A DNA stretch of 64,000 nt from Mustelus asterias (Eukaryota): NCBI RefSeq assembly GCF_964213995.1, contig NC_135808.1, forward strand, positions 39,680,001 to 39,744,000, read 5' to 3'. Below the pieces are notes generated by a model. The model was not told where the DNA came from. It saw only the letters and a program-made list of their open reading frames with translations, and did no database searches. This document shows positions 1 through 64,000 of this stretch, one piece after another; within the stretch, counting starts at the first letter, position 1, and every line of letters starts with the position of its first letter. Position numbers and translations under genes: made by a program.

Positions 1-370
1 GAACGTCCTGTTCCCGCTCCGAGACACCCTTCACCCTAGCACCAGGGAGGCAACATACCATCCTGGAGTTTCGTTTGTCTATTCCCCTTACAATTGAATC
101 CCCTGCAACTTTTGCACTGACATACTTTTTACCCCTTCCCTCTGCAGCAGAACCAATGAGTTTGGCTGCTGCTGCTTCCCCCAGAGAGGTCATTCCCCTC
201 AACAGCATCCAAAGAGGTATATCTGTTTTGCAGGGGAATGGCCACAGGAGATTCCTGCGCTACCTGCCTATCTCTCTTGCTCTGTCTGGTGGTCACCCAT
301 TCCCTTCCTGCCTGCGGAGTCGGAGCCACCTCTCTATACGTGCTATCCATGATACTCTCTGACTTACGGA
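1..370 (-). mobile_element. CR1 LINE ORF1 fragment (decayed)
   Basis: Minus strand reads SRMVCCLPGAR (esterase region) and QESPVAIPLQNRYTSLDAVEG, matching the CR1 ORF1 copies at 26190 and 45086. Confidence 0.8.
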
Positions 371-448
371 GTGTCTCCAGCTACCTCTCCAGTGGCGAAT
401 ATATTTGGAATGAAAGAACAAGACCTTTACCAATCCGACAGAAGTACT

Positions 449-745
449 GGCAGCACTATGGTATCGTGGTTAGCACTGCTGTCTCACAGCACGAGGGACA
501 GGGGTTCAATTCCAGCCCTGGGTCACTGTCTGTGTGGAGTTTGCACATTCTCCGAGTTTCGCGTGGGTTTTCTCTGGGTGCTCCTGTTTCCACCCACACT
601 CCAAAGACGTGCGGGCAGGTTGATTGTCGGGGGACAAGTAGGGTAAATAGGTGTAGTTACCGGGATAGGGCCTGGGTGGGATTGTTCTTGGCGCAGACTC
701 AATGGGCCAAATGGCCTCCTTCTGCGCTGTAGGGATTCTAGGGCT
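449..745 (+). mobile_element. tRNA-derived SINE (HE1/V-SINE-like), CR1-type tail
   Basis: Head with GTGGTTAGCACTGCT and B-box-like GGTTCAATTCC, core CTGTCTGTGTGGAGTTTGCACATTCTCC, tail GGGCCAAATGGCCTCCTTCTGCGCTGTAGGGATTCTA. Confidence 0.85.
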
Positions 746-1212
746 CTACTGATGTGACTCGGGAGAGGAAGATTGGCAATAGGCACACTGAATGCAACAT
801 TGCATTGGTTTTGGTATATCTGACCACAAACTTGCTTCTAACTTGGTCTCAGCATTTACCAAGTACCCATATTCAACAGCTGCCAGAATTGCCTTAGTGA
901 AACTATGAACAGTTATTTCTGACCGAAGAGCAACATTACGTCAGAGTGTTTAGTAAATGTGATTTCAAGGGTAAAAAGCGAAGTGCAGAGCGAGTTGTAA
1001 AGTAGCACAAACAGCTCGTTAAATTTGAGCTGCTGGGGTTACATTTGGCAGAGTAAATCAAAATCACAGTAATAAAGGCAGACGTGCTTAATGAATTTAA
1101 ACTGCATATGATACTACCTCCCCATGCAACCGGGTGGAAGAGAAGATATTAGGTCACAGAACATTATGGAGCTAATGTGCGCAAATTTAATACATATATA
1201 TACAAAACTTAC

Positions 1213-1354
1213 AAGAAACACCAACCGCAGCGAGGACCGGATAATATATGTCCACGATATTGTCCAGTGCCTTCCGTACCCGGTCTTCCAGTGGAATTGA
1301 CGGTTCATCAGAACCTGATGAACTATCATGCATTTTTCCAGCCTCTTTGTCCAT
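1213..1354 (-). CDS. Probable first coding exon of a GPR139/GPR142-like class A GPCR (rest of gene lies left of the window)
   Basis: ATG at 1354 (in-frame TAA upstream) gives MDKEAGKMHDSSSGSDEPSIPLEDRVRKALDNIVDIYYPVLAAVGVS+1 nt, then canonical donor GTAAGT (1212-1207). IYYP.LAA.GV at the start of TM1 followed by a phase-1 intron is the pattern I recognise for GPR139-like exon 1. Too short for the ORF track. Confidence 0.65.
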
Positions 1355-1584
1355 GTGTTCAGGCCACGCTTCGTCTTGCTCAAAGAGATGTTATTGAAAC
1401 GAGCCCTTACTTATTGTGAAGAGAATTCCATGGTGAGACTGTCCCATGGTGAGAACGGCTAGTCCCATGGAGACTAGTATTGTTCACAGTCATTAGACAA
1501 ACAGATTTGTGAAAGGTCTGCACTATCGCTCTGCTCTAAAATCTCTGAATCTCAGATATAGCATTTGGAATTGTTCTAACAGAA

Positions 1585-2637
1585 ACACAAAGGGACTTGG
1601 AGTTATTGCCAAAGATTCTCTTAAGGTTAACGTGCAGGTTCAGTCGGCAGTTAGGAAGGCAAATGCAATGGGGCGGCACGGTAGCACAGTGGTTAGCACT
1701 GCTGCTTCACAGCTCCAGGGTCCTGGGTTCGATTCCCGGCTCAGGTCACTGTCTGTGTGGAGTTTGCACATTCTCCTCGTGTCTGCGTGGGTTTCCTCCG
1801 GGTGCTCCGGTTTCCTCCCACAGTCCAAAGATGTGCGGGTTAGGTTGATTGGCCAGGTTTAAAATTGCCCCTGAGAGTCCTGAGATTTGTAGGTTAGCGG
1901 GATTAGCGGGTAAATATGTGGGGGTAGGGCCTGGGTGGGATTGTGGTCGGTGCAGACTCGATGGGCCGAATGGCCTCCTTCTGCACTGTTGGGTTTCTAT
2001 GATTCTATGAATGTTAGCATTCATGTCAAGAGGGCTAGAATACAAGAGCAGGTATGTACTTCTGAGGATGTATAAGGCTCTGGTCAGACCCCATTTGGAA
2101 TACTTTGAGCAGTTTTGGGCCCCATATCTAAGGAAGGATATACTGGCCTTGGAAAGGATACAGAGGAGGTTCACAAGAATGATCCCTGGAATGAAGAGCA
2201 TGTCGTATGAGGAACGGTTGAGGACTCTGGGTCTGTACTTGTTGGAGTTTAGAAGGACGAGGGGGGGAGTCTTGCAGGATACTGCGAGGCCTGAATAGAG
2301 TGGACGTCGGGAGGGCGTTTCCACTAGTAGAAAAAACTAGAATCAGAGGGCACAACCTCAGGCTAAAGGGACGAACCTTTAAAACGGAGATGAGGAGGAA
2401 TTTCTTCAGCCAGAGAGTGTTGAATCTGTGGAACTCTTTGCCGCAGAAGGCTGTGGAGCGCAGGTCATTGAGTGTCTTTGAGATAGTGATAGATCGGTTC
2501 TTGATTAATAAGGGGATCAGGGTTTATGGGGAAAAGGCAGGAGAATGGGGATGAGAAAAATATCAGCCATGATTGAATGGCGGAGCAGACTCGATGGGCT
2601 GAGTGGCCTAATTTAGCTCCTCTGTCTTATGGTCTAA
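1585..2637 (+). mobile_element. CR1 LINE 3' fragment, interrupted by a SINE
   Basis: LVRPHLEY..QFWAP, ERIQRRFTRMIPG, RNFFSQRVLNLWNSLP; 3' tail GGGCTGAGTGGCCTAAT...TCTTATGG. Confidence 0.9.
1671..2009 (+). mobile_element. tRNA-derived SINE (HE1-like) inserted in CR1
   Basis: A box TAGCACAGTGG, B box GGTTCGATTCC, tail TTCTATGATTCTATG; CR1 reading (KANAM|LAF) resumes after it. Confidence 0.9.
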
Positions 2638-2736
2638 CATCAGCAGAAAATAGTTCGAAACATCAGCCTCTAATTGCGTTTTCAGTGATTTCACTTATAG
2701 GTCATTCCTCGGGTCTACGTTTCAAGAAGGAATCAA

Positions 2737-3872
2737 ATGTCACAGGCCTCCACTCAGAGAAGCAATCCTCCACAACCACTCTCTGGCTTCTTCCATTGAG
2801 TCAGTGTCTAATCCAATTTCCTACCTCCCCATGTATACCTAGCGACTGAACCTTCCGAACTAACCTCCCATGAGGGACCTTGTCAAAGGCCTTGCTGAAA
2901 TCCAGGTAGACAACATCCACCGCCTTCCCTTCATCCACTTTCCTGGTAACCTCCTCGAAAAACTCTAATAGATTGGTCAAACATGACCTACCACGCACAA
3001 AGCCATGTTGACTCTCCCTAATAAGTCCCTGTCTATCCAAATATTTGTAGATCCTATCCCTTATCACACCTTCCAATAACTTGTCTACCACCAACGTCAA
3101 ACTTACTGGCCGATAATTTCCCGGATTTCTTTTGGAACCTTTTTTAAACAACGGAACAACATGAGCCACCCTCCAATCATCCGGCACCTCCCCCGTGAAT
3201 ACTGACATTTTAAATATGTCTGCCAGGGCCCCTGCAAGTTCAACACTAGCTTCCCTCAAGGTCCGTGGGAATACCCTGTCCGGTCCTGGGGACTTATCCA
3301 CTCTGATTGGCCTCAAGACAGCGAGCACCTCCTCCCCTTTAATCTGTAAAGTTTCCATGGCCTCCGTACCAGTTTGCCGTATTTCCATAGACTCCATGCC
3401 CGTTTCCTCAGTAAATACGGATGCAAAAAAACCATTTAGTATCTCCCCATCTCTTTTGGTTCCACACACAGTCTACCACTCTGGTCTTCAAGAGGACCAA
3501 TTCTATCCCTCACTATCCTTTTGCTCCTAACATACCTATAGAAGCTCTTTGGATTTTCCTTCACTCTGTCTGCCAAAGCAACCTCATGTCTTCTTTGAGC
3601 CCTCCTGATTTCCCTCTTAAGTAGCTTCTTGCACTTTTTATACTCCTCGAGCATCTGATCTGTTCCTTGCTGCCTGTACATTTCATACAACTCTCTCTTC
3701 CTCTTAATCAGTGTTACAATCTCCCTCGAGAACCAAGGTTCCTTATTCCTATTTACTTTGCCTTTAATCCTGACAGGAACATACAAACTCTGCACTCTCT
3801 AAATTTCTCCTTTGAAGGCCTCCCACTTTCCATTTACATCCTTACCAGAGAACAGCCTGTGCCAATCCGCCT
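2737..3872 (-). mobile_element. CR1 LINE ORF2 internal fragment (RT N-half)
   Basis: KSPGPD, NYRPVSLT, QHGFVRGRSCLTNL, YLDFSKAFDKVPH in ORFs 2801-3469 and 3436-3795. Confidence 0.9.
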
Positions 3873-3873
3873 T

Positions 3874-4197
3874 ACATAAGAACATAAGAACATAAGAAAT
3901 AGGAGCAGGAGTAGGCCATCTAGCCCCTCGAGCCTGCCCCGCCATTCAATAAGATCATGGCTGATCTGACGTGGATCAGTACCACTTACCCGCCTGATCC
4001 CCATAACCCTTAATTCCCTTACCGCTCAGGAATCCATCCATCCGCGCTTTAAACATATTCAGCGAGGTAGCCTCCACCACCTCAGTGGGCAGAGAATTCC
4101 AGAGATTCACCACCCTCTGGGAGAAGAAGTTCCTCCTTAACTCTGTCTTAAACCGACCCCCCCCTTTATTTTGAGGCTGTGTCCTCTAGTTTTAACT
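3874..4197 (-). mobile_element. CR1 3' end with (ACATAAGA)n tail
   Basis: Tandem ACATAAGA tail; minus strand RNFFSQRVVNLWNSLP-coding sequence. Confidence 0.85.
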
Positions 4198-4489
4198 TAC
4201 ATGTGACTAATAAATTTTAAGCATATTTAAACCCAGAATCGTTGCAGGCTCGGAAGTCCATGTTATTCCTCAAGAGTCCTTGAGGGTACATCTTGTCCTG
4301 GAGAAGCTTGCAGACGCAAGAAGCACGTCCTAGGAGAAATGAAGGTGTCTCCAACATTGCCGTTTGCAAAGGCCCTTGCTTATATTGCCCCTGTGAACTA
4401 GTGTTGAGCTCTCATCTGGATAAGAGCCATCATTGTTGGCTGAAGCTTGCATCTTCAACACCTTGGTGGATGTGTGAACAGCAACTGGA

Positions 4490-4800
4490 GCAGCACGGTG
4501 GCACAGTCGTTAGCACTGCTGCCTCATAGTGCCAGGGACTCAGGTTTGATTCCCGGCTTGGATCATTGTCTGTGTGGAGTCTGAACGTTCTCCCCGTGTC
4601 TGCGTGGGTTTTCTACGGGTGCTCCGTTTTCCTCCCACAGTCTGAAAGACGTGCTGGTTTGGTGCATTGGCTATGCTAAATTCTCCCTCAGTGTACCTGA
4701 ACCGACATCGGAGTGTGGTGACAAGGGGATTTTCACAGTAACTTCATTGCAGTGTTAATGTAAGCCTACTTGGGACTCAAAGAAATAAACTTTAAACTTA
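4490..4800 (+). mobile_element. tRNA-derived SINE, alternative-tail subfamily
   Basis: Same head/core as the HE1-like copies but ends ACAGTAACTTCATTGCAGTGTTAATGTAAGCCTACTTG...AATAAACTTTA. Confidence 0.85.
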
Positions 4801-5519
4801 AAAATAATTTTTAAAAACTTTATCAAAGCACCACATTTAGTAAGCATGTCCTTTGTCGGTTTCCTTCCATCTCAAAACCAGCAGGCAATTGTTAAGTTCT
4901 TCACCTGTCCTTCAAGTCCACTCCATCCCTTCCAGGTAAAGGACATCCTGAAGGAACAGAGACGAGTTCCTCCTGCTCATAGATGAATGTGAATGGAGAC
5001 ATTGTTGCTTGACCTAGGTGATTAGAGCCATGTGCAAGATGCCTTTCCACTTGTCTCCATTCCCTTGAGGCTCTACCATTGCCTTGGTAACATAGAGGGA
5101 CTACTAGCAGACTTGGCCAATCTCCAGGCGGATGAAGTTTTGGAGTCAGGAGTTTGTTGTCCCCCATCTCTGCCACTGGGAGGCATCCACCTCCCTCTCT
5201 TTCTCTTCATCCTAGTAAGAAGTCTCACAACACATCATCTCTTCACCCTGTCTCTGACTGCAGCCAGTGGCAAGTGGCACACTCCAGACCTTGCTGGATC
5301 TTGATGTTTTGAGACCCATGAGCTGGGAAAACGTCTGCTATCATGTGGACTTTGCCAGAGAGAGGAGAACACAAGTGAGCATGGCTGACAAAAACTATAG
5401 TCGACCTGAGCTTGCTTTGTTTTATATGAGAAAGGAGGCCAGTTCCCAGTGCCTCCATCCTTTGCAATGGTCACTATATTCGAGATGGTATATAACTGGA
5501 ACTTGTAACAGTCTAACCA

Positions 5520-5890
5520 TGGTGGAAAAATAAGAGGTTATCTACTTTGGAAGGAGGAACAGATGCACATAGTATTTCTTACATGGTGAGAGATTTGAAA
5601 ATTTAAATGTGCAAAGGGACCTGGGTGTCCTCATCAATAAGTCACTGAAGGCTAACACACACGTGCAACAGTTAATTAGCAAGGTTAGTGGCATGTTAGC
5701 CTTTATTGCAAAAAGTGGCAGGAGTGGCAGTATTTTGTTTCAATTGTATAGGAGTTTAGTTAGATGGCAGCTGGTGTAGTGTGTGCAGTTTTGGTCCCTT
5801 TAGCTTGGGAAGGATGTTATTGCCATAGAGGGAGTTCAGCAGAGATGTTTCCAGGGTAGTGGCACAGTCCTATGAAGAGAGACTGGAATT
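5520..5890 (+). mobile_element. Decayed CR1 RT C-terminal fragment
   Basis: AGGGACCTGGGTGTCCTC and GTGTGCAGTTTTGGTCCC match the CR1 ORF2 copies. Confidence 0.7.
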
Positions 5891-5904
5891 CATATCAATG
5901 TGTT

Positions 5905-6227
5905 CTTTTTTGTCTTTTAGGGCAAACCAAATAAACGAACTCAGGGACAAAGTAAAAGGGGCAGCTCCTCAAAAGGAGGGGAAACAGCCCAAACAGAACA
6001 GAAGTACAAAGGAAACTTAAAACATCAAATCATAATGTGATTATCGGGGTCTATAATGCACCCCAGCCCCTGCGGTGCCCAACGGGCGCAGAAGGCGTCA
6101 ACTGCGCCCGTGGACACCGCATGCTCCCTCTCCAGGGACACCTGGCTGCGAATGTAGCCGCGGTAGAGGGGCAGACAGTCAGGATGGACGACCCCGTCGA
6201 TCGCCCGCTGCCTGAACCTGTTAATGG
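5905..6227 (-). mobile_element. Tx1/L1-clade LINE 3' end fragment (same family as 38161-40561)
   Basis: RQRAIDGVVHPDCLPLYRGYIRSQVSLEREHAVSTG...WAPQGLGCIIDP is nearly identical to the C-terminus of ORF 38179-40434; 3' UTR also matches. Confidence 0.9.
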
Positions 6228-6801
6228 TCAATATGTTTATCGTGACAGTGATTTATTGTGATCCCAGTCTCCCTCTTTACACTGGGTAGCTGTTAGGCAA
6301 CGCCTTTTCACTGTCATTCCAGTTCCTGTTGCCCAGCTTCAATCTCACTCTGACTCAGTTTGAACTCCCTGGTAACTGGTGACGGGCGACTAGTTTGACT
6401 TTTCATTGGTTAGTCCTGAAAAGAAATACCCAATCATTCACCCTCTGGCTCTGCGGCTTCCATTCAGGAAATGGTCGCACACCACGTTCGATGGTAAATG
6501 GAGTCCTGATAGATTTTTTCGGTCTATAAACAGCAATTGTTATTCCCTGCCACTGATTGGAACAGGGACGGTGGATTTCCAGAATGTTGCTGATCCTTTT
6601 CTCCATCTCCTTGTGTTTTTCCTGCGTCTCTTCCGGTAAGGGCAGAATTCAGCCTTTCGTTCTCTCTTTCTATCACTGCTACAGCTCAGGATGCATGCAG
6701 TAAATTCCCTGAGATTTTACTCGGAGGAACAATGCGTGTCACAACTGCAATGCGTGTCACAATATTAAACTGATCGAGGTTTTTGTATCTAATTTTCTGT
6801 G

Positions 6802-7086
6802 TCCGTCTGGCTCTGTTCCTCTATCTATTTATCTCTGCGCCCATTGGTCAATATAAGCTGTTCACTCTCTCCTGCCTGGTTACTGGGGTTTATCCTGCAG
6901 ACATCGAGGTTACTTGGCTAAGGAATGGAGAGGTAATGTCTGAGACACTATCCTCAGGGGTTCGAACGAACCACGATGACACCCATCAGATCCAGAAAGT
7001 GATTGAAATTAATGCTGGGGATGAGGATCAATGTTCCTGTCAAATTGAACACAGTAGCCTGGCAGAGTCCAAGATCCATCAGTGGG
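6802..7086 (+). pseudogene. MHC class I-like heavy chain alpha-3 (Ig C1-set) exon, probably defective
   Basis: LSCLVTGVYPADIEVTWLRNG...RTNHDDTHQIQK...CSCQIEHSSL...QW has C1-set B-strand Cys, C-strand Trp and the CxxxH motif; 285 nt ending in phase-1 donor G|GTAAG (7087). Expected acceptor after the pyrimidine tract reads TG (6800-6801), not AG; deviations from usual class I consensus (GFYP>GVYP, PNxDG>TNHDD, YSC>CSC). Confidence 0.8.
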
Positions 7087-7394
7087 GTAAGCAATGGTGC
7101 TGGATGTGTCTGTGCATGTGATGGACAAAGAGAGTGTGAAAGAACATGTAATGACAGAGGGGAGACAAGGAAACCCCAAGGCTGTGTATTTTGCACAGTC
7201 CAATTTTGAATTGGAAACCAATTTTGAATAGGTTTATAGTGTTACATAGCTCTTCAAGTAAGTTTATCAAACAAGTGGTTAACTTCACACAGTTCTTTCA
7301 GCCACTTCAAAGTGCAATGTTTTTCAATCCCATTGCCCCAAATCTTCATTTTGGGTAATGGGATTCTTAAATACCATGCTGCCAAATGCACATT

Positions 7395-7468
7395 TAATAT
7401 TACAATGGCTTCAATCCTTCATAAAAGCATGCCTGCTTTTATGAAGGATTGAGGCCATTGTCATATTA
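7395..7468. repeat. 35-bp-arm hairpin with 4-nt loop
   Basis: 7395-7429 is the reverse complement of 7434-7468 with 2 mismatches. Confidence 0.9.
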
Positions 7469-7799
7469 GCCTGCGAGGGGACCCAGCAGTTAGAGGACAG
7501 AGTATTTTTGATTGGAATCTCGAGCGGTTAATGAGTGTTCTTTCTATATTCTCAAGCTGAGAGCCTAAAAATGCTATTATATTAATGAATTGGTAACAAA
7601 TAGTGAACAAATCAAATAAATAATTAAGGTTTGAGAGAAATAGCAGTGTGTGCCTTGACTGCAAAACGTGGGACTTAGTGGGTGAAGGGAAAATTCGAAA
7701 GCAAAAGAGAGGAGTTGAGGCAATACAGCAGTGTAGCAATTTGGCTAAAGACAAGCAGGGTTGGACAGAAAGTGACAAGACTGTTTAACGGTCATCATG

Positions 7800-8260
7800 C
7801 AACAGTGTATAGGCTTCATGTATAGAATAGTATACACAAAACCTTCATAAAAGGATGGAGGAACTAGCGAAACAAATAGAGATAAATGGATTTGATATAA
7901 TCACAATTCTTAAAACATGGTTATCAGATGATCAATGTCACGAAATAAATATTGCATGGTGCACCATATTTTGAAAGACAGGCAGAATGGAAAAGGAGAA
8001 GGAGTAGCCCATATAGTAAAGAATAACAGAGGCATGTGAAAGAAGGAAAGAATCTTGGCTCAGAATTGGAAGCAGTATGGGGGGAGATTAGGAACAGCAA
8101 GAATCAGGGAAGAGCCAATTGGAGATGTTTCTGGGCCCCAAACAAAATTTATATAGCTGGGCAGATCATTATGATAAAATTTGTCGTCTTGTAACTAAAG
8201 CAATGTATTAATCATGGAGGACTTTAATCTTCATATAGACTGAACAAAAGGTCGGAGCAA
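7800..8260 (+). mobile_element. Highly decayed CR1 APE-endonuclease region
   Basis: AGACAGGCAGAATGGAAAAGGAGAAGGAGTAGC and ATCATGGAGGACTTTAATCT resemble the RKDR..GGGVA and MGDFN motifs. Confidence 0.65.
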
Positions 8261-8679
8261 AGTTGATCGAAAAGTTTTGTGGTGAATTCACATGATTGAG
8301 ACAAACCCAGGACAGCTTTTTTCAGTTCTCCGGTGAACTATGTCAGTAAATACAGTCGATGATTTAGTTTCACACAGATTGTACGTAAACGCCAAAATCT
8401 GGATGAAAGAATACAGGAATGGTTTTCCTTCTGGCTTTGGTCTTTTGGTCTTTGAGCATCCCTCTGTTTTTTTCCTCATTTTATTTTGTTTTTGTCTCTG
8501 GACAGTCATTCTCAATAGGATGTGAAAAACAAAGTGATGGCTGTGATCCAATTAAACTTTTCCTATCAGAACCCGCTACACAAACCCCATCATAACTCCT
8601 TACATAACCCCCATTATCACCCCTTATACTCCCCGCATTATCACCCCTTACATTCCTCCCATTATCACCCCTTACACTG

Positions 8680-9470
8680 TCCTGTCTAACCCTGTTAGAA
8701 TTTTAAAAGTTTCTTTGAGATCCCCTCTCAATCTTCTAAATTCCAGTGAACATAATCCTAACCGATTTTGTGTCTCCTCATATGACATCCTAGGAATCAG
8801 CCTGGTAAACCTTCGCTGTTCCCCCAGTATAGCAAGGACATCCTTCCTCAGATAACGATTTCGAAATTGTATACAATACTCCAGGTGTGGCCTCATCGAT
8901 GTCCTATACAATTGCAGCAAAACATCTCTATTCCTATACTGAAATCCTCTCCCCAATAAGGCCAACATACCATTTGCCCTCTTTTCTGCCTGCTGTACCT
9001 GCACGCTTACTTTCAGTGACTGACACACGGGGACACCAAGGTCTCACCGAGTATCTACCTCTCTCAATTTACACCCTTTAAGGTAAACATCTGTCTTCCT
9101 ATTATTGGCAATCCCATCAATTTCCCCAAAACCATTTCTCTATTAATGCTGAATTCCATCAGCTCCTCACTAAAACTTGTTTCTCTCAGATGTTCTGGTA
9201 CATTATTCATGTCTTCCTTTGTGAAGACAGAAGCAAATTCCAAATTTAGTTCCTCAGCCATTTATTTAGAAATCTTAGAAAGATTTCTAAATAAATGGCT
9301 GAGGAACTAAATTTGTTCCCCATTATCAATTCTCCCATTTCTGACTGTAAGGGGCCTACATTTGTTTTTGTCAATCTTTTCTCTGCACATATCTATATAA
9401 ACTTTTGCAATCAGTTTTCATGTTCGCCGCTATCTTACTTTCATACTCTATTTTTCCCTTCTTAAATATG
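8680..9470 (-). mobile_element. CR1 ORF2 fragment with internal deletion
   Basis: RPHLEYCIQF, RRFTRLIP and AEELN.EFASVFTKED on the minus strand. Confidence 0.85.
9241..9315. repeat. Perfect 36-bp-arm palindrome with 3-nt loop
   Basis: 9241-9276 is the exact reverse complement of 9280-9315. Confidence 0.95.
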
Positions 9471-10790
9471 ACCCCCATCATCGCCCGCTACACAACCGCA
9501 TAATCATTTCCTACACTATCTGCATCATCACTCCCTAACTCCATCATCACCCTCTACACTACCCCACCATCACACCAAGGCAACCCCCATCATCACCCCC
9601 TAAATTACATCAATCATTGCGCCATAAACCACTCCTACTATCATACCCTACACTCTACGCGATCATTGCCCCATCATCACCCCATCCATCATCACCTACA
9701 CGACTCCCATTATCACAATCTATATCACCCCCGACACTAAGCCCATCATCACCCCCTTCATCACCCACGACACAACTCACATCATCACCCTCTACATTAA
9801 CCCCATCATTACCCTCTATACTAAACCCATCATCTCCCATGACATTACCCCCATCATCACCGCTGGGCGGCACGGTAGCACAGTGGTTAGCACTGCTGCT
9901 TCACAGCTCTAGGTACCTGTGTTCGATTCCCGGCTTGGGGCACTGTCTGTGTGGAGTTTGCACATTCTCCTCGTGTCTGCGTGGGTTTCCTCGGCGTGCT
10001 CCGGTTTCCTCCCACAGTCCAAAAATGTGCGGGTTAACTTGATTGGCCATGCTAAAATTGCCCCTTAGTGTCCTGAGATGCTTAAGTTAGAGGGATTAAC
10101 AGGTAAATATGGAGGGATACGGGGGTAGGGCTTGGGTGGGATTGTGGTTGGTGCAGACACGATCGGCTGAATGGCCTCTTTCTGTACTGTAGGGTTTCTA
10201 TGATTTCTATGATGATTTCTATGAACCACCTCATGGTCACCCACTACACAAACACCATCTACCCCATCAACACCATCTATGCTACCCCCATTGTCACCAT
10301 CTACACAGCCCATATCGTCATCTCCTACACTACTCCCATCATCACCCCTTACATTACCCACATTCTCACCCCCTGTACTACCCGAATCATCACCCCCTGT
10401 ACTACTCCCATCATCGCACGCTACACTTCCCCATCATTATCCAACACATTATGCTCATCATCAAATCTACACTACCCTGATCTAATCCCCAACACTACCC
10501 CCATCATCTCCCCCGAAACGACTGTTATCGACACCCTCTACACAACCCCGATCATCTCCCCCTACACTTCCCCATCAGCAGCAGCTACATTACCACCATT
10601 ACCCTCCACACAGCCCCCATCCTCACCCTCCAAACAACCCCCATCCTCACCCTCCACACAACCCCCATCCTCACCCTCCGCCACCCTCGGCACTGGCCCC
10701 ATCCTCGCCCTCGGCACTGGCCCCATCCTCGCCCTCGGCACTGGCCCCATCCTCGCCCTCGGCACTGGCCCCATCCTCGTCCTCGGCACA
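9470..10790. repeat. C/A-rich degenerate minisatellite (CCCCATCATCACCCC-type units) ending in ~4 near-perfect 24-bp units
   Basis: Recurrent CCCATCATCACC motif (also 8570-8675); 10684-10790 = (CCTCGGCACTGGCCCCATCCTCGC)x~4. Confidence 0.9.
9865..10222 (+). mobile_element. tRNA-derived SINE (HE1-like) inserted in the minisatellite
   Basis: Full head with A/B boxes, V-core, (TTTCTATGA)n tail. Confidence 0.9.
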
Positions 10791-10889
10791 GACTCTACCG
10801 CCAACAATTGGCATACCAGACACTCACACTTATAAGATCTCTGTCTAATTACACTGTTTCATGGTACCCTCTGTTAACAGTTCACTCCC

Positions 10890-12855
10890 CCAGCTTTGAT
10901 TATGCAGCAGTACAGCACTGCCTCAGCATTGACCATTTGACAGTGCAGCACCCCCTCAGCATTGACTCTGCGAAGGTTCAACACTGCATCATCATAGTTT
11001 TTCGGCACTGCAGCACTCACGCAGCACTGACCCTTTGGCATTGCAGCACTAGTGCAGCACTCACCGTCCGGCCATCCCTGACACTAGGCCCAACGTCATC
11101 TGTGCCACAGACTCGACCACCAACAACCGGCATACCAGATGTTCACACTTAGAAAGTCTCTGTCTAATTACACTCTTACATGATACCCTCTGTTAACAGT
11201 TCACTCCCCCAGCTTTGACTCTGCAGCAGTACCGCACTGCCCCAGCATTGACCATCCGGCAGTGCAGCATTCTGTCAGAATTGACCCTTCAACAGTGCAG
11301 CACTGCCTCAGCATTGTGCGAAGGTTCAACATTGCATGATCATGGTGTCTTGGACAGTGCAGCACTCCCACAGCACTGACTCTTTGACAGTGCAGCACAC
11401 CCTCAGCATTAATGTTCCCATAGTGCAGCACTCCCTCAGCGTTGACCCTCCGACAGTGCAGCACTCCCTCAGCTTTGACCCTCCCACAGTGCAGCGTACC
11501 CTCAGCATCGACTCTCCCACAGTGCAATATAACCTCAGCATTGACCCTTCGAAGCTGCAGCACTCCCTCAGCGTTGACCCCCACATAGTGCAGCACTCCC
11601 TCAGCTTTGTCTCTCCCAGAGCAGCACTCCCTCAGATTTATCCGCCGACAGTGCAGCACTCCTTCAGCATTGACCCGCCGACAGTGCAGCACTCCCTCAG
11701 CACTGACTCTCCCATAGTGCAGCACTCCCTCAGCATTGACCCTCCCACAGTGCAGCACTCCCTCAGCATTGACCACCCGACACTGCAGCACGCTGTCCAG
11801 CAGTGCAGCACGCCATCACAATTGATTTTCCACAGTGGAGAACAGCCTTAGCATTGACTCTCCCCGACAGTGCAGCACTCACTCAACATTTGACCCGCTG
11901 ACAATGCAACACCCGCTCAAAGTTGTGTCTTCGACATTGTAGCATGCCCTCAGCATTGACCCGTGGAGAGTGCATCTTTGACTCTGACAGTGCATTGACC
12001 ATCCAACAGTGCAGCCGCTCTCAGCATTGACACTTTAATATTGCAGCACTCACTCAGCATTAATTCCCAACTTTGAAGCGCTACCTCAGCATTGCCCTTT
12101 TGATGCTCCAACAGTGCAGTACATCCTCAGCACTGACCCTTTAATGCTGCAGCACACCCTCAGCATTGACCCTTTGATGCTGCAGCAGTCCCTCAGCATT
12201 CACCCTCCCACAGTGCAGCACTCCCTCAGCATCGACCCGACAGTGAAGCACTCCCTCAGCATTGACCCTCCGAAAGTGTGGTCACTCTCAGCACTGACCC
12301 TATGACAGTGCAGCACTGACCATCCATCAGCAGCAATTCCTCAGAGTTGACCTTCCCACAGTGCAGCACTCCCTCTGCATTTTCCGTCCGACAGTGCAGC
12401 ACGCCATCAAAATTGATTTTCCACAGTGGAGAATAGCCTTAGCATTGACTCTCCCCAACAGTGCAGCACTCACTCAACATTGACCCGCTGACAATGCAAT
12501 ACCCGCTCAAAATTGTGTGTCTGACTTTGCAGCATGCCCTCAGCATTGACCCGCGCATCGTGCATCTTTGACTCTGACAGTGCATTGACCGTCCCACAGT
12601 GCAGCCCGCTCTCAGCATTGACCCTCCCACAGTGCAGCACTCCCTCAACATTCATGCTCCCACATTGCAGCACTCCCTCAGCATTGACTCAGCGGCAGTG
12701 CAGCACGCCCTCAGCATTCACCTTCTGACAATGCAGCACACCCTTAGCATTGATCATCTAACAGTGCAGCACATTCTCAGCATTGACCCTCTAACAGTGC
12801 AGCACTCCATCAGCATTAATGCTCCCACAGTGTGTGGCACTCCCTCAGCATTGAG
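10890..12855. repeat. ~33-bp minisatellite (GACAGTGCAGCACTCCCTCAGCATTGACCCTCC) with higher-order duplications
   Basis: Dozens of diverged 33-bp units; explains the 11-aa-periodic ORFs on both strands; array resumes at ~13940-14040 after a CR1. Confidence 0.95.
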
Positions 12856-12869
12856 TCGTAAAATAGATA

Positions 12870-13935
12870 GAAAGCTGGTCAGCAGATAGGAAACAAAGAG
12901 TTGGCATAAATGGGTCTTTTTCCGCATGACAGTCAGTGACTAGTGGAGATCCGCAAGGATCTGTGCTAGGACACTAACTGTTCACATTATATATTCATGA
13001 TTTGGAAGAGGGAACTACATGTATTATCTCCAAATTTGCAGATGATACAAAGTTGGGTGGGAGGGTGAACTGTGAGAAGGATGCAGAGATGCTTCAGCGT
13101 GATTTGGACAGGCTGACTGTGTGGGCATAAGCAGAGCAGCTGCAGTATAATGTGGATGAAGGTGAGGTTATCCACTTTGGCAGCAATAATAGGGAGACAG
13201 ATTATTACTTGAATGGGTGTAAATTGAGAGAGGTGGATACTCAGCAAGACCTTGGTGTCCTCATGCATCAGTCGCTGAAAGTAAGCGAGCAGGTACAGCA
13301 GGCAGTAAAGAAGGCAAATGGTATGTTGGCCTTCATAGAGATAGATTTGAGTATCGGGATATTTTGCTGCAATTGTATAGAGTGTTGTTGAGGTCACACC
13401 TGGAGTATTGTGTGCAGTTTTGGTGTCCTTAGAAGGATGTCCTTGCTATAGAGGGAGTACAATGAAGGTTTACCAGGCTGATTCCTGGGCTGTCAGGTCT
13501 GTTGTATGAGGAGAGACTAAGTTGGTTAGGATTATATTCACTGGAGTTTAGAAGAGTGAGAGGGGATCTTACAGAAACTTATAAAATTCTAACAGGGTTA
13601 GACAGGTTATATTCAGAATGTTCTCAATGGTGGTGGAGTCCAGAACTAGTGGTCATAGTTTGAGGATAAGGCATGAATCTTTTAGAACTGAGGTGAGGAG
13701 AAATTTCTTCACCCAGAGGGTGTTGGATGTGTGGGATTCACTACCACAGAATGAGATGAGTTCCAAAAGTTGTCTGATTTCAAGAAGAAATCTAGGGGCT
13801 AAAGGGATCAAGGGATAGGGAAGAAGAGGGATCAGGATATTGAATTTGATGATCAGCCATGATCAAAATGAATGGTGGAGCAGGCTCGAAGGGACGAATG
13901 GCCTACTCCTTGCTTCTAGTTTCTATGTTTCTATT
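12870..13935 (+). mobile_element. CR1 RT-to-3' end fragment (decayed)
   Basis: VTSGDPQGSVLG, KFADDTK, RNFFTQRV and tail TTTCTATGTTTCTA. Confidence 0.9.
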
Positions 13936-14390
13936 GATGCTCCGACAGTCAGCACTCTCTGTGTTGACGCTGCGACAAGTACAGGATTTCCTCAGTATTG
14001 AGTCTCTAACAGTGCAGCAGTCCCTCAGCATTGACTCATGTTCCTCTGAGTCGCAGTCCAGTGAGAGCCTAGATTCTACACTCGAGGCTGATGCGTGCCT
14101 GTAATGTGCTCATTGCTGCCTGTCAATGGATCCTGTCATCTTCTTCACAAACTTTTTCTCCAATCTGAGATCCACAATCATTTTTAAACTTGCTGCAAAT
14201 GCATAATACCAACCTTAAGTTCAGTGAAAATTGGGTGTTTTCTGTCAGCAGGTATGAAACTCATCAGTGACGCTGACTCCTAAACTTTACTTTTAATCTT
14301 GGGACAGAGAATAAAGACAAGAGGTAACCAGACTATCATAGAACTGCTAATAAACGAAGACAATACTGATATTATTTCAATGTTTTTCAG

Positions 14391-14566
14391 AAATACTAGA
14401 AAGCAGTGGTGGGCACTCACAACTTGGAATTATAGCTGGATCAATAATCAGTGTACTGGCTGCTATATTCGGAATAATTGCAATAGCCATCTGGAAAAGG
14501 CCAGAGAGAGGGAAAAAAGAATCAGAGACTGGAGAATCTGGATCTGGGGAATCAGTTGAGGAATGA
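14391..14566 (+). CDS. Connecting peptide/transmembrane/cytoplasmic exon of the MHC class I-like gene
   Basis: Acceptor TGTTTTTCAG| (14390); phase 1 joins the alpha-3 exon (G|AA=Glu): EILESSGGHSQLGIIAGSIISVLAAIFGIIAIAIWKRPERGKKESETGESGSGESVEE*. About 24-aa hydrophobic helix followed by basic stop-transfer KR. Confidence 0.7.
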
Positions 14567-14796
14567 AGAATTTCCAATACTTGGAATATGGAACACAGAG
14601 GGGAGAGTGAAAAAGAGGGGAATATAGAACTGAGGGAGATAGCGTGAATGAGTTGACTCTATTGAACATGAAGGCCAGGATTGTATGCTCTGTTCTTTGT
14701 GATTTATGATGTGGAGATGCCGGTGTTGGACTGGGGTAAGCACAGTAAGAAGTCTCACAACACCAGGTTAAAGTCCAACAGGTTTATTTGGTAGCA

Positions 14797-14840
14797 AATA
14801 CCATAAGCTTTCGGAGCACAGCTCCTTCGTCAGATGGAGT
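14797..14840 (-). ncRNA. Minimal type I hammerhead ribozyme motif in PLE terminal repeat
   Basis: ccat-CTGACGA-a-ggagc tgt gctcc-GAAA-gc-TT-atgg. Confidence 0.65.
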
Positions 14841-16230
14841 GGATATCTGTTCTCGCACAGTGCACAGACACAGAAATCAAGTTACAGAATACTAATTAGA
14901 ATGCAAATCTCTACAACCAGCCAGGTCTTTAAGGTACAGACAATGTGGGTGGAGGGAGCATTCAACACAGGTTAAAGAGATGGGTATTGTCTCCAGACAG
15001 AACAGCTATGGAGGTTCTGCAAGATCAGGGGGAAAGCTGTGGGGGTTACGGATAATGTGACATAAATCCAACATCCCGGTTTAGGCTGTCCTCATGTGTG
15101 CGGAACTTGGCTATCAGTTTCTGCTCAGCGACTCTGCGCTGTCGTGTGTCGTGAAGGCCGCCTTGGAGAATGCTTACCTGAAGATCCAAGGCTGAATGCC
15201 CGTGACTGCTGAAGTGCTCCCCCACAGGAAGAGAACAGTCTTGCCTGGTGATTGTCGAATGGTGTTCATTCATCCGTTGTCGTAGCGTCTGCATGGTTTC
15301 CCCAATGTACCATGCCTCGGGACATCCTTTCCTGTAGCGTATCAGGTAGACAACGTTGGCCGAGTTGCAAGAGTAGGTACCGTGTACCTAGTAGATGGTG
15401 TTCTCACGTGAGATGATGGCATCCGTGTTGATGATCCGGCATGTCTTGCAGAGGTTGCTGTGGCAGGGTTGTGTGGTGTCGTGGTCACTGTTCTCCTGAA
15501 GGCTGGGTAGTTTGCTGCGGACAATGGTCTGTTTGAGGTTGCGTGGTTGTTTGAAGGCAAGAAGTGGGGGTGTGGGGATGGCCTTGGCGTGATGTTCGTC
15601 TTCATCAATGACATGTTGAAGGCTCTGGAGGAGATGCTGTAGCTTCTCCGCTCCGGGGAAGTACTGGACGACGAAGGGTACTCTGTCCACCGTGTCCCGT
15701 GTTTGTCTTCTGAGGAGGTCGGTGCGGTTTTTCACTGTGGCGCGTCGGAACTGTTGATCGATGAGTCGAGCGCCATATCCTGTTCTTATGAGGGCATCTT
15801 TCAGCGTCTGGAGGTGTCTTTTACGATCCTCCTCATCCGAGCAGGTCCTGTGTATTCGGAGGGCTTGTCCGTAGGGGATGGCTTCTTTTATGTGTTTATG
15901 GTGGAAGCTGGGGAAGTGGAGCATCATGAGGTTATCCGTGGGCTTGCGGCATAGTGAGGTGCTGAGGTGATGTTGGTGATGAGGTGAAAACCGGGATGTT
16001 GGATTTATGTCACATTATCAGTAAGCCCCACAGCTTTCCCCCTGATCTTGCAGAATCTCACTAACTGTTCTGTCTGGAGACAATACACATCTCTTTAACC
16101 TGTGTTGAATGCTCCCTCCACCCACATTGTCTGTACCTTAAAGACCTGGCTGGCTGTAGAGATTTGCATTCTAATTAGTATTCTGTAACTTGATTTCTGT
16201 GTCTGTGCACTGTTGGAGAACAGATATCCA

Positions 16231-16270
16231 CTCCATCTGACGAAGGAGCTGTGCTCCGAAAGCTTATGGT
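16231..16270 (+). ncRNA. Minimal type I hammerhead ribozyme motif in PLE terminal repeat
   Basis: ccat-CTGACGA-a-ggagc tgt gctcc-GAAA-gc-TT-atgg; stem I ccat/atgg, stem II ggagc/gctcc. Confidence 0.65.
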
Positions 16271-16679
16271 ATTTGTTACCAAATAAACCTATTGGACTTT
16301 AACCTGGTGTTGTGAGACTTCTTCCTTTGTTATTTAAGCAAGGATCTATATTAGTTTAACATAGAACAAAGAACAAAGAACAATACAGCACAGGAACAGG
16401 CCCTTCGGCCCTCCAAGCCCGTGCCGCTCCCTGGTCCAAACTAGACCATTCTTTTGTATCCCTCCATTCCTAATTCTTCCCAATTTTCAGTTGTGTTTCT
16501 CTTAAAATAAACCTGGGTGATTTCTTAGAATCACATAATACCGACAGTGCAGAAGGAGGCCATTCAGCCTATCAAATCTGTACTGGTTCTCTGACAGAGT
16601 ATCTTACCCAGGCCCTCACCCCGTAACCCCACAAATCTATCATGGCTAATCCATCTAACCTAACCTAGAGAGTTTCGAA

Positions 16680-17320
16680 CCATTGCCCTTGACATTCAAT
16701 GGCATTACCATCGCTGAATCCCCCACTGTCTACATCTTGTGGGGTATCTTTGATCAGAAAATGAACATGGACTAGCCATTAAATACTGTGGCTACCAGAG
16801 CAGGTCAGAATTTGGGAATTCTGCAGAGATTAACTTTCTCCTGATCCCCCAAAGCCTGTCCACCATCCACAAGGTACAAGTCAGGAGTGATGAAAAACGC
16901 TTCATTTGCCGAGATGAGTGCAGCTCCACCAAAGATCAAGACACATGATACCACCCAGGATGCACAGTGGCAGCAGCGTATATCATCGGCGAGATATACA
17001 GCAGCAACTCACCAAGGTTCCTTCAACAGCACGTTTCAAACCCACAACTTCTACAACCAAGAAGGGCTAGAACACTGGATGCATGGGAACACCACCACCT
17101 ACAATTTCCCCTCCAAATCCATCGCCATCCTGACTTGGAACTGTATCGCTTTTCCATCACTGTCACTGGGTCAAGATCCTGGAACTTCCTCCTTTTCAGC
17201 ACTGTGGGTGTAGCTATGCCACATGCAGCGTTTCAAGAAACCTGTTCACCACCATCCTCTTGACGGTAGTTAGTGATGGGCAATAAATAACGGTCTGGCA
17301 GCAATGCCACATCCCAGGAA
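16680..17320 (+). mobile_element. Decayed CR1/L2-group LINE 3' region
   Basis: ILGVSF, PQSLSTIHKVQVRSVM-like RT C-terminal coding; tail GATGGGCAATAAATA. Confidence 0.65.
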
Positions 17321-17853
17321 CATATATATCTTGCTCAGGAATGTGATGTGCTTTCTCCAGACACGCTGACCGACAAAGAAATCCTCGTGTTTGTCAATCT
17401 TCTTTCAGTTTCCTATCATCTGAAAATTCCATACCAAATGTAAATCTTTTATTGATGCAGGTAGAGACCCTTCAGCAACACCTGAGGCTTAACAATAGGT
17501 CATCCACTGTTGAAATCGTTACACCCATTGCTCTGACCTTGCAAGATAAATACCGGTTAACTTTGAAGAGCAATTAACTTCAAGCTGGTTTGAAATACAT
17601 TGACTTCAGGGTTGCTTGCAGTTTCTTAGCCAGATGGTGCTATTCCTCTACAATTAAACCTTTGAACCACCAACATAAAAACTATATTCTTAAAACTAAA
17701 CGTCATTTTCTGAAGCATCTAAATTATGACCAAATTGTTCTTGATGCCTTTAACCCTTACTCTCTGTTTTCTGTTTAATTTTACTATCCACTCTTCTATT
17801 TTACCTTGACTTTACATGCACTGGTCCAAATCTTGAGATTTCCAAATGTTACA

Positions 17854-18059
17854 TTGGGTGGATTTTACTAGCAATCTGCTGCATGTTTCATGGTGGCAGG
17901 AAGCGGCCCACCATTGACTGGCGAATGGATCTTCAGGTCCTGCCCTGGTGTATGGAGTTTCCCGTTGAAAGCACTCTTCATGAAAACCATGGCAGGGGTG
18001 CACCATAGGTGGGACTGGAAGAACCCGCTGGTGTGAATGGCCAGAAAATATTGCCCATT
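17854..18059. mobile_element. Short non-autonomous DNA transposon (MITE; PIF/Harbinger-like termini)
   Basis: Imperfect terminal inverted repeats TGGGTGGATTTT ... AAAATATTGCCCA. Confidence 0.45.
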
Positions 18060-18193
18060 GTATTGAAGACCATTGCAAAATTCAAATAGGGCATCACTCT
18101 TGTTCGCACTTTCTATTACTTCTTCAAAAATGTCAATAAGATTGACCAGAAATTTACATTTGCATTTGAAATCCATGTTAACTACATGTTTTT

Positions 18194-18870
18194 TGGTCTG
18201 GGAATTTTTTTCTCCTATTGGCAAAGTCTGGTGTCGGGCATGAAAAGTGGTGTTGAGCCCCCTGATGCAATGGTGACACATTCCACCGTATAGTGCAGGA
18301 CTTTGAAGAATGGAAAGCAGGGGTTCTAAGTTGCATCGCTGGTGGGCAGCCGCTGATTCACCTCCCCCAACATCAACTCACCACTTTGATGATCTGGGTG
18401 CCATTTCTAAGGGCGACCCAACACATCATGAGCAGACCAAGAATATCCTTCACCCAGCTGCACCCCCTGGTACAAAACTAGTACCTTCTGGCATTACACC
18501 AGCATTACGCTGGCACCTTGAGCTTTACCCTCTCCCAACTTAGCTCTGCACTCATCTCTGAGCTCCCCTTGGAATACTTCTCACCAGGTGCCCAGTCGTG
18601 TATCATGTCATTCTGACATCACGCCATCATGGATGAATTTTTTTTGACTGGGTGAGGTGGGGGAGGCGGGTATGATTCTAGCATATTGACCCGAAAATGA
18701 TATGCAAATATATTAGAATGAAGTTCCCGACATTGAACAATGGGAAAGGCAGCCTCCCACTGACACAATCGCTTCCTGCTTTGACATCAACGTGAAACGT
18801 GACTTTGATATTCTTGTAAAATTTTCTGCCAAACCCCCCCTACACGAACGGGAGAAGAAAATCCTGGCTG
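18194..18870. mobile_element. Possible non-autonomous DNA transposon
   Basis: Imperfect TIRs GGTCTGGGAATTTTTTTCTCC ... GGAGAAGAAAATCCTGGC. Confidence 0.4.
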
Positions 18871-20159
18871 AGGCATTTTTTAACCACATCTTTGAGTAAG
18901 GGTTATCTTTACTGTGCCGCATAAACTCACTGTTCCTTCGATCCTTGGACACATTCTAATACCCTCTTTTATGTATTGGAATCATGATAGCTATCCTTCA
19001 GTCCTCTGGCACTATTCCATTTGCTCATGAGTTTTTACGTAATTGTAACAGTGTCTCTACGATCTTAACTTCTCATAATGTATATGGATATAATCCATAT
19101 ATATTATGTTAGTTTATCCTAAATTTGATTTGTTTGCTAATTATTTCCCACCTTTCATCTTCAATGTATTGATGTCTATTTTGATCTTTTCTTCCCTTTT
19201 AATTTCCCTGGTAAACACAGAGACAAAGTAATTATTCAATATTACTGACCCTTCATCATGTATATTCCTGAGTGGCCCTTTTTCTATCCTGTCCCTTTCT
19301 TGATTTTCCTTCTGTGATCAATTCCTGAAAAGCTTCAAAAATTATTTTAATGTTCTTTGTTAATTTTGTTTCGTAGTTCCCACGTGCCTTCTTTTATTGA
19401 TTGCATCCTTAATGTCTTCAAATTCCTTTCTGTCATCCTCTTTTTTAATGCCTATGTACTGGGTGTGTATATCAGCACAACTGTTTTTAGAGACCGACCC
19501 ATCTAACCATCATCCAGAAACCATGGATAATAATGTGGAACTGGATCTGGGTGAATCTGACCCTCATCTCACCCTGGAGCCTTTTCCGAGCGGGTTAAAA
19601 AGTTCACATGACCCAGTGGAAGGTAATAAAACCACAACTGAACAAGAACAGAGTTCCTTTCAAACGGACACTTCAAATGCTGCAAATAATGTCTCTGACC
19701 TAGATACAGTAAAATGTAATCTAGATAACAATATTACAGAACACTTAACTAACTACAAGGAAGGAGAAACAATGCAGAGTTTACTCAGACATTATGATCG
19801 TCATTGAAAAAGCCCTGGAAATAACTAGTCAGAGTATCCAGGAGTCTGGAAGAACTGGCAGTATTTACAAGGAGCATAGGAATTGAAATAGATGAAGATG
19901 ACAAGCTTTGTTCGCAAGAGAAAGCAAGATCTGAAAAACTTTCATAGTTAAAAGAGAAGCAATTTATCAATATAGAATTGGAAATATGCTTTCTTTCACG
20001 GTTCAAATAGTGAGAGGAAAAGAATGAGGAGTGGAAAATGTGAAGCATATGAGGCATAACATCAAAGGCTGTGCTGCTGCCACATTTGAAGGAGATAGAC
20101 AGTTTTGATGAGTATTATTGATATAGAAAACACATTTTGAGAAAGATTGGCTGAAAGAA

Positions 20160-20507
20160 TAACCCCATGCATTTATCCTAGATGGTCCACCTGACACTAA
20201 GGGGCAATTTAGCATGGCCAACCACTTACCCCGCACACCTTTGGACTGAGAGAGGAAACAGGAGCACCCAGAGGAAACTCACACAGATATGGGGATGATG
20301 AACATAGAACATTACAGCGCAGTACAGGCCCTTCTGCCCTCGGTGTTGCGCCGACCAGTGGAACCAATCTAAAGCCCCTCTAATCTACACTATTCCAATA
20401 TCATCCATATGTTTATCCAATGTGCAAACTCCACACAGCGACACAAGCTGGAAATCAAACCCAGGTCCCTGGCGCTGTGAGGCAGCAGTGCTAACCACTG
20501 TGCAGCC
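20160..20507 (-). mobile_element. tRNA-derived SINE with nested short CR1 tail (~20300-20420)
   Basis: Reverse complement of SINE head at 20440-20507 and of body at 20160-20300; AACATAGAACATTACAGCGCAGTACAGGCCCTTC tail in between. Confidence 0.8.
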
Positions 20508-20795
20508 CCATGAGATGTTCTCAAGGATATAATTAATACCTCCAAATTATGAGAATTCCATGGCTGGTACTATTCAGGCATTTAAAGAAAGAGGTACAGA
20601 ATCCACAGGAGACATCGATACCTGTTATTTTCAGTCCAAAGAAATTACTCACAGAACTTTAAACAAGAAATCGAAAGAACTTTAAATAAGAAATTGTAAG
20701 ATTTGTCAGTACAAATGATCAGACTGAAAGGATTAAATATTGGAGGAAGGATATTGGTGGGAGAATCACTGCTCTCCCCACAGATCCATCTGGTG

Positions 20796-21075
20796 GCGGC
20801 ACGGTAGCACAGTGGTTAGCACTGCTGCCTCACAGCGCTAAGGACCCGGGTTTGATTCCCGGGTTGGGTCACTGTGTGGAGTTTGCACATTCTCCTCGTG
20901 TCTGTGTGGGTTTCCTCAGGGTGCTCCGGATTCCTCCCACATTCGGAAAGACGTGCTGGTGAGGTGCATTGACCCGAACAGGCGCCGGACTGTGGCGACG
21001 AGGGGAATTTCACAGTAACTTCATTACAGTGTTAATGTAAGCCTCATTTGTGACTAATAAATAAACTTTACTTTA
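20796..21075 (+). mobile_element. tRNA-derived SINE, alternative-tail subfamily
   Basis: GGCGGCACGGTAGCACAGTGG head; tail GTGTTAATGTAAGCC...AATAAATAAACTTTACTTT. Confidence 0.85.
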
Positions 21076-22589
21076 CAGAATGAAAGGGTTAAATATTGGA
21101 GGAAGGATATTGCTGGGAGAATCACTGCTCTCCCCTACTGGTCCCACTGGTGAATTGTACATAATGCTTTGTGGCTGTGGGGTGATGTCCTGTGCAATGG
21201 TACAAACAGGGAGCACTCACAGCACTGTGCTGAATAACATCGGAGCAGAAGACTGAACAGACAGAGAACCACCATTTCTGACAAACCAATGTAAGAGAAT
21301 TGTACTACGATGTTGCGAGCAGTATGAGTTTCATGGATAAAGACACCAACTGAATACAAGGACTGCAGAGCTTTCAATAACTGGTACAGATGCTGGAATA
21401 ACGTTGCTGAGGCCAACGTCAAAACATGAGCCTTTTGGATTAAAAACAGGAAATTCTGAAAACGTTGAGAATTGGGAAAATATAGCTTTCAGGAAGATCA
21501 AGTGGGGGAGGGAGGAAAAGACAAAAGGGAAGGTCTGTAACAGGGCAGAAGCAGGACATTAAATGACAAAAAGAATTGGTGGGTCAGAACCGAATGGAGT
21601 CAGAATGGACAAGTGAAGAAACAAAAGATGGATCCAGAGGAGGTGTGAATGACAAAATAATGAACAGCCACTGTCTGAAAGATTTTATCCTGAAATTTGA
21701 ATCTCACTGTAAAAAATCAATTCAATGCAAAGCTGTGCAGCGAATAAGTGATGAGAGAGTAGGTGTCTAACCTGACTGAGTATAGTATTTTAGTCAAGTT
21801 ATCCTCTCATACTTTTCACAAGCTTAGTGTCAGAGATCACTTCATTGGTGACCCTCCCAATCTCTACAAATGAGAGTAAATGAACAATGTTTGGTAATGT
21901 AACCAGGTTCAGTTACTGAATAAACACTGCACCAATCTAATTCTGGTAAAATAAAAGTAAAATACTGCCGATACTGGAAATCTGAAATAACAGAAATTGC
22001 TCAAATCTCAGCAGGTCTGATAGCATCTGTGGGGAGAGAAATGTGAGTTGACATTTTAGCTCTGAATACGAGCCATTTGAACTCAAAATGTTAACTGTTT
22101 TCTTTCCCCACATATACTACTTATCAGACCCACTGAGTCTTTCCAACACTTTCTACTGTCATGCCGAATTCTGGTCTTCAGCATGTTGTCGCAGCCCCTG
22201 CAGTTTGAATTTTTTTGGAATCCATATCCATCTGGATTTTTATCCTTGAGGTAGCTGGGGAGGGCCGAGAGTGGAAAATTAGAGTCCTTTGCAGATGGAA
22301 GCCAGTTGCGAGCTGAGGTTGAACCAGCCAACAAGGGGCTGCTGGGTGCAGAGCAGGCTGTTCAAAAGGCCTGCCTCAGTGCTGTGGGACACCAGTTAAA
22401 GGAAAAGGTCAAAGGTCCTCCACCCCTCACATGACCTTCACCCTCCAAATATTCCAAATGACCCTCTGTCTCCTCATGCTCCAGTGCCACGTTCTGCCCT
22501 CTTTCCTATTTCCCCCTACCTCCACCACCACTAGCAGTCACAGGCAGAGGCTGAATGAGCGGTCACGGGCATTCAGCCTCTGGTCTTCA

Positions 22590-23016
22590 GGTAAGCGTTC
22601 TCCAAGGTGGCCTTCACGCCACACGACAGCGCAGAGTCGCTGAGCAGAAACTGATAGCCAAGTTCCGCATACAAGAGGACGCCCTAAACCGGGATGTTGG
22701 ATTTATGTCACATTATCAGTAACCCCCACAGCTTGCCTCCTGGACTTGCTGGCTGTCCTGTCTGGAGACAATACACATCTCTTTAACCTGTGCTTAATGC
22801 TCCCTCCACTCACATTGCCTGTATCTTTAAGATCTGGTTGGCTGTAGGGATTCGTATTCTAATCAGTATACTGTAACTTGGTTTTGTGTCTCTGTGCCCT
22901 GTTTGAGAGCAGATTTCCACTCCATCTGACGAAGGAGCAGCGCTCCGAAAGCTAATGGTATTTGCTACGAAATAAACTTGTTGGACTTTAACCTGGTGTT
23001 GTTAAAACTCTCACTG
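22590..23016 (+). mobile_element. Penelope-like element 3' end with hammerhead motif (22921-22958)
   Basis: AEQKLIAKFR-coding sequence as at 15046-15294; ccat-CTGACGA-a-ggagc agc gctcc-GAAA-gc-TA-atgg. Confidence 0.85.
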
Positions 23017-23072
23017 TCCCCACAGAATAGTCAGACTGCCTGAACATTAGTGTGGATATTATGCAATGTAAT

Positions 23073-23330
23073 TATTATAAATTCTGCTCCTTCACTCACC
23101 ATCTCCTCACTTGCTTTTCAGTCCCTACAGGAAGTGAAGCAGCTGTGAAAGTGGCAAGATTGAAGAAACTCATGTTACTCCAGAAATATTAGGATTGCCT
23201 GTGAGACGTCAATCAGAGAGCCCACCCACTCTGCCCATTCCCTCCTCTTCGTCTTTCACACCTGCTTCGCTCCCTGTAGGGATTGAAAACTAAGTGAGGA
23301 GAGGGTGAGTGAAGGAGCAGATTTCTAATA
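23073..23330. mobile_element. MITE-like inverted repeat (~80-bp arms)
   Basis: ~23073-23152 and ~23250-23330 are reverse complements with scattered mismatches; AT-rich ends. Confidence 0.6.
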
Positions 23331-23334
23331 TACG

Positions 23335-24460
23335 TTGGAAAGTAAGTTCTGAAGAGGAGATAGAGAATCAGCAGATAGATGTGAATAGGTTAAATGAGTG
23401 GGCAAATGGAGTATAATGTGGGAAAATGTGAACTTGCCCATGTCGGCAGGAACAAACACACAGTAATACACTTTTGAAATAGAGAGATTACAAAACTCAG
23501 TGGCAGAGAGGGATCTGGGTGTCCTGTTACACAAATCAGATAGAGTTAGTCTGCAGGTACAACAAGTGATTAAGGAGGCAAATAGAATATTGGTGTTTAT
23601 TGCAAAGGGAATGGAGTATTTTTCACTGCAGCTGTACGGGGCTTTGGTGAGGCCACATCTGGACTCATGTGTACAGTTTTGGTCTCTTTTTTAAAAATAG
23701 GATACAGTTGTGTTCGAAGCACTTCAGAGAAGGTTCACTAGACTCATTGCTGGGATGAAGTGTTTATCTCTGAAGAAAGGTTGAATAGGTTGGGCCTATT
23801 GGAGTTGAATGTTTCTTTATTAGTGTCACAAGTAGGCAGATATTAACACTGCAGTGAAGTTACTGTGAAAATCCCCTAGTCCCCACTGGCGCCTGTTTGG
23901 GTACACTGAGAGAATTTAGCATAGTCAATGCACGTCTATTAAAAGACCAGCACGTCTTCTGTACTGTGGGAGGAAACCCATGCAGACAAGGGGTGAATGT
24001 GCAGACTGCACAGAGAGTGACCCAAAACGGGAATTGAACCTGGGTCCCTGGCGCTATGAGGCTGCAGTGCAAGCCAGTGTGCCACAGTACACAAATGAGA
24101 AATTCCCTAACTCGAACTATAAAGAATGAGAGTTGATTTAATGCAATATAGAAGTTCCTGAGGGGATTTGGCAGAATGGATCGTGGGAAGATGTTTTCTC
24201 TTGTGGGGGAGTATAGCATAGGAGAGACAGGCTTAGAATGAGACTCTCCCTTTTAAGGCAGAGATTAGACTTTAATTTCTCTCTGGAGTTCATTAATCTA
24301 TGGAATTTTCATCTCCAGAAAGCAGAGCTGGGTCCCTGATTTTTAGACTGAGTTTGATACATTTTTGATAAAGAACGGAGGCAAGTCTTATGGGAGGCAG
24401 ACAGGAAAGCCATGATCGTATCAAAAGACCGAAGAGCCAAATGGCCTATTTTCCTGTGAT
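23335..24460 (+). mobile_element. Decayed CR1 3' region with nested minus-strand SINE (~23812-24086)
   Basis: ERDLGVLLH, LVRPHLDSCVQFW; reverse-complement SINE inside. Confidence 0.8.
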
Positions 24461-24520
24461 GTATCAATTACATCATTTATTCAAGGCTTTGAATTATTTT
24501 TAATACAGTGATACAACATG

Positions 24521-26157
24521 GTTTTGGAGAGAGTTGCCTGGTATGGGGGGCATTAGCTATGAGGAGAGGTTGGAGAAAGTTGGTTTGTTCTCACTGGAAC
24601 GACGGAGGATGAGGGCGACCTGAAAGAAGTGTACAAGATTATGAAGGGCATGGACAGAGCGGATAGTCAGAAGCTTTTTCCCAGGGTGGAAGAGTCAATT
24701 ACTAGGGGGCATAGATTTAAGGTGCGAGTGGCAAGATTTAAAGAAAATGTACGAGGCAAGATTTTTTACACAGAGGGTCGTGGGTCCCTGGAACTCGCTG
24801 CCGGGGGAGGTAATGGAAGCAGATACGATAGTGAGTTTTAAGCGGCGTCTGGACAAATGCACATATCGGATGGGAATAGAGGGAGATGGTCCCTGGAAGG
24901 TAGAGGGTTTTAGTTCAGACAGGCAGCATTGCCGGTGCAGGGTTGGAGGGCCGAATGTCCTGTTCCTGTGCTGTATTTTTCTTTGTTCTACAAGTAGGCT
25001 TACATTCGGACTGCAATGAAGTTATTGCGAAAATTGCCTGGTCACCATGCTCCAGCGCCTGTTCGGGTACACTCAAGGAGAACTTAGCATGGCCAATGCA
25101 CCTAACCAGCACATCGTTTGGACTGTGGGAACAAAGCAGAGCACCCAGAGGAAACTCTTGCAGACATGGGGAGAATGTGGTACTCCACACAGTCACCCAA
25201 GGCTGGTAATGAACTTTGGTTCCTGGCACTGCGAAGTTGAAGAAGCCACGACAAAAAAAGCGTTCTTTGACTTTGTGATGTTAATGCAATCAAGACTCAT
25301 GCCTTCCATTGATTCATTTTAGTAAGCCTGATTCTTTTAATTAAAATCGAATTCTAACCACCTCAAAACTACCTACAGAGACAGATCAGAAGAGCTAAGA
25401 GCATTGTGGGCAGCATGGTGGCACAGTAAAATCATTGCTACTTCACAGCGCCAGGAACCAAGGTTCAATACCAGCCTTGGGTGACTGTGTGGAGTAGCAC
25501 ATTCTCTCCATGTCTGCATGAGTTTCCTCTGGGTGCTCTGCTTTCTTCCCACAGTCCAAAAGATGTGTTGGTTAGGTGCATTGACCATGCTAAATTCTCC
25601 CTCAGTGTACCCGAACAGGCGCTGGAGCATGGTGACCAGGGAATTTTCGCTATATCTTCATTGCAGTCCGAATGTAAGCCTACTTGTAGAACAAAGAAAA
25701 TTACAGCACAGGAACAGGCCCTTCGGCCCTCCAACCCTGCACCGACCATGCTGCCTAACTGAACTAAAAGCCTCTACCCTTCCGGGGACCATATCCCTCT
25801 ATTCCCATCCTATACGTGTATTTGTCCAGACGCCCCTTAAAGCCCACTATCATATCTGCTTCCACTACCTCCCCCGGAAGCGACTTCCAGGCACCCATCA
25901 CCCTCTCTGTAAAAAACTTGCCTCGTACATTTCCTTTAAATCCTGCCCCTCGCACTTTAAATCTATGCCCCCGAGTAATTGACTCTTCCACCCTGGGGAA
26001 AAAGCATCTGACTATCCACTCTGTACATGCTACTCATAACATTGTAGACTTCAATCAGGTCGCCCTCAACCTCCGTCGTTCCAGTTAGAACAAACCAAGT
26101 TTCTCCAACCTCTCCTCATAGCTAATGCCCTCCATACCAGACAACTCTCTCCAAAGC
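24521..26157. repeat. Large inverted duplication of a CR1-tail + SINE composite (arms 24521-25236 and 25441-26157)
   Basis: Both arms share the same outer junction (TTTGGAGAGAGTTG) and the same CR1/SINE junction (GTTCTACAAGTAGGCTTACATTCGGAC). Confidence 0.85.
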
Positions 26158-26189
26158 CTCCAAAGCAAAAGGGTAAGGAAAGGAGGGTA

Positions 26190-26687
26190 GTGCTAATTGG
26201 GGACTCTACGGTGAGGGGGTCAGATAGGCGTTTTTGCGGACACAGATGGGACTCTCGGATGGTGGTTTGCCTCCCTGGTGCAGGGGTCCGGGATGTCTCT
26301 GGTCGAGTCCCAGAAATCCTGAAGGGGGAGGGAGAGGAGCCGAAGGTCGTGATGCATATAGGTACTGCTGACATAGGTAGGAAGAGGGAAGGGGTCATGA
26401 AAAGAGAATATAGGGAGTTAGGTAGACAGCTGAGAAAGAGGAATGCAAAGGTAGTAATCTCGGGATTGCTGCCTGTGCCGCGGGAGAGTGAGAACAGGAA
26501 TCGGTGGAGAATGAATGCGTGGCTGAGGGACTGGAGCAAGGGACAAGGATTTGGGTACTTGGATCATTGGGACCTCTTTAGGGGCAGGTGTGACCTGTTT
26601 AAAAAAGACGGGTGGCACTTGAATCCCAGGGGGACCAATATCCTGGCGGGAATGTTGGCTAAGGCTACTGGAGAGACTTTAAACTAG
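26190..26687 (+). CDS. CR1 ORF1 C-terminal SGNH/GDSL esterase domain (partial)
   Basis: IGDS, HIGTADIG and DGWHLN motifs. Confidence 0.85.
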   Translation: MLIGDSTVRGSDRRFCGHRWDSRMVVCLPGAGVRDVSGRVPEILKGEGEEPKVVMHIGTADIGRKREGVMKREYRELGRQLRKRNAKVVISGLLPVPRESENRNRWRMNAWLRDWSKGQGFGYLDHWDLFRGRCDLFKKDGWHLNPRGTNILAGMLAKATGETLN

Positions 26688-26692
26688 AAAGG

Positions 26693-29605
26693 TTGGGGGG
26701 AGGGAATCGAAATGAGGGGACTGAGAGCGAGGAGGTTAGCTCGCAAATAGATAAGGAATGTAAACAGGGTAAGAGGGAGGTTAGACGAGTGATGGAGAAG
26801 GGAAGTGCTCAGGCTGAAGGTCTGAGATGTGTCTATTTTAATGCCAGGAGTGTAGTGAATAAAGTGGATGAGCTTAGAGCGTGGATTGCTGCTTCGAATT
26901 GTGATGTGGTGGCCATTACGGAGACTTGGATGTCTCAGGGACAGGACTGGGTGCTTCAGGTGCCGGGTTTTAGATGTTTCAGGAAGGACAGGGAGGGAGG
27001 CAAGGGAGGGGGGGGAGTGGCACTGTTGATCAGGGATAGTGTCACGGCTGTAGAGAAGGTGGACGCCGTGGAGGGATTGACTACGGAGTCTCTGTGGGTG
27101 GAGGTTAGGAACAGGAAGGGGTCGGTAACGTTGCTGGGTGTTTTCTATAGGCCGCCCAATAGTAACAGAGATGTTGAGGAGCAGATGGGGAAACAGATCC
27201 TGGAGAGATGTAGGAATAACAGAGTTGTCGTGATGGGAGATTTTAATTTCCCAAACATAGATTGGAATATCCCTAGGGCTAGGGGTTTGGATGGAGAGGA
27301 GTTTGTTAGGTGTGTCCAGGAGAGTTTCCTGACACAGTATGTGGATAAGCCTACTAGAGGAGAGGCTGTACTTGATCAGGTGCTGGCTAATGAACCTGGA
27401 CAGGTGGAGGATCTCTCGGTGGGTGAGCATCTTGGGGATAGCGATCATAATTCTACCTCCTTCACGATAGCATTGGAAAGAGATAGGATCAGGCAGGCTA
27501 GGAAAGTGTTTCTCTGGAGTAAAGGGAAATACAGTGTCATCAGGGAGGAAATTAGACGGGTAAATTGGAAGGAGGCATTCTTGGGGAAAAGTACCGAAGG
27601 AAAGTGGAAGATTTTCAAGGAATGTTTGTCTGGAGCTCTGCATGACAACGTTCCGATGAGACAGGGGGGTGTTGGTAGGGTACGGGAACCGTGGTGCACG
27701 AAGGTTGTGATGAACCTGGTGAATAAGAAAAGAGAGGCGTACAGAAGGTTCAGAGAGCTAGGAGGTGTTAAGGATTTAGAGGAGTATACGGGATGTAGGA
27801 AGGAGCTTAAGAAGGAAATTAGGAGAGCGAGAAGGGGTCATGAGAAGGCCTTGGCGGGTAAGATTAAGGAGAATCCCAAGGCTTTCTACAAATATGTCAA
27901 GAGTAAAAGGATGAGATGTGAAGGCATAGGACCCTTAAAAGGTGAAGGGGGAAAAGTTTGTGCGGAACCGTTAGAAATGGCGGAGCTGCTTAATGAATAC
28001 TTTACCTCGGTATTCACGGTGGAAAGGGATCTGGGTGGTTGTACTGCTGGTTTGCGGTGGACAGAAAGGATCGAGCATGTGGACATAAAGAAAGAGGATG
28101 TGTTGGAACTATTGAATGGCATCAAGGTTGGTAAGTCGCCGGGACCGGATGGGATGTACCCCAGGTTACTGTGGGAGGCGAGGGAGGAGATTGCGGAGCC
28201 TTTGGCGATGATCTTTGCATCGTCGATGGAGACTGGTGAGGTTCCGGAGGATTGGAGGATTGCAGATGTGGTCCCTATATTCAAGAAAGGGAACAGGGAC
28301 AGCCCGGGAAATTACCGACCGGTGAGTCTAACCTCAGTGGTTGGTAAGTTGATGGAGAGGATCCTGAGAGACAGGATTTATGATCATCTAGAGAAGTTTA
28401 GTATGATCAAAAGTAGTCAGCACGGCTTTGTCAAGGGCAGGTCGTGCCTTACGAGCCTGGTTGAGTTCTTTGAAAATGTGACCAAACACATTGACGAAGG
28501 AAGAGCGGTGGATGTGGTCTATATGGACTTCAGCAAGGCGTTCGATAAGGTCCCCCATGCAAGACTTCTTGAGAAAGTGAGAGGGCATGGGATCCAAGGG
28601 GCTGTTGCCTTGTGGATCCAGAACTGGCTTGCCTGCAGAAGGCAGAGAGTGGCTGTGGAGGGGTCTTTCTCTGCATGGAGGTCAGTGACCAGTGGAGTGC
28701 CCCAGGGATCTGTTCTGGGACCCTTGCTGTTTGTCATTTTCATAAATGACCTGGATGAGGAAGTGGAGGGATGGGTTGGTAAGTTTGCTGACGACACCAA
28801 GGTAGGTGGTGTTGTGGATAGTTTGGAGGGATGTCAGAAGTTGCAGCGAGACATAGATAGAATGCAAGACTGGGCGGAGAAGTGGCAGATGGACTTCAAC
28901 CCGGATAAGTGTGTGGTGATCCATTTTGGCAGATCCAATGGGATGAAGCAGCAGTATAATATGAAGGGTACCATTCTTAGCAGTGTAGAGGATCAGAAGG
29001 ACCTTGGGGTCCGGGTCCATAGGACTCTTAAATCGGCCTCGCAGGTGGAGGATGCGGTCAAGAAGGCGTACGGCGTACTGGCCTTCATTAATCGAGGGAT
29101 TGAGTTTAGGAGTCGGGAGATAATGCTGCAGCTTTATAGGACCCTGGTTAGACCCCACTTGGAGTACTGCGCGCAGTTCTGGTCACCTCATTACAGGAAA
29201 GATGTTGAAGCCATTGAAAGGGTGCAGAGGAGATTTACAAGGATGTTGCCTGGATTGGGGGGCATGCCTTATGAGGATAGGTTGAGGGAGCTTGGTCTCT
29301 TCTCCCTGGAGAGACGAAGGATGAGAGGTGACCTGATAGAGGTTTACAAGATGTTGAGAGGTCTGGATAGGGTAGACTCTCAGAGGCTATTTCCAAGGGC
29401 TGAAATGGTTGCTACGAGAGGACACAGGTTTAAGGTGCTGGGGGGTAGGTACAGAGGAGATGTCAGGGGTAAGTTTTTCACTCAGAGGGTGGTGGGTGAG
29501 TGGAATCGGCTGACGTCGGTGGTGGTGGAGGCAAACTCGTTGGGGTCTTTTAAGAGACTTCTGGATGAGTACATGGGATTTAATGGGATTGAGGGCTATA
29601 GATAG
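26693..29605 (+). CDS. CR1 ORF2: APE endonuclease + reverse transcriptase
   Basis: YFNARS, ITETW, MGDFN, SDH (APE); YRPVSLTS, DFSKAFDKV, GVPQGSVLGP, FADD (RT); no stops over 970 codons. True start codon uncertain. Confidence 0.95.
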   Translation: MGGGNRNEGTESEEVSSQIDKECKQGKREVRRVMEKGSAQAEGLRCVYFNARSVVNKVDELRAWIAASNCDVVAITETWMSQGQDWVLQVPGFRCFRKDREGGKGGGGVALLIRDSVTAVEKVDAVEGLTTESLWVEVRNRKGSVTLLGVFYRPPNSNRDVEEQMGKQILERCRNNRVVVMGDFNFPNIDWNIPRARGLDGEEFVRCVQESFLTQYVDKPTRGEAVLDQVLANEPGQVEDLSVGEHLGDSDHNSTSFTIALERDRIRQARKVFLWSKGKYSVIREEIRRVNWKEAFLGKSTEGKWKIFKECLSGALHDNVPMRQGGVGRVREPWCTKVVMNLVNKKREAYRRFRELGGVKDLEEYTGCRKELKKEIRRARRGHEKALAGKIKENPKAFYKYVKSKRMRCEGIGPLKGEGGKVCAEPLEMAELLNEYFTSVFTVERDLGGCTAGLRWTERIEHVDIKKEDVLELLNGIKVGKSPGPDGMYPRLLWEAREEIAEPLAMIFASSMETGEVPEDWRIADVVPIFKKGNRDSPGNYRPVSLTSVVGKLMERILRDRIYDHLEKFSMIKSSQHGFVKGRSCLTSLVEFFENVTKHIDEGRAVDVVYMDFSKAFDKVPHARLLEKVRGHGIQGAVALWIQNWLACRRQRVAVEGSFSAWRSVTSGVPQGSVLGPLLFVIFINDLDEEVEGWVGKFADDTKVGGVVDSLEGCQKLQRDIDRMQDWAEKWQMDFNPDKCVVIHFGRSNGMKQQYNMKGTILSSVEDQKDLGVRVHRTLKSASQVEDAVKKAYGVLAFINRGIEFRSREIMLQLYRTLVRPHLEYCAQFWSPHYRKDVEAIERVQRRFTRMLPGLGGMPYEDRLRELGLFSLERRRMRGDLIEVYKMLRGLDRVDSQRLFPRAEMVATRGHRFKVLGGRYRGDVRGKFFTQRVVGEWNRLTSVVVEANSLGSFKRLLDEYMGFNGIEGYR

Positions 29606-30399
29606 GGATGTGATCGGCGCAACTTGTGGGCCGAAGGGCCTGTTTGTGCTGTGGCTTTCTATGTTCTATGTTCTATAATGTCAGAGAGCAATACAGCACA
29701 GAAACAGGCCCTTTGGCCCATCTGGTCCATGCCAACCATGGTGCCCTCCCAGCTAGTACCAACTGCCCGCACGTGGCCCAAATCCCTCTAATCCATTCCC
29801 ATCCACATAGTTATCAATAGCTTTCTAAATGTTGCTATTCAACCTGTTTCAACAACTTTCTCTGGCAGCTCATTCCATATCCGCGCCCCCTCTGCATGAA
29901 GAAGTTGCCCCTCAGGTTCCAGTTTAAATCTTTCCCCTCTCACCTTCAACCTATGCCATCTAGTTTTCAATTGCCCTTCTCTGGGACAAAGACTGTGTGT
30001 TCATCCTATTTCTGTTTTGTAACTAATAAATAAACCGTTTGGTCCTTTAAGTCTTTCGATAAGATCATGGATTTCATGTCTGTCTCACATAACACTTGAC
30101 TCTGTTCGTTATCAAAAATATATCAAACTCAGCCTAAAACTTCAGTGACCCAAAGGTGTGTAGGATAGATGGATTAGCCATGGAAGATTTGTGGGGTCAC
30201 GGGGATAGTGCAGGGTCTATTCACGATAATCTGTCAGAGAGTCTGTGCAGACTTGATGGGCTGAATGGCCTCCTTCTGCATTTTTGATGGAGTAGGAATT
30301 TTGGTGACTGGAAGATGACCGCAATCCTCACTCTTCAGTGGTTCCTCCCCTTTTTGGACTGTCTGATGGACAAGGAGCTTTGAAAACTTTGTGAAGGCT

Positions 30400-31302
30400 T
30401 TATCAGACACCTCGCAGTTGGACAGTTACTTCAATGTAATGTGTTGGAGTGCATAAAGGGTGAGGGTGCAAGAATAATTTGTTACATACCTCGGCCAAGA
30501 ATGGTTTCTCCCCTGCATGAATGCTTTGATGCACGAGGAAGGTTTGAGATTATGCGAATGATTCATCACACATCTCCCCTGAATGGATTGCCTGATGAAC
30601 CAGGAGCTTCAATAACTTGTAAAAACTGTGTCACACATCTCACACTTGAATGATCTGTCCACAGAGTCCATTTCCCTCTCTAAAAGTCTTTCCGTTTTGG
30701 ATATTGTTGGGAGAGGTGGTTTCTCAGGGGATTGTAGCAAGCACCAAGTGTGTGACACCACCAGTGGTTTAGCTGCACAAGACGGGAGGGGAAGCGAGGT
30801 GGAAAAGAGAAAAGTGGGAGAGCTAGCTATAGGCGATTCTATCATAAGGGGAGACACACGTTTCAGTGGCCACAGATGTGACAATACAATGGTATGTTGC
30901 CTCCCTGGTTCTAGAATCAAGATTGTCACTGAGCAGCTGCAGGACTGAAGGGGGAGTTTGTGATAAGTTGTGGTCCATGTTGGTAACAACAACACAGCTA
31001 ACAAGATGGATGAGGTTCTGAAAGGCGAATACAGATAGTTGGGCAATAAATTAAAAGGCAGGACCTTAGATGTAGCCATCTCAGGGACGACACCCAGTGC
31101 CATGTGCTAGCAAACGCAGGAATAGGAGAACAGGCAAAATGAATGTGTGGCTGGAGTGATAGTGGAAGAGGGATGGATTTGGATTCCTGAAGCATTGGGA
31201 CCAATTCTGGGGAAGACGAGACCTATACAAGCTGAATGGGATGCATCCCAAGAGAACTGGGACCAATATCCTTGCAGGGGTATTTGCTGGTACTGTTGGG
31301 AG
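30400..31302 (+). mobile_element. Decayed CR1 ORF1, continued at ~43311-43658
   Basis: IGDSIIRG..MVCCLPGS and GTNILAG; the ORF1-end/ORF2-start sequence (GATTTAAAC..., CTGAATGCA, ACAGAGACATGG) reappears at 43311-43658. Confidence 0.75.
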
Positions 31303-31464
31303 TGTTATGAACCCCACTGATGTTAGATGCGAGGGTATCCCAAAACTTGAAAGAAAATCCCTTCCTTTAAAGCACCACCCCATGAAGTGTATTTTCATAA
31401 GCCAAATCCAGCAAACAGTTACCACACAATTGATCTTTATTTCAAAAGCCTTCGCCTTGGACTC

Positions 31465-31831
31465 TGTTGTAGGTAAGAAACCTCTGACACTATTAGTAGA
31501 TCAAAATGCAGGTTTATTTTCACAATTGTGGGAGAAGTGAGGTTCCTAACAGTGGACCCCCAGCCTTCTCATCGAACACACGTAGGAACAGAGTTTATAT
31601 ATGTCCCGGGCCCGCCCTCATTACATTGCAATTCTCTAACTGAATCTCATGGTGGGATTCTTGTTGTATTAGCAGTATCTTCCTCTGCGTAGTTTGTTCG
31701 ATCTCCAAGGCCACGATTGTTCGTCATTTATATCCTTGAAACAACATCACAGGTTTTGCACAAACAAGTTAACTAATATACATACAAGTTTGTATAATAC
31801 TTTATATCAGGATAAGATGAATAACGTATGA

Positions 31832-31868
<37 letters not shown>

Positions 31869-32591
31869 CTATGGTTACACAAAGACAGAAAGCACACATG
31901 TCAACTCCATCGTGTTAAACAAAGGTACATGAAAATGGAGACTGTTTAGCATATTTCGAGCTGGGTTCATCGCATTTCTTAATAACAAGAATAGCTGTTC
32001 CTCTTATCTGGTGTGGAGATGCCGGCGTTGGACTGGGGTAAACACAGTAAGAAGTTTAACAACACCAGGTTAAAGTCCAACAGGTTTATTTGGTAGCAAA
32101 AGCCACACAAGCTTTCGGAGCTCTAAGCCCCTTCTTCAGGTGAGTGGGAATTCTGTTCACAAACAGAGCTTATAAAGACACAGACTCAATTTACATGAAT
32201 AATGGTTGGAATGCGAATACTTACAACTAATGAAGTCTTTAAGAAAAGAACACACATTGTTTCGTTTCTTAAAGACTTGATTAGTTGTAAGTATTCGCAT
32301 TCCAACCATTATTCATGTAAATTGAGTCTGTGTCTTTATAAGCTCTGTTTGTGAACAGAATTCCCACTCACCTGAAGAAGGGGCTTAGAGCTCCGAAAGC
32401 TTGTGTGGCTTTTGCTACCAAATAAACCTGTTGGACTTTAACCTGGTGTTGTTAAACCTCTTATCTGGCACAGACATGAAAAACACCGAACTCTGACAAA
32501 AACATGAACTCTGCAGTGTTCTCAACAAAATCACAGAGTTCGGGTCTTAATGCTTAAGTGCGACAAAGTTCATTAAACCATTCCTACTTCA
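31465..32591 (-). repeat. 3' LTR (contains 445-bp PLE insertion)
   Basis: Matches 42170-42850 apart from about a dozen substitutions, (TA)n length and the insertion. Confidence 0.95.
32012..32456. mobile_element. Penelope-derived fold-back insertion with two hammerhead motifs
   Basis: 12-bp TSD CCTCTTATCTGG (32000-11, 32457-68), single copy in the 5' LTR; arms 32055-32246 and 32265-32456 with 1 mismatch; cac-CTGAAGA-a-ggggc ttaga gctcc-GAAA-gc-TT-gtg on each strand. Confidence 0.9.
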
Positions 32592-32603
32592 CTCCCCTCT
32601 TTT
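32592..32603 (-). promoter_or_regulatory. Polypurine tract
   Basis: AAAAGAGGGGAG directly abutting the 3' LTR TG on the minus strand. Confidence 0.85.
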
Positions 32604-32642
32604 GGTCGGATGCCAGGTCCAAACATGGCACCTATGACCAAC

Positions 32643-34050
32643 TCAGAACCACATGTTATCGGGGAATGGGTCTAGCTCCTTAGTCGGGAGGTCTGCCCCC
32701 TCCACCTGTCCACTTGCGACTGTCATAATTCGCGCTGTTACTGTTTTGCAACAGGCGTTCAATAATGCCATACAAACACAACAAGTAATTACAATTACAA
32801 TTAATACAATCAATCCATGCATCAGGTATGAACCCCACAACCCGAACCATTGCCCCAGCCAGCCCGCAGGGTTATAATCATGATATTGGTTCCCTTCTTC
32901 CTGTATTGCTTTTGCTACTTGTTTAATAGGATTTGCTAAGCGAGTTATATTCTCCGAAGGTTCGGGAATATACGTACAGCATTTCGAGCCAACTATGGCA
33001 CATGTTCCACCTTGGGAGGCTAGCACATAATCGAGTGCCAATCAGTTCTGCCACGCCATAGTTCGAATAGCTACGACCTCTGCTGACATTTCAGAGATGG
33101 CCGTGCTCACCTCCTCGAACCCATTTTTAGCCTCATTTGAAATTTTCTCTGGGGTTGAGGCCATCCGTATAGGTTCCTGTGCTGCCTTTGCCAACCCAAA
33201 AAATGGGTCGGCTATCATGAAGAATCGTTCTGTCTCACGAATGGCTCGCTTAGCGCTCAGCAGGTGTATCTCGGGGTGGTCCCGCAAGTCAGTGTAACGG
33301 TGAATATAAGGAACCACATATGCCAAATAACACGATCCTGTCCAATTCCAGGGAAGCCACGGATAGGCATTGTTTCCACAGACAAAATAGGTACCATTAT
33401 ATGCAGTCATCTAGCTTGCATAAGGGGAGGAGAGGCTAACCGGGACGGTGGCTATGGGGCACTGGATTGTGACCTGTATCATGGCCTCAGCGTCATCAGT
33501 GATATCAACCTGCTGTATACAGTAGCTACGGCCAACAGGTATGGTTCCATTTCTTGTCAGGCAGATAACTCCCCTTTGTTTATTCTTCACAACAAAGTAG
33601 GGTGAGGATCCTGATCTGTCGTAGCTGGGCTGGTCATTCTTCTTAAAGGACGATAAAGTGCACCCTCCGCCCCCTAGCCTTGAAACAACATCACTGTTGC
33701 TGATACCCTGCATAGTGGTAACCGATGGGGTTTTAAATGTCAGTTTCCTTGTCCCTTTCTGGGTTCCATTCTGATTTAAAACCCATTCAATTCCTTCTGG
33801 AGCTGATAAAGGGATAGGGAATTCCTCCCTTCCCTCCGTGCATGGGAATGTGTGAACAGACCCAGCACTTGCTCAGATTCGATTGTGATGCATACAGATA
33901 AGACATATACACAAATGTGTTCATACAATAGGCAGAGTCATCATTACAGAGATGATCACTGTACTTCATCCCTAAATCCTCATAATTCAATTTATACTTT
34001 CCCTCTATGGCTAACAGGGCCAGGGTCGTGAGTATCAGCATGAGAAGCAT
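32643..34050 (-). pseudogene. env: Retroviral env (SU+TM), two in-frame stops and one frameshift
   Basis: Signal peptide MLLMLILTTLALLA, CWVC (CXXC), NGTYFVCG..YPWLP.NWTGSC, SAKR cleavage-site remnant, ISD QN*LALDYVLASQGG, CX6CC (CAIVGSKCC), membrane anchor. ORFs 33411-33713, 33042-33410 and 32643-33041 abut in one frame. Confidence 0.92.
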
Positions 34051-34189
34051 CTTATCACTTACTAATATCCCACGCGACCGTTATACAATGGTCCAAAGGC
34101 TATATCGCCCAGACACAAAGTTTCTGCGCGTCCGTTCAGCTTGCTTGGAGGTCAGTTGTTGTTTGTTTATATCTGGAATTGGAGCATAT

Positions 34190-34660
34190 CACACATTTTT
34201 CCAATTAATTTCAGCATATTCAACTGCGTATATACAGGCACAGATATCTCCACTAATTATAACTTCATACGGCTCATTTCACTTTTGTACAAGCCCTGAT
34301 TTGTTCGGTAATATTTTTACTAAGACATCCCACTGTTGGGACTGTCAGGGAGCATTTCAAGCTCTCTCTGCATCTCTTTTTCTTGATTGTCTTTTACCGA
34401 TTTATGCATCCCTTTTAGTTGGGTGCTTAGTTCCAAAAATATCTCCTGATTTTATCTTTTAGTGGACCTACATCGGTCCCACCTGTTATGATGCTTTTGG
34501 GTAATTGCACCGTCCGTCCTGTCATTAGCTCATAAGGGGTTAATCCGGTTGTTTGGTTTGTAGCAACCCTTAATCTCATTTAGTATGGTGGGCGATACCT
34601 TCATCCACGTTTTTCTTTTCCCCGATGTCTGTATGGCTTTCGCCAGTGCAAAGTATTTTT
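34190..34660 (-). pseudogene. Integrase C-terminal remnant, copy 2
   Basis: ALAKAIQTSGKRKTWMKVSPTIL (core end) and VLVKILPNKSGLVQK*NEPYEVIISGDICACI (GPY/F module). Confidence 0.75.
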
Positions 34661-37200
34661 GCCCAATGTAATTAATTGTGCTATGCTTTAAGTTAATTGA
34701 AGCTAATTTGGCCTCATCAGCTTGGAATTCTGAGTCCAACTTAGAAACTGAGCTGCATTCTTTGAAAGTAGAATGTAAGGTAAACAAACTTTCTCATGGC
34801 CAAATTGTTGATGCAGCTGGAGACTGCTTGTATGTAATAATAATATCTAATTTAGTTCTGCTTTAGAAACAGATGTTTTGTTTTGTTCAATCTCAGGCTG
34901 GTTTTTGGCTGGTCTCTCTCTCTCTCCTTTCTCTAAAATAACCATTCTTTTGAAAGCAATGCTTAAAGAAAGGCATATTTACTTCAGATCAGTCGAGTTT
35001 ATTCTGAAGAAATAAACAGATCCTTCAGTTGGCTTGGTGCGAATCACAGAACACTTTGCACTGGCTGCAGCTGGACATTCTATCAAAAGAAATCGCTTTT
35101 CTCATTTAAATCACATACCATACAACTCCAATCTTTGTATGATGTATTCTTACATTATATCTAATTTGATCATTTGTTTGTCCACATTTGAAAGTGCAAT
35201 GTTTAAGCAGAAATGATTCTTCTATAGATAGATTGTCTCATAAGGTAAACACCAGTGTTTCGTGGTCTCAGATGCCAATTGTATGCTGCCAAATACAGCA
35301 CTTTAAAAACACAGATAACCGAAATGATGCAAGATTTCTGAGTCTGGCTGCAAAGCCCGTCTCCAACTCCTTCTCTCTCCCAAGGAATCCGGCTTTACTT
35401 CCTGTCATGTTAATGTTAATTGTGCAAGCTATTACAAATTATGGCAAAGAATAGTTACATGTTTGGAATAACTAGCCTTTTTTTTTACAGACTTATGTTT
35501 TTAACAATACAAAACATATATTATATCGTGTATCTCAAAACCCTCTTAATTTAATTTTTAAATTAATCTGTTTCCATTTTTAAACTGAGGTCCAGATCAA
35601 AATTCCTTCATTTTCAGAACGATAATAAGCACAATACATATAACAATAACAAGAGTTACTTGATTAGAAATGTTTTGGTTTGCTTCCTAGCTGGCTATAT
35701 TTTAAGCTTTGCAGTGTTCTTAGATTTGGAAAACCTTGAACAATAGATGGCACAATTCCAACGGCAGTATATAGTTTTAACTAGCTACACTATCAGAACT
35801 ATAATCAATGATAGATGATGTAAATGATGTAATTTGTTGCATGTTATCGGAACATCACACAAGTCTTGAATTTCATATCGGTAACTAACTGGCAACACAA
35901 GTTCCAATAATTCATGGTGTTCAATGGTTGGCATCAAATGCAAATTAAAAATACTCAAGGACAACGTCTTTATTTGTATTAACAACTGAGGTTTTAATTG
36001 ATTAATCTCCTGCTGTAAATTGGGATAATCGGAACTACGACTCATTGATTTGATAGACTTTAAACTGACTCATAGACAGTATTTTCACCTCATTCTTTTG
36101 TTCCTGCTTTTCTATTTTTCACAAAATTACTTACTATTTTTTAACTTCTCAACTACACTCTTATAATTTCTACTTCAAGACAAGGAAAGAGCACATGGTC
36201 CTTCCACGGTCTAACTACTTTCTCAACATTAAAACGAACAACAACAAAACATTCACGCAATCATGTTGTCAAACACACAGATACACATGGAAGCTTCCAA
36301 CATTTATTCAGACTTAACATCTTAAACTGGGATGGAAGTAAAACATTTAAGAATACAGACCGTTGATTAACAGTCGCTTTTATTCTGCCGCCTTCCAAGC
36401 TGTAATTCAACTCAAAACAGAAGTAAATTCAAGAAATCTTATCACTTTAATCTTTAACCGTTTGTAACAAATACGTCCCCAGTATTTTCTTATCTCACTT
36501 ATTTCACTGAATTATTTCCCTCATCTCGAATTGTATTGATTTGTCAATTTGGTATTATAGGCGGGCACTCCCTTTTAACCTATCGGTCATTTAATACAGT
36601 TTCATGGTTGATCCATGTAACACATTTTAATTAGAATGCATTCTGGCAGTATAATAATTCCCAGTATGACACATGCACTCCCATTCTACCTTATGTAATT
36701 CCCTTCTCTGTTAATTTTTGACTATATCTTAAAATTACTGCAAGTCTTATAACTCAGGGAAACATAAACAAGTGATTAATCATCATTTCAAATACGCAGG
36801 AATAATTCTTTCTATTTATCTTTTCAACTTCAGTTCTATCAAAAATACATTTTCAAATTTAACAAAAGCCTGATCCAAATAATCCATTTATTTTATCACT
36901 TTTAAATATCCCTACTAAAATAATTATCTTTACACAGGCAAATGCAAGATCGAATCTACTGTGTGCTTAAATGGTTAACTCTCCTTACGACTCTTCAGAT
37001 GTAATCTAATGCTATTATTCCCACATTCCCCAAATCTCTGTGCGATGCATTATCGTAAAATTTACTGGGGAACGTAATTTATTAAACTCGCATTGATCTG
37101 CTATACCCCATTCCACCACATGAGGTTCTCGATCGCAATTACATCTTACATCTCTCTCTCTCTCTTATGTAAGAGAGATTCATAGCCTGCTTGTTTTCTT

Positions 37201-38147
37201 TTAACCTTTTATTCCCTTTTTAACTGTTTTGTTGCGGTAATTGGTGTATTCCTTTAACTGAGTCCAATGCTTCCAGACACCCCTACCTTGCATATCTATG
37301 CAGGCACAGGTGTCTCCACTGATAATGACCTCATAGGGGCCTTTCCATTTGGGGGCAAATCCAGGTTTTCCTGATAGTGTTTTTACCATAACCTTGCTGC
37401 CTGCCGGGGGTATCTCCAGGGTCTGTTCTAGTTTATTGTGCTCATCTATCACTATTTGTTTGTCCCGTACTGTTTTCCGCATATCTTTTAATTGGGAGCT
37501 TAACTCTAATACATATCATCTAATCCTGTCCCGTAATGGACTTACATCTGCATATTTCCGTGATCCATCCACAAACAGGACCAAATCTGGTGCCTCTAGG
37601 GGCACATCTTTTATTCTACTCTCCTCTACCTCTTCGTCTACGTCCCCACATGAGTGGGGAGATCCTTCACCTAACATTCCTTCTGCGGGGTTCATTCCCA
37701 TGTCTCGTACAATGATGATGGACTTAGTGGGTGGGAGAAGCACTGCCTCCCACTTCGCCCTTCTCATGTTTGAGACAGACAGCAATTTTCCTGTGTTCAG
37801 CATTTCCACCAAGGTATGTTTGGTGTGTAAAACAATATTCCCCGTCATTATGATGGGCTCGTTGACCTTTACGCCCCATGCCGCGCAATCTAGTGCGGCT
37901 ATACATCTGGGTAACCCGGTTACTACGGGGCCCTCCGCTGTGGAATAATAACCCACGGGTCGCTGTTTGTCCCCATGGACCTGTGTGACTACTGCCGAAT
38001 AAAATCCCCCTTTGTTATTACAATAGAGATTAAAATCTTTACTAACGTCGGGCATTCCAAGTCCTGGAGCCTTCATTAGTTCTACTTTTAGTTTACTATA
38101 TGCCCTTTCCTGTTCTGATCCCCATTCTATAACTTCTAGAGCGGGTT
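37201..38147 (-). pseudogene. pol: pol remnant: RT connection, RNase H start, integrase C-terminus (copy 1)
   Basis: IEWGSEQERAYSKLKVELMKAPGLGMPD, RPVGYYS, LFVDGS; then VMVKTLSGKPGFAPKWKGPYEVIISGDTCACI. Frame continues across the LINE at ~40575. Confidence 0.85.
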
Positions 38148-38160
38148 TCCCCCCTTTTAC

Positions 38161-40561
38161 GCTTCACGCCTTGGATCCGTGCTGGACCACTTGATCCACC
38201 CTGACCAGTCCTACACGGTCCCGGGCCGTTGCATACATGACAATCTCCACCTGGTCCGGGACCTAATCCATCACACCCAGAGGGCTGGTCTGTCGGGCGC
38301 CTTCTTGTCATTAGATCAGGAGAAGGCGTTCGACAGGGTGGAGCACGAGTATTTACTCGGGACTCTGCGGGCATTCGGGTTCGGGACGCATTTTGTCGCC
38401 CGGATCCGATTACTGTACTCTGCCGCAGAGTGTCTGATTAAGGTTAACGGGTCCCTGACGGCGCCCCTTCGCTTCGGGAGAGGAGTACGGCAGGGCTGCC
38501 CCTTGTCCGGCCAACTGTATTCCGTATGCGTGGAGCCATTCCTGCGCCTCTTGCGGAGGAGGTTGTCAGGTTTGGTCCTGCGCGGACCGGACGTAGGGGT
38601 GGTCCTGTCAGCTTACGCCGACGACGTGCTCCTCATGTTCACGGACCCGGCTGACCTGCGGAGGATGCGAGAATGCCAGGCGGTGTACTCCGCCGCGTCC
38701 TCCGCCAGGATCAACTGGGCCAAGTGCTCCGGACTCCTTGTCGGTCCTTGGGAGACGGACCCCCTTCCGGAGGAGCTCAGGCCTTTCACCTGGAGCAGGA
38801 CCAACCTCCTCTACTTGGGGGCCCATCTCTGCCCAGCCGAGGAATCCTGGCCGGCGAACTGGCGGGAGCTGGAGGCCAAAGTCTCCGCCCGCCTGGGTCG
38901 CTGGACAGGACTGCTCCGAGTGCTGTCCTACGGGGCGCGAGCTCGCGTCATAAACCAGCTGGTCGCCTCCATGCTGTGGTACCGGCTGGTCCCTTTGACC
39001 CCTCCCCCTGGCTTTGTCACCGATATCCAGAGAACCCTCGTGCGGTTCTTCTGGGGCAATCGACTGCACTGGGTCCCTGCTGCGGTCCTGTATCTCCCGC
39101 TTGAGGAGGGCGGACAAGGTCTGGTGTGCCTCCGCACTCAGATAGCGACCTTCCGCCTCCAGGCCCTGCAGAGGTACCTTTACGTTGAGCCCCCTCCACA
39201 GTGGTGTGCCATGGCGACGTATTTCTTCCGCCAGTGGCACGGCCTCAATTATGACGTGCAGCTCCTGCATATCGAACTGGGGCGTGCTTCGACCACCCTG
39301 CAGGAGTTGCCCGTCTTTTACCAGGACCTCCTCACTGTCTGGAACAAGGTCGCCTCGCGACGCAGCTCTCCCCCGTCAGGAGTAGCGGCTCTCGTGCGAG
39401 AGCCGCTGCTCAGGAATCCGCTCCTCCAGCCGTATAACTTCAGGTGGCTGGCGGAGAGGGGGGCTGTGGACGCCGGGGTGACCAGAATCGGGGACGTGCT
39501 CGATGGCGGAGGAGCGGGCTGGATGAGTCCCCGCGTGCTGGCTGAGCGCGCGGGGACGTCCGTCCGGCGCGCGGCCAAAGCCATCCTAGACCTTAGGACG
39601 GTCGTGCTCGGCCCCGAAACTGCACGCAAACTTGAGACGGCACAGGCGTGCGGTGGGATCCCGCCCGAGCGTTCCCCTGTTCGGGCGGAATTCCACATTG
39701 GCCCAAAGCCTCAGCCCCCTCCCCTGGGTGAGGTGCCCCACAGCCTGAGCCGCCTCACGGAAATGCCCTCCGTGCCTTTTTTTACCGCGCGGAGGCGTTT
39801 CCTGTGCGGGCTGCTGCTGCACACCTTCCACTACCGCCTCCTCGCCTGTCGCCCGGATACACCTTGGCGGGCCTTGTTGCCGCCGGGCGGCGGAGGTCCC
39901 CGCTGGAGGTCCCTCTACGGAGGGATCTCCCCCAATTACGTCGGGGACCTGGGGTGGAGGGTGATGCATGCAGCAGTTCCGCACAACCGTAGGATTCACT
40001 GGTTCACGGGCTCCGAAGACTGCCCTTTCTGTGGCCTTGTGGAGTCCGTGGACCATGTCTATGTTGAGTGTCTTAGGCTGCACTCCCTTTATGTTTTCCT
40101 GAAGAATCTTTTATTGATGTTTTGTTTGCACTTCAGTCCCACGCTCCTGATCTACGGACACCCGGTGCGGAGAGGGGAGGGTCGGGATGGCGACCTCCTC
40201 GTGAACCTGCTCCTGGGCCTGGCGAAACGCGCCATTTACCGGTCCAGGCAGCGGGCGATCGAGGGGGCCGTCCATCCTGACTGTCTTCCCCTCTACCGCG
40301 GCTACGTTCGCGGCCAGGTGTCCCTGGAGAGGGAGCATGCGGTGTCCACGGGCGAGGTTGACGCTTTCCGCGCCCGCTGGGCACCGCAGGGGTTGGGGTG
40401 CATTATTGACCCTAATAACCACATTTTAATTTGATGTTTTTAAGTTTCCTTTGCATTTTGATTTCTGTTCGGGCTGTTCCCCCTCCTTTTTGGGGAGCTG
40501 CCCCTTTTACTTTGTCCTGATTTAATTTGAGTTTGTTTACTTGGTTTGACCTAAAAAGAGG
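38161..40561 (+). mobile_element. Tx1/L1-clade LINE, 5'-truncated, inserted in ERV pol
   Basis: 13-bp TSD TCCCCCCTTTTAC (38148-60, 40562-74); CpG-rich open ORF. Confidence 0.92.
38179..40434 (+). CDS. Tx1-type ORF2 (partial): RT + C-terminal zinc knuckle, endonuclease missing
   Basis: SLDQEKAFDRV, GVRQGCPLS, AYADD, CPFC..ESVDH...C; no stops over 751 codons. Confidence 0.9.
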   Translation: MLDHLIHPDQSYTVPGRCIHDNLHLVRDLIHHTQRAGLSGAFLSLDQEKAFDRVEHEYLLGTLRAFGFGTHFVARIRLLYSAAECLIKVNGSLTAPLRFGRGVRQGCPLSGQLYSVCVEPFLRLLRRRLSGLVLRGPDVGVVLSAYADDVLLMFTDPADLRRMRECQAVYSAASSARINWAKCSGLLVGPWETDPLPEELRPFTWSRTNLLYLGAHLCPAEESWPANWRELEAKVSARLGRWTGLLRVLSYGARARVINQLVASMLWYRLVPLTPPPGFVTDIQRTLVRFFWGNRLHWVPAAVLYLPLEEGGQGLVCLRTQIATFRLQALQRYLYVEPPPQWCAMATYFFRQWHGLNYDVQLLHIELGRASTTLQELPVFYQDLLTVWNKVASRRSSPPSGVAALVREPLLRNPLLQPYNFRWLAERGAVDAGVTRIGDVLDGGGAGWMSPRVLAERAGTSVRRAAKAILDLRTVVLGPETARKLETAQACGGIPPERSPVRAEFHIGPKPQPPPLGEVPHSLSRLTEMPSVPFFTARRRFLCGLLLHTFHYRLLACRPDTPWRALLPPGGGGPRWRSLYGGISPNYVGDLGWRVMHAAVPHNRRIHWFTGSEDCPFCGLVESVDHVYVECLRLHSLYVFLKNLLLMFCLHFSPTLLIYGHPVRRGEGRDGDLLVNLLLGLAKRAIYRSRQRAIEGAVHPDCLPLYRGYVRGQVSLEREHAVSTGEVDAFRARWAPQGLGCIIDPNNHILI

Positions 40562-40699
40562 TCCCCCCTTTTACTAGCCTTTTTTTTCACATTCACTGAT
40601 CACTCTTCTTAATTGTTTTATCGTGGTAATTCTGCTCCAATAAGTGGGAGCATTCCCTAATACGCTCTGAATCTCTGTTTTACTCTGGGTGACGGGTTT

Positions 40700-41135
40700 A
40701 TAATTTTGCTTTTGGCCGCGCACCAGTTCCCCTCCGGGTTACTGGTGCTGAATTGTATTCTAGCACTTCCCACTCCTCAGGAGGAGCGGGTGGCCCCTGT
40801 GTGGACTCATTAGGAGGTAGAGGAACAGTTTCCCCTCTCCATTGTTTTTATTCGAAGACTTGGTTTCGTTTCTCCAATTCTCTTATTCTGAATTCTAACT
40901 CTAATCTTTTCTTTATCTTGCTCAATTAGTCCAGCTAACTGATGCATTAACAATACTCCTACTTTCTTTGCCTCGTTTCTCTTTTCTTTATATATCCACG
41001 TTTTCTCTGCTACTCTATGGTCTGAGACGTATCCCAGCCATCCTTTTGCATCCTCTTTATTCATGCTTTTTTCTTTGATAAGTACACGTCAATGAGAGGA
41101 CCTGTAGGTCCCCTCATTACTTCATTATCTGCCAT
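40700..41135 (-). pseudogene. gag N-terminal remnant, copy B
   Basis: MADNEVMRGPTGPLIDVYLSKKKA*IKRMQKDGWD...KKVGVLLMHQLAGLIEQ, homologous to copy A; followed by Pro-rich PPAPPEEW. Confidence 0.65.
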
Positions 41136-41139
41136 TTTG

Positions 41140-41812
41140 CAGACTTCACTACCCCCCTTTGGAGCCCCGCAGTGCCTGACAAAGTGGCCCAGTTTCCTAC
41201 AATTATGGCACGCACCCCTTGGTTTTGCTCCTCCACTGTTTGAACGAACATTTTCCTGTTTTATTTGTAGGTATGGTTTCTCATCTGGTCGATCTCTAAT
41301 TCCAGATGCCCATTCCACTAATTCATCATAAGTCTGGGTATTGAGAACTCCCATTTTAAGGATTTTTTGGTGAGCTGGCGACAGCCCGTCTTTAAATGCT
41401 TGTAAAAAGGCTCTATCTGTTCGGGCAGTTTCGGGTACTCCCCAACATTCTTGTTATATTCTAAAGAGTCGCTCCCCAAATTCAGAGGCTCTTTCACCAC
41501 TTTGTTGTTTAACATTTTAATTGTTTCTTTGACATGAGCCCATTTCTTACCCAAGACTGAAACCTGTTCAATTAATCCGACCAATTGATGAACGAAGAGA
41601 ACTCCAATTTTCTTAGTTTTGTATTTATTTTCCTTTTCCAACCATTTTCGTTGTTGGTCTAGCGGATGGTCTAAATCCCATCCCCCTTTTATCATCTGTT
41701 TTATGAGTCTGTCCCTCTTAATCATAAATTCATTTATTAGGGACCCAGGGGGTCCCCACTGTCTTTGTCCCGCCGTAACACTGATAAGTTTATACTCACC
41801 ACCTGGAGTGAC
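41140..41812 (-). pseudogene. gag: gag remnant, copy A (N-terminus joined by deletion to the NC zinc knuckle)
   Basis: WGPPGSLINEFMIKRDRLIKQMIKGGWD...KKIGVLFVHQLVGLIEQ; CHNCRKLGHFVRHC (CX2CX4HX4C); first coding region after the PBS. Confidence 0.75.
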
Positions 41813-42149
41813 TTATTCTCCTTTCTCGCTCTCCCCCTCCCAGGTCGCTTTTATCGGAGTCCGGTGATACCTGTAAGGGGTGATCAGATCCCTCCGTACC
41901 ACCGCTTATACTATATATATGTTTAAGCCGGCTTCTCCTCAGAAGGCTTTTCCTTCTAACTCTCACACATGAAGGCTTTTCCTTCAAACTCCGGCGATCA
42001 CTCAGACAGTCTCTATCTCACTCACGTCTGAACATCGCAGACTCTTATCACAGATGATTACCCACTGCATTTTGACCCACTCTATTTAAAGTTCGATAAT
42101 CTATTCCGGTGTCTCGGTCACGGCCATTCGACCGGACCATAAACAGATT

Positions 42150-42167
42150 ACCCCGGATGAGCCCCCA
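42150..42167 (-). promoter_or_regulatory. Primer binding site, tRNA-Pro
   Basis: TGGGGGCTCATCCGGGGT, 16/18 to the MLV-type PBS-Pro TGGGGGCTCGTCCGGGAT, 2 nt after the LTR CA. Confidence 0.9.
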
Positions 42168-42169
42168 AT

Positions 42170-42538
42170 TGTTGTAGGTAAGAAACCTCTGACACTATTA
42201 GTAGATCAAAATGCAGGTTTATTTTCACAATTGTGGGAGAAATGAGGTTCCTAACAGTGGACCCCCAGCCTTCTCATCGATCACAAGTAAGAACAGAGTT
42301 TATATATGTCCCGGGCCCGCCCTCATTACATTGCAATTCTCTAACTGAATCTCATGGTGGGATTCTTGTTGTATTAGCAGTATCTTCCTCTGCGTAGTTT
42401 GTTCGATCTCCAAGGCCACGATTGTTCGTAATTTATATCCTTGAAACAACATCACAGGTTTTGCACAAACAAGTTAACTAATATACATACAAGTTTGTAT
42501 AATACTTTATATCAGGATAAGATGAATAACGTATGATG

Positions 42539-42583
<45 letters not shown>

Positions 42584-42850
42584 CTATGGTTACGCAAAGA
42601 CAGAAAGCACACATGTCAACTCCATCGTGTTAAACAAAGGTACATGAAAATGGAGACTGTTTAGCTTATTTCGAGCTGGGTTCATCGCATTTCTTAATAA
42701 CAAGACTAGCTGTTCCTCTTATCTGGCACAGACATGAAAAACACCGAACTCTGACAAAAACATGAACTCTGCAGTGTTCTCAACAAAATCACAGAGTTCG
42801 GGTCTTAATGCTTAAGTGTGACAAAGTTCATTAAACCATTCCCGACTTCA
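42170..42850 (-). repeat. 5' LTR (681 bp)
   Basis: TG...CA ends; TATATAAA at 42306-42299 and AATAAA at 42223-42218 on the minus strand; internal (TA)n. Confidence 0.95.
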
Positions 42851-44566
42851 GATTCACTGTAGAATCATGCAAGTTTTCAAAACAACAGCTTTTGGCACAA
42901 ACTTGCTTTCATTTCCAGCTGGGCTTGGCTATGATCTGTTTAACCTGCTGCTCATCTCCTGCAGTACAAAGCTAACCCTGCTACTGAAATACCGTTGTTC
43001 ACTTTTGATGTTATTCTATACAAAGAACACCTTACAAAACCATGTTTTTAGCATGTAAGTGTGACATGCATTCTTATGTCTCCACTTTGAACACATCTCA
43101 TCTATTTTTAACACTTGTAATTCTATAACCTATTGTTCTTCATGTCACTGAAGTGAATATGTTGCCCTGCTGTTAAGCTAATTTGCATACCAAAACCCCC
43201 ACCCCACTCAGACAGCTGCACTCTTTTCAATTCCCCCTTTTATCCAATTTTTTAAAACATTACTCTATCCAATACTTCTTTAATCTTCATTTTATTCAAA
43301 TAAATTGACCTGAGGATTTAAACCAGAGTGATGGCAGATGGGAGTCTGCGTAGGGAAACACAAGAGAGGGAGGCAAGTTAGAAATGAGCAACAGAAAAAC
43401 ATAAAAAAGATGTAACGAAGAGGAAGCAAGGGCAAGCAGCAAATAGATCTACAATACAAAATATCATATATAAATTGTTAAAAAGACAAGGCTGAAGGCA
43501 CTGTATCTGAATGCATGGAATATTCACAATAAATAAGGTGGACAATTAACAGCACGAATTGGAATACATGGGTATGATACAATTGCGACTACAGAGACAT
43601 GGCTTCAGGGTGACCAAGGTTAGGAACTACATAGTCAATGTATTCAATGTTTAGGAAGTGTAGCAGGGGATGTTGAAACCCCTGCTTGTTAAGGGGCTTT
43701 TGAAACAAGGTGGACTGGTCTAAAATAGGGATCATAATGTGCAATATATATATATATATACAAAAGGTATCACGATGTGCTTCATACATATGTCATATAA
43801 AGATATTGTTTATTGAACACAATATAATCAATAGAAGTGAATTTTTAACAAATATTGTGATTTTAAAATAGATTTGAATGTCTTGTCAGCTTTGGCCAAG
43901 GGCGGGCTGCCCTGAAAGTATAATGGGGAAAAAGCAGAACCAGTCAGGCCAAATTTTCTGGACCAATGAAGTATAGAACTAAATCAGTGAAAGGCTTTGG
44001 AAGACCATGGAGCTGTGAGGTACTAAGGTAATGAAATGAATGGAAGGATGCAATTGCTAATTAAAATGAATAGGAGCATTCCGCTCCTCACTCTTGGCCT
44101 GATAAGGTATAGCTAGTTAGACAGGATAACTCCCCGACTCCCTTTTAGTTCTCATAGCATGTAGGTAGCAAAGCAAACCTTGAACCTGTCAGACATGCAA
44201 AGGTAAGGTTTCTTAGCAGTGGGGGGAAAGACGTCCAATTCCAGTTAACCATTCGGTGCCTAATTATGCAAAGGTGTAGAATGCTGTTGACCAAGATAAA
44301 TAGTGTGCATTACTGTAAATGGACCACCAGTTTATATGACAGATTGAGCAGGGAATACAAATCTTTGAAAATAGTATATCAGATGTATTCAGGTGATGTA
44401 ATTTTAGAGGGAGATTGGAATCCATCGACATCTCTTTCCCAATGCGTGTTGGTCAAATAAAGAACGTCTTTAACTGCATACTGTCTCTCGCAAGTTTTGC
44501 ATTAACTGAATTTGGCTCAATGCACGATCCCCAGAGCGAATCCCCCAGAAAATTCCCCTAAATATT

Positions 44567-44586
44567 TGGCGCCGCGAGAAGGGTTC
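44567..44586 (+). promoter_or_regulatory. Primer binding site, tRNA-Ser-like
   Basis: TGGCGCCGCGAGAAGGGTTC versus recalled tRNA-Ser(UGA) 3' complement TGGCGCAGCGAGCAGGGTTC (18/20). Confidence 0.65.
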
Positions 44587-44649
44587 AGTCACTGAAATCT
44601 GCGTGCAAGACCTGTTCCCCAGATTTGGATGAGTACTTTTGTAATTAAC

Positions 44650-47600
44650 ACACAGTAGTTAGAGGGTCACACGTCTGGCAGCTGTAAGCTGTAAGTTTTG
44701 CGATCTGAACTGGGGAAGGGGTGTGAGTACAGTATGACTGTGTAAAGAAACCATGCTGAGTACAAAGGGCCAGGAACGGAATGCTGGGTTGCTTTGTTCG
44801 TGGAGCAAAGAAAAAGATGCGTGGTACATAAAGACATTAAGGGTCAAGCTATGCTTAATGTAAGGGGTCGGGTTGAACTCTATGTGGGTAGCTGGGAACA
44901 TTTCCAATGCCCAGCATGTGTGCAGGAAATGTCTCCAGCTGCAGCTCTTGGAAGCCCATGTTTTGGAACTCGAGCGGCGACTGGGAACACCGTGGAGCAT
45001 CTACAAGGTGGAGAGTATCGTGGATAGCATGTATAGATAGGTGGCCACACCGCAGCCTCAGATTTCATAGGCAGGAAAGGATTGGGTGGCCACCAGGCAG
45101 AGCAAGGCAGGCAGTGCAGGAATCTCTGTGGCTATTCACCTGCAAAACAGATCGACCATTTTGGATACAGTCGAGGGGAATGGCCTTACAGAGGAAAGCA
45201 GCAACAGCCGTTGCATTACGGTTGGTTCTGCTGCAGAGGGGACGAGTAAAAAGTGTGGGAATGCAATAGTTATAGGGGATTCAATTGTAAGGTGTTTCTG
45301 TTGCTGCAAACGAGACTCCAGGATAGTATTTTGCCTCCCTGGTGCTGGGGTCAAGGATGTCTCTGAGCAGCTGCAGAACATTCTGAAGGGGGCGCGTGAA
45401 CAGCCAGTGATCGTATTAGACATTGGTGCAAACGACATAGGTAAACAAAAACGGATGAGGCCCTAAAAGCAGAGTATAGGGAGCGAGGAAACAAGCTGAA
45501 AAGTAGGACCTCAAAGGTAGTGATCACAAGATTTCTGCCTGTGTCACGTGCTAGTCAGAGTAGAAACAACAGGATACATGTGATGAATAGGTTGCTGTAA
45601 AGGTGGTGTGAGGGGCAGCGTTTCAGATTCCTCAGGCATTGGTACCGGTTTTTGGGCAGGATCGGGACTGATGTCCTTGGAGGGTGGGGGCGTACTTGCT
45701 AGAGTGGTTGGGGAGTGTTCAAACTAATATGGCAAGGGGATGGGAACCTTTGCAAGGATTCAGAGCAGGGGGAATTAAGAACAAGAAAAGAAAGTAAGGA
45801 GAATAAGGAAAGTGATAGGCAGAGAAATCAAGGGCTAAAGTCAATTAAGGACTGAGTAAAAAATAGTAGGAAAGTGAAAAGAAACATTAAAAGTGTCTAC
45901 CTTAATGTTTTGTACCTGAATGCTCAGAGCATTCAAAACAAAATGGATGAATGAGTTGCACAGATAGATGTAAAGGCATATGATATAGTTGGCAGTACGG
46001 AGACCTGGCTCCAAGGTGAGCAAGGATGGAACTAAAGATTGAGGGCTATTCAGTGTTTAGGAAGGACAGATGGAAAGAAAAAGGTGGTGGAGTTGCATTG
46101 TTGATTAAAGATGACATTGAACAAAACAAAGAACAAAGAACAATACAGCACAGGAACAGGCCCTTCGGCCGTCCAAGCCCGCGCCGCTCCCTGGTCCAAA
46201 CTAGACCATTCTTTTGTATCCCTCCATTCCCACTCCGTTCATATGGCTGATATGACGATATTGAGAAAATAGATGAGCATAGATGATGTGGAATATGTAT
46301 CAGTCGAGTTCAAAAATAACTAGGGGCAAAAAACATTGATGGGGGTGGTATACAGATCACCAAACCAGTCGTAATGTTGGGAAAAGCATTAGACAGGAAA
46401 TCGGAGATGTGCAGTGTTAAAGGAACATCTGTGATTCTGGGCAACTTTAATCTGCATATGGTATGGGAGGGTCGAATTAGAGGAGGAATTTCCAGAATGC
46501 ATACTGGATGGTTTTCTGGAGCAATACGTTGAGGAACCAGCAAGGGATCAGGCCATATTCGATTGGGTGTTGTGCAATGAGAAATCGAGTTGTGAGAGAA
46601 CCCTAAGGCAGGAGTAACCATAATATGGTAGATTTATTTGTCAAAGTGGATAATGATGTTGTTGATTCTGAGACGAGGGTCCTGAATCACAATAAAGGTA
46701 ATTATGATGATATGAGGCACGAATTGGCGTGACAGATTGGGAAACATTACTGAAAGGAAAGACAGTGGACAGGCAATGGCAGACATTTAAAGAACGAATA
46801 AGTGAACTCCAGAAGTTGTTTATTCCTGCTTGGCGCAAGAGTGGTGAGGGAATTGTGACCAAACTATGGCTTACAAGGGACATTAGAGAGAGTTTCAGAT
46901 TCAAGGAAGAAGCATACAAATTGGCAAGACAAAGCAATGGGCCTGAGGATTTGGAGCAGTTTAAAATTCAGCAAAGGGGAACCAAGAGATTGATTAAGAA
47001 GGGAATAATGGAGTATGAAAGTAAACCAGCAGGGAACATAAAAACTGACTGTAAAAGGTTTTATGGATATGCAGAGAGAAAAAGATTGACAAAAATGAAT
47101 GTAGAATCATAAAATCCTACAGTGCAGAAGGGGGTCATTTGACCCATCGAGTCTGTACCGACCACAATCCCACCCAGGCCCTATCCCCATAACCCCATGT
47201 ATTTACCCTAGATGGTCCCCCTGATACTAAGGGACAATTTAGCTTGGCCAATCCACCTGACCCGCACATCTTTGGATTGTAGGCCCCTTACAGTTTTGAT
47301 GTCCTTATCTGAGGAAGGATGTCCTTGGTATAGAGGGAGTACAGCAAAGGTTTACCAGGCTGAATCTTGGGATGGCCGGTCTGTCATATAAGGAGAACTA
47401 AGTTGATTAGGATTATATTCACTGGAATTTGGAAAGATGAATGGGGATCTTATGGAAACCTATTATATTCTAACAGGGTTGGACAGGGTGGATTCAGAAA
47501 GAATGCTCCCAATGGTGGGGGAGTCCAGACCTAGGGGTCATAATTTGAGGATAAGTGGGTAAACCTTCTAGAACTGAGGTGAGGAGAAATTTCTTCACCC

Positions 47601-47830
47601 AGAGGGTGGTAAATGTGTGGGATTCACGGATGTAGTTGAGGCCAAAAAGTTGTCTGATTTCAAGATGAAATTATTTATAGCTCTTGGGGCTCAAGGGATC
47701 AAGGGATATAGGATGAAGGAGGCTTAGGATATTGAAGTTGATGATTAGCCATGATCAAAATGAATGACAGGGCAGGCTTGAAGGGCTGAATGGCCCACTC
47801 CGGCTTCTAGTTTCTATGTTTTTATGATTC
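44650..47830 (+). mobile_element. Long decayed CR1 (ORF1, APE, 3' end) with nested CR1 tail (~46118-46250) and minus-strand SINE piece (~47102-47280)
   Basis: IVIGDSIVR..FCLPGAGV..IGANDIG; FRKDR..GGGVALLIK; tail TTTCTATGTTTTTATG. Confidence 0.85.
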
Positions 47831-47959
47831 TCGAACCAGCTTATGGAGCAGAGCAAAGAAAGCTTCGTGGCAAAGGAAGGCCTTGAAGGACCAGACTATA
47901 CAAAAGTGCAGATAGTTTGGGCACATGGAATCCTTGATAAAGGATTTTTTAAAAAGCCA

Positions 47960-48382
47960 TGATGTGGAGATGCCAGCGTTGGACTAGGATGGGCAGAATA
48001 AATTAAAGTTAACGTTTATTAATTAGTCACAAGTAAGGATTGCATTAACACTGCAATGAAGTTACTGTGAAATTCCCATTAGTCACCACACTCCTCTGCC
48101 TGTTCGGGTCAATGCACCTAACCAGCACATCTTTCAGAATGTGGGAGGAAAGTGGAGCACCCGGAGGAAACCCATGCAGACACGGGGAGAACATGCAAAC
48201 TTCACACAGACAGTGACCCAAGCCAGGAATTGAACCTGGGTCCCTGGCTCTGTCAGGCAGCAGTGCTAACCACTGTGCCATCATGCCACCCCCAGTTAGA
48301 ATCTCCCAACTCCAGGTTAAAGTCCAACAGGTTTATTTGGAATCACGAGCTTTCGGAGCGTTGCTGCTTCATCAGGTAAGTG
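47960..48382 (-). mobile_element. PLE terminal repeat fragment split by a minus-strand SINE (~48003-48289)
   Basis: TGATGTGGAGATGCC.. and ..CCAGGTTAAAGTCCAACAGGTTTATTTGG flank the reverse-complement SINE; decayed hammerhead motif ~48343-48380. Confidence 0.75.
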
Positions 48383-49749
48383 GAAAAAAAAGTGAAGTGA
48401 AGGGACGGTGTTAGTCCCAGCGTAGGAGTCTCCATTGAGAGACTTGGGAGAGGAGCAGGAAGAGGTCAGTGAGGGGCAGGTGTCACTCAGCAAGTGACTG
48501 AAGACTCCAACGTAGTAATTTCTGAAGAGGGGAGTTAAGAGTTCAGAGAAGAAAGGGTTAAAGAAACAAGCATGAAACGAGATTTCTGTGAGAGAGTGTG
48601 TGAGATTGGTTAGGCTGGAGCACCATCGTGGAGTGGAGTAGACTAGAGTAAGGCAGGTAGTGTAATTTTGTCAGTAGTTAATAATTAGCTTGACGAAAAA
48701 AAGTGAAGAACTTATTATACTCACAAAACTAAACGCAAATAAGTAATATTGCCTTCAATATTACGATTTGCATTTGTTTGTGCGAGTATAATAAATTACT
48801 GTCCCCTCAGTTGAGATTTTACGAGAGTGAGATTGATGCAGTGTTAAAATCCAATAAGTTCTTGAAATTCCTTCATTTTGAAAATGGTGAAAGGCCAAGA
48901 TCATTTTCAAAAGAAAAGATAATATTCCGACAGAGATTTCAGTTCTGCCATGTTGGAAAAGGAAATTTATGAGCAGATAAATTTCAAAATGGTTTTTGTT
49001 ACATCTGAAAAGTGATAACGAGAGTTAGCTATTCAGTAAAGAGTTTATTTGATTTTATATCATTCCAAGCCTTAGAGCAGAATGGTCAAAATAATTAAAC
49101 ATGTAAATTTAAAGCTTAGACTGGAGGGAGTGTAAAATAAATCTTGTTTTGGATTAACGGTACAATTGGCAATGAAAACATGATTTTAGAGTTAGGTTCT
49201 CAGAAGGGAGTCAGTATGGAGTGTTGAATGCTGACCAAAAAAACATTGATGACATCATGACGTCCATTTGAGAAAACGTACATCGTCTCTGTTGACCTAA
49301 GCAGGTAATTAACCCATCCTGTCCCAGACAGTTTGGTTTTGTGTGTTTTAAAGATTTGCATTGTTATCTCAAATTAAAATCTACAGAGCGGGGATTTAGT
49401 GAGGAGTTACATAAGATAGAATGTGAGGAGAAGTTCGAGCTTATATTCACCTGTTTTGAACAACTGTTGTAAATTTTGAATATGGAAAGGTTGAAAACTG
49501 TATCCAATTCAGTTTAGACTCAAACGGAAATAATCCAAGAGAATAAATGAACTCTAAAGGAAAGTGAACAGGGTAAAAACAGAGACATTATAGAAGAGAT
49601 GATAGTGCACAGAGTACGACAGATTTAAAGATGGGATTCATTTGATGGATACAGAGATGGGCAGAATTGATAATAGCAGATCAAACAGCCCAAGATGACA
49701 AATATTCAGGACACTACATACCAGGCTTTTCTAGTTGGGAGGTAAGGGA

Positions 49750-50600
49750 GCAGTTTCACAACAGTGAGGCCTGTTTAGGAAGGTAAAACTATATGAATGG
49801 GTATGCACCAGTTAATAACCTAATGCGATCAGCTCCTCGTCGAGCTTTAAAGCAGCCAACGCCAAAACCAAGAGGAATCCATTGCACAGAGTATTTGGGA
49901 GGTCCTAGGAAAAACTTAGGTGTCAGCAAATGTAATTAGAAGTAAGCCCAAGGAGTGTGCTATGCCTGAGTCCACCAAGTAATGACCAGTCATTCAATAC
50001 ATAACATTTATCCAACTTTAAATGGTACATATTGGATTTGTGGAGATCGAGCATATGCTTGGCTTCCTGTTGGATGGAAGGGACCTTGTTACCGTGGAGA
50101 TGTAATTCCGTGCATATATCATGTTCCTGAACTCCCTCATCTGCCAAGACATCAGCGAGCGATTACAGAAATAACGGGTTTTTGGAATAACGTTTCCCCA
50201 ATATGGCTAAAACAAAGCGAGAGATTATAGTATGCACTCCATTTTAGAACAAGTTGCCAATGACACAGCAACTGTCCTTGCTAAGATCAATGATGTGATA
50301 GTTGCCCTGTGTACTGTGGTACTTCAAAATAGCATTGCATTATATCTTGGCAGCAGAGGGAGGGAATGTGCAGTAATCAAATCAGAGTGTTGCACGTACA
50401 TACCAGATAGTTCAGAAAACATTAGTAATCTGGTTGGATACACCAAAGACCCTGAACTATTTACCTTAGGTGGTTGGCTCTCAGGCTGGCTAGACTCTTT
50501 GGGAACATCGATTCTGCAAGTGATTATATAATTTTCATTGTGATCTTAGTGTAATTAGTAATTGTATACCTGATGAAATGTGGATGTGCACGACTTTCTA
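49750..50600 (+). pseudogene. env: env remnant of the second ERV
   Basis: NGTYWICGDRAYAWLPVGWKGPCY, RHQR cleavage site, VLQNSIAL ISD, CAVIKSECC (CX6CC), TM segment. Confidence 0.85.
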
Positions 50601-53600
50601 AGTCCATGGAAAGCACAGCATTCGTGATGACAGTCAGAAAAGGGAAAAAAGCCTATCAGAAGGCAGGTCATCCACAGGGATTCAAGAATGTTTATTGGGA
50701 TGCATCTATTTAGTGGTCTAATCTTGAGTTGGCTAAGGACCACAGCGGGGACTGTAGCAGGGGATGCCGAAACCCCTGCTGTGGAGGAGCCTTTGAAACA
50801 AATTAGACTAATATACAATAGGGACCATAATGTGCCTCATACATACCAAAGGTATCACGATGTGCCTCCTACATATATTATACGAAGGTATTGGCTAAAA
50901 CTCAATATAATCAATAATGCTGATGTTTTTTCCCTTTAAACTGTCTGCAGACTGCCCTCCTCACCAGTTAGTATTTATTTCCAATTAAAAATCTGTTACA
51001 AATTCTTTCTTACATAGTGGCAAAGAAATTAGTTCTGAACAGATGTTAGATGCTTCATTTCACTTGCCCTTTTCCCATCTCTTAGTTCCAGTTTATGTGG
51101 AGAATAGTTGCAATCTACCTTGAATCTGCTGCCACACTTTCTTCACATCTCATATTTTATTTACATCTCCATTCCCCTCAGCCCCTCTCCCACTGTGAGG
51201 TAGGCTCGATGGAATGATCTTGAGACTTTGATTTTTGATAGGCAGGGATCCTTGCTTCTCAGTGACATCTGTTTCATTCATGGCAAAACAAATCGGCAAC
51301 AAATGATTGGCAATTGTTCCAACTTCGGTCTTTAATTGTCTTCATGGGATTTGGGCTGCCTTCTCGCAGCAACAATTGGTTTCCCACTCACACTTGTTGT
51401 TGAGACTGTTCTGTTGAGCTGCCTGACTGAACTGCTGCAGTCCACTTGGTTCAGTGACACCCATCGTGCCAGAAGGAAGGGAATTTCGAGCTTTGACCCA
51501 GTGATGATGTAGGAGTGAGGATATGTCAAAATTCTGTGTGTATCGTAGGGTAACTTGCAGATTATGCTGCCCCTATCCTTCCAGGTGACAGGTTTCATCG
51601 TTTCAGAAAGTTTTGAAGGAATCTTGGCTCATTGTTCTAATGGATGATCCACATTAGGGATGGGAGTGAATGTTAAAGGCGGTGGATTGTGTACAGATCC
51701 AGCGAGGAGCCTTTTCTGACATGGTGTTCAGCCTGTTTGTTGCTGGAGATGGACTGTTCTGCTTGAAATCTATTGAGTAAAATGACAAAAAGCTGACTCA
51801 GTTATGGACATTGGCTGACAAAATTAACTGGAAAACACATGATTCAGAAGATTGAGGATAAGAGTCACAGTCATGAAGAATATCATGGTATGGTTATGCC
51901 AGTATAATGTAATGTGAAATGTAATGACATGCTTACAAAATTAGGAGTGGGGGAAATGTGGAGATAGTAATCCAGCAGAGGATAGAAACATAAAGTGAAT
52001 GGCAGCGATGAACAGAGTGAGACAGATTTACAGAGAGAGGGGGTGGAAAAACGGATCAAGAGTGGTGAAGGAGATCAGGGCGTGGGGGAAAGAAATCAGT
52101 GGTTGGGGAATGAGATCAGAGTGTGGGGGGGGGGGGGGCGGAGATCATGGATTGGGGAAGGAGATCAAGGGGTGAGGGAAGGTGACCCGGGTGTGGGGAC
52201 CAAGCGAGAGAGAGAGAGGGGGGGAGGGAGGAATAGTAACGTCATTGAATTGAACGAACAAGAAAAACATATACTGTACTCGAGTGAGAGAGAAAGAGGG
52301 AATTTGAAAGGGTGACACACTGGTAAAGCAGAAACAGAGAGGGAGCAAGACTTAAAATGTGACAGCGAGTAAAGAAACAGACAAGTAAATCAACCTGAAG
52401 AAATTGAGACAGAATCAGGCCGAAAGAAATTGACACTGAGAGGCAATTAGATCAAATCTCTCCTTCCCCACGCACTTTAATATTCATCCAACTAACATTG
52501 ATTGCTGGTGAGATCCTGGTTGGATTTTAATCAGTCTTTTGAATGGTGGAGATTTTGTTCCAAAAGATCAGATTTGAGGCAAGTACTCACTCCATCGTCC
52601 TTCACCCCCATCCCTGATCTCATTCCCCAACCCCTGATCCCCTTCTGTACACCTTGATTTCCTTTGTCACCACTGATCAGTTTTACACCTGCTGATCCGT
52701 TTTACACCGACTGATCAGTTTTACACCCTTTGATCTTCTTCCCCTCCCCTGATCTCCTTCCACCGCCCCAGACCCATTTTCCCAACTCTTGATCATGTTC
52801 CTCACCCTGACATCCACCCTACAACCACTAATCCATTTTTCCACCCACTGTTCCATCTCCCCAATCCCTGATCTATTTTCTCCTTTCACTGGTTCCCTTC
52901 CACTCCCACTAAATCACATGCCCTCCTCCGATCATTTCACAAGCTGAAACTGTTCCCCAACCCACTGATCCACTTCACCATCCTGACCCTCCTTCCCTCT
53001 GCATGCTGTGAAAATCTTGGCACACTGTTAAACCTTTTGTGACACAAAAGCACTTTCTCTATGAAAGAAACATCTTACTTCATCAATCCATTCATCATGG
53101 ACCACTTAACCATCCACGAAAACCCTTCTCTAAACACAACTTTTTTTCACCCACTGGAGTGTGTCCTCTCGTCGATTAACCATTCTCCTCCTACTAACCC
53201 TCCCCCTCCTCCCACTGAACCCTTCCCCACCCTCTGAACCTTCAGCTCCTGAACCATTTTCTCAGCCATTGAAATCGTTGCTCTGCCCATGAAGCAGGTC
53301 TGCCTGGTGAACCCCTTACCCTCCCTATGAATCCCTTCCCTGTATCCCGAAACAACTCCCCAGCTCCTGAATCAGTCTCCCTGGAATCTTCAACCACGTC
53401 CAGACCCTCAAATCCTTCTCCACACTGCGGGATTTGTGAGATAACTTGAACTTTGGTCAGAGTGCTGATCGTGTGGGACTCCTGTCTAATATCAGTCCAT
53501 TTCTAAAAGGGTTATTCGGAACTTTGTGTTTCCCTGCATTGACCTCCCCTTCCATTTCCTGGAATTCGCACATCTGTTCCCAGCCTCATTCCACCTCAGG

Positions 53601-54649
53601 CATCTTTTTTACCTGACCGGAAGGAGAAACAAAACAGGGATATGAAGCAGTGATCAATACAAAAAAAAATATTTCTGATTGCAACCAATTATTCAGATAG
53701 CAGAAATATAAGATCAGAGTTTAGGTGATCCAAACAATCAAACAGAGCCTGTTTCCCGAGAATGAAGCTTTTATGAAGTGAAAATATGGAGATCTCGGGC
53801 TGCTGGCAATTCGTCACTGGATCTTTCACTCTGCTGATGAAAACATTGGGTAAGTCATGTGCAGTCTTAACAGAGTCAATGTTCAGGGGCACAGTCATCT
53901 TGACTCTTTCCCCCTCGCATCTTCAAATGTCATTGCCCGCTAAAATTCAAATAAACAATGAAGTGATTGATACTGCACACGATGGAGGGCGAACAATGAG
54001 TAAACCCAAGGCTGAGTCTGTCAGTGTCTCTGTGGCAAACTCTGCAGCACGCCGCAACATTAACTCCCCTTTGATAAGAATATAACCACACCAACCAAGC
54101 TGACAGACCCACTGTCTGCCCCGACGCCACCAGTATTGTTCCCAATTCCTCACCTGGGAGATCTGACAATGAGAATGTGTGTGTGTGTGGTGGTGGTGGG
54201 GTGGATGGGGCCAATGGGTGGGGTGGTTGGGGAGGGGCTGAAGGAGCTCCTGATCCTCTCCTCACACACAATCCGCATGTTCATACTCTGCAGTAGGTAG
54301 TAATGACCAAAAGCAGCAACTCTGATTTCTCCCTCTTTGATACTTGGGACTGATGCCAATTGCAGAGTGTCCCATTTGAATCAATGCTCCGTCTGAGATC
54401 CAACCATTTGGTCCCGCTAAGTAATTTGTTTTAATTGTGGGTCTGTTTTCATCTGCTCCCAACACCCGCCATCTCCTTGACCCATCCAGATAGTGACTAA
54501 CCCGTCAGAGGATTTATCCATCGAACTGGTTTACCTTGACTTCTTCAATCTTTTTCATAATCTCACAATAACCTGAATCCATAATATTTCTGACAGCAAT
54601 ATCTGGCCTCGCTTCCAGAGGTAAAACCAATAAGAGCCTTCCTTTTCAG

Positions 54650-55266
54650 GTCCCTGGTGCCTCACAGCACCAGGGACCCGCGTTCAATTCCGGCCTTTGT
54701 TCACTGTCTGTGTGGAGGTTGCATGTTCTCCCTGTGTCTACATGGGTTTCTGTTTTCCCCCACAGTCCAAACATGGGCAGGTTAGATGAATTGGACATGC
54801 TAAAATGCCTGTTAGTGTCCAAAGATATGTAGATTTAGGGGATTAGTGAGGTAAATGTTGGGAGTTATGAGGATAGCACGTGGGATGGGCTTACAGAGAG
54901 TCTATGCAGAATCATAGAATCCGCACAGTGCAGTGGGTGGCCATTCGGCCCATCGAACCTTTTCAAGCTACAATCCCACCCAGACCCTATACCCGTAATT
55001 CCACATATTTATCCCTGACAATATGGGGCAATATAGCAAGCCAATCAACTTGACCTGCATATCTTTAGAGTGTGGGTGGAAACCGGAGCACCTTGAAGAA
55101 ATCCATGCAGACACAGGGAGAACGTGCAACCTCTACACAGTCAGTCAAAGCCTAAATTGAACCTGGGTCCCCGGTACTGTGAGACAGTAGTACTAACCAA
55201 TGTGACACAGTGCCATGCAAAATGGGCTGAATGGCCTCTTTCAATACTGTAGGGATTCTGTGAGTC
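54650..55266. mobile_element. Plus-strand SINE with a minus-strand SINE nested in its tail
   Basis: Insert ~54913-55215 flanked by ATGCAGAAT/ATGCAAAAT; outer tail resumes at ~55222. Confidence 0.75.
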
Positions 55267-55617
55267 CATGTTGTGAACATACAAAATGCCTGTTCCTGGA
55301 TCATGGCCCAAAGTTTATAATTTGTTCCATTTGAATCCTTAGAGCTTTTCTGGCTCAACTGGCTGTTCCTAATGTGTGTTATTCATCCGTGTTGAAACCT
55401 TTGACTAAATTTTATGTTGGATCATATTCAGCTCCTTTGAGTACTATTGTGACGCAGAGGTGGATCCCCCCCCCCTCCTCCCCAATCTGAGAACGAACCA
55501 CTCAAAGAGGGATACCTCGCCTCATAATCTGTAAAAATGAGTGTGAAGTGGTAAAATCCACTCTTCAGCAACATTTAGTGGTTAAATCAAAATAACTCCC
55601 TGACACTCTCTAAAGTC

Positions 55618-56115
55618 ATGATGTGGCGATGCCGGCATTGGACTGGGGTAAACACAATAAGAAGTCTCACAACACCAGGTTCAAGTCCAACAGGTTTATT
55701 TGTAGCAAAAGCCACAACCTTTCAGAGCGCTCGCTGCTCCTTCGTCAGGTGAGTGGGAGTTCTGTTCACAAACAGGGCATATAAAGACACAAACTGATTT
55801 GACAAAATAATGGTTGGAATGCGAGTCTTTACAGCTAATTAAGTCTTAAAGGTACAGACAATGTGAGTGGAGAGAGGGTTAAGGACAGATTAAAGAGATG
55901 TGTATTGTCTCCAGACAGGACAGTTAGTGAGATTTTGCAAGTCCAGGCAAGTCGTGGGGTTTACAGATAGTGTGACATGAACCCAAGATCGCGGTTGAAG
56001 CCGTCCTCATGTGTGCGGAACTTGACTACCAATCTCTGCGCAGCGACTCTGCGTTGTCGTGTCATGAAGGCCGCCTTGGAGAACGCTTACCCGAAGATCA
56101 GAGGCCGAATGCCCC
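55618..56115 (-). mobile_element. Penelope-like element 3' end
   Basis: Matches 14706-15200; hammerhead-like CTGACGA...GAAA at ~55711-55757. Confidence 0.85.
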
Positions 56116-57239
56116 TGGTAAGGAGCAATTCTGTGTACCTGGCAGGAAGCCATACCCACTCGCAGTATACATTAATAATTTAGCCAGTTTACAATACAAT
56201 ACCCTGCATGTAATGGTTTAAGCATCAATTGATTGCCATTACCAATTTTAAACTGGGATCCTAATTGGAAATGTTCCACTTTCATGCTCCTCAATGAAGA
56301 AAATGATTAGTCATCAATAATTTGTGAAAAGCAGGCCAACATTCTGTTGGGTTCAGTACTCAAAGTATATATAAGATCTGCAGAGAGGTTTTAACTTCAC
56401 CAAAGAGTGAAGTTAGAAACAACCCCCATTCTAATGGAAGATTCTTCAGTGGACATACAGCCTGTCTAAATTGGTTCTGTGTTTATTCGGAGAGGATTAT
56501 GATGGATACAACAAGCATGAGTGGGAGAAGTGCATTTAAAACAAAACACAAGCAACATCATGTCTCAGATGGGTTTGAGCTTAAATTAAATCTTTATCCT
56601 GATCAATTATGATCTGAAACTGAACTGTCCATTTCTGACAAGTTAGATATCTGTCTGCTGGCAATATTAGTGCACACACATGCTGTATACTTGGGTGATA
56701 GTCCCGGTCTGCTGTTTTAATTGAGACATTAACTTATTTATTCTCAATGGCTTATCTCATTCCTTAAAATCGTGAACAGAGGACTATCATTGACAACACA
56801 TTCAGGATTTGTGCACTGACATTGCCAACAGACAAATTGCCCAACTATTTCAATAAGATTACAATTAAATCTCTCTTAACCATTGTACTAAATACTCAAA
56901 TTAGTCACTGTGAACTTTGTCACCGTGCATTGTCTTCCTGTAAATACCACCTGAGTGCAGCTCTCATTATCAGTACAGCACATCGTCCAGCATCTGCAGC
57001 AACACGACACTAAAAAAAAATAAACAATGCAGAAAATGCAACAATCAGCATCCAAAACTTAAAATCCAAAATATTACCTCAAGAAGGAATTTAACAATAA
57101 AGTCTGCAAAGATTGATATCATTATGACATGTATAATCAACCAGAACGAGGACACTGGACAACTCACTAACCCATTATTCAACAAATGTATGGGGGGGAG
57201 GAAAAGAATTAAGAGGGAGAGAAAATATGGACGGGAGCT

Positions 57240-57530
57240 AGGGCAGCATAGTGGTTAGCACTGCTGCCTCACAGCGCCAAGACCCGTGTTCAATTCTGGC
57301 CTCTGGTCACTGTCTCTGTGGAGTTTGCACATTGTTCCTGTGCCTGTGTGGGTTTCCTCTTGGTGATCCGATTCCTCCCACAGTCCAAAGATATGCGTGT
57401 TAAATTGATTGGCCATGCTAAATTGACCCTCGTGTCAGGGGGATTAACAGGGTAAATACGTGGGTTTATGGGCGTTGGGCCTGGATGGGATTGTGATCTG
57501 TCCAGCCTCCTTCTGCACTGCATGGACTGT
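57240..57530 (+). mobile_element. tRNA-derived SINE
   Basis: GTGGTTAGCACTGCTGCCTCACAGCGCC head and V-core. Confidence 0.8.
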
Positions 57531-57569
57531 ATGTATGTAATCTGCAATTACTCTACCCAACTTCGCAAC

Positions 57570-60500
57570 ACCTCCCCCTTCAGAAAAAAATGCACCTTAT
57601 CATGAAAAGGTGGCTTCATTTTTATTTATCTTTTAAACTTGCAATAAAGCATCCGCAATAGCATTTTCACGATATGCAACAAGTGCAATCTGTAAATTAA
57701 ATGCTTGTAACATGAGACTCCAACGAAACAATCTGGTGTTCTTGTCCTTAAGAAATGTCAATGGATTGTGATCGGTATACACAATCGTTTCTGATGCATT
57801 ATTTGCACCGTAACATTAAAATGCTGTAAGGCCATTACAAACGCAATAACTCTTTTTCAATTGCTGATTTTATTTTCTGGTGGGTATTGAGTTTTTTTGA
57901 AAAATAACCAATTGGCCTTTCAATTTCACAGTCTTCCTTCTGTAACAACGCTGACGACGATGCTGCCATTGGAGGGTTTCAAAAGGTTTGACGTGGCTAA
58001 AACTGATGCGGTGATTAACACTGCTTTGAAATTCTCAGTTAACTACTGGCATTGTTCTTGTATGGATGAGTTCTTTTTTCACACATCCATCAATGGCGCC
58101 ACGACGCTACTGAAGTTTGGTAAAAACATGCCGATAGTATCCTCTGAATCCTAAAAATCACAGCACTTCCTTTTTCCAGGATTCCCTTGGAAATTCCTCG
58201 ATAGCCTTCGCCTTTATCTTTCTCTGTGTCATCCGTCCATATCCGGTGTTGTGCCCTCAGAATGTCACTTCTGCTTTCACAAATTCTGTTTTTGCCAAGT
58301 TTATGACCAACTTTTCCTTCCGTAGTCTCTTGAAGAACTCTGCCAAATGCTCCATGTGATCTTTCCATGAATGGCTAAAGGGCACTAAGTCGTTAATGTA
58401 GACAGCACAATTACTCAATTCTTCAATAACTCTGTTCATAAGCTTTTGAAAAGTAACTGGTGCGTTTTTCATCCCAAAGGGAATTTCTTTAAATTGATAT
58501 AGCCCATTTGAGGTTACAAACGCAGAAACTTCACTTATTCTCTCCGACAAATGTATTTGCCAGTAACCATGAAGTAAGTTCAACTTTTGAAATAAGTGGA
58601 TTGCCCTACTTTTTCCACACAATCCTCCAGCCTTGGAATTGGGTATGAATCAAATTTAATCACAGCATTGAACTTCCGATATGCAGAATCGTTGAGTACC
58701 ATCAGGTTTGGGAACCAACATGATCGGAGAACTCCACTCGCTTTGACTCAGCTCTGTGATGTCTTCTTGTAGTGTCTCTTCCACTGCCTCTGAACCTACA
58801 CTGCTTTGAGAGGATTAACCTGATAGGAGCATTGTTCTTTCGGAACAGCATTCCCTCCGTCAACCTCACGTACAATGGCATTAGTCCTCCCTGTTCTATT
58901 TCTACATAGATCCGCAGAGCACCGTATCAAGTCTTGCAATTCAGTTCTCTGTTCCTGGGACAGATAGTTCACTACCCTATTCCATTCCTATTCCATTGAA
59001 GGACTTCTTCATTATTCAATTTATTCTGAGGCTCATCAAAATCCTCATCATCTGGATTTGATTCGTCACTCTCAGTGGCAGTACCTAATACCTGTTTCCC
59101 CGGTTCCTTTCATAGTACTGTTTTAGCATGCTCACATGACATACCCGATACATTTTTTTTCCAATCAGGCATCTTTACCAGATAATTCACCTGACTTAAC
59201 CTCTTCTCAATCTGATATGGACCACTAAACCTTGCTTTGAAAGGATATCCTACCACCAGTAATAGCACAAATACTTAATCCCACATGAAAACTTACAAAT
59301 TTTAGATTTCTTATCTACTTCTTGCTTCATTAGGTGATGTCCCACCTTCAAATATTGTCTAGCTGATTCACCTACTCTGTTTAATGTTTCTCTCATCTCA
59401 GATACATAATTCAACAATGAGATCACTGACTTTGGACCGACCATCTTTTCCTTAATTAATTTTCAAAGTCCTCTTACTTCATGTCCAAATATCAATTCAA
59501 ATGGAGTAAACTGAGTCGTTTAGTTTGATGCCTCTCTAATAGCAAATAATATAAATAATGACATCCTAATTTTTATCCCAATCATTTGGATAATCCTGAC
59601 AAGCTCGCAACATCGTCTTTAGGGTCTGATGTCACCCTTCCAATGCCCGCTGGGATTCAGGATGGTACGCATTCGATGTAAAGTGTCTGATGCTTAAATT
59701 ATTCATGGCCTCTGTAAATAATTTGGCAGTAAATTGGACCCTTGGTCTGACTGAATCTCTGAGTAATCCATAATGGGAAACTAAAGCAAGCAACTCCTCC
59801 ACAAGCTTTTTTGCCTTGATATTCCATAATGGCATTGCCTCTGGAAACCTGGTAGACGCATCCATTATGGTTCGCAAATACTTGTTCCCATTTGGTTTGA
59901 TTGAGGGGACCTATATTATAACCTATGTCAAAGGTTCTTCAAATGTGGGAATTGGCATCAATGGCTTTCCTACCATCTGACATGTAGGACAGGTATGGCA
60001 AAATTCCACCACATCTTTGTGTAATTCAGACCAATAAAACTACTTCTTCCTCACTCCTTGATGACCTCCCACAGGTAAGTTGTGTGCTACCCGCAATACT
60101 TCCTGTCTTTATTCTACCGGCAACACAATCTGGTGAACTTCGTCCCATTTCTCATCTGCACTAACCTGCCAAGGTATCAATTTCCACCTTAAGATTTTAT
60201 CCCTAAGTTAATAGCATTCTAGAATACACTCTGATTCCCTTTCCATGTAGGTTTTATAATATAAATCCTTTATCGTCTCATCGTTCTGTTGTAACTGCAT
60301 TAATCTTTCAGAACTAAACTGCCTGATCCTCTACCTGCTTGAGATTTTCCTTTGCCATGTCATCAAACTATGTGTCAGCTCACGTTCCTGTTCCTCAACT
60401 CCGTCCTCTTCCTCTTTTGTTCTCCCTGTTTTAATTTATGGTTGTGGGATCTTGTCCTCACACAGTCCAGAAAAATGCCAGGGTACTTTTCTTTTAACTC

Positions 60501-61030
60501 CTCCGTTCCCTGGTTTTCTTTTGGCTTTTCCAGCACAATGGGATCTCTCTCACCTGTGAACCAGCTATATAATTTCCAAGGACAAACTGTATTCCCGGAA
60601 TAGCGAAGTTTTCCATCACTCCCACTATCACTTTCCAAGTCTTGATTGGAATTTCCAGTCACATTTTTCACAAGGGAACACTAATCCTCTTTCCATTTAT
60701 TCCAAAGATTACCACTCTCTCGGGCAGTATTTCAGAATCTTTTCATCTCTTACTATTAGAGACAGACCAGCACCCATATCTGTCAATATTTTATTTTTTT
60801 ACCTACATCTCCTGTTCCACCTCAGTAAGCCTTACCCACACAGGTGAAACCTTTGAAAAGATCGGGTGCTATCTTACCATGCAGTCCGTGCCGAGGCTGT
60901 GCACTCTCCTTCAGCTCCTCGATTTCCCTCAGAATCGCCTTCACTGATTTAACTAATCTCATTGGTTGAGCCACTTTTACCACATCCCTTTTCAAAGTGT
61001 CTTTCTTAAGCCACCAATTTCTGTTCATGT
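57570..61030 (-). mobile_element. Decayed Ty3/Gypsy LTR retrotransposon with Gmr1-type domain order (IN before RT-RNase H)
   Basis: 5' to 3': HHCC (~60090-59975), IN core (TIMDASTRFPEA, YHPES), GPY (~59230), RT (GYWQI, PFGMKNAP.TFQ), RNase H (NAIADAL), PPT GAAGGGGGAGG then TG at 57570. Confidence 0.85.
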
Positions 61031-64000
61031 CTGACTCCTGCCTGGCTAATGTACAGGTTCGATGAGCCAGAGTGGTCTACTTCCGCATTGTAAAGATCCA
61101 AGACATTTTTTTTTCATTCCCTTAACCGCCTTTTACAAATTCTGCTAGATTGCTAATGAATTAGAATTGATCATCAATGTCCAGATCACAGTTTGCCATC
61201 AACTCACCTTCCAACCATTTAAATGTGCCACACGCAGGATTAAAAATCTAATAAAGAATAAACATGATTATCGCAATTTGTGAAGACTCCGCAATCCGTT
61301 AGTCAGATTATATAAAATAGTGCTTATTGATGAGGAAGAAAACCAGATGTGGGGATTTCCCCATGATTCTCACAATTCACAACCCCTCACTCAATTTCAC
61401 TCCATTAATTTCCAGTTCTGTCTGGCCCCGCTTTGGGAGCATCTATTCCATCATTTCATCCCATTTTACAGAGGGATGCTAGTTATAAATTATTAGCACG
61501 CCGATCAATTACATACATTACATAGAAAGCCACAGTTCATTACATCATCATAAAATTCTGAATTGAAAAGTCTCCCAAGCTCTTCCTTTCATTGGATCCA
61601 TCTTGTGGATAATTCTTATTTTTCCTTATTTCTCAATTGTTCATGGAGATCACTTTGGCGAATTGTTAATACATCTGTCGTGTTCTTGTTGGCTATCTGC
61701 AAGAACAATTCACCTGGTGTTATTTCCCTCGTTTTCCAAATAGCCCGACAGAGTTTGCATAACTAAGAAATTCCATTTGAGTCCCTTGATTGAATCTGTC
61801 TCCACCACTCTCTCAGTCAGTACATTCCAGACCCTAATCTGCATTGAAAGGCTTTTCATTCATGTCTCCGTTGCTTTTGATCAATCATGGGATAAAAGGG
61901 TCCTCTATTGCTCCATTATTCAGTCAATGGAAAAGTTCCCCCCTTTCTGCACTGCCTTTCGTGAAGATTTTTGGGGTCAAGCCGCACACCCACGACTAGC
62001 TGGTACGGTGTGTTCAGAACGCGATCAAACAGTTTGATTATCAAAGTTTTTCAATATAAACCAATGGCTGGTGGCCAGAGCGGGAGTGATTCCTGGTCGG
62101 AGAAATTTTGAAAAGATAATTGTCGTCTTTATCATCAGTCTCCGCAGCTCCAAACTGCGATGTACACGTTGCCAAAGCAACTCGGACTGATCGCCCCTCC
62201 ACATCCGCGCTCTGTTCAGACTCGTGTTGAAATCCTCTATCAAATCACCGCTTCATCTATTCTTCTCCGAAGAAACATACCCACGCAGTCCCAAAGTCTC
62301 TTGTCTGCCGACCTCACTGAAGTTCCTCATCCTTTGGACAGTTTTTGCGGATCCATTGTGCACAGCAAACCTTCACATCTCCACATGGTGTGGAGAATTT
62401 GGCACCGAACCTTTGTTTTCCAGAAGTTCACAATAACTCATTGTTTTTGTACCCTATTTATGTTTTCAAGAGTGTCTTAAACGCGGACGTAGAGGAAATG
62501 AAACTTAGATGTTGACAGAGAAAAGTCCAGAACTTCGGGCTTTGACAGCTGAAGGTGTGAGCGCCAGTGGTGCAGATATTTAAATCGCTCCGGATGCTAA
62601 ACTCTTAAACAAAAACAGATCACTGATGCTCAAGAGATCGGAGTTAGATTCCTTTGCGTGAGTTTAATATAAAATCCTAAAACATGTTCTGGTGCCTTTG
62701 ACTATATCTATTGTGTTTTCCTCCATCGCGTTCATATTATTTTGCGTCTCCCAACAGCAGGTTCTGCAAACTTTACGAACATTTTGAATGTATTTAACCT
62801 ATGTTCGTTAATAATGTTGCATTCATTGTAAGCGTTACGTGTATTATTTGGTTATTTTTGAGCGTTGTGAATAAGCGATGATTGCAGTGTATCTGGTGCT
62901 TAAATTACTGAAACAGCCACTGTTCAAAAGCAACAATTCATGGACAACATTCGGACTTTGGCTTATAAGTATGAAGTAATATTGACACTACACAATTTCC
63001 AGTCAATGACCATCGCCAACAAGGCATAATCTGTTTTCCCATTGAATTAATATGGCCCACCACATAAATAATTCGACTACAAGAGCAAGCAGACGCTATG
63101 AATTCTGCGATGTGTATGACTGCCCAAAGCCTTTCCCAATCTAAAGGGCAGATATCAGGCAATGAAAATCATTCCCCTGTTCTTTAACTGACTCAGTTTC
63201 CTTTCTTCTGGTTTTGCGAATCGGCCTCCGTTTGATTGACCAGCGCTCATGGGATTATTTCACTTCCTCTGACAGTCCATGGAGCAACAACATCTCCGTG
63301 AACCTCTGCGTCGTCAGTCATTTTCTCAAAAACTAAACATGGAGTCTTGCACCTGCTTTCCATCGTCAGCCTCATTCTCCAGCAACCGATATATAACTAC
63401 GCAAAGAAGTCTCAAATGGATTCAAAATGTCAACTCCGTTTCTCTCTCCGTAGATGTTTCCAGACCTGCTGCGTTCCTCTAACATTTTCTGCTATTTATT
63501 TCAGATCTATAGAATTCGTAATATTTTGCTTTTGTGTGTTAACCCAAGGTAACGTTCGATTTGCAATATCCACCCACCTAAAGCCATGTTCCTTTTCTCC
63601 ATCGGAGTAATTCATTTCCTGGCCCAATCCGTTGCCCTAATTGACGTCTAGCCCTCACAACTCGCATCTTCACAACTAGCCGCCACGTTAAAATGTTATC
63701 ACACACTGAGGAATCAGCTTCTGAAACACAACGATTGCCGTCCCTACACACAAACAGCCATTTTGCTCCACATTTAAAGACCATCCTTCATCAAATCTAC
63801 CATTTCTCCTTTACATTTTGAAAGGAATGTTGGTTGTGCTCTCTCTCCAGATTATATTGCATTCATGGATTTCAGACCACACCCTCCGCCCTGCATCAAC
63901 ACCAATAGCTTTGAAGCTGAACTTCCTGCCGCTTCTTCGGCCTTAATTCTCCTTGACCTGGATTCCCACACATCACCCACGTCTCTCCACCATCTAAAAC

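Follow-up and report, generated by a model that had tools for sequence, protein, structure and literature searches.

Architecture of the provirus

How did a single provirus come to hold two gag starts and two integrase ends? This question is raised by a locus in the window, the 64,000-nucleotide stretch of Mustelus asterias contig NC_135808.1 analysed here (positions 39,680,001 to 39,744,000; window numbering is used below), in which one LTR pair encloses, on the minus strand, the two gag starts together with the two integrase ends. The data described below make it very probable that the locus is one member of a class I endogenous retrovirus (ERV) family with many copies. The interior of this family is a mosaic of three resident lineages, probably assembled as reverse transcriptase (RT) switched templates among co-packaged RNAs, and the family was probably copied in trans with Gag and Pol from A-clan relatives.

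The 5′ LTR (42850–42170; TG...CA, A-clan type) and the 3′ LTR (32591–31465) mismatch at 10 of 670 aligned columns, a divergence of 1.5%, and the provirus is flanked by a 5-bp target duplication in which four of five bases are identical (42851–42855 and 31460–31464). Sequence comparison revealed a 445-bp palindromic repeat insertion in the 3′ LTR (32012–32456). From its sequence, we take the primer-binding site (42150–42167) to be of the tRNA-Pro type, and a polypurine tract (32592–32603) adjoins the 3′ LTR. The first gag piece, gagA (41149–41812), comprises an N-terminus, a capsid end and a zinc knuckle, with a ~550-bp capsid deletion near 41520. It meets gagB (40609–41155), which consists of a leader end, a gag N-terminus, an internal deletion and a short capsid piece, at an 8-nt microhomology (41148–41155). 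A third gag is left here as a ~23-nt trace (40587–40609), recognised by comparison with sibling copies, in which ~110 to ~300 nt remain. Further along are an RT piece containing the thumb end, the connection and the first RNase H residues (37552–38160); the integrase C-terminus IN1 with a GPY/F module (37242–37551), to which RNase H is fused through a ~1.3-kb deletion; a further gagB 3′ end (37209–37242); an AT-rich, non-coding spacer (33% GC; 34651–37208); IN2, an integrase core end and C-terminus with its own GPY/F module (34228–34650); and env of class I type (32643–34050).

The first-pass annotation had listed its pieces in this order, and the order stands. It omitted a ~2.4-kb plus-strand LINE (38161–40561) that separates gagB from the RT piece; ~340 bp kept in this interval by sibling copies are missing in the window copy. 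The LINE is a 5′-truncated non-LTR retrotransposon, presumably of the Tx1-like clade, with an ORF2 that matches RVT_1 (E 4e-28) and zf-RVT. It is bounded by a 13-bp target duplication (38148–38160 and 40562–40574) and is private to this locus, being missing in 60 of 60 sibling stretches.

The doubled pieces are homologous. GagA and gagB are 61% identical over 197 nt (blastn E 3e-9), with a local score of 85 against a maximum of 40 among 200 shuffles, and IN1 and IN2 are 64% identical over 253 nt (E 1e-18), with a score of 127.5 against 41 in shuffles. As had been claimed, both pairs are thus far more diverged than the LTRs. Pfam searches of the provirus returned a weak zinc knuckle (E 0.03), RT_RNaseH_2 (E 2e-10), MLVIN_C (E 0.004) and TLV_coat (E 0.001); it contains no internal LTR and no sign of a protease or of the core domains of retroviral RT and integrase. 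The first reading had likewise seen no internal LTR, protease or RT catalytic core. Among solved structures, pol best matches p80-type RT/RNase H chains (E 2e-22). Together with the MLVIN_C, GPY/F and TLV_coat features, these RT matches would place the element among class I (gamma/epsilon-like) ERVs. In the parent lineages A and B, the gag and pro-pol frames abut in phase and gag has a single zf-CCHC, and lineage A env matches TLV_coat at E 4e-17.

The duplicated pieces derive from different lineages

Lineages A, B and B′ all show a plain layout of one gag and one integrase, so that no intact relative with the doubled architecture was found among them. In the gag tree, gagA groups with A and gagB with B/B′, both at 100/100, and in the integrase tree IN1 groups with A and IN2 with B/B′, again both at 100/100. 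Identities agree: gagA is 78–83% identical to A loci; gagB is 78–84% identical to B′/B* loci and 60% to A; IN2 is 84–87% identical to B′/B* versus 65% to A; and the RT piece is 95% identical to a full-pol family member, 84% to A and 72% to B′, values that agree with a tree in assigning it to A-clan pol, sub-lineage A′. The clear homology within each pair could also reflect an old internal duplication of gag and integrase in one ERV lineage followed by divergence, an origin that the first-pass annotation had entertained. However, each paralogue is nearer to a different single-gag, single-integrase lineage than to its partner, and approximately unbiased (AU) tests reject paralogue monophyly with p 1e-29 for integrase and with p 0.045, a marginal value from 206 columns, for gag. 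Internal duplication is ruled out by these trees and tests, and we give it practically no credence. The other proposed origin, recombination between two related lineages, was right as to recombination but too simple, as the donors number three and several steps, including a re-capture of pol, are involved.

The A-type shell comprises the LTRs, leader, gagA, RT piece, IN1 and env, the last also identified by Pfam and by comparison with A, while the 3′ end of the family LTR resembles that of B. Both parents carry the 8 nt of the gag-junction microhomology, A past its zinc knuckle and B′ where its leader ends. The inner cassette has a counterpart in a pol-less B′ element (LTR-gagB-spacer-IN end-env-LTR), present at 4 of 30 B′ loci, to which gagB, the spacer and IN2 all match; the spacer blocks held in common lie at about 36500–36050, 35800–35700 and 35200–35030. 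Between gagB and the spacer lies the lineage C gag piece, C proviruses being 74–84% identical to the insert. The C frame is probably gag: it follows the primer-binding site, contains a weak Gag_p24 match (E 0.008) and lies ahead of regions that match RT/RNase H, integrase and env. A search of the Atlas with the C-derived frame gave no match, nor did one of solved structures with the C capsid. A search of 30 B′ loci and of 30 loci with the insert found no element with B′ LTRs carrying gagB plus the C piece.

The spacer has no match in A or B proviruses and first appears in B′ and C derivatives. A 94-codon frame within it (35785–36069) is open in many late copies but shifts to another frame in early copies; it has no Pfam match, and other frames, with pN/pS of 0.66–0.94, are not clearly above its value of 0.48. 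No Rfam family matched the spacer at gathering level. Sub-threshold Rfam matches were to hairpins only, in the LTR insert and a microsatellite.

The junctions recur at many loci

The gagA/gagB junction motif occurs at 128 places in the genome and the RNase H/integrase deletion junction motif at 102, with no occurrence of either control. The whole gagA-gagB stretch is spanned by 36 of 41 matches, and RT-IN1-spacer-IN2 at 13 places. Among 61 family loci taken in, 20 were callable for target-site duplications (TSDs), and 13 of these carry exact, mutually different TSDs of 4–5 bp. The junctions are therefore not unique to this locus, and because defects are common to copies with different target sites, they predate integration, as the annotation had surmised. 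LTRs, primer-binding site and polypurine tract are kept while coding capacity is lost. Protease, RT core and integrase core do not co-occur at any of 40 junction loci, which points to mobilisation in trans. No RNA data set was among the listed holders of the sequence.

Could the structure instead have arisen once, by nested insertion, ectopic DNA recombination or misassembly, and then been multiplied segmentally? Seven of the 20 callable loci lack an exact TSD, several copies are located on small contigs or belong to identical sets (for example, C142 and C234), and one locus (L022) carries two different LTR types. Duplication of segments or haplotypes thus accounts for some copies, and there have been fewer independent integrations than the counts suggest. 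Yet the 13 different exact TSDs, LTR pairs 0–6.5% apart on many chromosome-scale contigs, the lack of an internal LTR and a contig that bridges the gag junction in a run carrying the label of another organism all argue against a single event, which we regard as highly improbable. Median LTR-pair divergence is 3.2% in the early group (n=4) and 2.4% in the late group (n=22), weak proof of age order.

A proposed stepwise origin by template switching

The family is most readily explained by template switching in a series of steps, the order of which is read from junction sharing. B′ pol would first have been replaced by the non-coding spacer, and the C gag piece then added. The cassette would next have been enclosed by an A-type LTR, leader and env (L225 and L226 resemble this stage). 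A switch from gagA to the B′ leader at the 8-nt microhomology would have yielded pol-less two-gag copies (as in L102, L105 and L109), and the joining of A′ gag-pro-pol to the 3′ half of the cassette would have yielded full-pol copies with two integrase ends (as in L131, L227 and L045-46). The 5′ half of the former and the 3′ half of the latter, with decay by deletion in pol, would give the window form, in which LINE and LTR insertions would have followed integration. The second gagB 3′ end appears to be the scar of A′ pol joining the B′-derived cassette: it is closer to the gagB end of L225 (30 of 34 nt) than to the A integrase end, and a longer form is present in L131. Sibling loci thus document pol-less forms, full-pol forms in which this dead cassette is also present, and a change of primer site, the primer-binding site being of Phe type in lineage A and in early-branching family members.

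The helpers were probably A-clan relatives, judging from the A-type sequences, and full-pol relatives coexist in the genome. Copying mainly by lineage B machinery has some appeal: two B′ blocks were captured, for which B′ RNA must have been co-packaged; B has been active recently, many of its copies having long pol frames and LTR pairs more than 99% alike; and the 3′ LTR end is like that of B. However, the LTR start, the leader, gagA, the pol piece and env are all of A type, all re-captured pol pieces are A′, and the ratio of 5-bp to 4-bp TSDs (11:2 in the family) is unlike that of B (5:8; p 0.04). We therefore consider a B helper distinctly unlikely. The family ratio resembles the 5:1 of A, but three further A pairs read by eye have TSDs of 4, 4 and 5 bp, so TSD length is weak helper evidence and only suggestive of the A clan rather than B.

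Selection and the status of env

Relative to A, env carries a family-wide, in-frame 95-codon gap near its N-terminus. A premature stop near 33042, at the immunosuppressive domain, is common to 36 of 42 copies of the window subgroup, and two further lesions, a frameshift near 33810 and a stop near 33410, are private to the window copy. Env in this subgroup is a passenger. Hence, of the proposal of an env-carrying non-autonomous family, the multi-copy, enzyme-deficient part is borne out and the env-carrying part is nominal for this subgroup.

On the stem of the window subgroup, dN/dS is 0.29 for env, 0.14 for gagA and 0.15 for RT; for gagB and IN2 it is 0.98 (0.26–3.6) and 0.82 (0.50–1.67), both with wide intervals, and a gagB estimate from 90 codons proved unstable. 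Within the subgroup, RT dN/dS is 0.93. Env dN/dS is 0.40 (0.29–0.48) among early copies and 0.68 (0.51–0.94) in the late subgroup. Among pol-less two-gag copies, env dN/dS is 0.40 and gagB and IN2 are near 1.

The low stem values of gagA and env and the constraint on early env would be expected if the two-gag form were partly functional, for example through a translated gagA N-terminus or an env under selection in cis. Passage through full-pol relatives explains these signals equally, and with env stopped in most late copies and the capsid deleted, we find partial function unlikely. As a tentative possibility, the family may have been a long-lived swarm with division of labour, in which pol-less two-gag copies kept a working env, full-pol copies gave Gag-Pol, and the cassette was a selfish cis-element that moved from B′ to the A backbone, rode helper genomes and outlasted LTR turnover and a tRNA-primer switch.

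Relation to known recombinant ERVs

The foreign interior, recurrent breakpoints with distinct TSDs and retained cis signals would place the family with non-autonomous recombinant ERVs of the recKoRV, ETn and D-type kind. RecKoRVs, described as KoRV-PhER recombinants, likewise wrap the ends of one retrovirus around the interior of a second one, break at microhomologies, carry TSDs and have spread although no intact virus is encoded (PMC6112702). In contrast to that description, the shark family has three donors, related class I lineages and a later pol re-capture; its two gag starts and two integrase ends arise because both captured ends have homologues among the genes that were retained. In ETn/MusD and in the ERVK[2-1-LTR] D-type/C-type elements of cattle, as described, the centre of a competent ERV is exchanged for a piece of a different retroelement, gag and env/pol flanks are kept and trans-complementation operates (PMC10924933). 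Both pol-less forms, the B′ element and the two-gag copies, fit this pattern. The shark family, in which trans-complementation is probable, differs from that account in being class I and from a cartilaginous fish, and in that its cassette moved between two helper backbones and occurs also in full-pol copies.

Harlequin, a human multi-donor class I mosaic ascribed to co-packaging and polymerase jumps, shares graded intermediates and post-recombination proliferation, but has other donors and another host, and the shark family does not belong to it by descent; in the shark, junctions, intermediates and the primer-site change are traced (cf. the account in PMC4724089). SERV-K/MER11 is reported to have gained a non-coding block from another ERV by recombination and kept it across a clade (bioRxiv 2022.05.11.490678); that block is shown to be an RNA transport element behind env, whereas any such role of the shark spacer would be hypothetical. 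The elephant shark CmiERVs are also class I (epsilon-like) ERVs of cartilaginous fish, but are reported as few, old and non-mosaic (PMC4422223; PMC4977317), the rate in PMC4422223 being an assumed one. No comparable shark case was found in the literature searched; Repbase or Dfam shark libraries may already hold the internal sequences.

The family extends the recKoRV/ETn/Harlequin pattern to a cartilaginous fish and, within a single genome, retains a series of intermediates more complete than is usual, in which a defective element regained pol and the primer site changed. This series permits sequence-only tests of whether ERV parasites drive helper turnover; an env contribution by pol-less copies, and a role of the captured non-coding block as a cis-acting export or packaging signal, are testable in the same way. 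Single-gene trees mis-classify mosaic loci of this kind.

Provirus structure

The provirus lies on the minus strand from 42850 to 31465, with a primer-binding site directly after the 5′ LTR, a polypurine tract just before the 3′ LTR and flanks that match at 4 of 5 bases. On that strand its interior reads gagA (the first gag N-terminus) with a zinc knuckle, gagB (the second), an RT thumb/connection piece, IN1 (the first integrase C-terminus), an AT-rich spacer of ~2.5 kb, IN2 (the second) and env, the order given in the first-pass annotation. The duplicated pieces are, as had also been claimed, more diverged than the LTRs: likeness is 61% between the gagA and gagB starts (197 nt) and 64% between the IN1 and IN2 ends (253 nt), in each case far exceeding 200 shuffles, while the LTRs differ at 10 of 670 aligned columns.

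The earlier layout omitted two insertions, a 2.4-kb LINE and, inside the 3′ LTR, a palindromic one of 445 bp. The LINE (38161-40561, plus strand; RVT_1 E 4e-28) lies between gagB and RT within a 13-bp target duplication. Because neither it nor the adjacent ~340-bp loss occurs in any of 60 sibling stretches, both are private to this locus. The LINE is 5′-truncated with an uninterrupted frame of 764 codons, and its 3′ end is similar to its own target sequence, a likeness with target-selective elements. The LTR insert (32012-32456), which we take to be Penelope-like, consists of two inverted dispersed-repeat arms forming a 97% palindrome and carries an 11-12 bp duplication. An uninterrupted 980-codon frame at 26663-29605 (plus strand) resembles LINE ORF2, presumably of the CR1 type.

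The paired gag and integrase pieces derive from separate lineages

Plain gag-pro-pol-env lineages of class I ERVs, A, B and B′, reside in the same genome; we take their primer sites to be tRNA-Phe (A) and tRNA-Ser (B and B′). In segment-wise comparisons the leader, gagA, RT piece, IN1 and env of the provirus are 76-84% like A, while gagB and IN2 are 78-84% and 84-87% like B′. Trees of both pairs sort the partners likewise, gagA and IN1 with A and gagB and IN2 with B/B′ (support 100/100 for gag and for integrase). Since each paralogue groups with a separate lineage, the ancient internal duplication that had been offered as an alternative is rejected, with AU tests giving p 0.045 against uniting the family's two gags and 1e-29 for integrase. 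At the gag junction lie 8 bases that occur both where the A zinc knuckle ends and where the B′ leader ends, as a template switch would be predicted to leave.

A third donor contributed as well. Sibling copies carry, 3′ of gagB, a stretch 74-84% like the gag N-terminus of another resident lineage, C, of which ~23 nt are left in the window. The C proviruses possess a distinct LTR and primer site; they match RT/RNase H, integrase and env and give a weak hit to Gag_p24. The proposed recombinant of two lineages thus stands as a mosaic of resident ERVs, with three donors (A, B′ and C) rather than two. Lineage C (L209-L220 and L228) is class I and includes several copies without most of pol; L228 holds the spacer start.

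Pol is missing from four of 30 B′ loci, which have the order B′ LTR-leader-gag-spacer-integrase end-B′ env-LTR, and in one (L232) the spacer|IN junction has the same position as in the family. On this evidence gagB, spacer and IN2 likely arrived together as a single B′-derived cassette, not by two captures. L229-L232 form a separate ETn-like family that keeps most of gag and lacks protease and RT. Three spacer blocks are retained in all four backbones; searches of the spacer found no RNA family and no convincing gene. The spacers of L018-L021 contain a short inverted copy of sequence immediately upstream of env.

Intermediates suggest an order of steps

Several loci preserve other arrangements. 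In L225 and L226 an A-type LTR surrounds gagB, the C piece, spacer, IN2, a B′ env stub and then A env; L102, L105, L109 and others carry gagA|gagB, cassette and env with pol absent. L131, L227 and L045/L046 have gag-pro-pol of A′, a sub-lineage of A, fused to the 3′ half of the cassette. This join retains the last gagB bases, and the same scar is present in the window, where the 34 nt that follow IN1 agree with the gagB end at 30 positions. Together, the intermediates and the scar argue that the window form took its two-gag 5′ half from a pol-less copy and its 3′ half from a full-pol one and afterwards lost sequence by deletion; re-capture of A′ gag-pro-pol by the cassette would have produced the second integrase end. 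We infer the order of these steps from sequence.

Early-branching copies are basal in trees of gagB, IN2 and env. Median LTR-pair divergence is 3.2% in early copies (n = 4) and 2.4% in the late subgroup (n = 22), which includes the window's copy, a slight separation only. Among early copies 15 of 17 have a primer site of the Phe type, as do 15 of 18 copies of A; in 44 of 50 late copies it is of the Pro type, as at 42150-42167 in the window. The types are named for the presumed tRNAs, tRNA-Phe and tRNA-Pro. A single-gag sister subfamily (L043/L044) carries gagA, C piece, protease, RT, deleted integrase, spacer, IN2 and env; every one of the 40 matches scored is 96-100% alike across 170 bp, and it is apparently among the most homogeneous subgroups. 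L022 has differing LTR types at its two ends, and L031 and L120 are tandem proviruses, the second reached through a shared LTR.

The provirus belongs to a multi-copy family

The provirus is a member of a real multi-copy family. Within its genome, 40 of 1707 candidates for the gagA-gagB stretch were scored, and of 41 matches, the window's included, 36 span it in full. For RT-IN1-spacer-IN2 (4041 bases), scoring 38 of 3657 candidates gave at least 13 places that align over 3814 bases or more. Motif searches found the gagA|gagB junction (24 bases) at 128 places and the RNase H|IN1 deletion at 102, against 0 for either reversed control; at most one mismatch was allowed, so further copies escape, and segmental or haplotype duplicates are counted in, since some copies form identical sets on small contigs. 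Among 61 loci examined, 20 have both ends callable: 11 show exact 5-bp and two exact 4-bp target-site duplications (TSDs), all 13 different from each other, and seven show no exact TSD. The recurrence of the junctions with distinct TSDs, proposed earlier as a check on a replicating family, is therefore observed. The gag junction is also bridged by one contig from a sequencing run whose label names another organism. A sawshark protein shows 72% identity across half of the RT piece, as would fit a cartilaginous-fish host.

Coding capacity, helper and env

None of 40 gag-junction loci (10-kb stretches, some shortened by insertions) keeps protease, RT core and integrase core together, and none keeps 60% of mid-capsid; protease and RT core are present in three and the integrase core in four. 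This agrees with the suggestion that the family is non-autonomous. LTR start, leader, all re-captured pol and TSD length favour the A-clan (A and A′) as helper. The ratio of 5-bp to 4-bp TSDs is 11:2 in the family, 5:8 in B (p 0.04) and 5:1 in A, where three more pairs judged by eye have mixed lengths.

On the late-subgroup stem, dN/dS is 0.29 (0.16-0.52) for env, 0.14 (0.04-0.44) for gagA, 0.15 (0.05-0.62) for RT, 0.98 (0.26-3.57) for gagB and 0.82 (0.50-1.67) for IN2, from 5-8 non-independent copies per group, the gagB value being unstable in a shorter window. Inside the subgroup it is 0.93 for RT and 0.68 (0.51-0.94) for env. These values fit a passage of the A-type parts through coding-competent relatives, with the B′ parts carried along dead.

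The description of an env-carrying family holds as to the presence of env, but in 36 of 42 callable late copies (versus one of 10 early copies) the frame stops prematurely within reach of the immunosuppressive domain, and env is a passenger in the window's subgroup. Among early copies env dN/dS is 0.40 (0.29-0.48), which may reflect either a role in cis or recurrent exchange with helper elements. Family-wide, except in L224, env has an in-frame 95-codon gap relative to A (window ~33930), which deletes an N-terminal extension with a basic motif, presumably furin-like; the SU core remains, and env was still under purifying selection after the gap arose.

Relation to known systems

The main proposal of the first-pass annotation, a recombinant non-autonomous ERV family, is upheld. 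In published work, recKoRV arises by recombination at microhomologies, keeps its TSDs and spreads without coding an intact virus (PMC6112702); ETn/MusD, recKoRV/KoRV and cattle C/D types share a swapped centre with gag and env or pol flanks kept, and trans-complementation is described as a shared trait (PMC10924933); Harlequin is a class I mosaic of several donors with intermediates (PMC4724089); and in SERV-K/MER11 a captured non-coding block acts as an RNA transport element (bioRxiv 2022.05.11.490678). The consulted portions of the cartilaginous-fish ERV literature (PMC4422223, PMC4977317, PMC8672886) describe no such family, and no shark case was listed in the main texts searched. In its workings the present family resembles recKoRV, ETn and Harlequin; it has the testable features of the kind and would probably be mobilised in trans, but by descent it belongs to none of them. 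Less usual here are a three-donor cassette that would have moved between helper backbones, the primer switch, the preserved series of intermediates and the pol re-capture, the putative source of the second integrase end.
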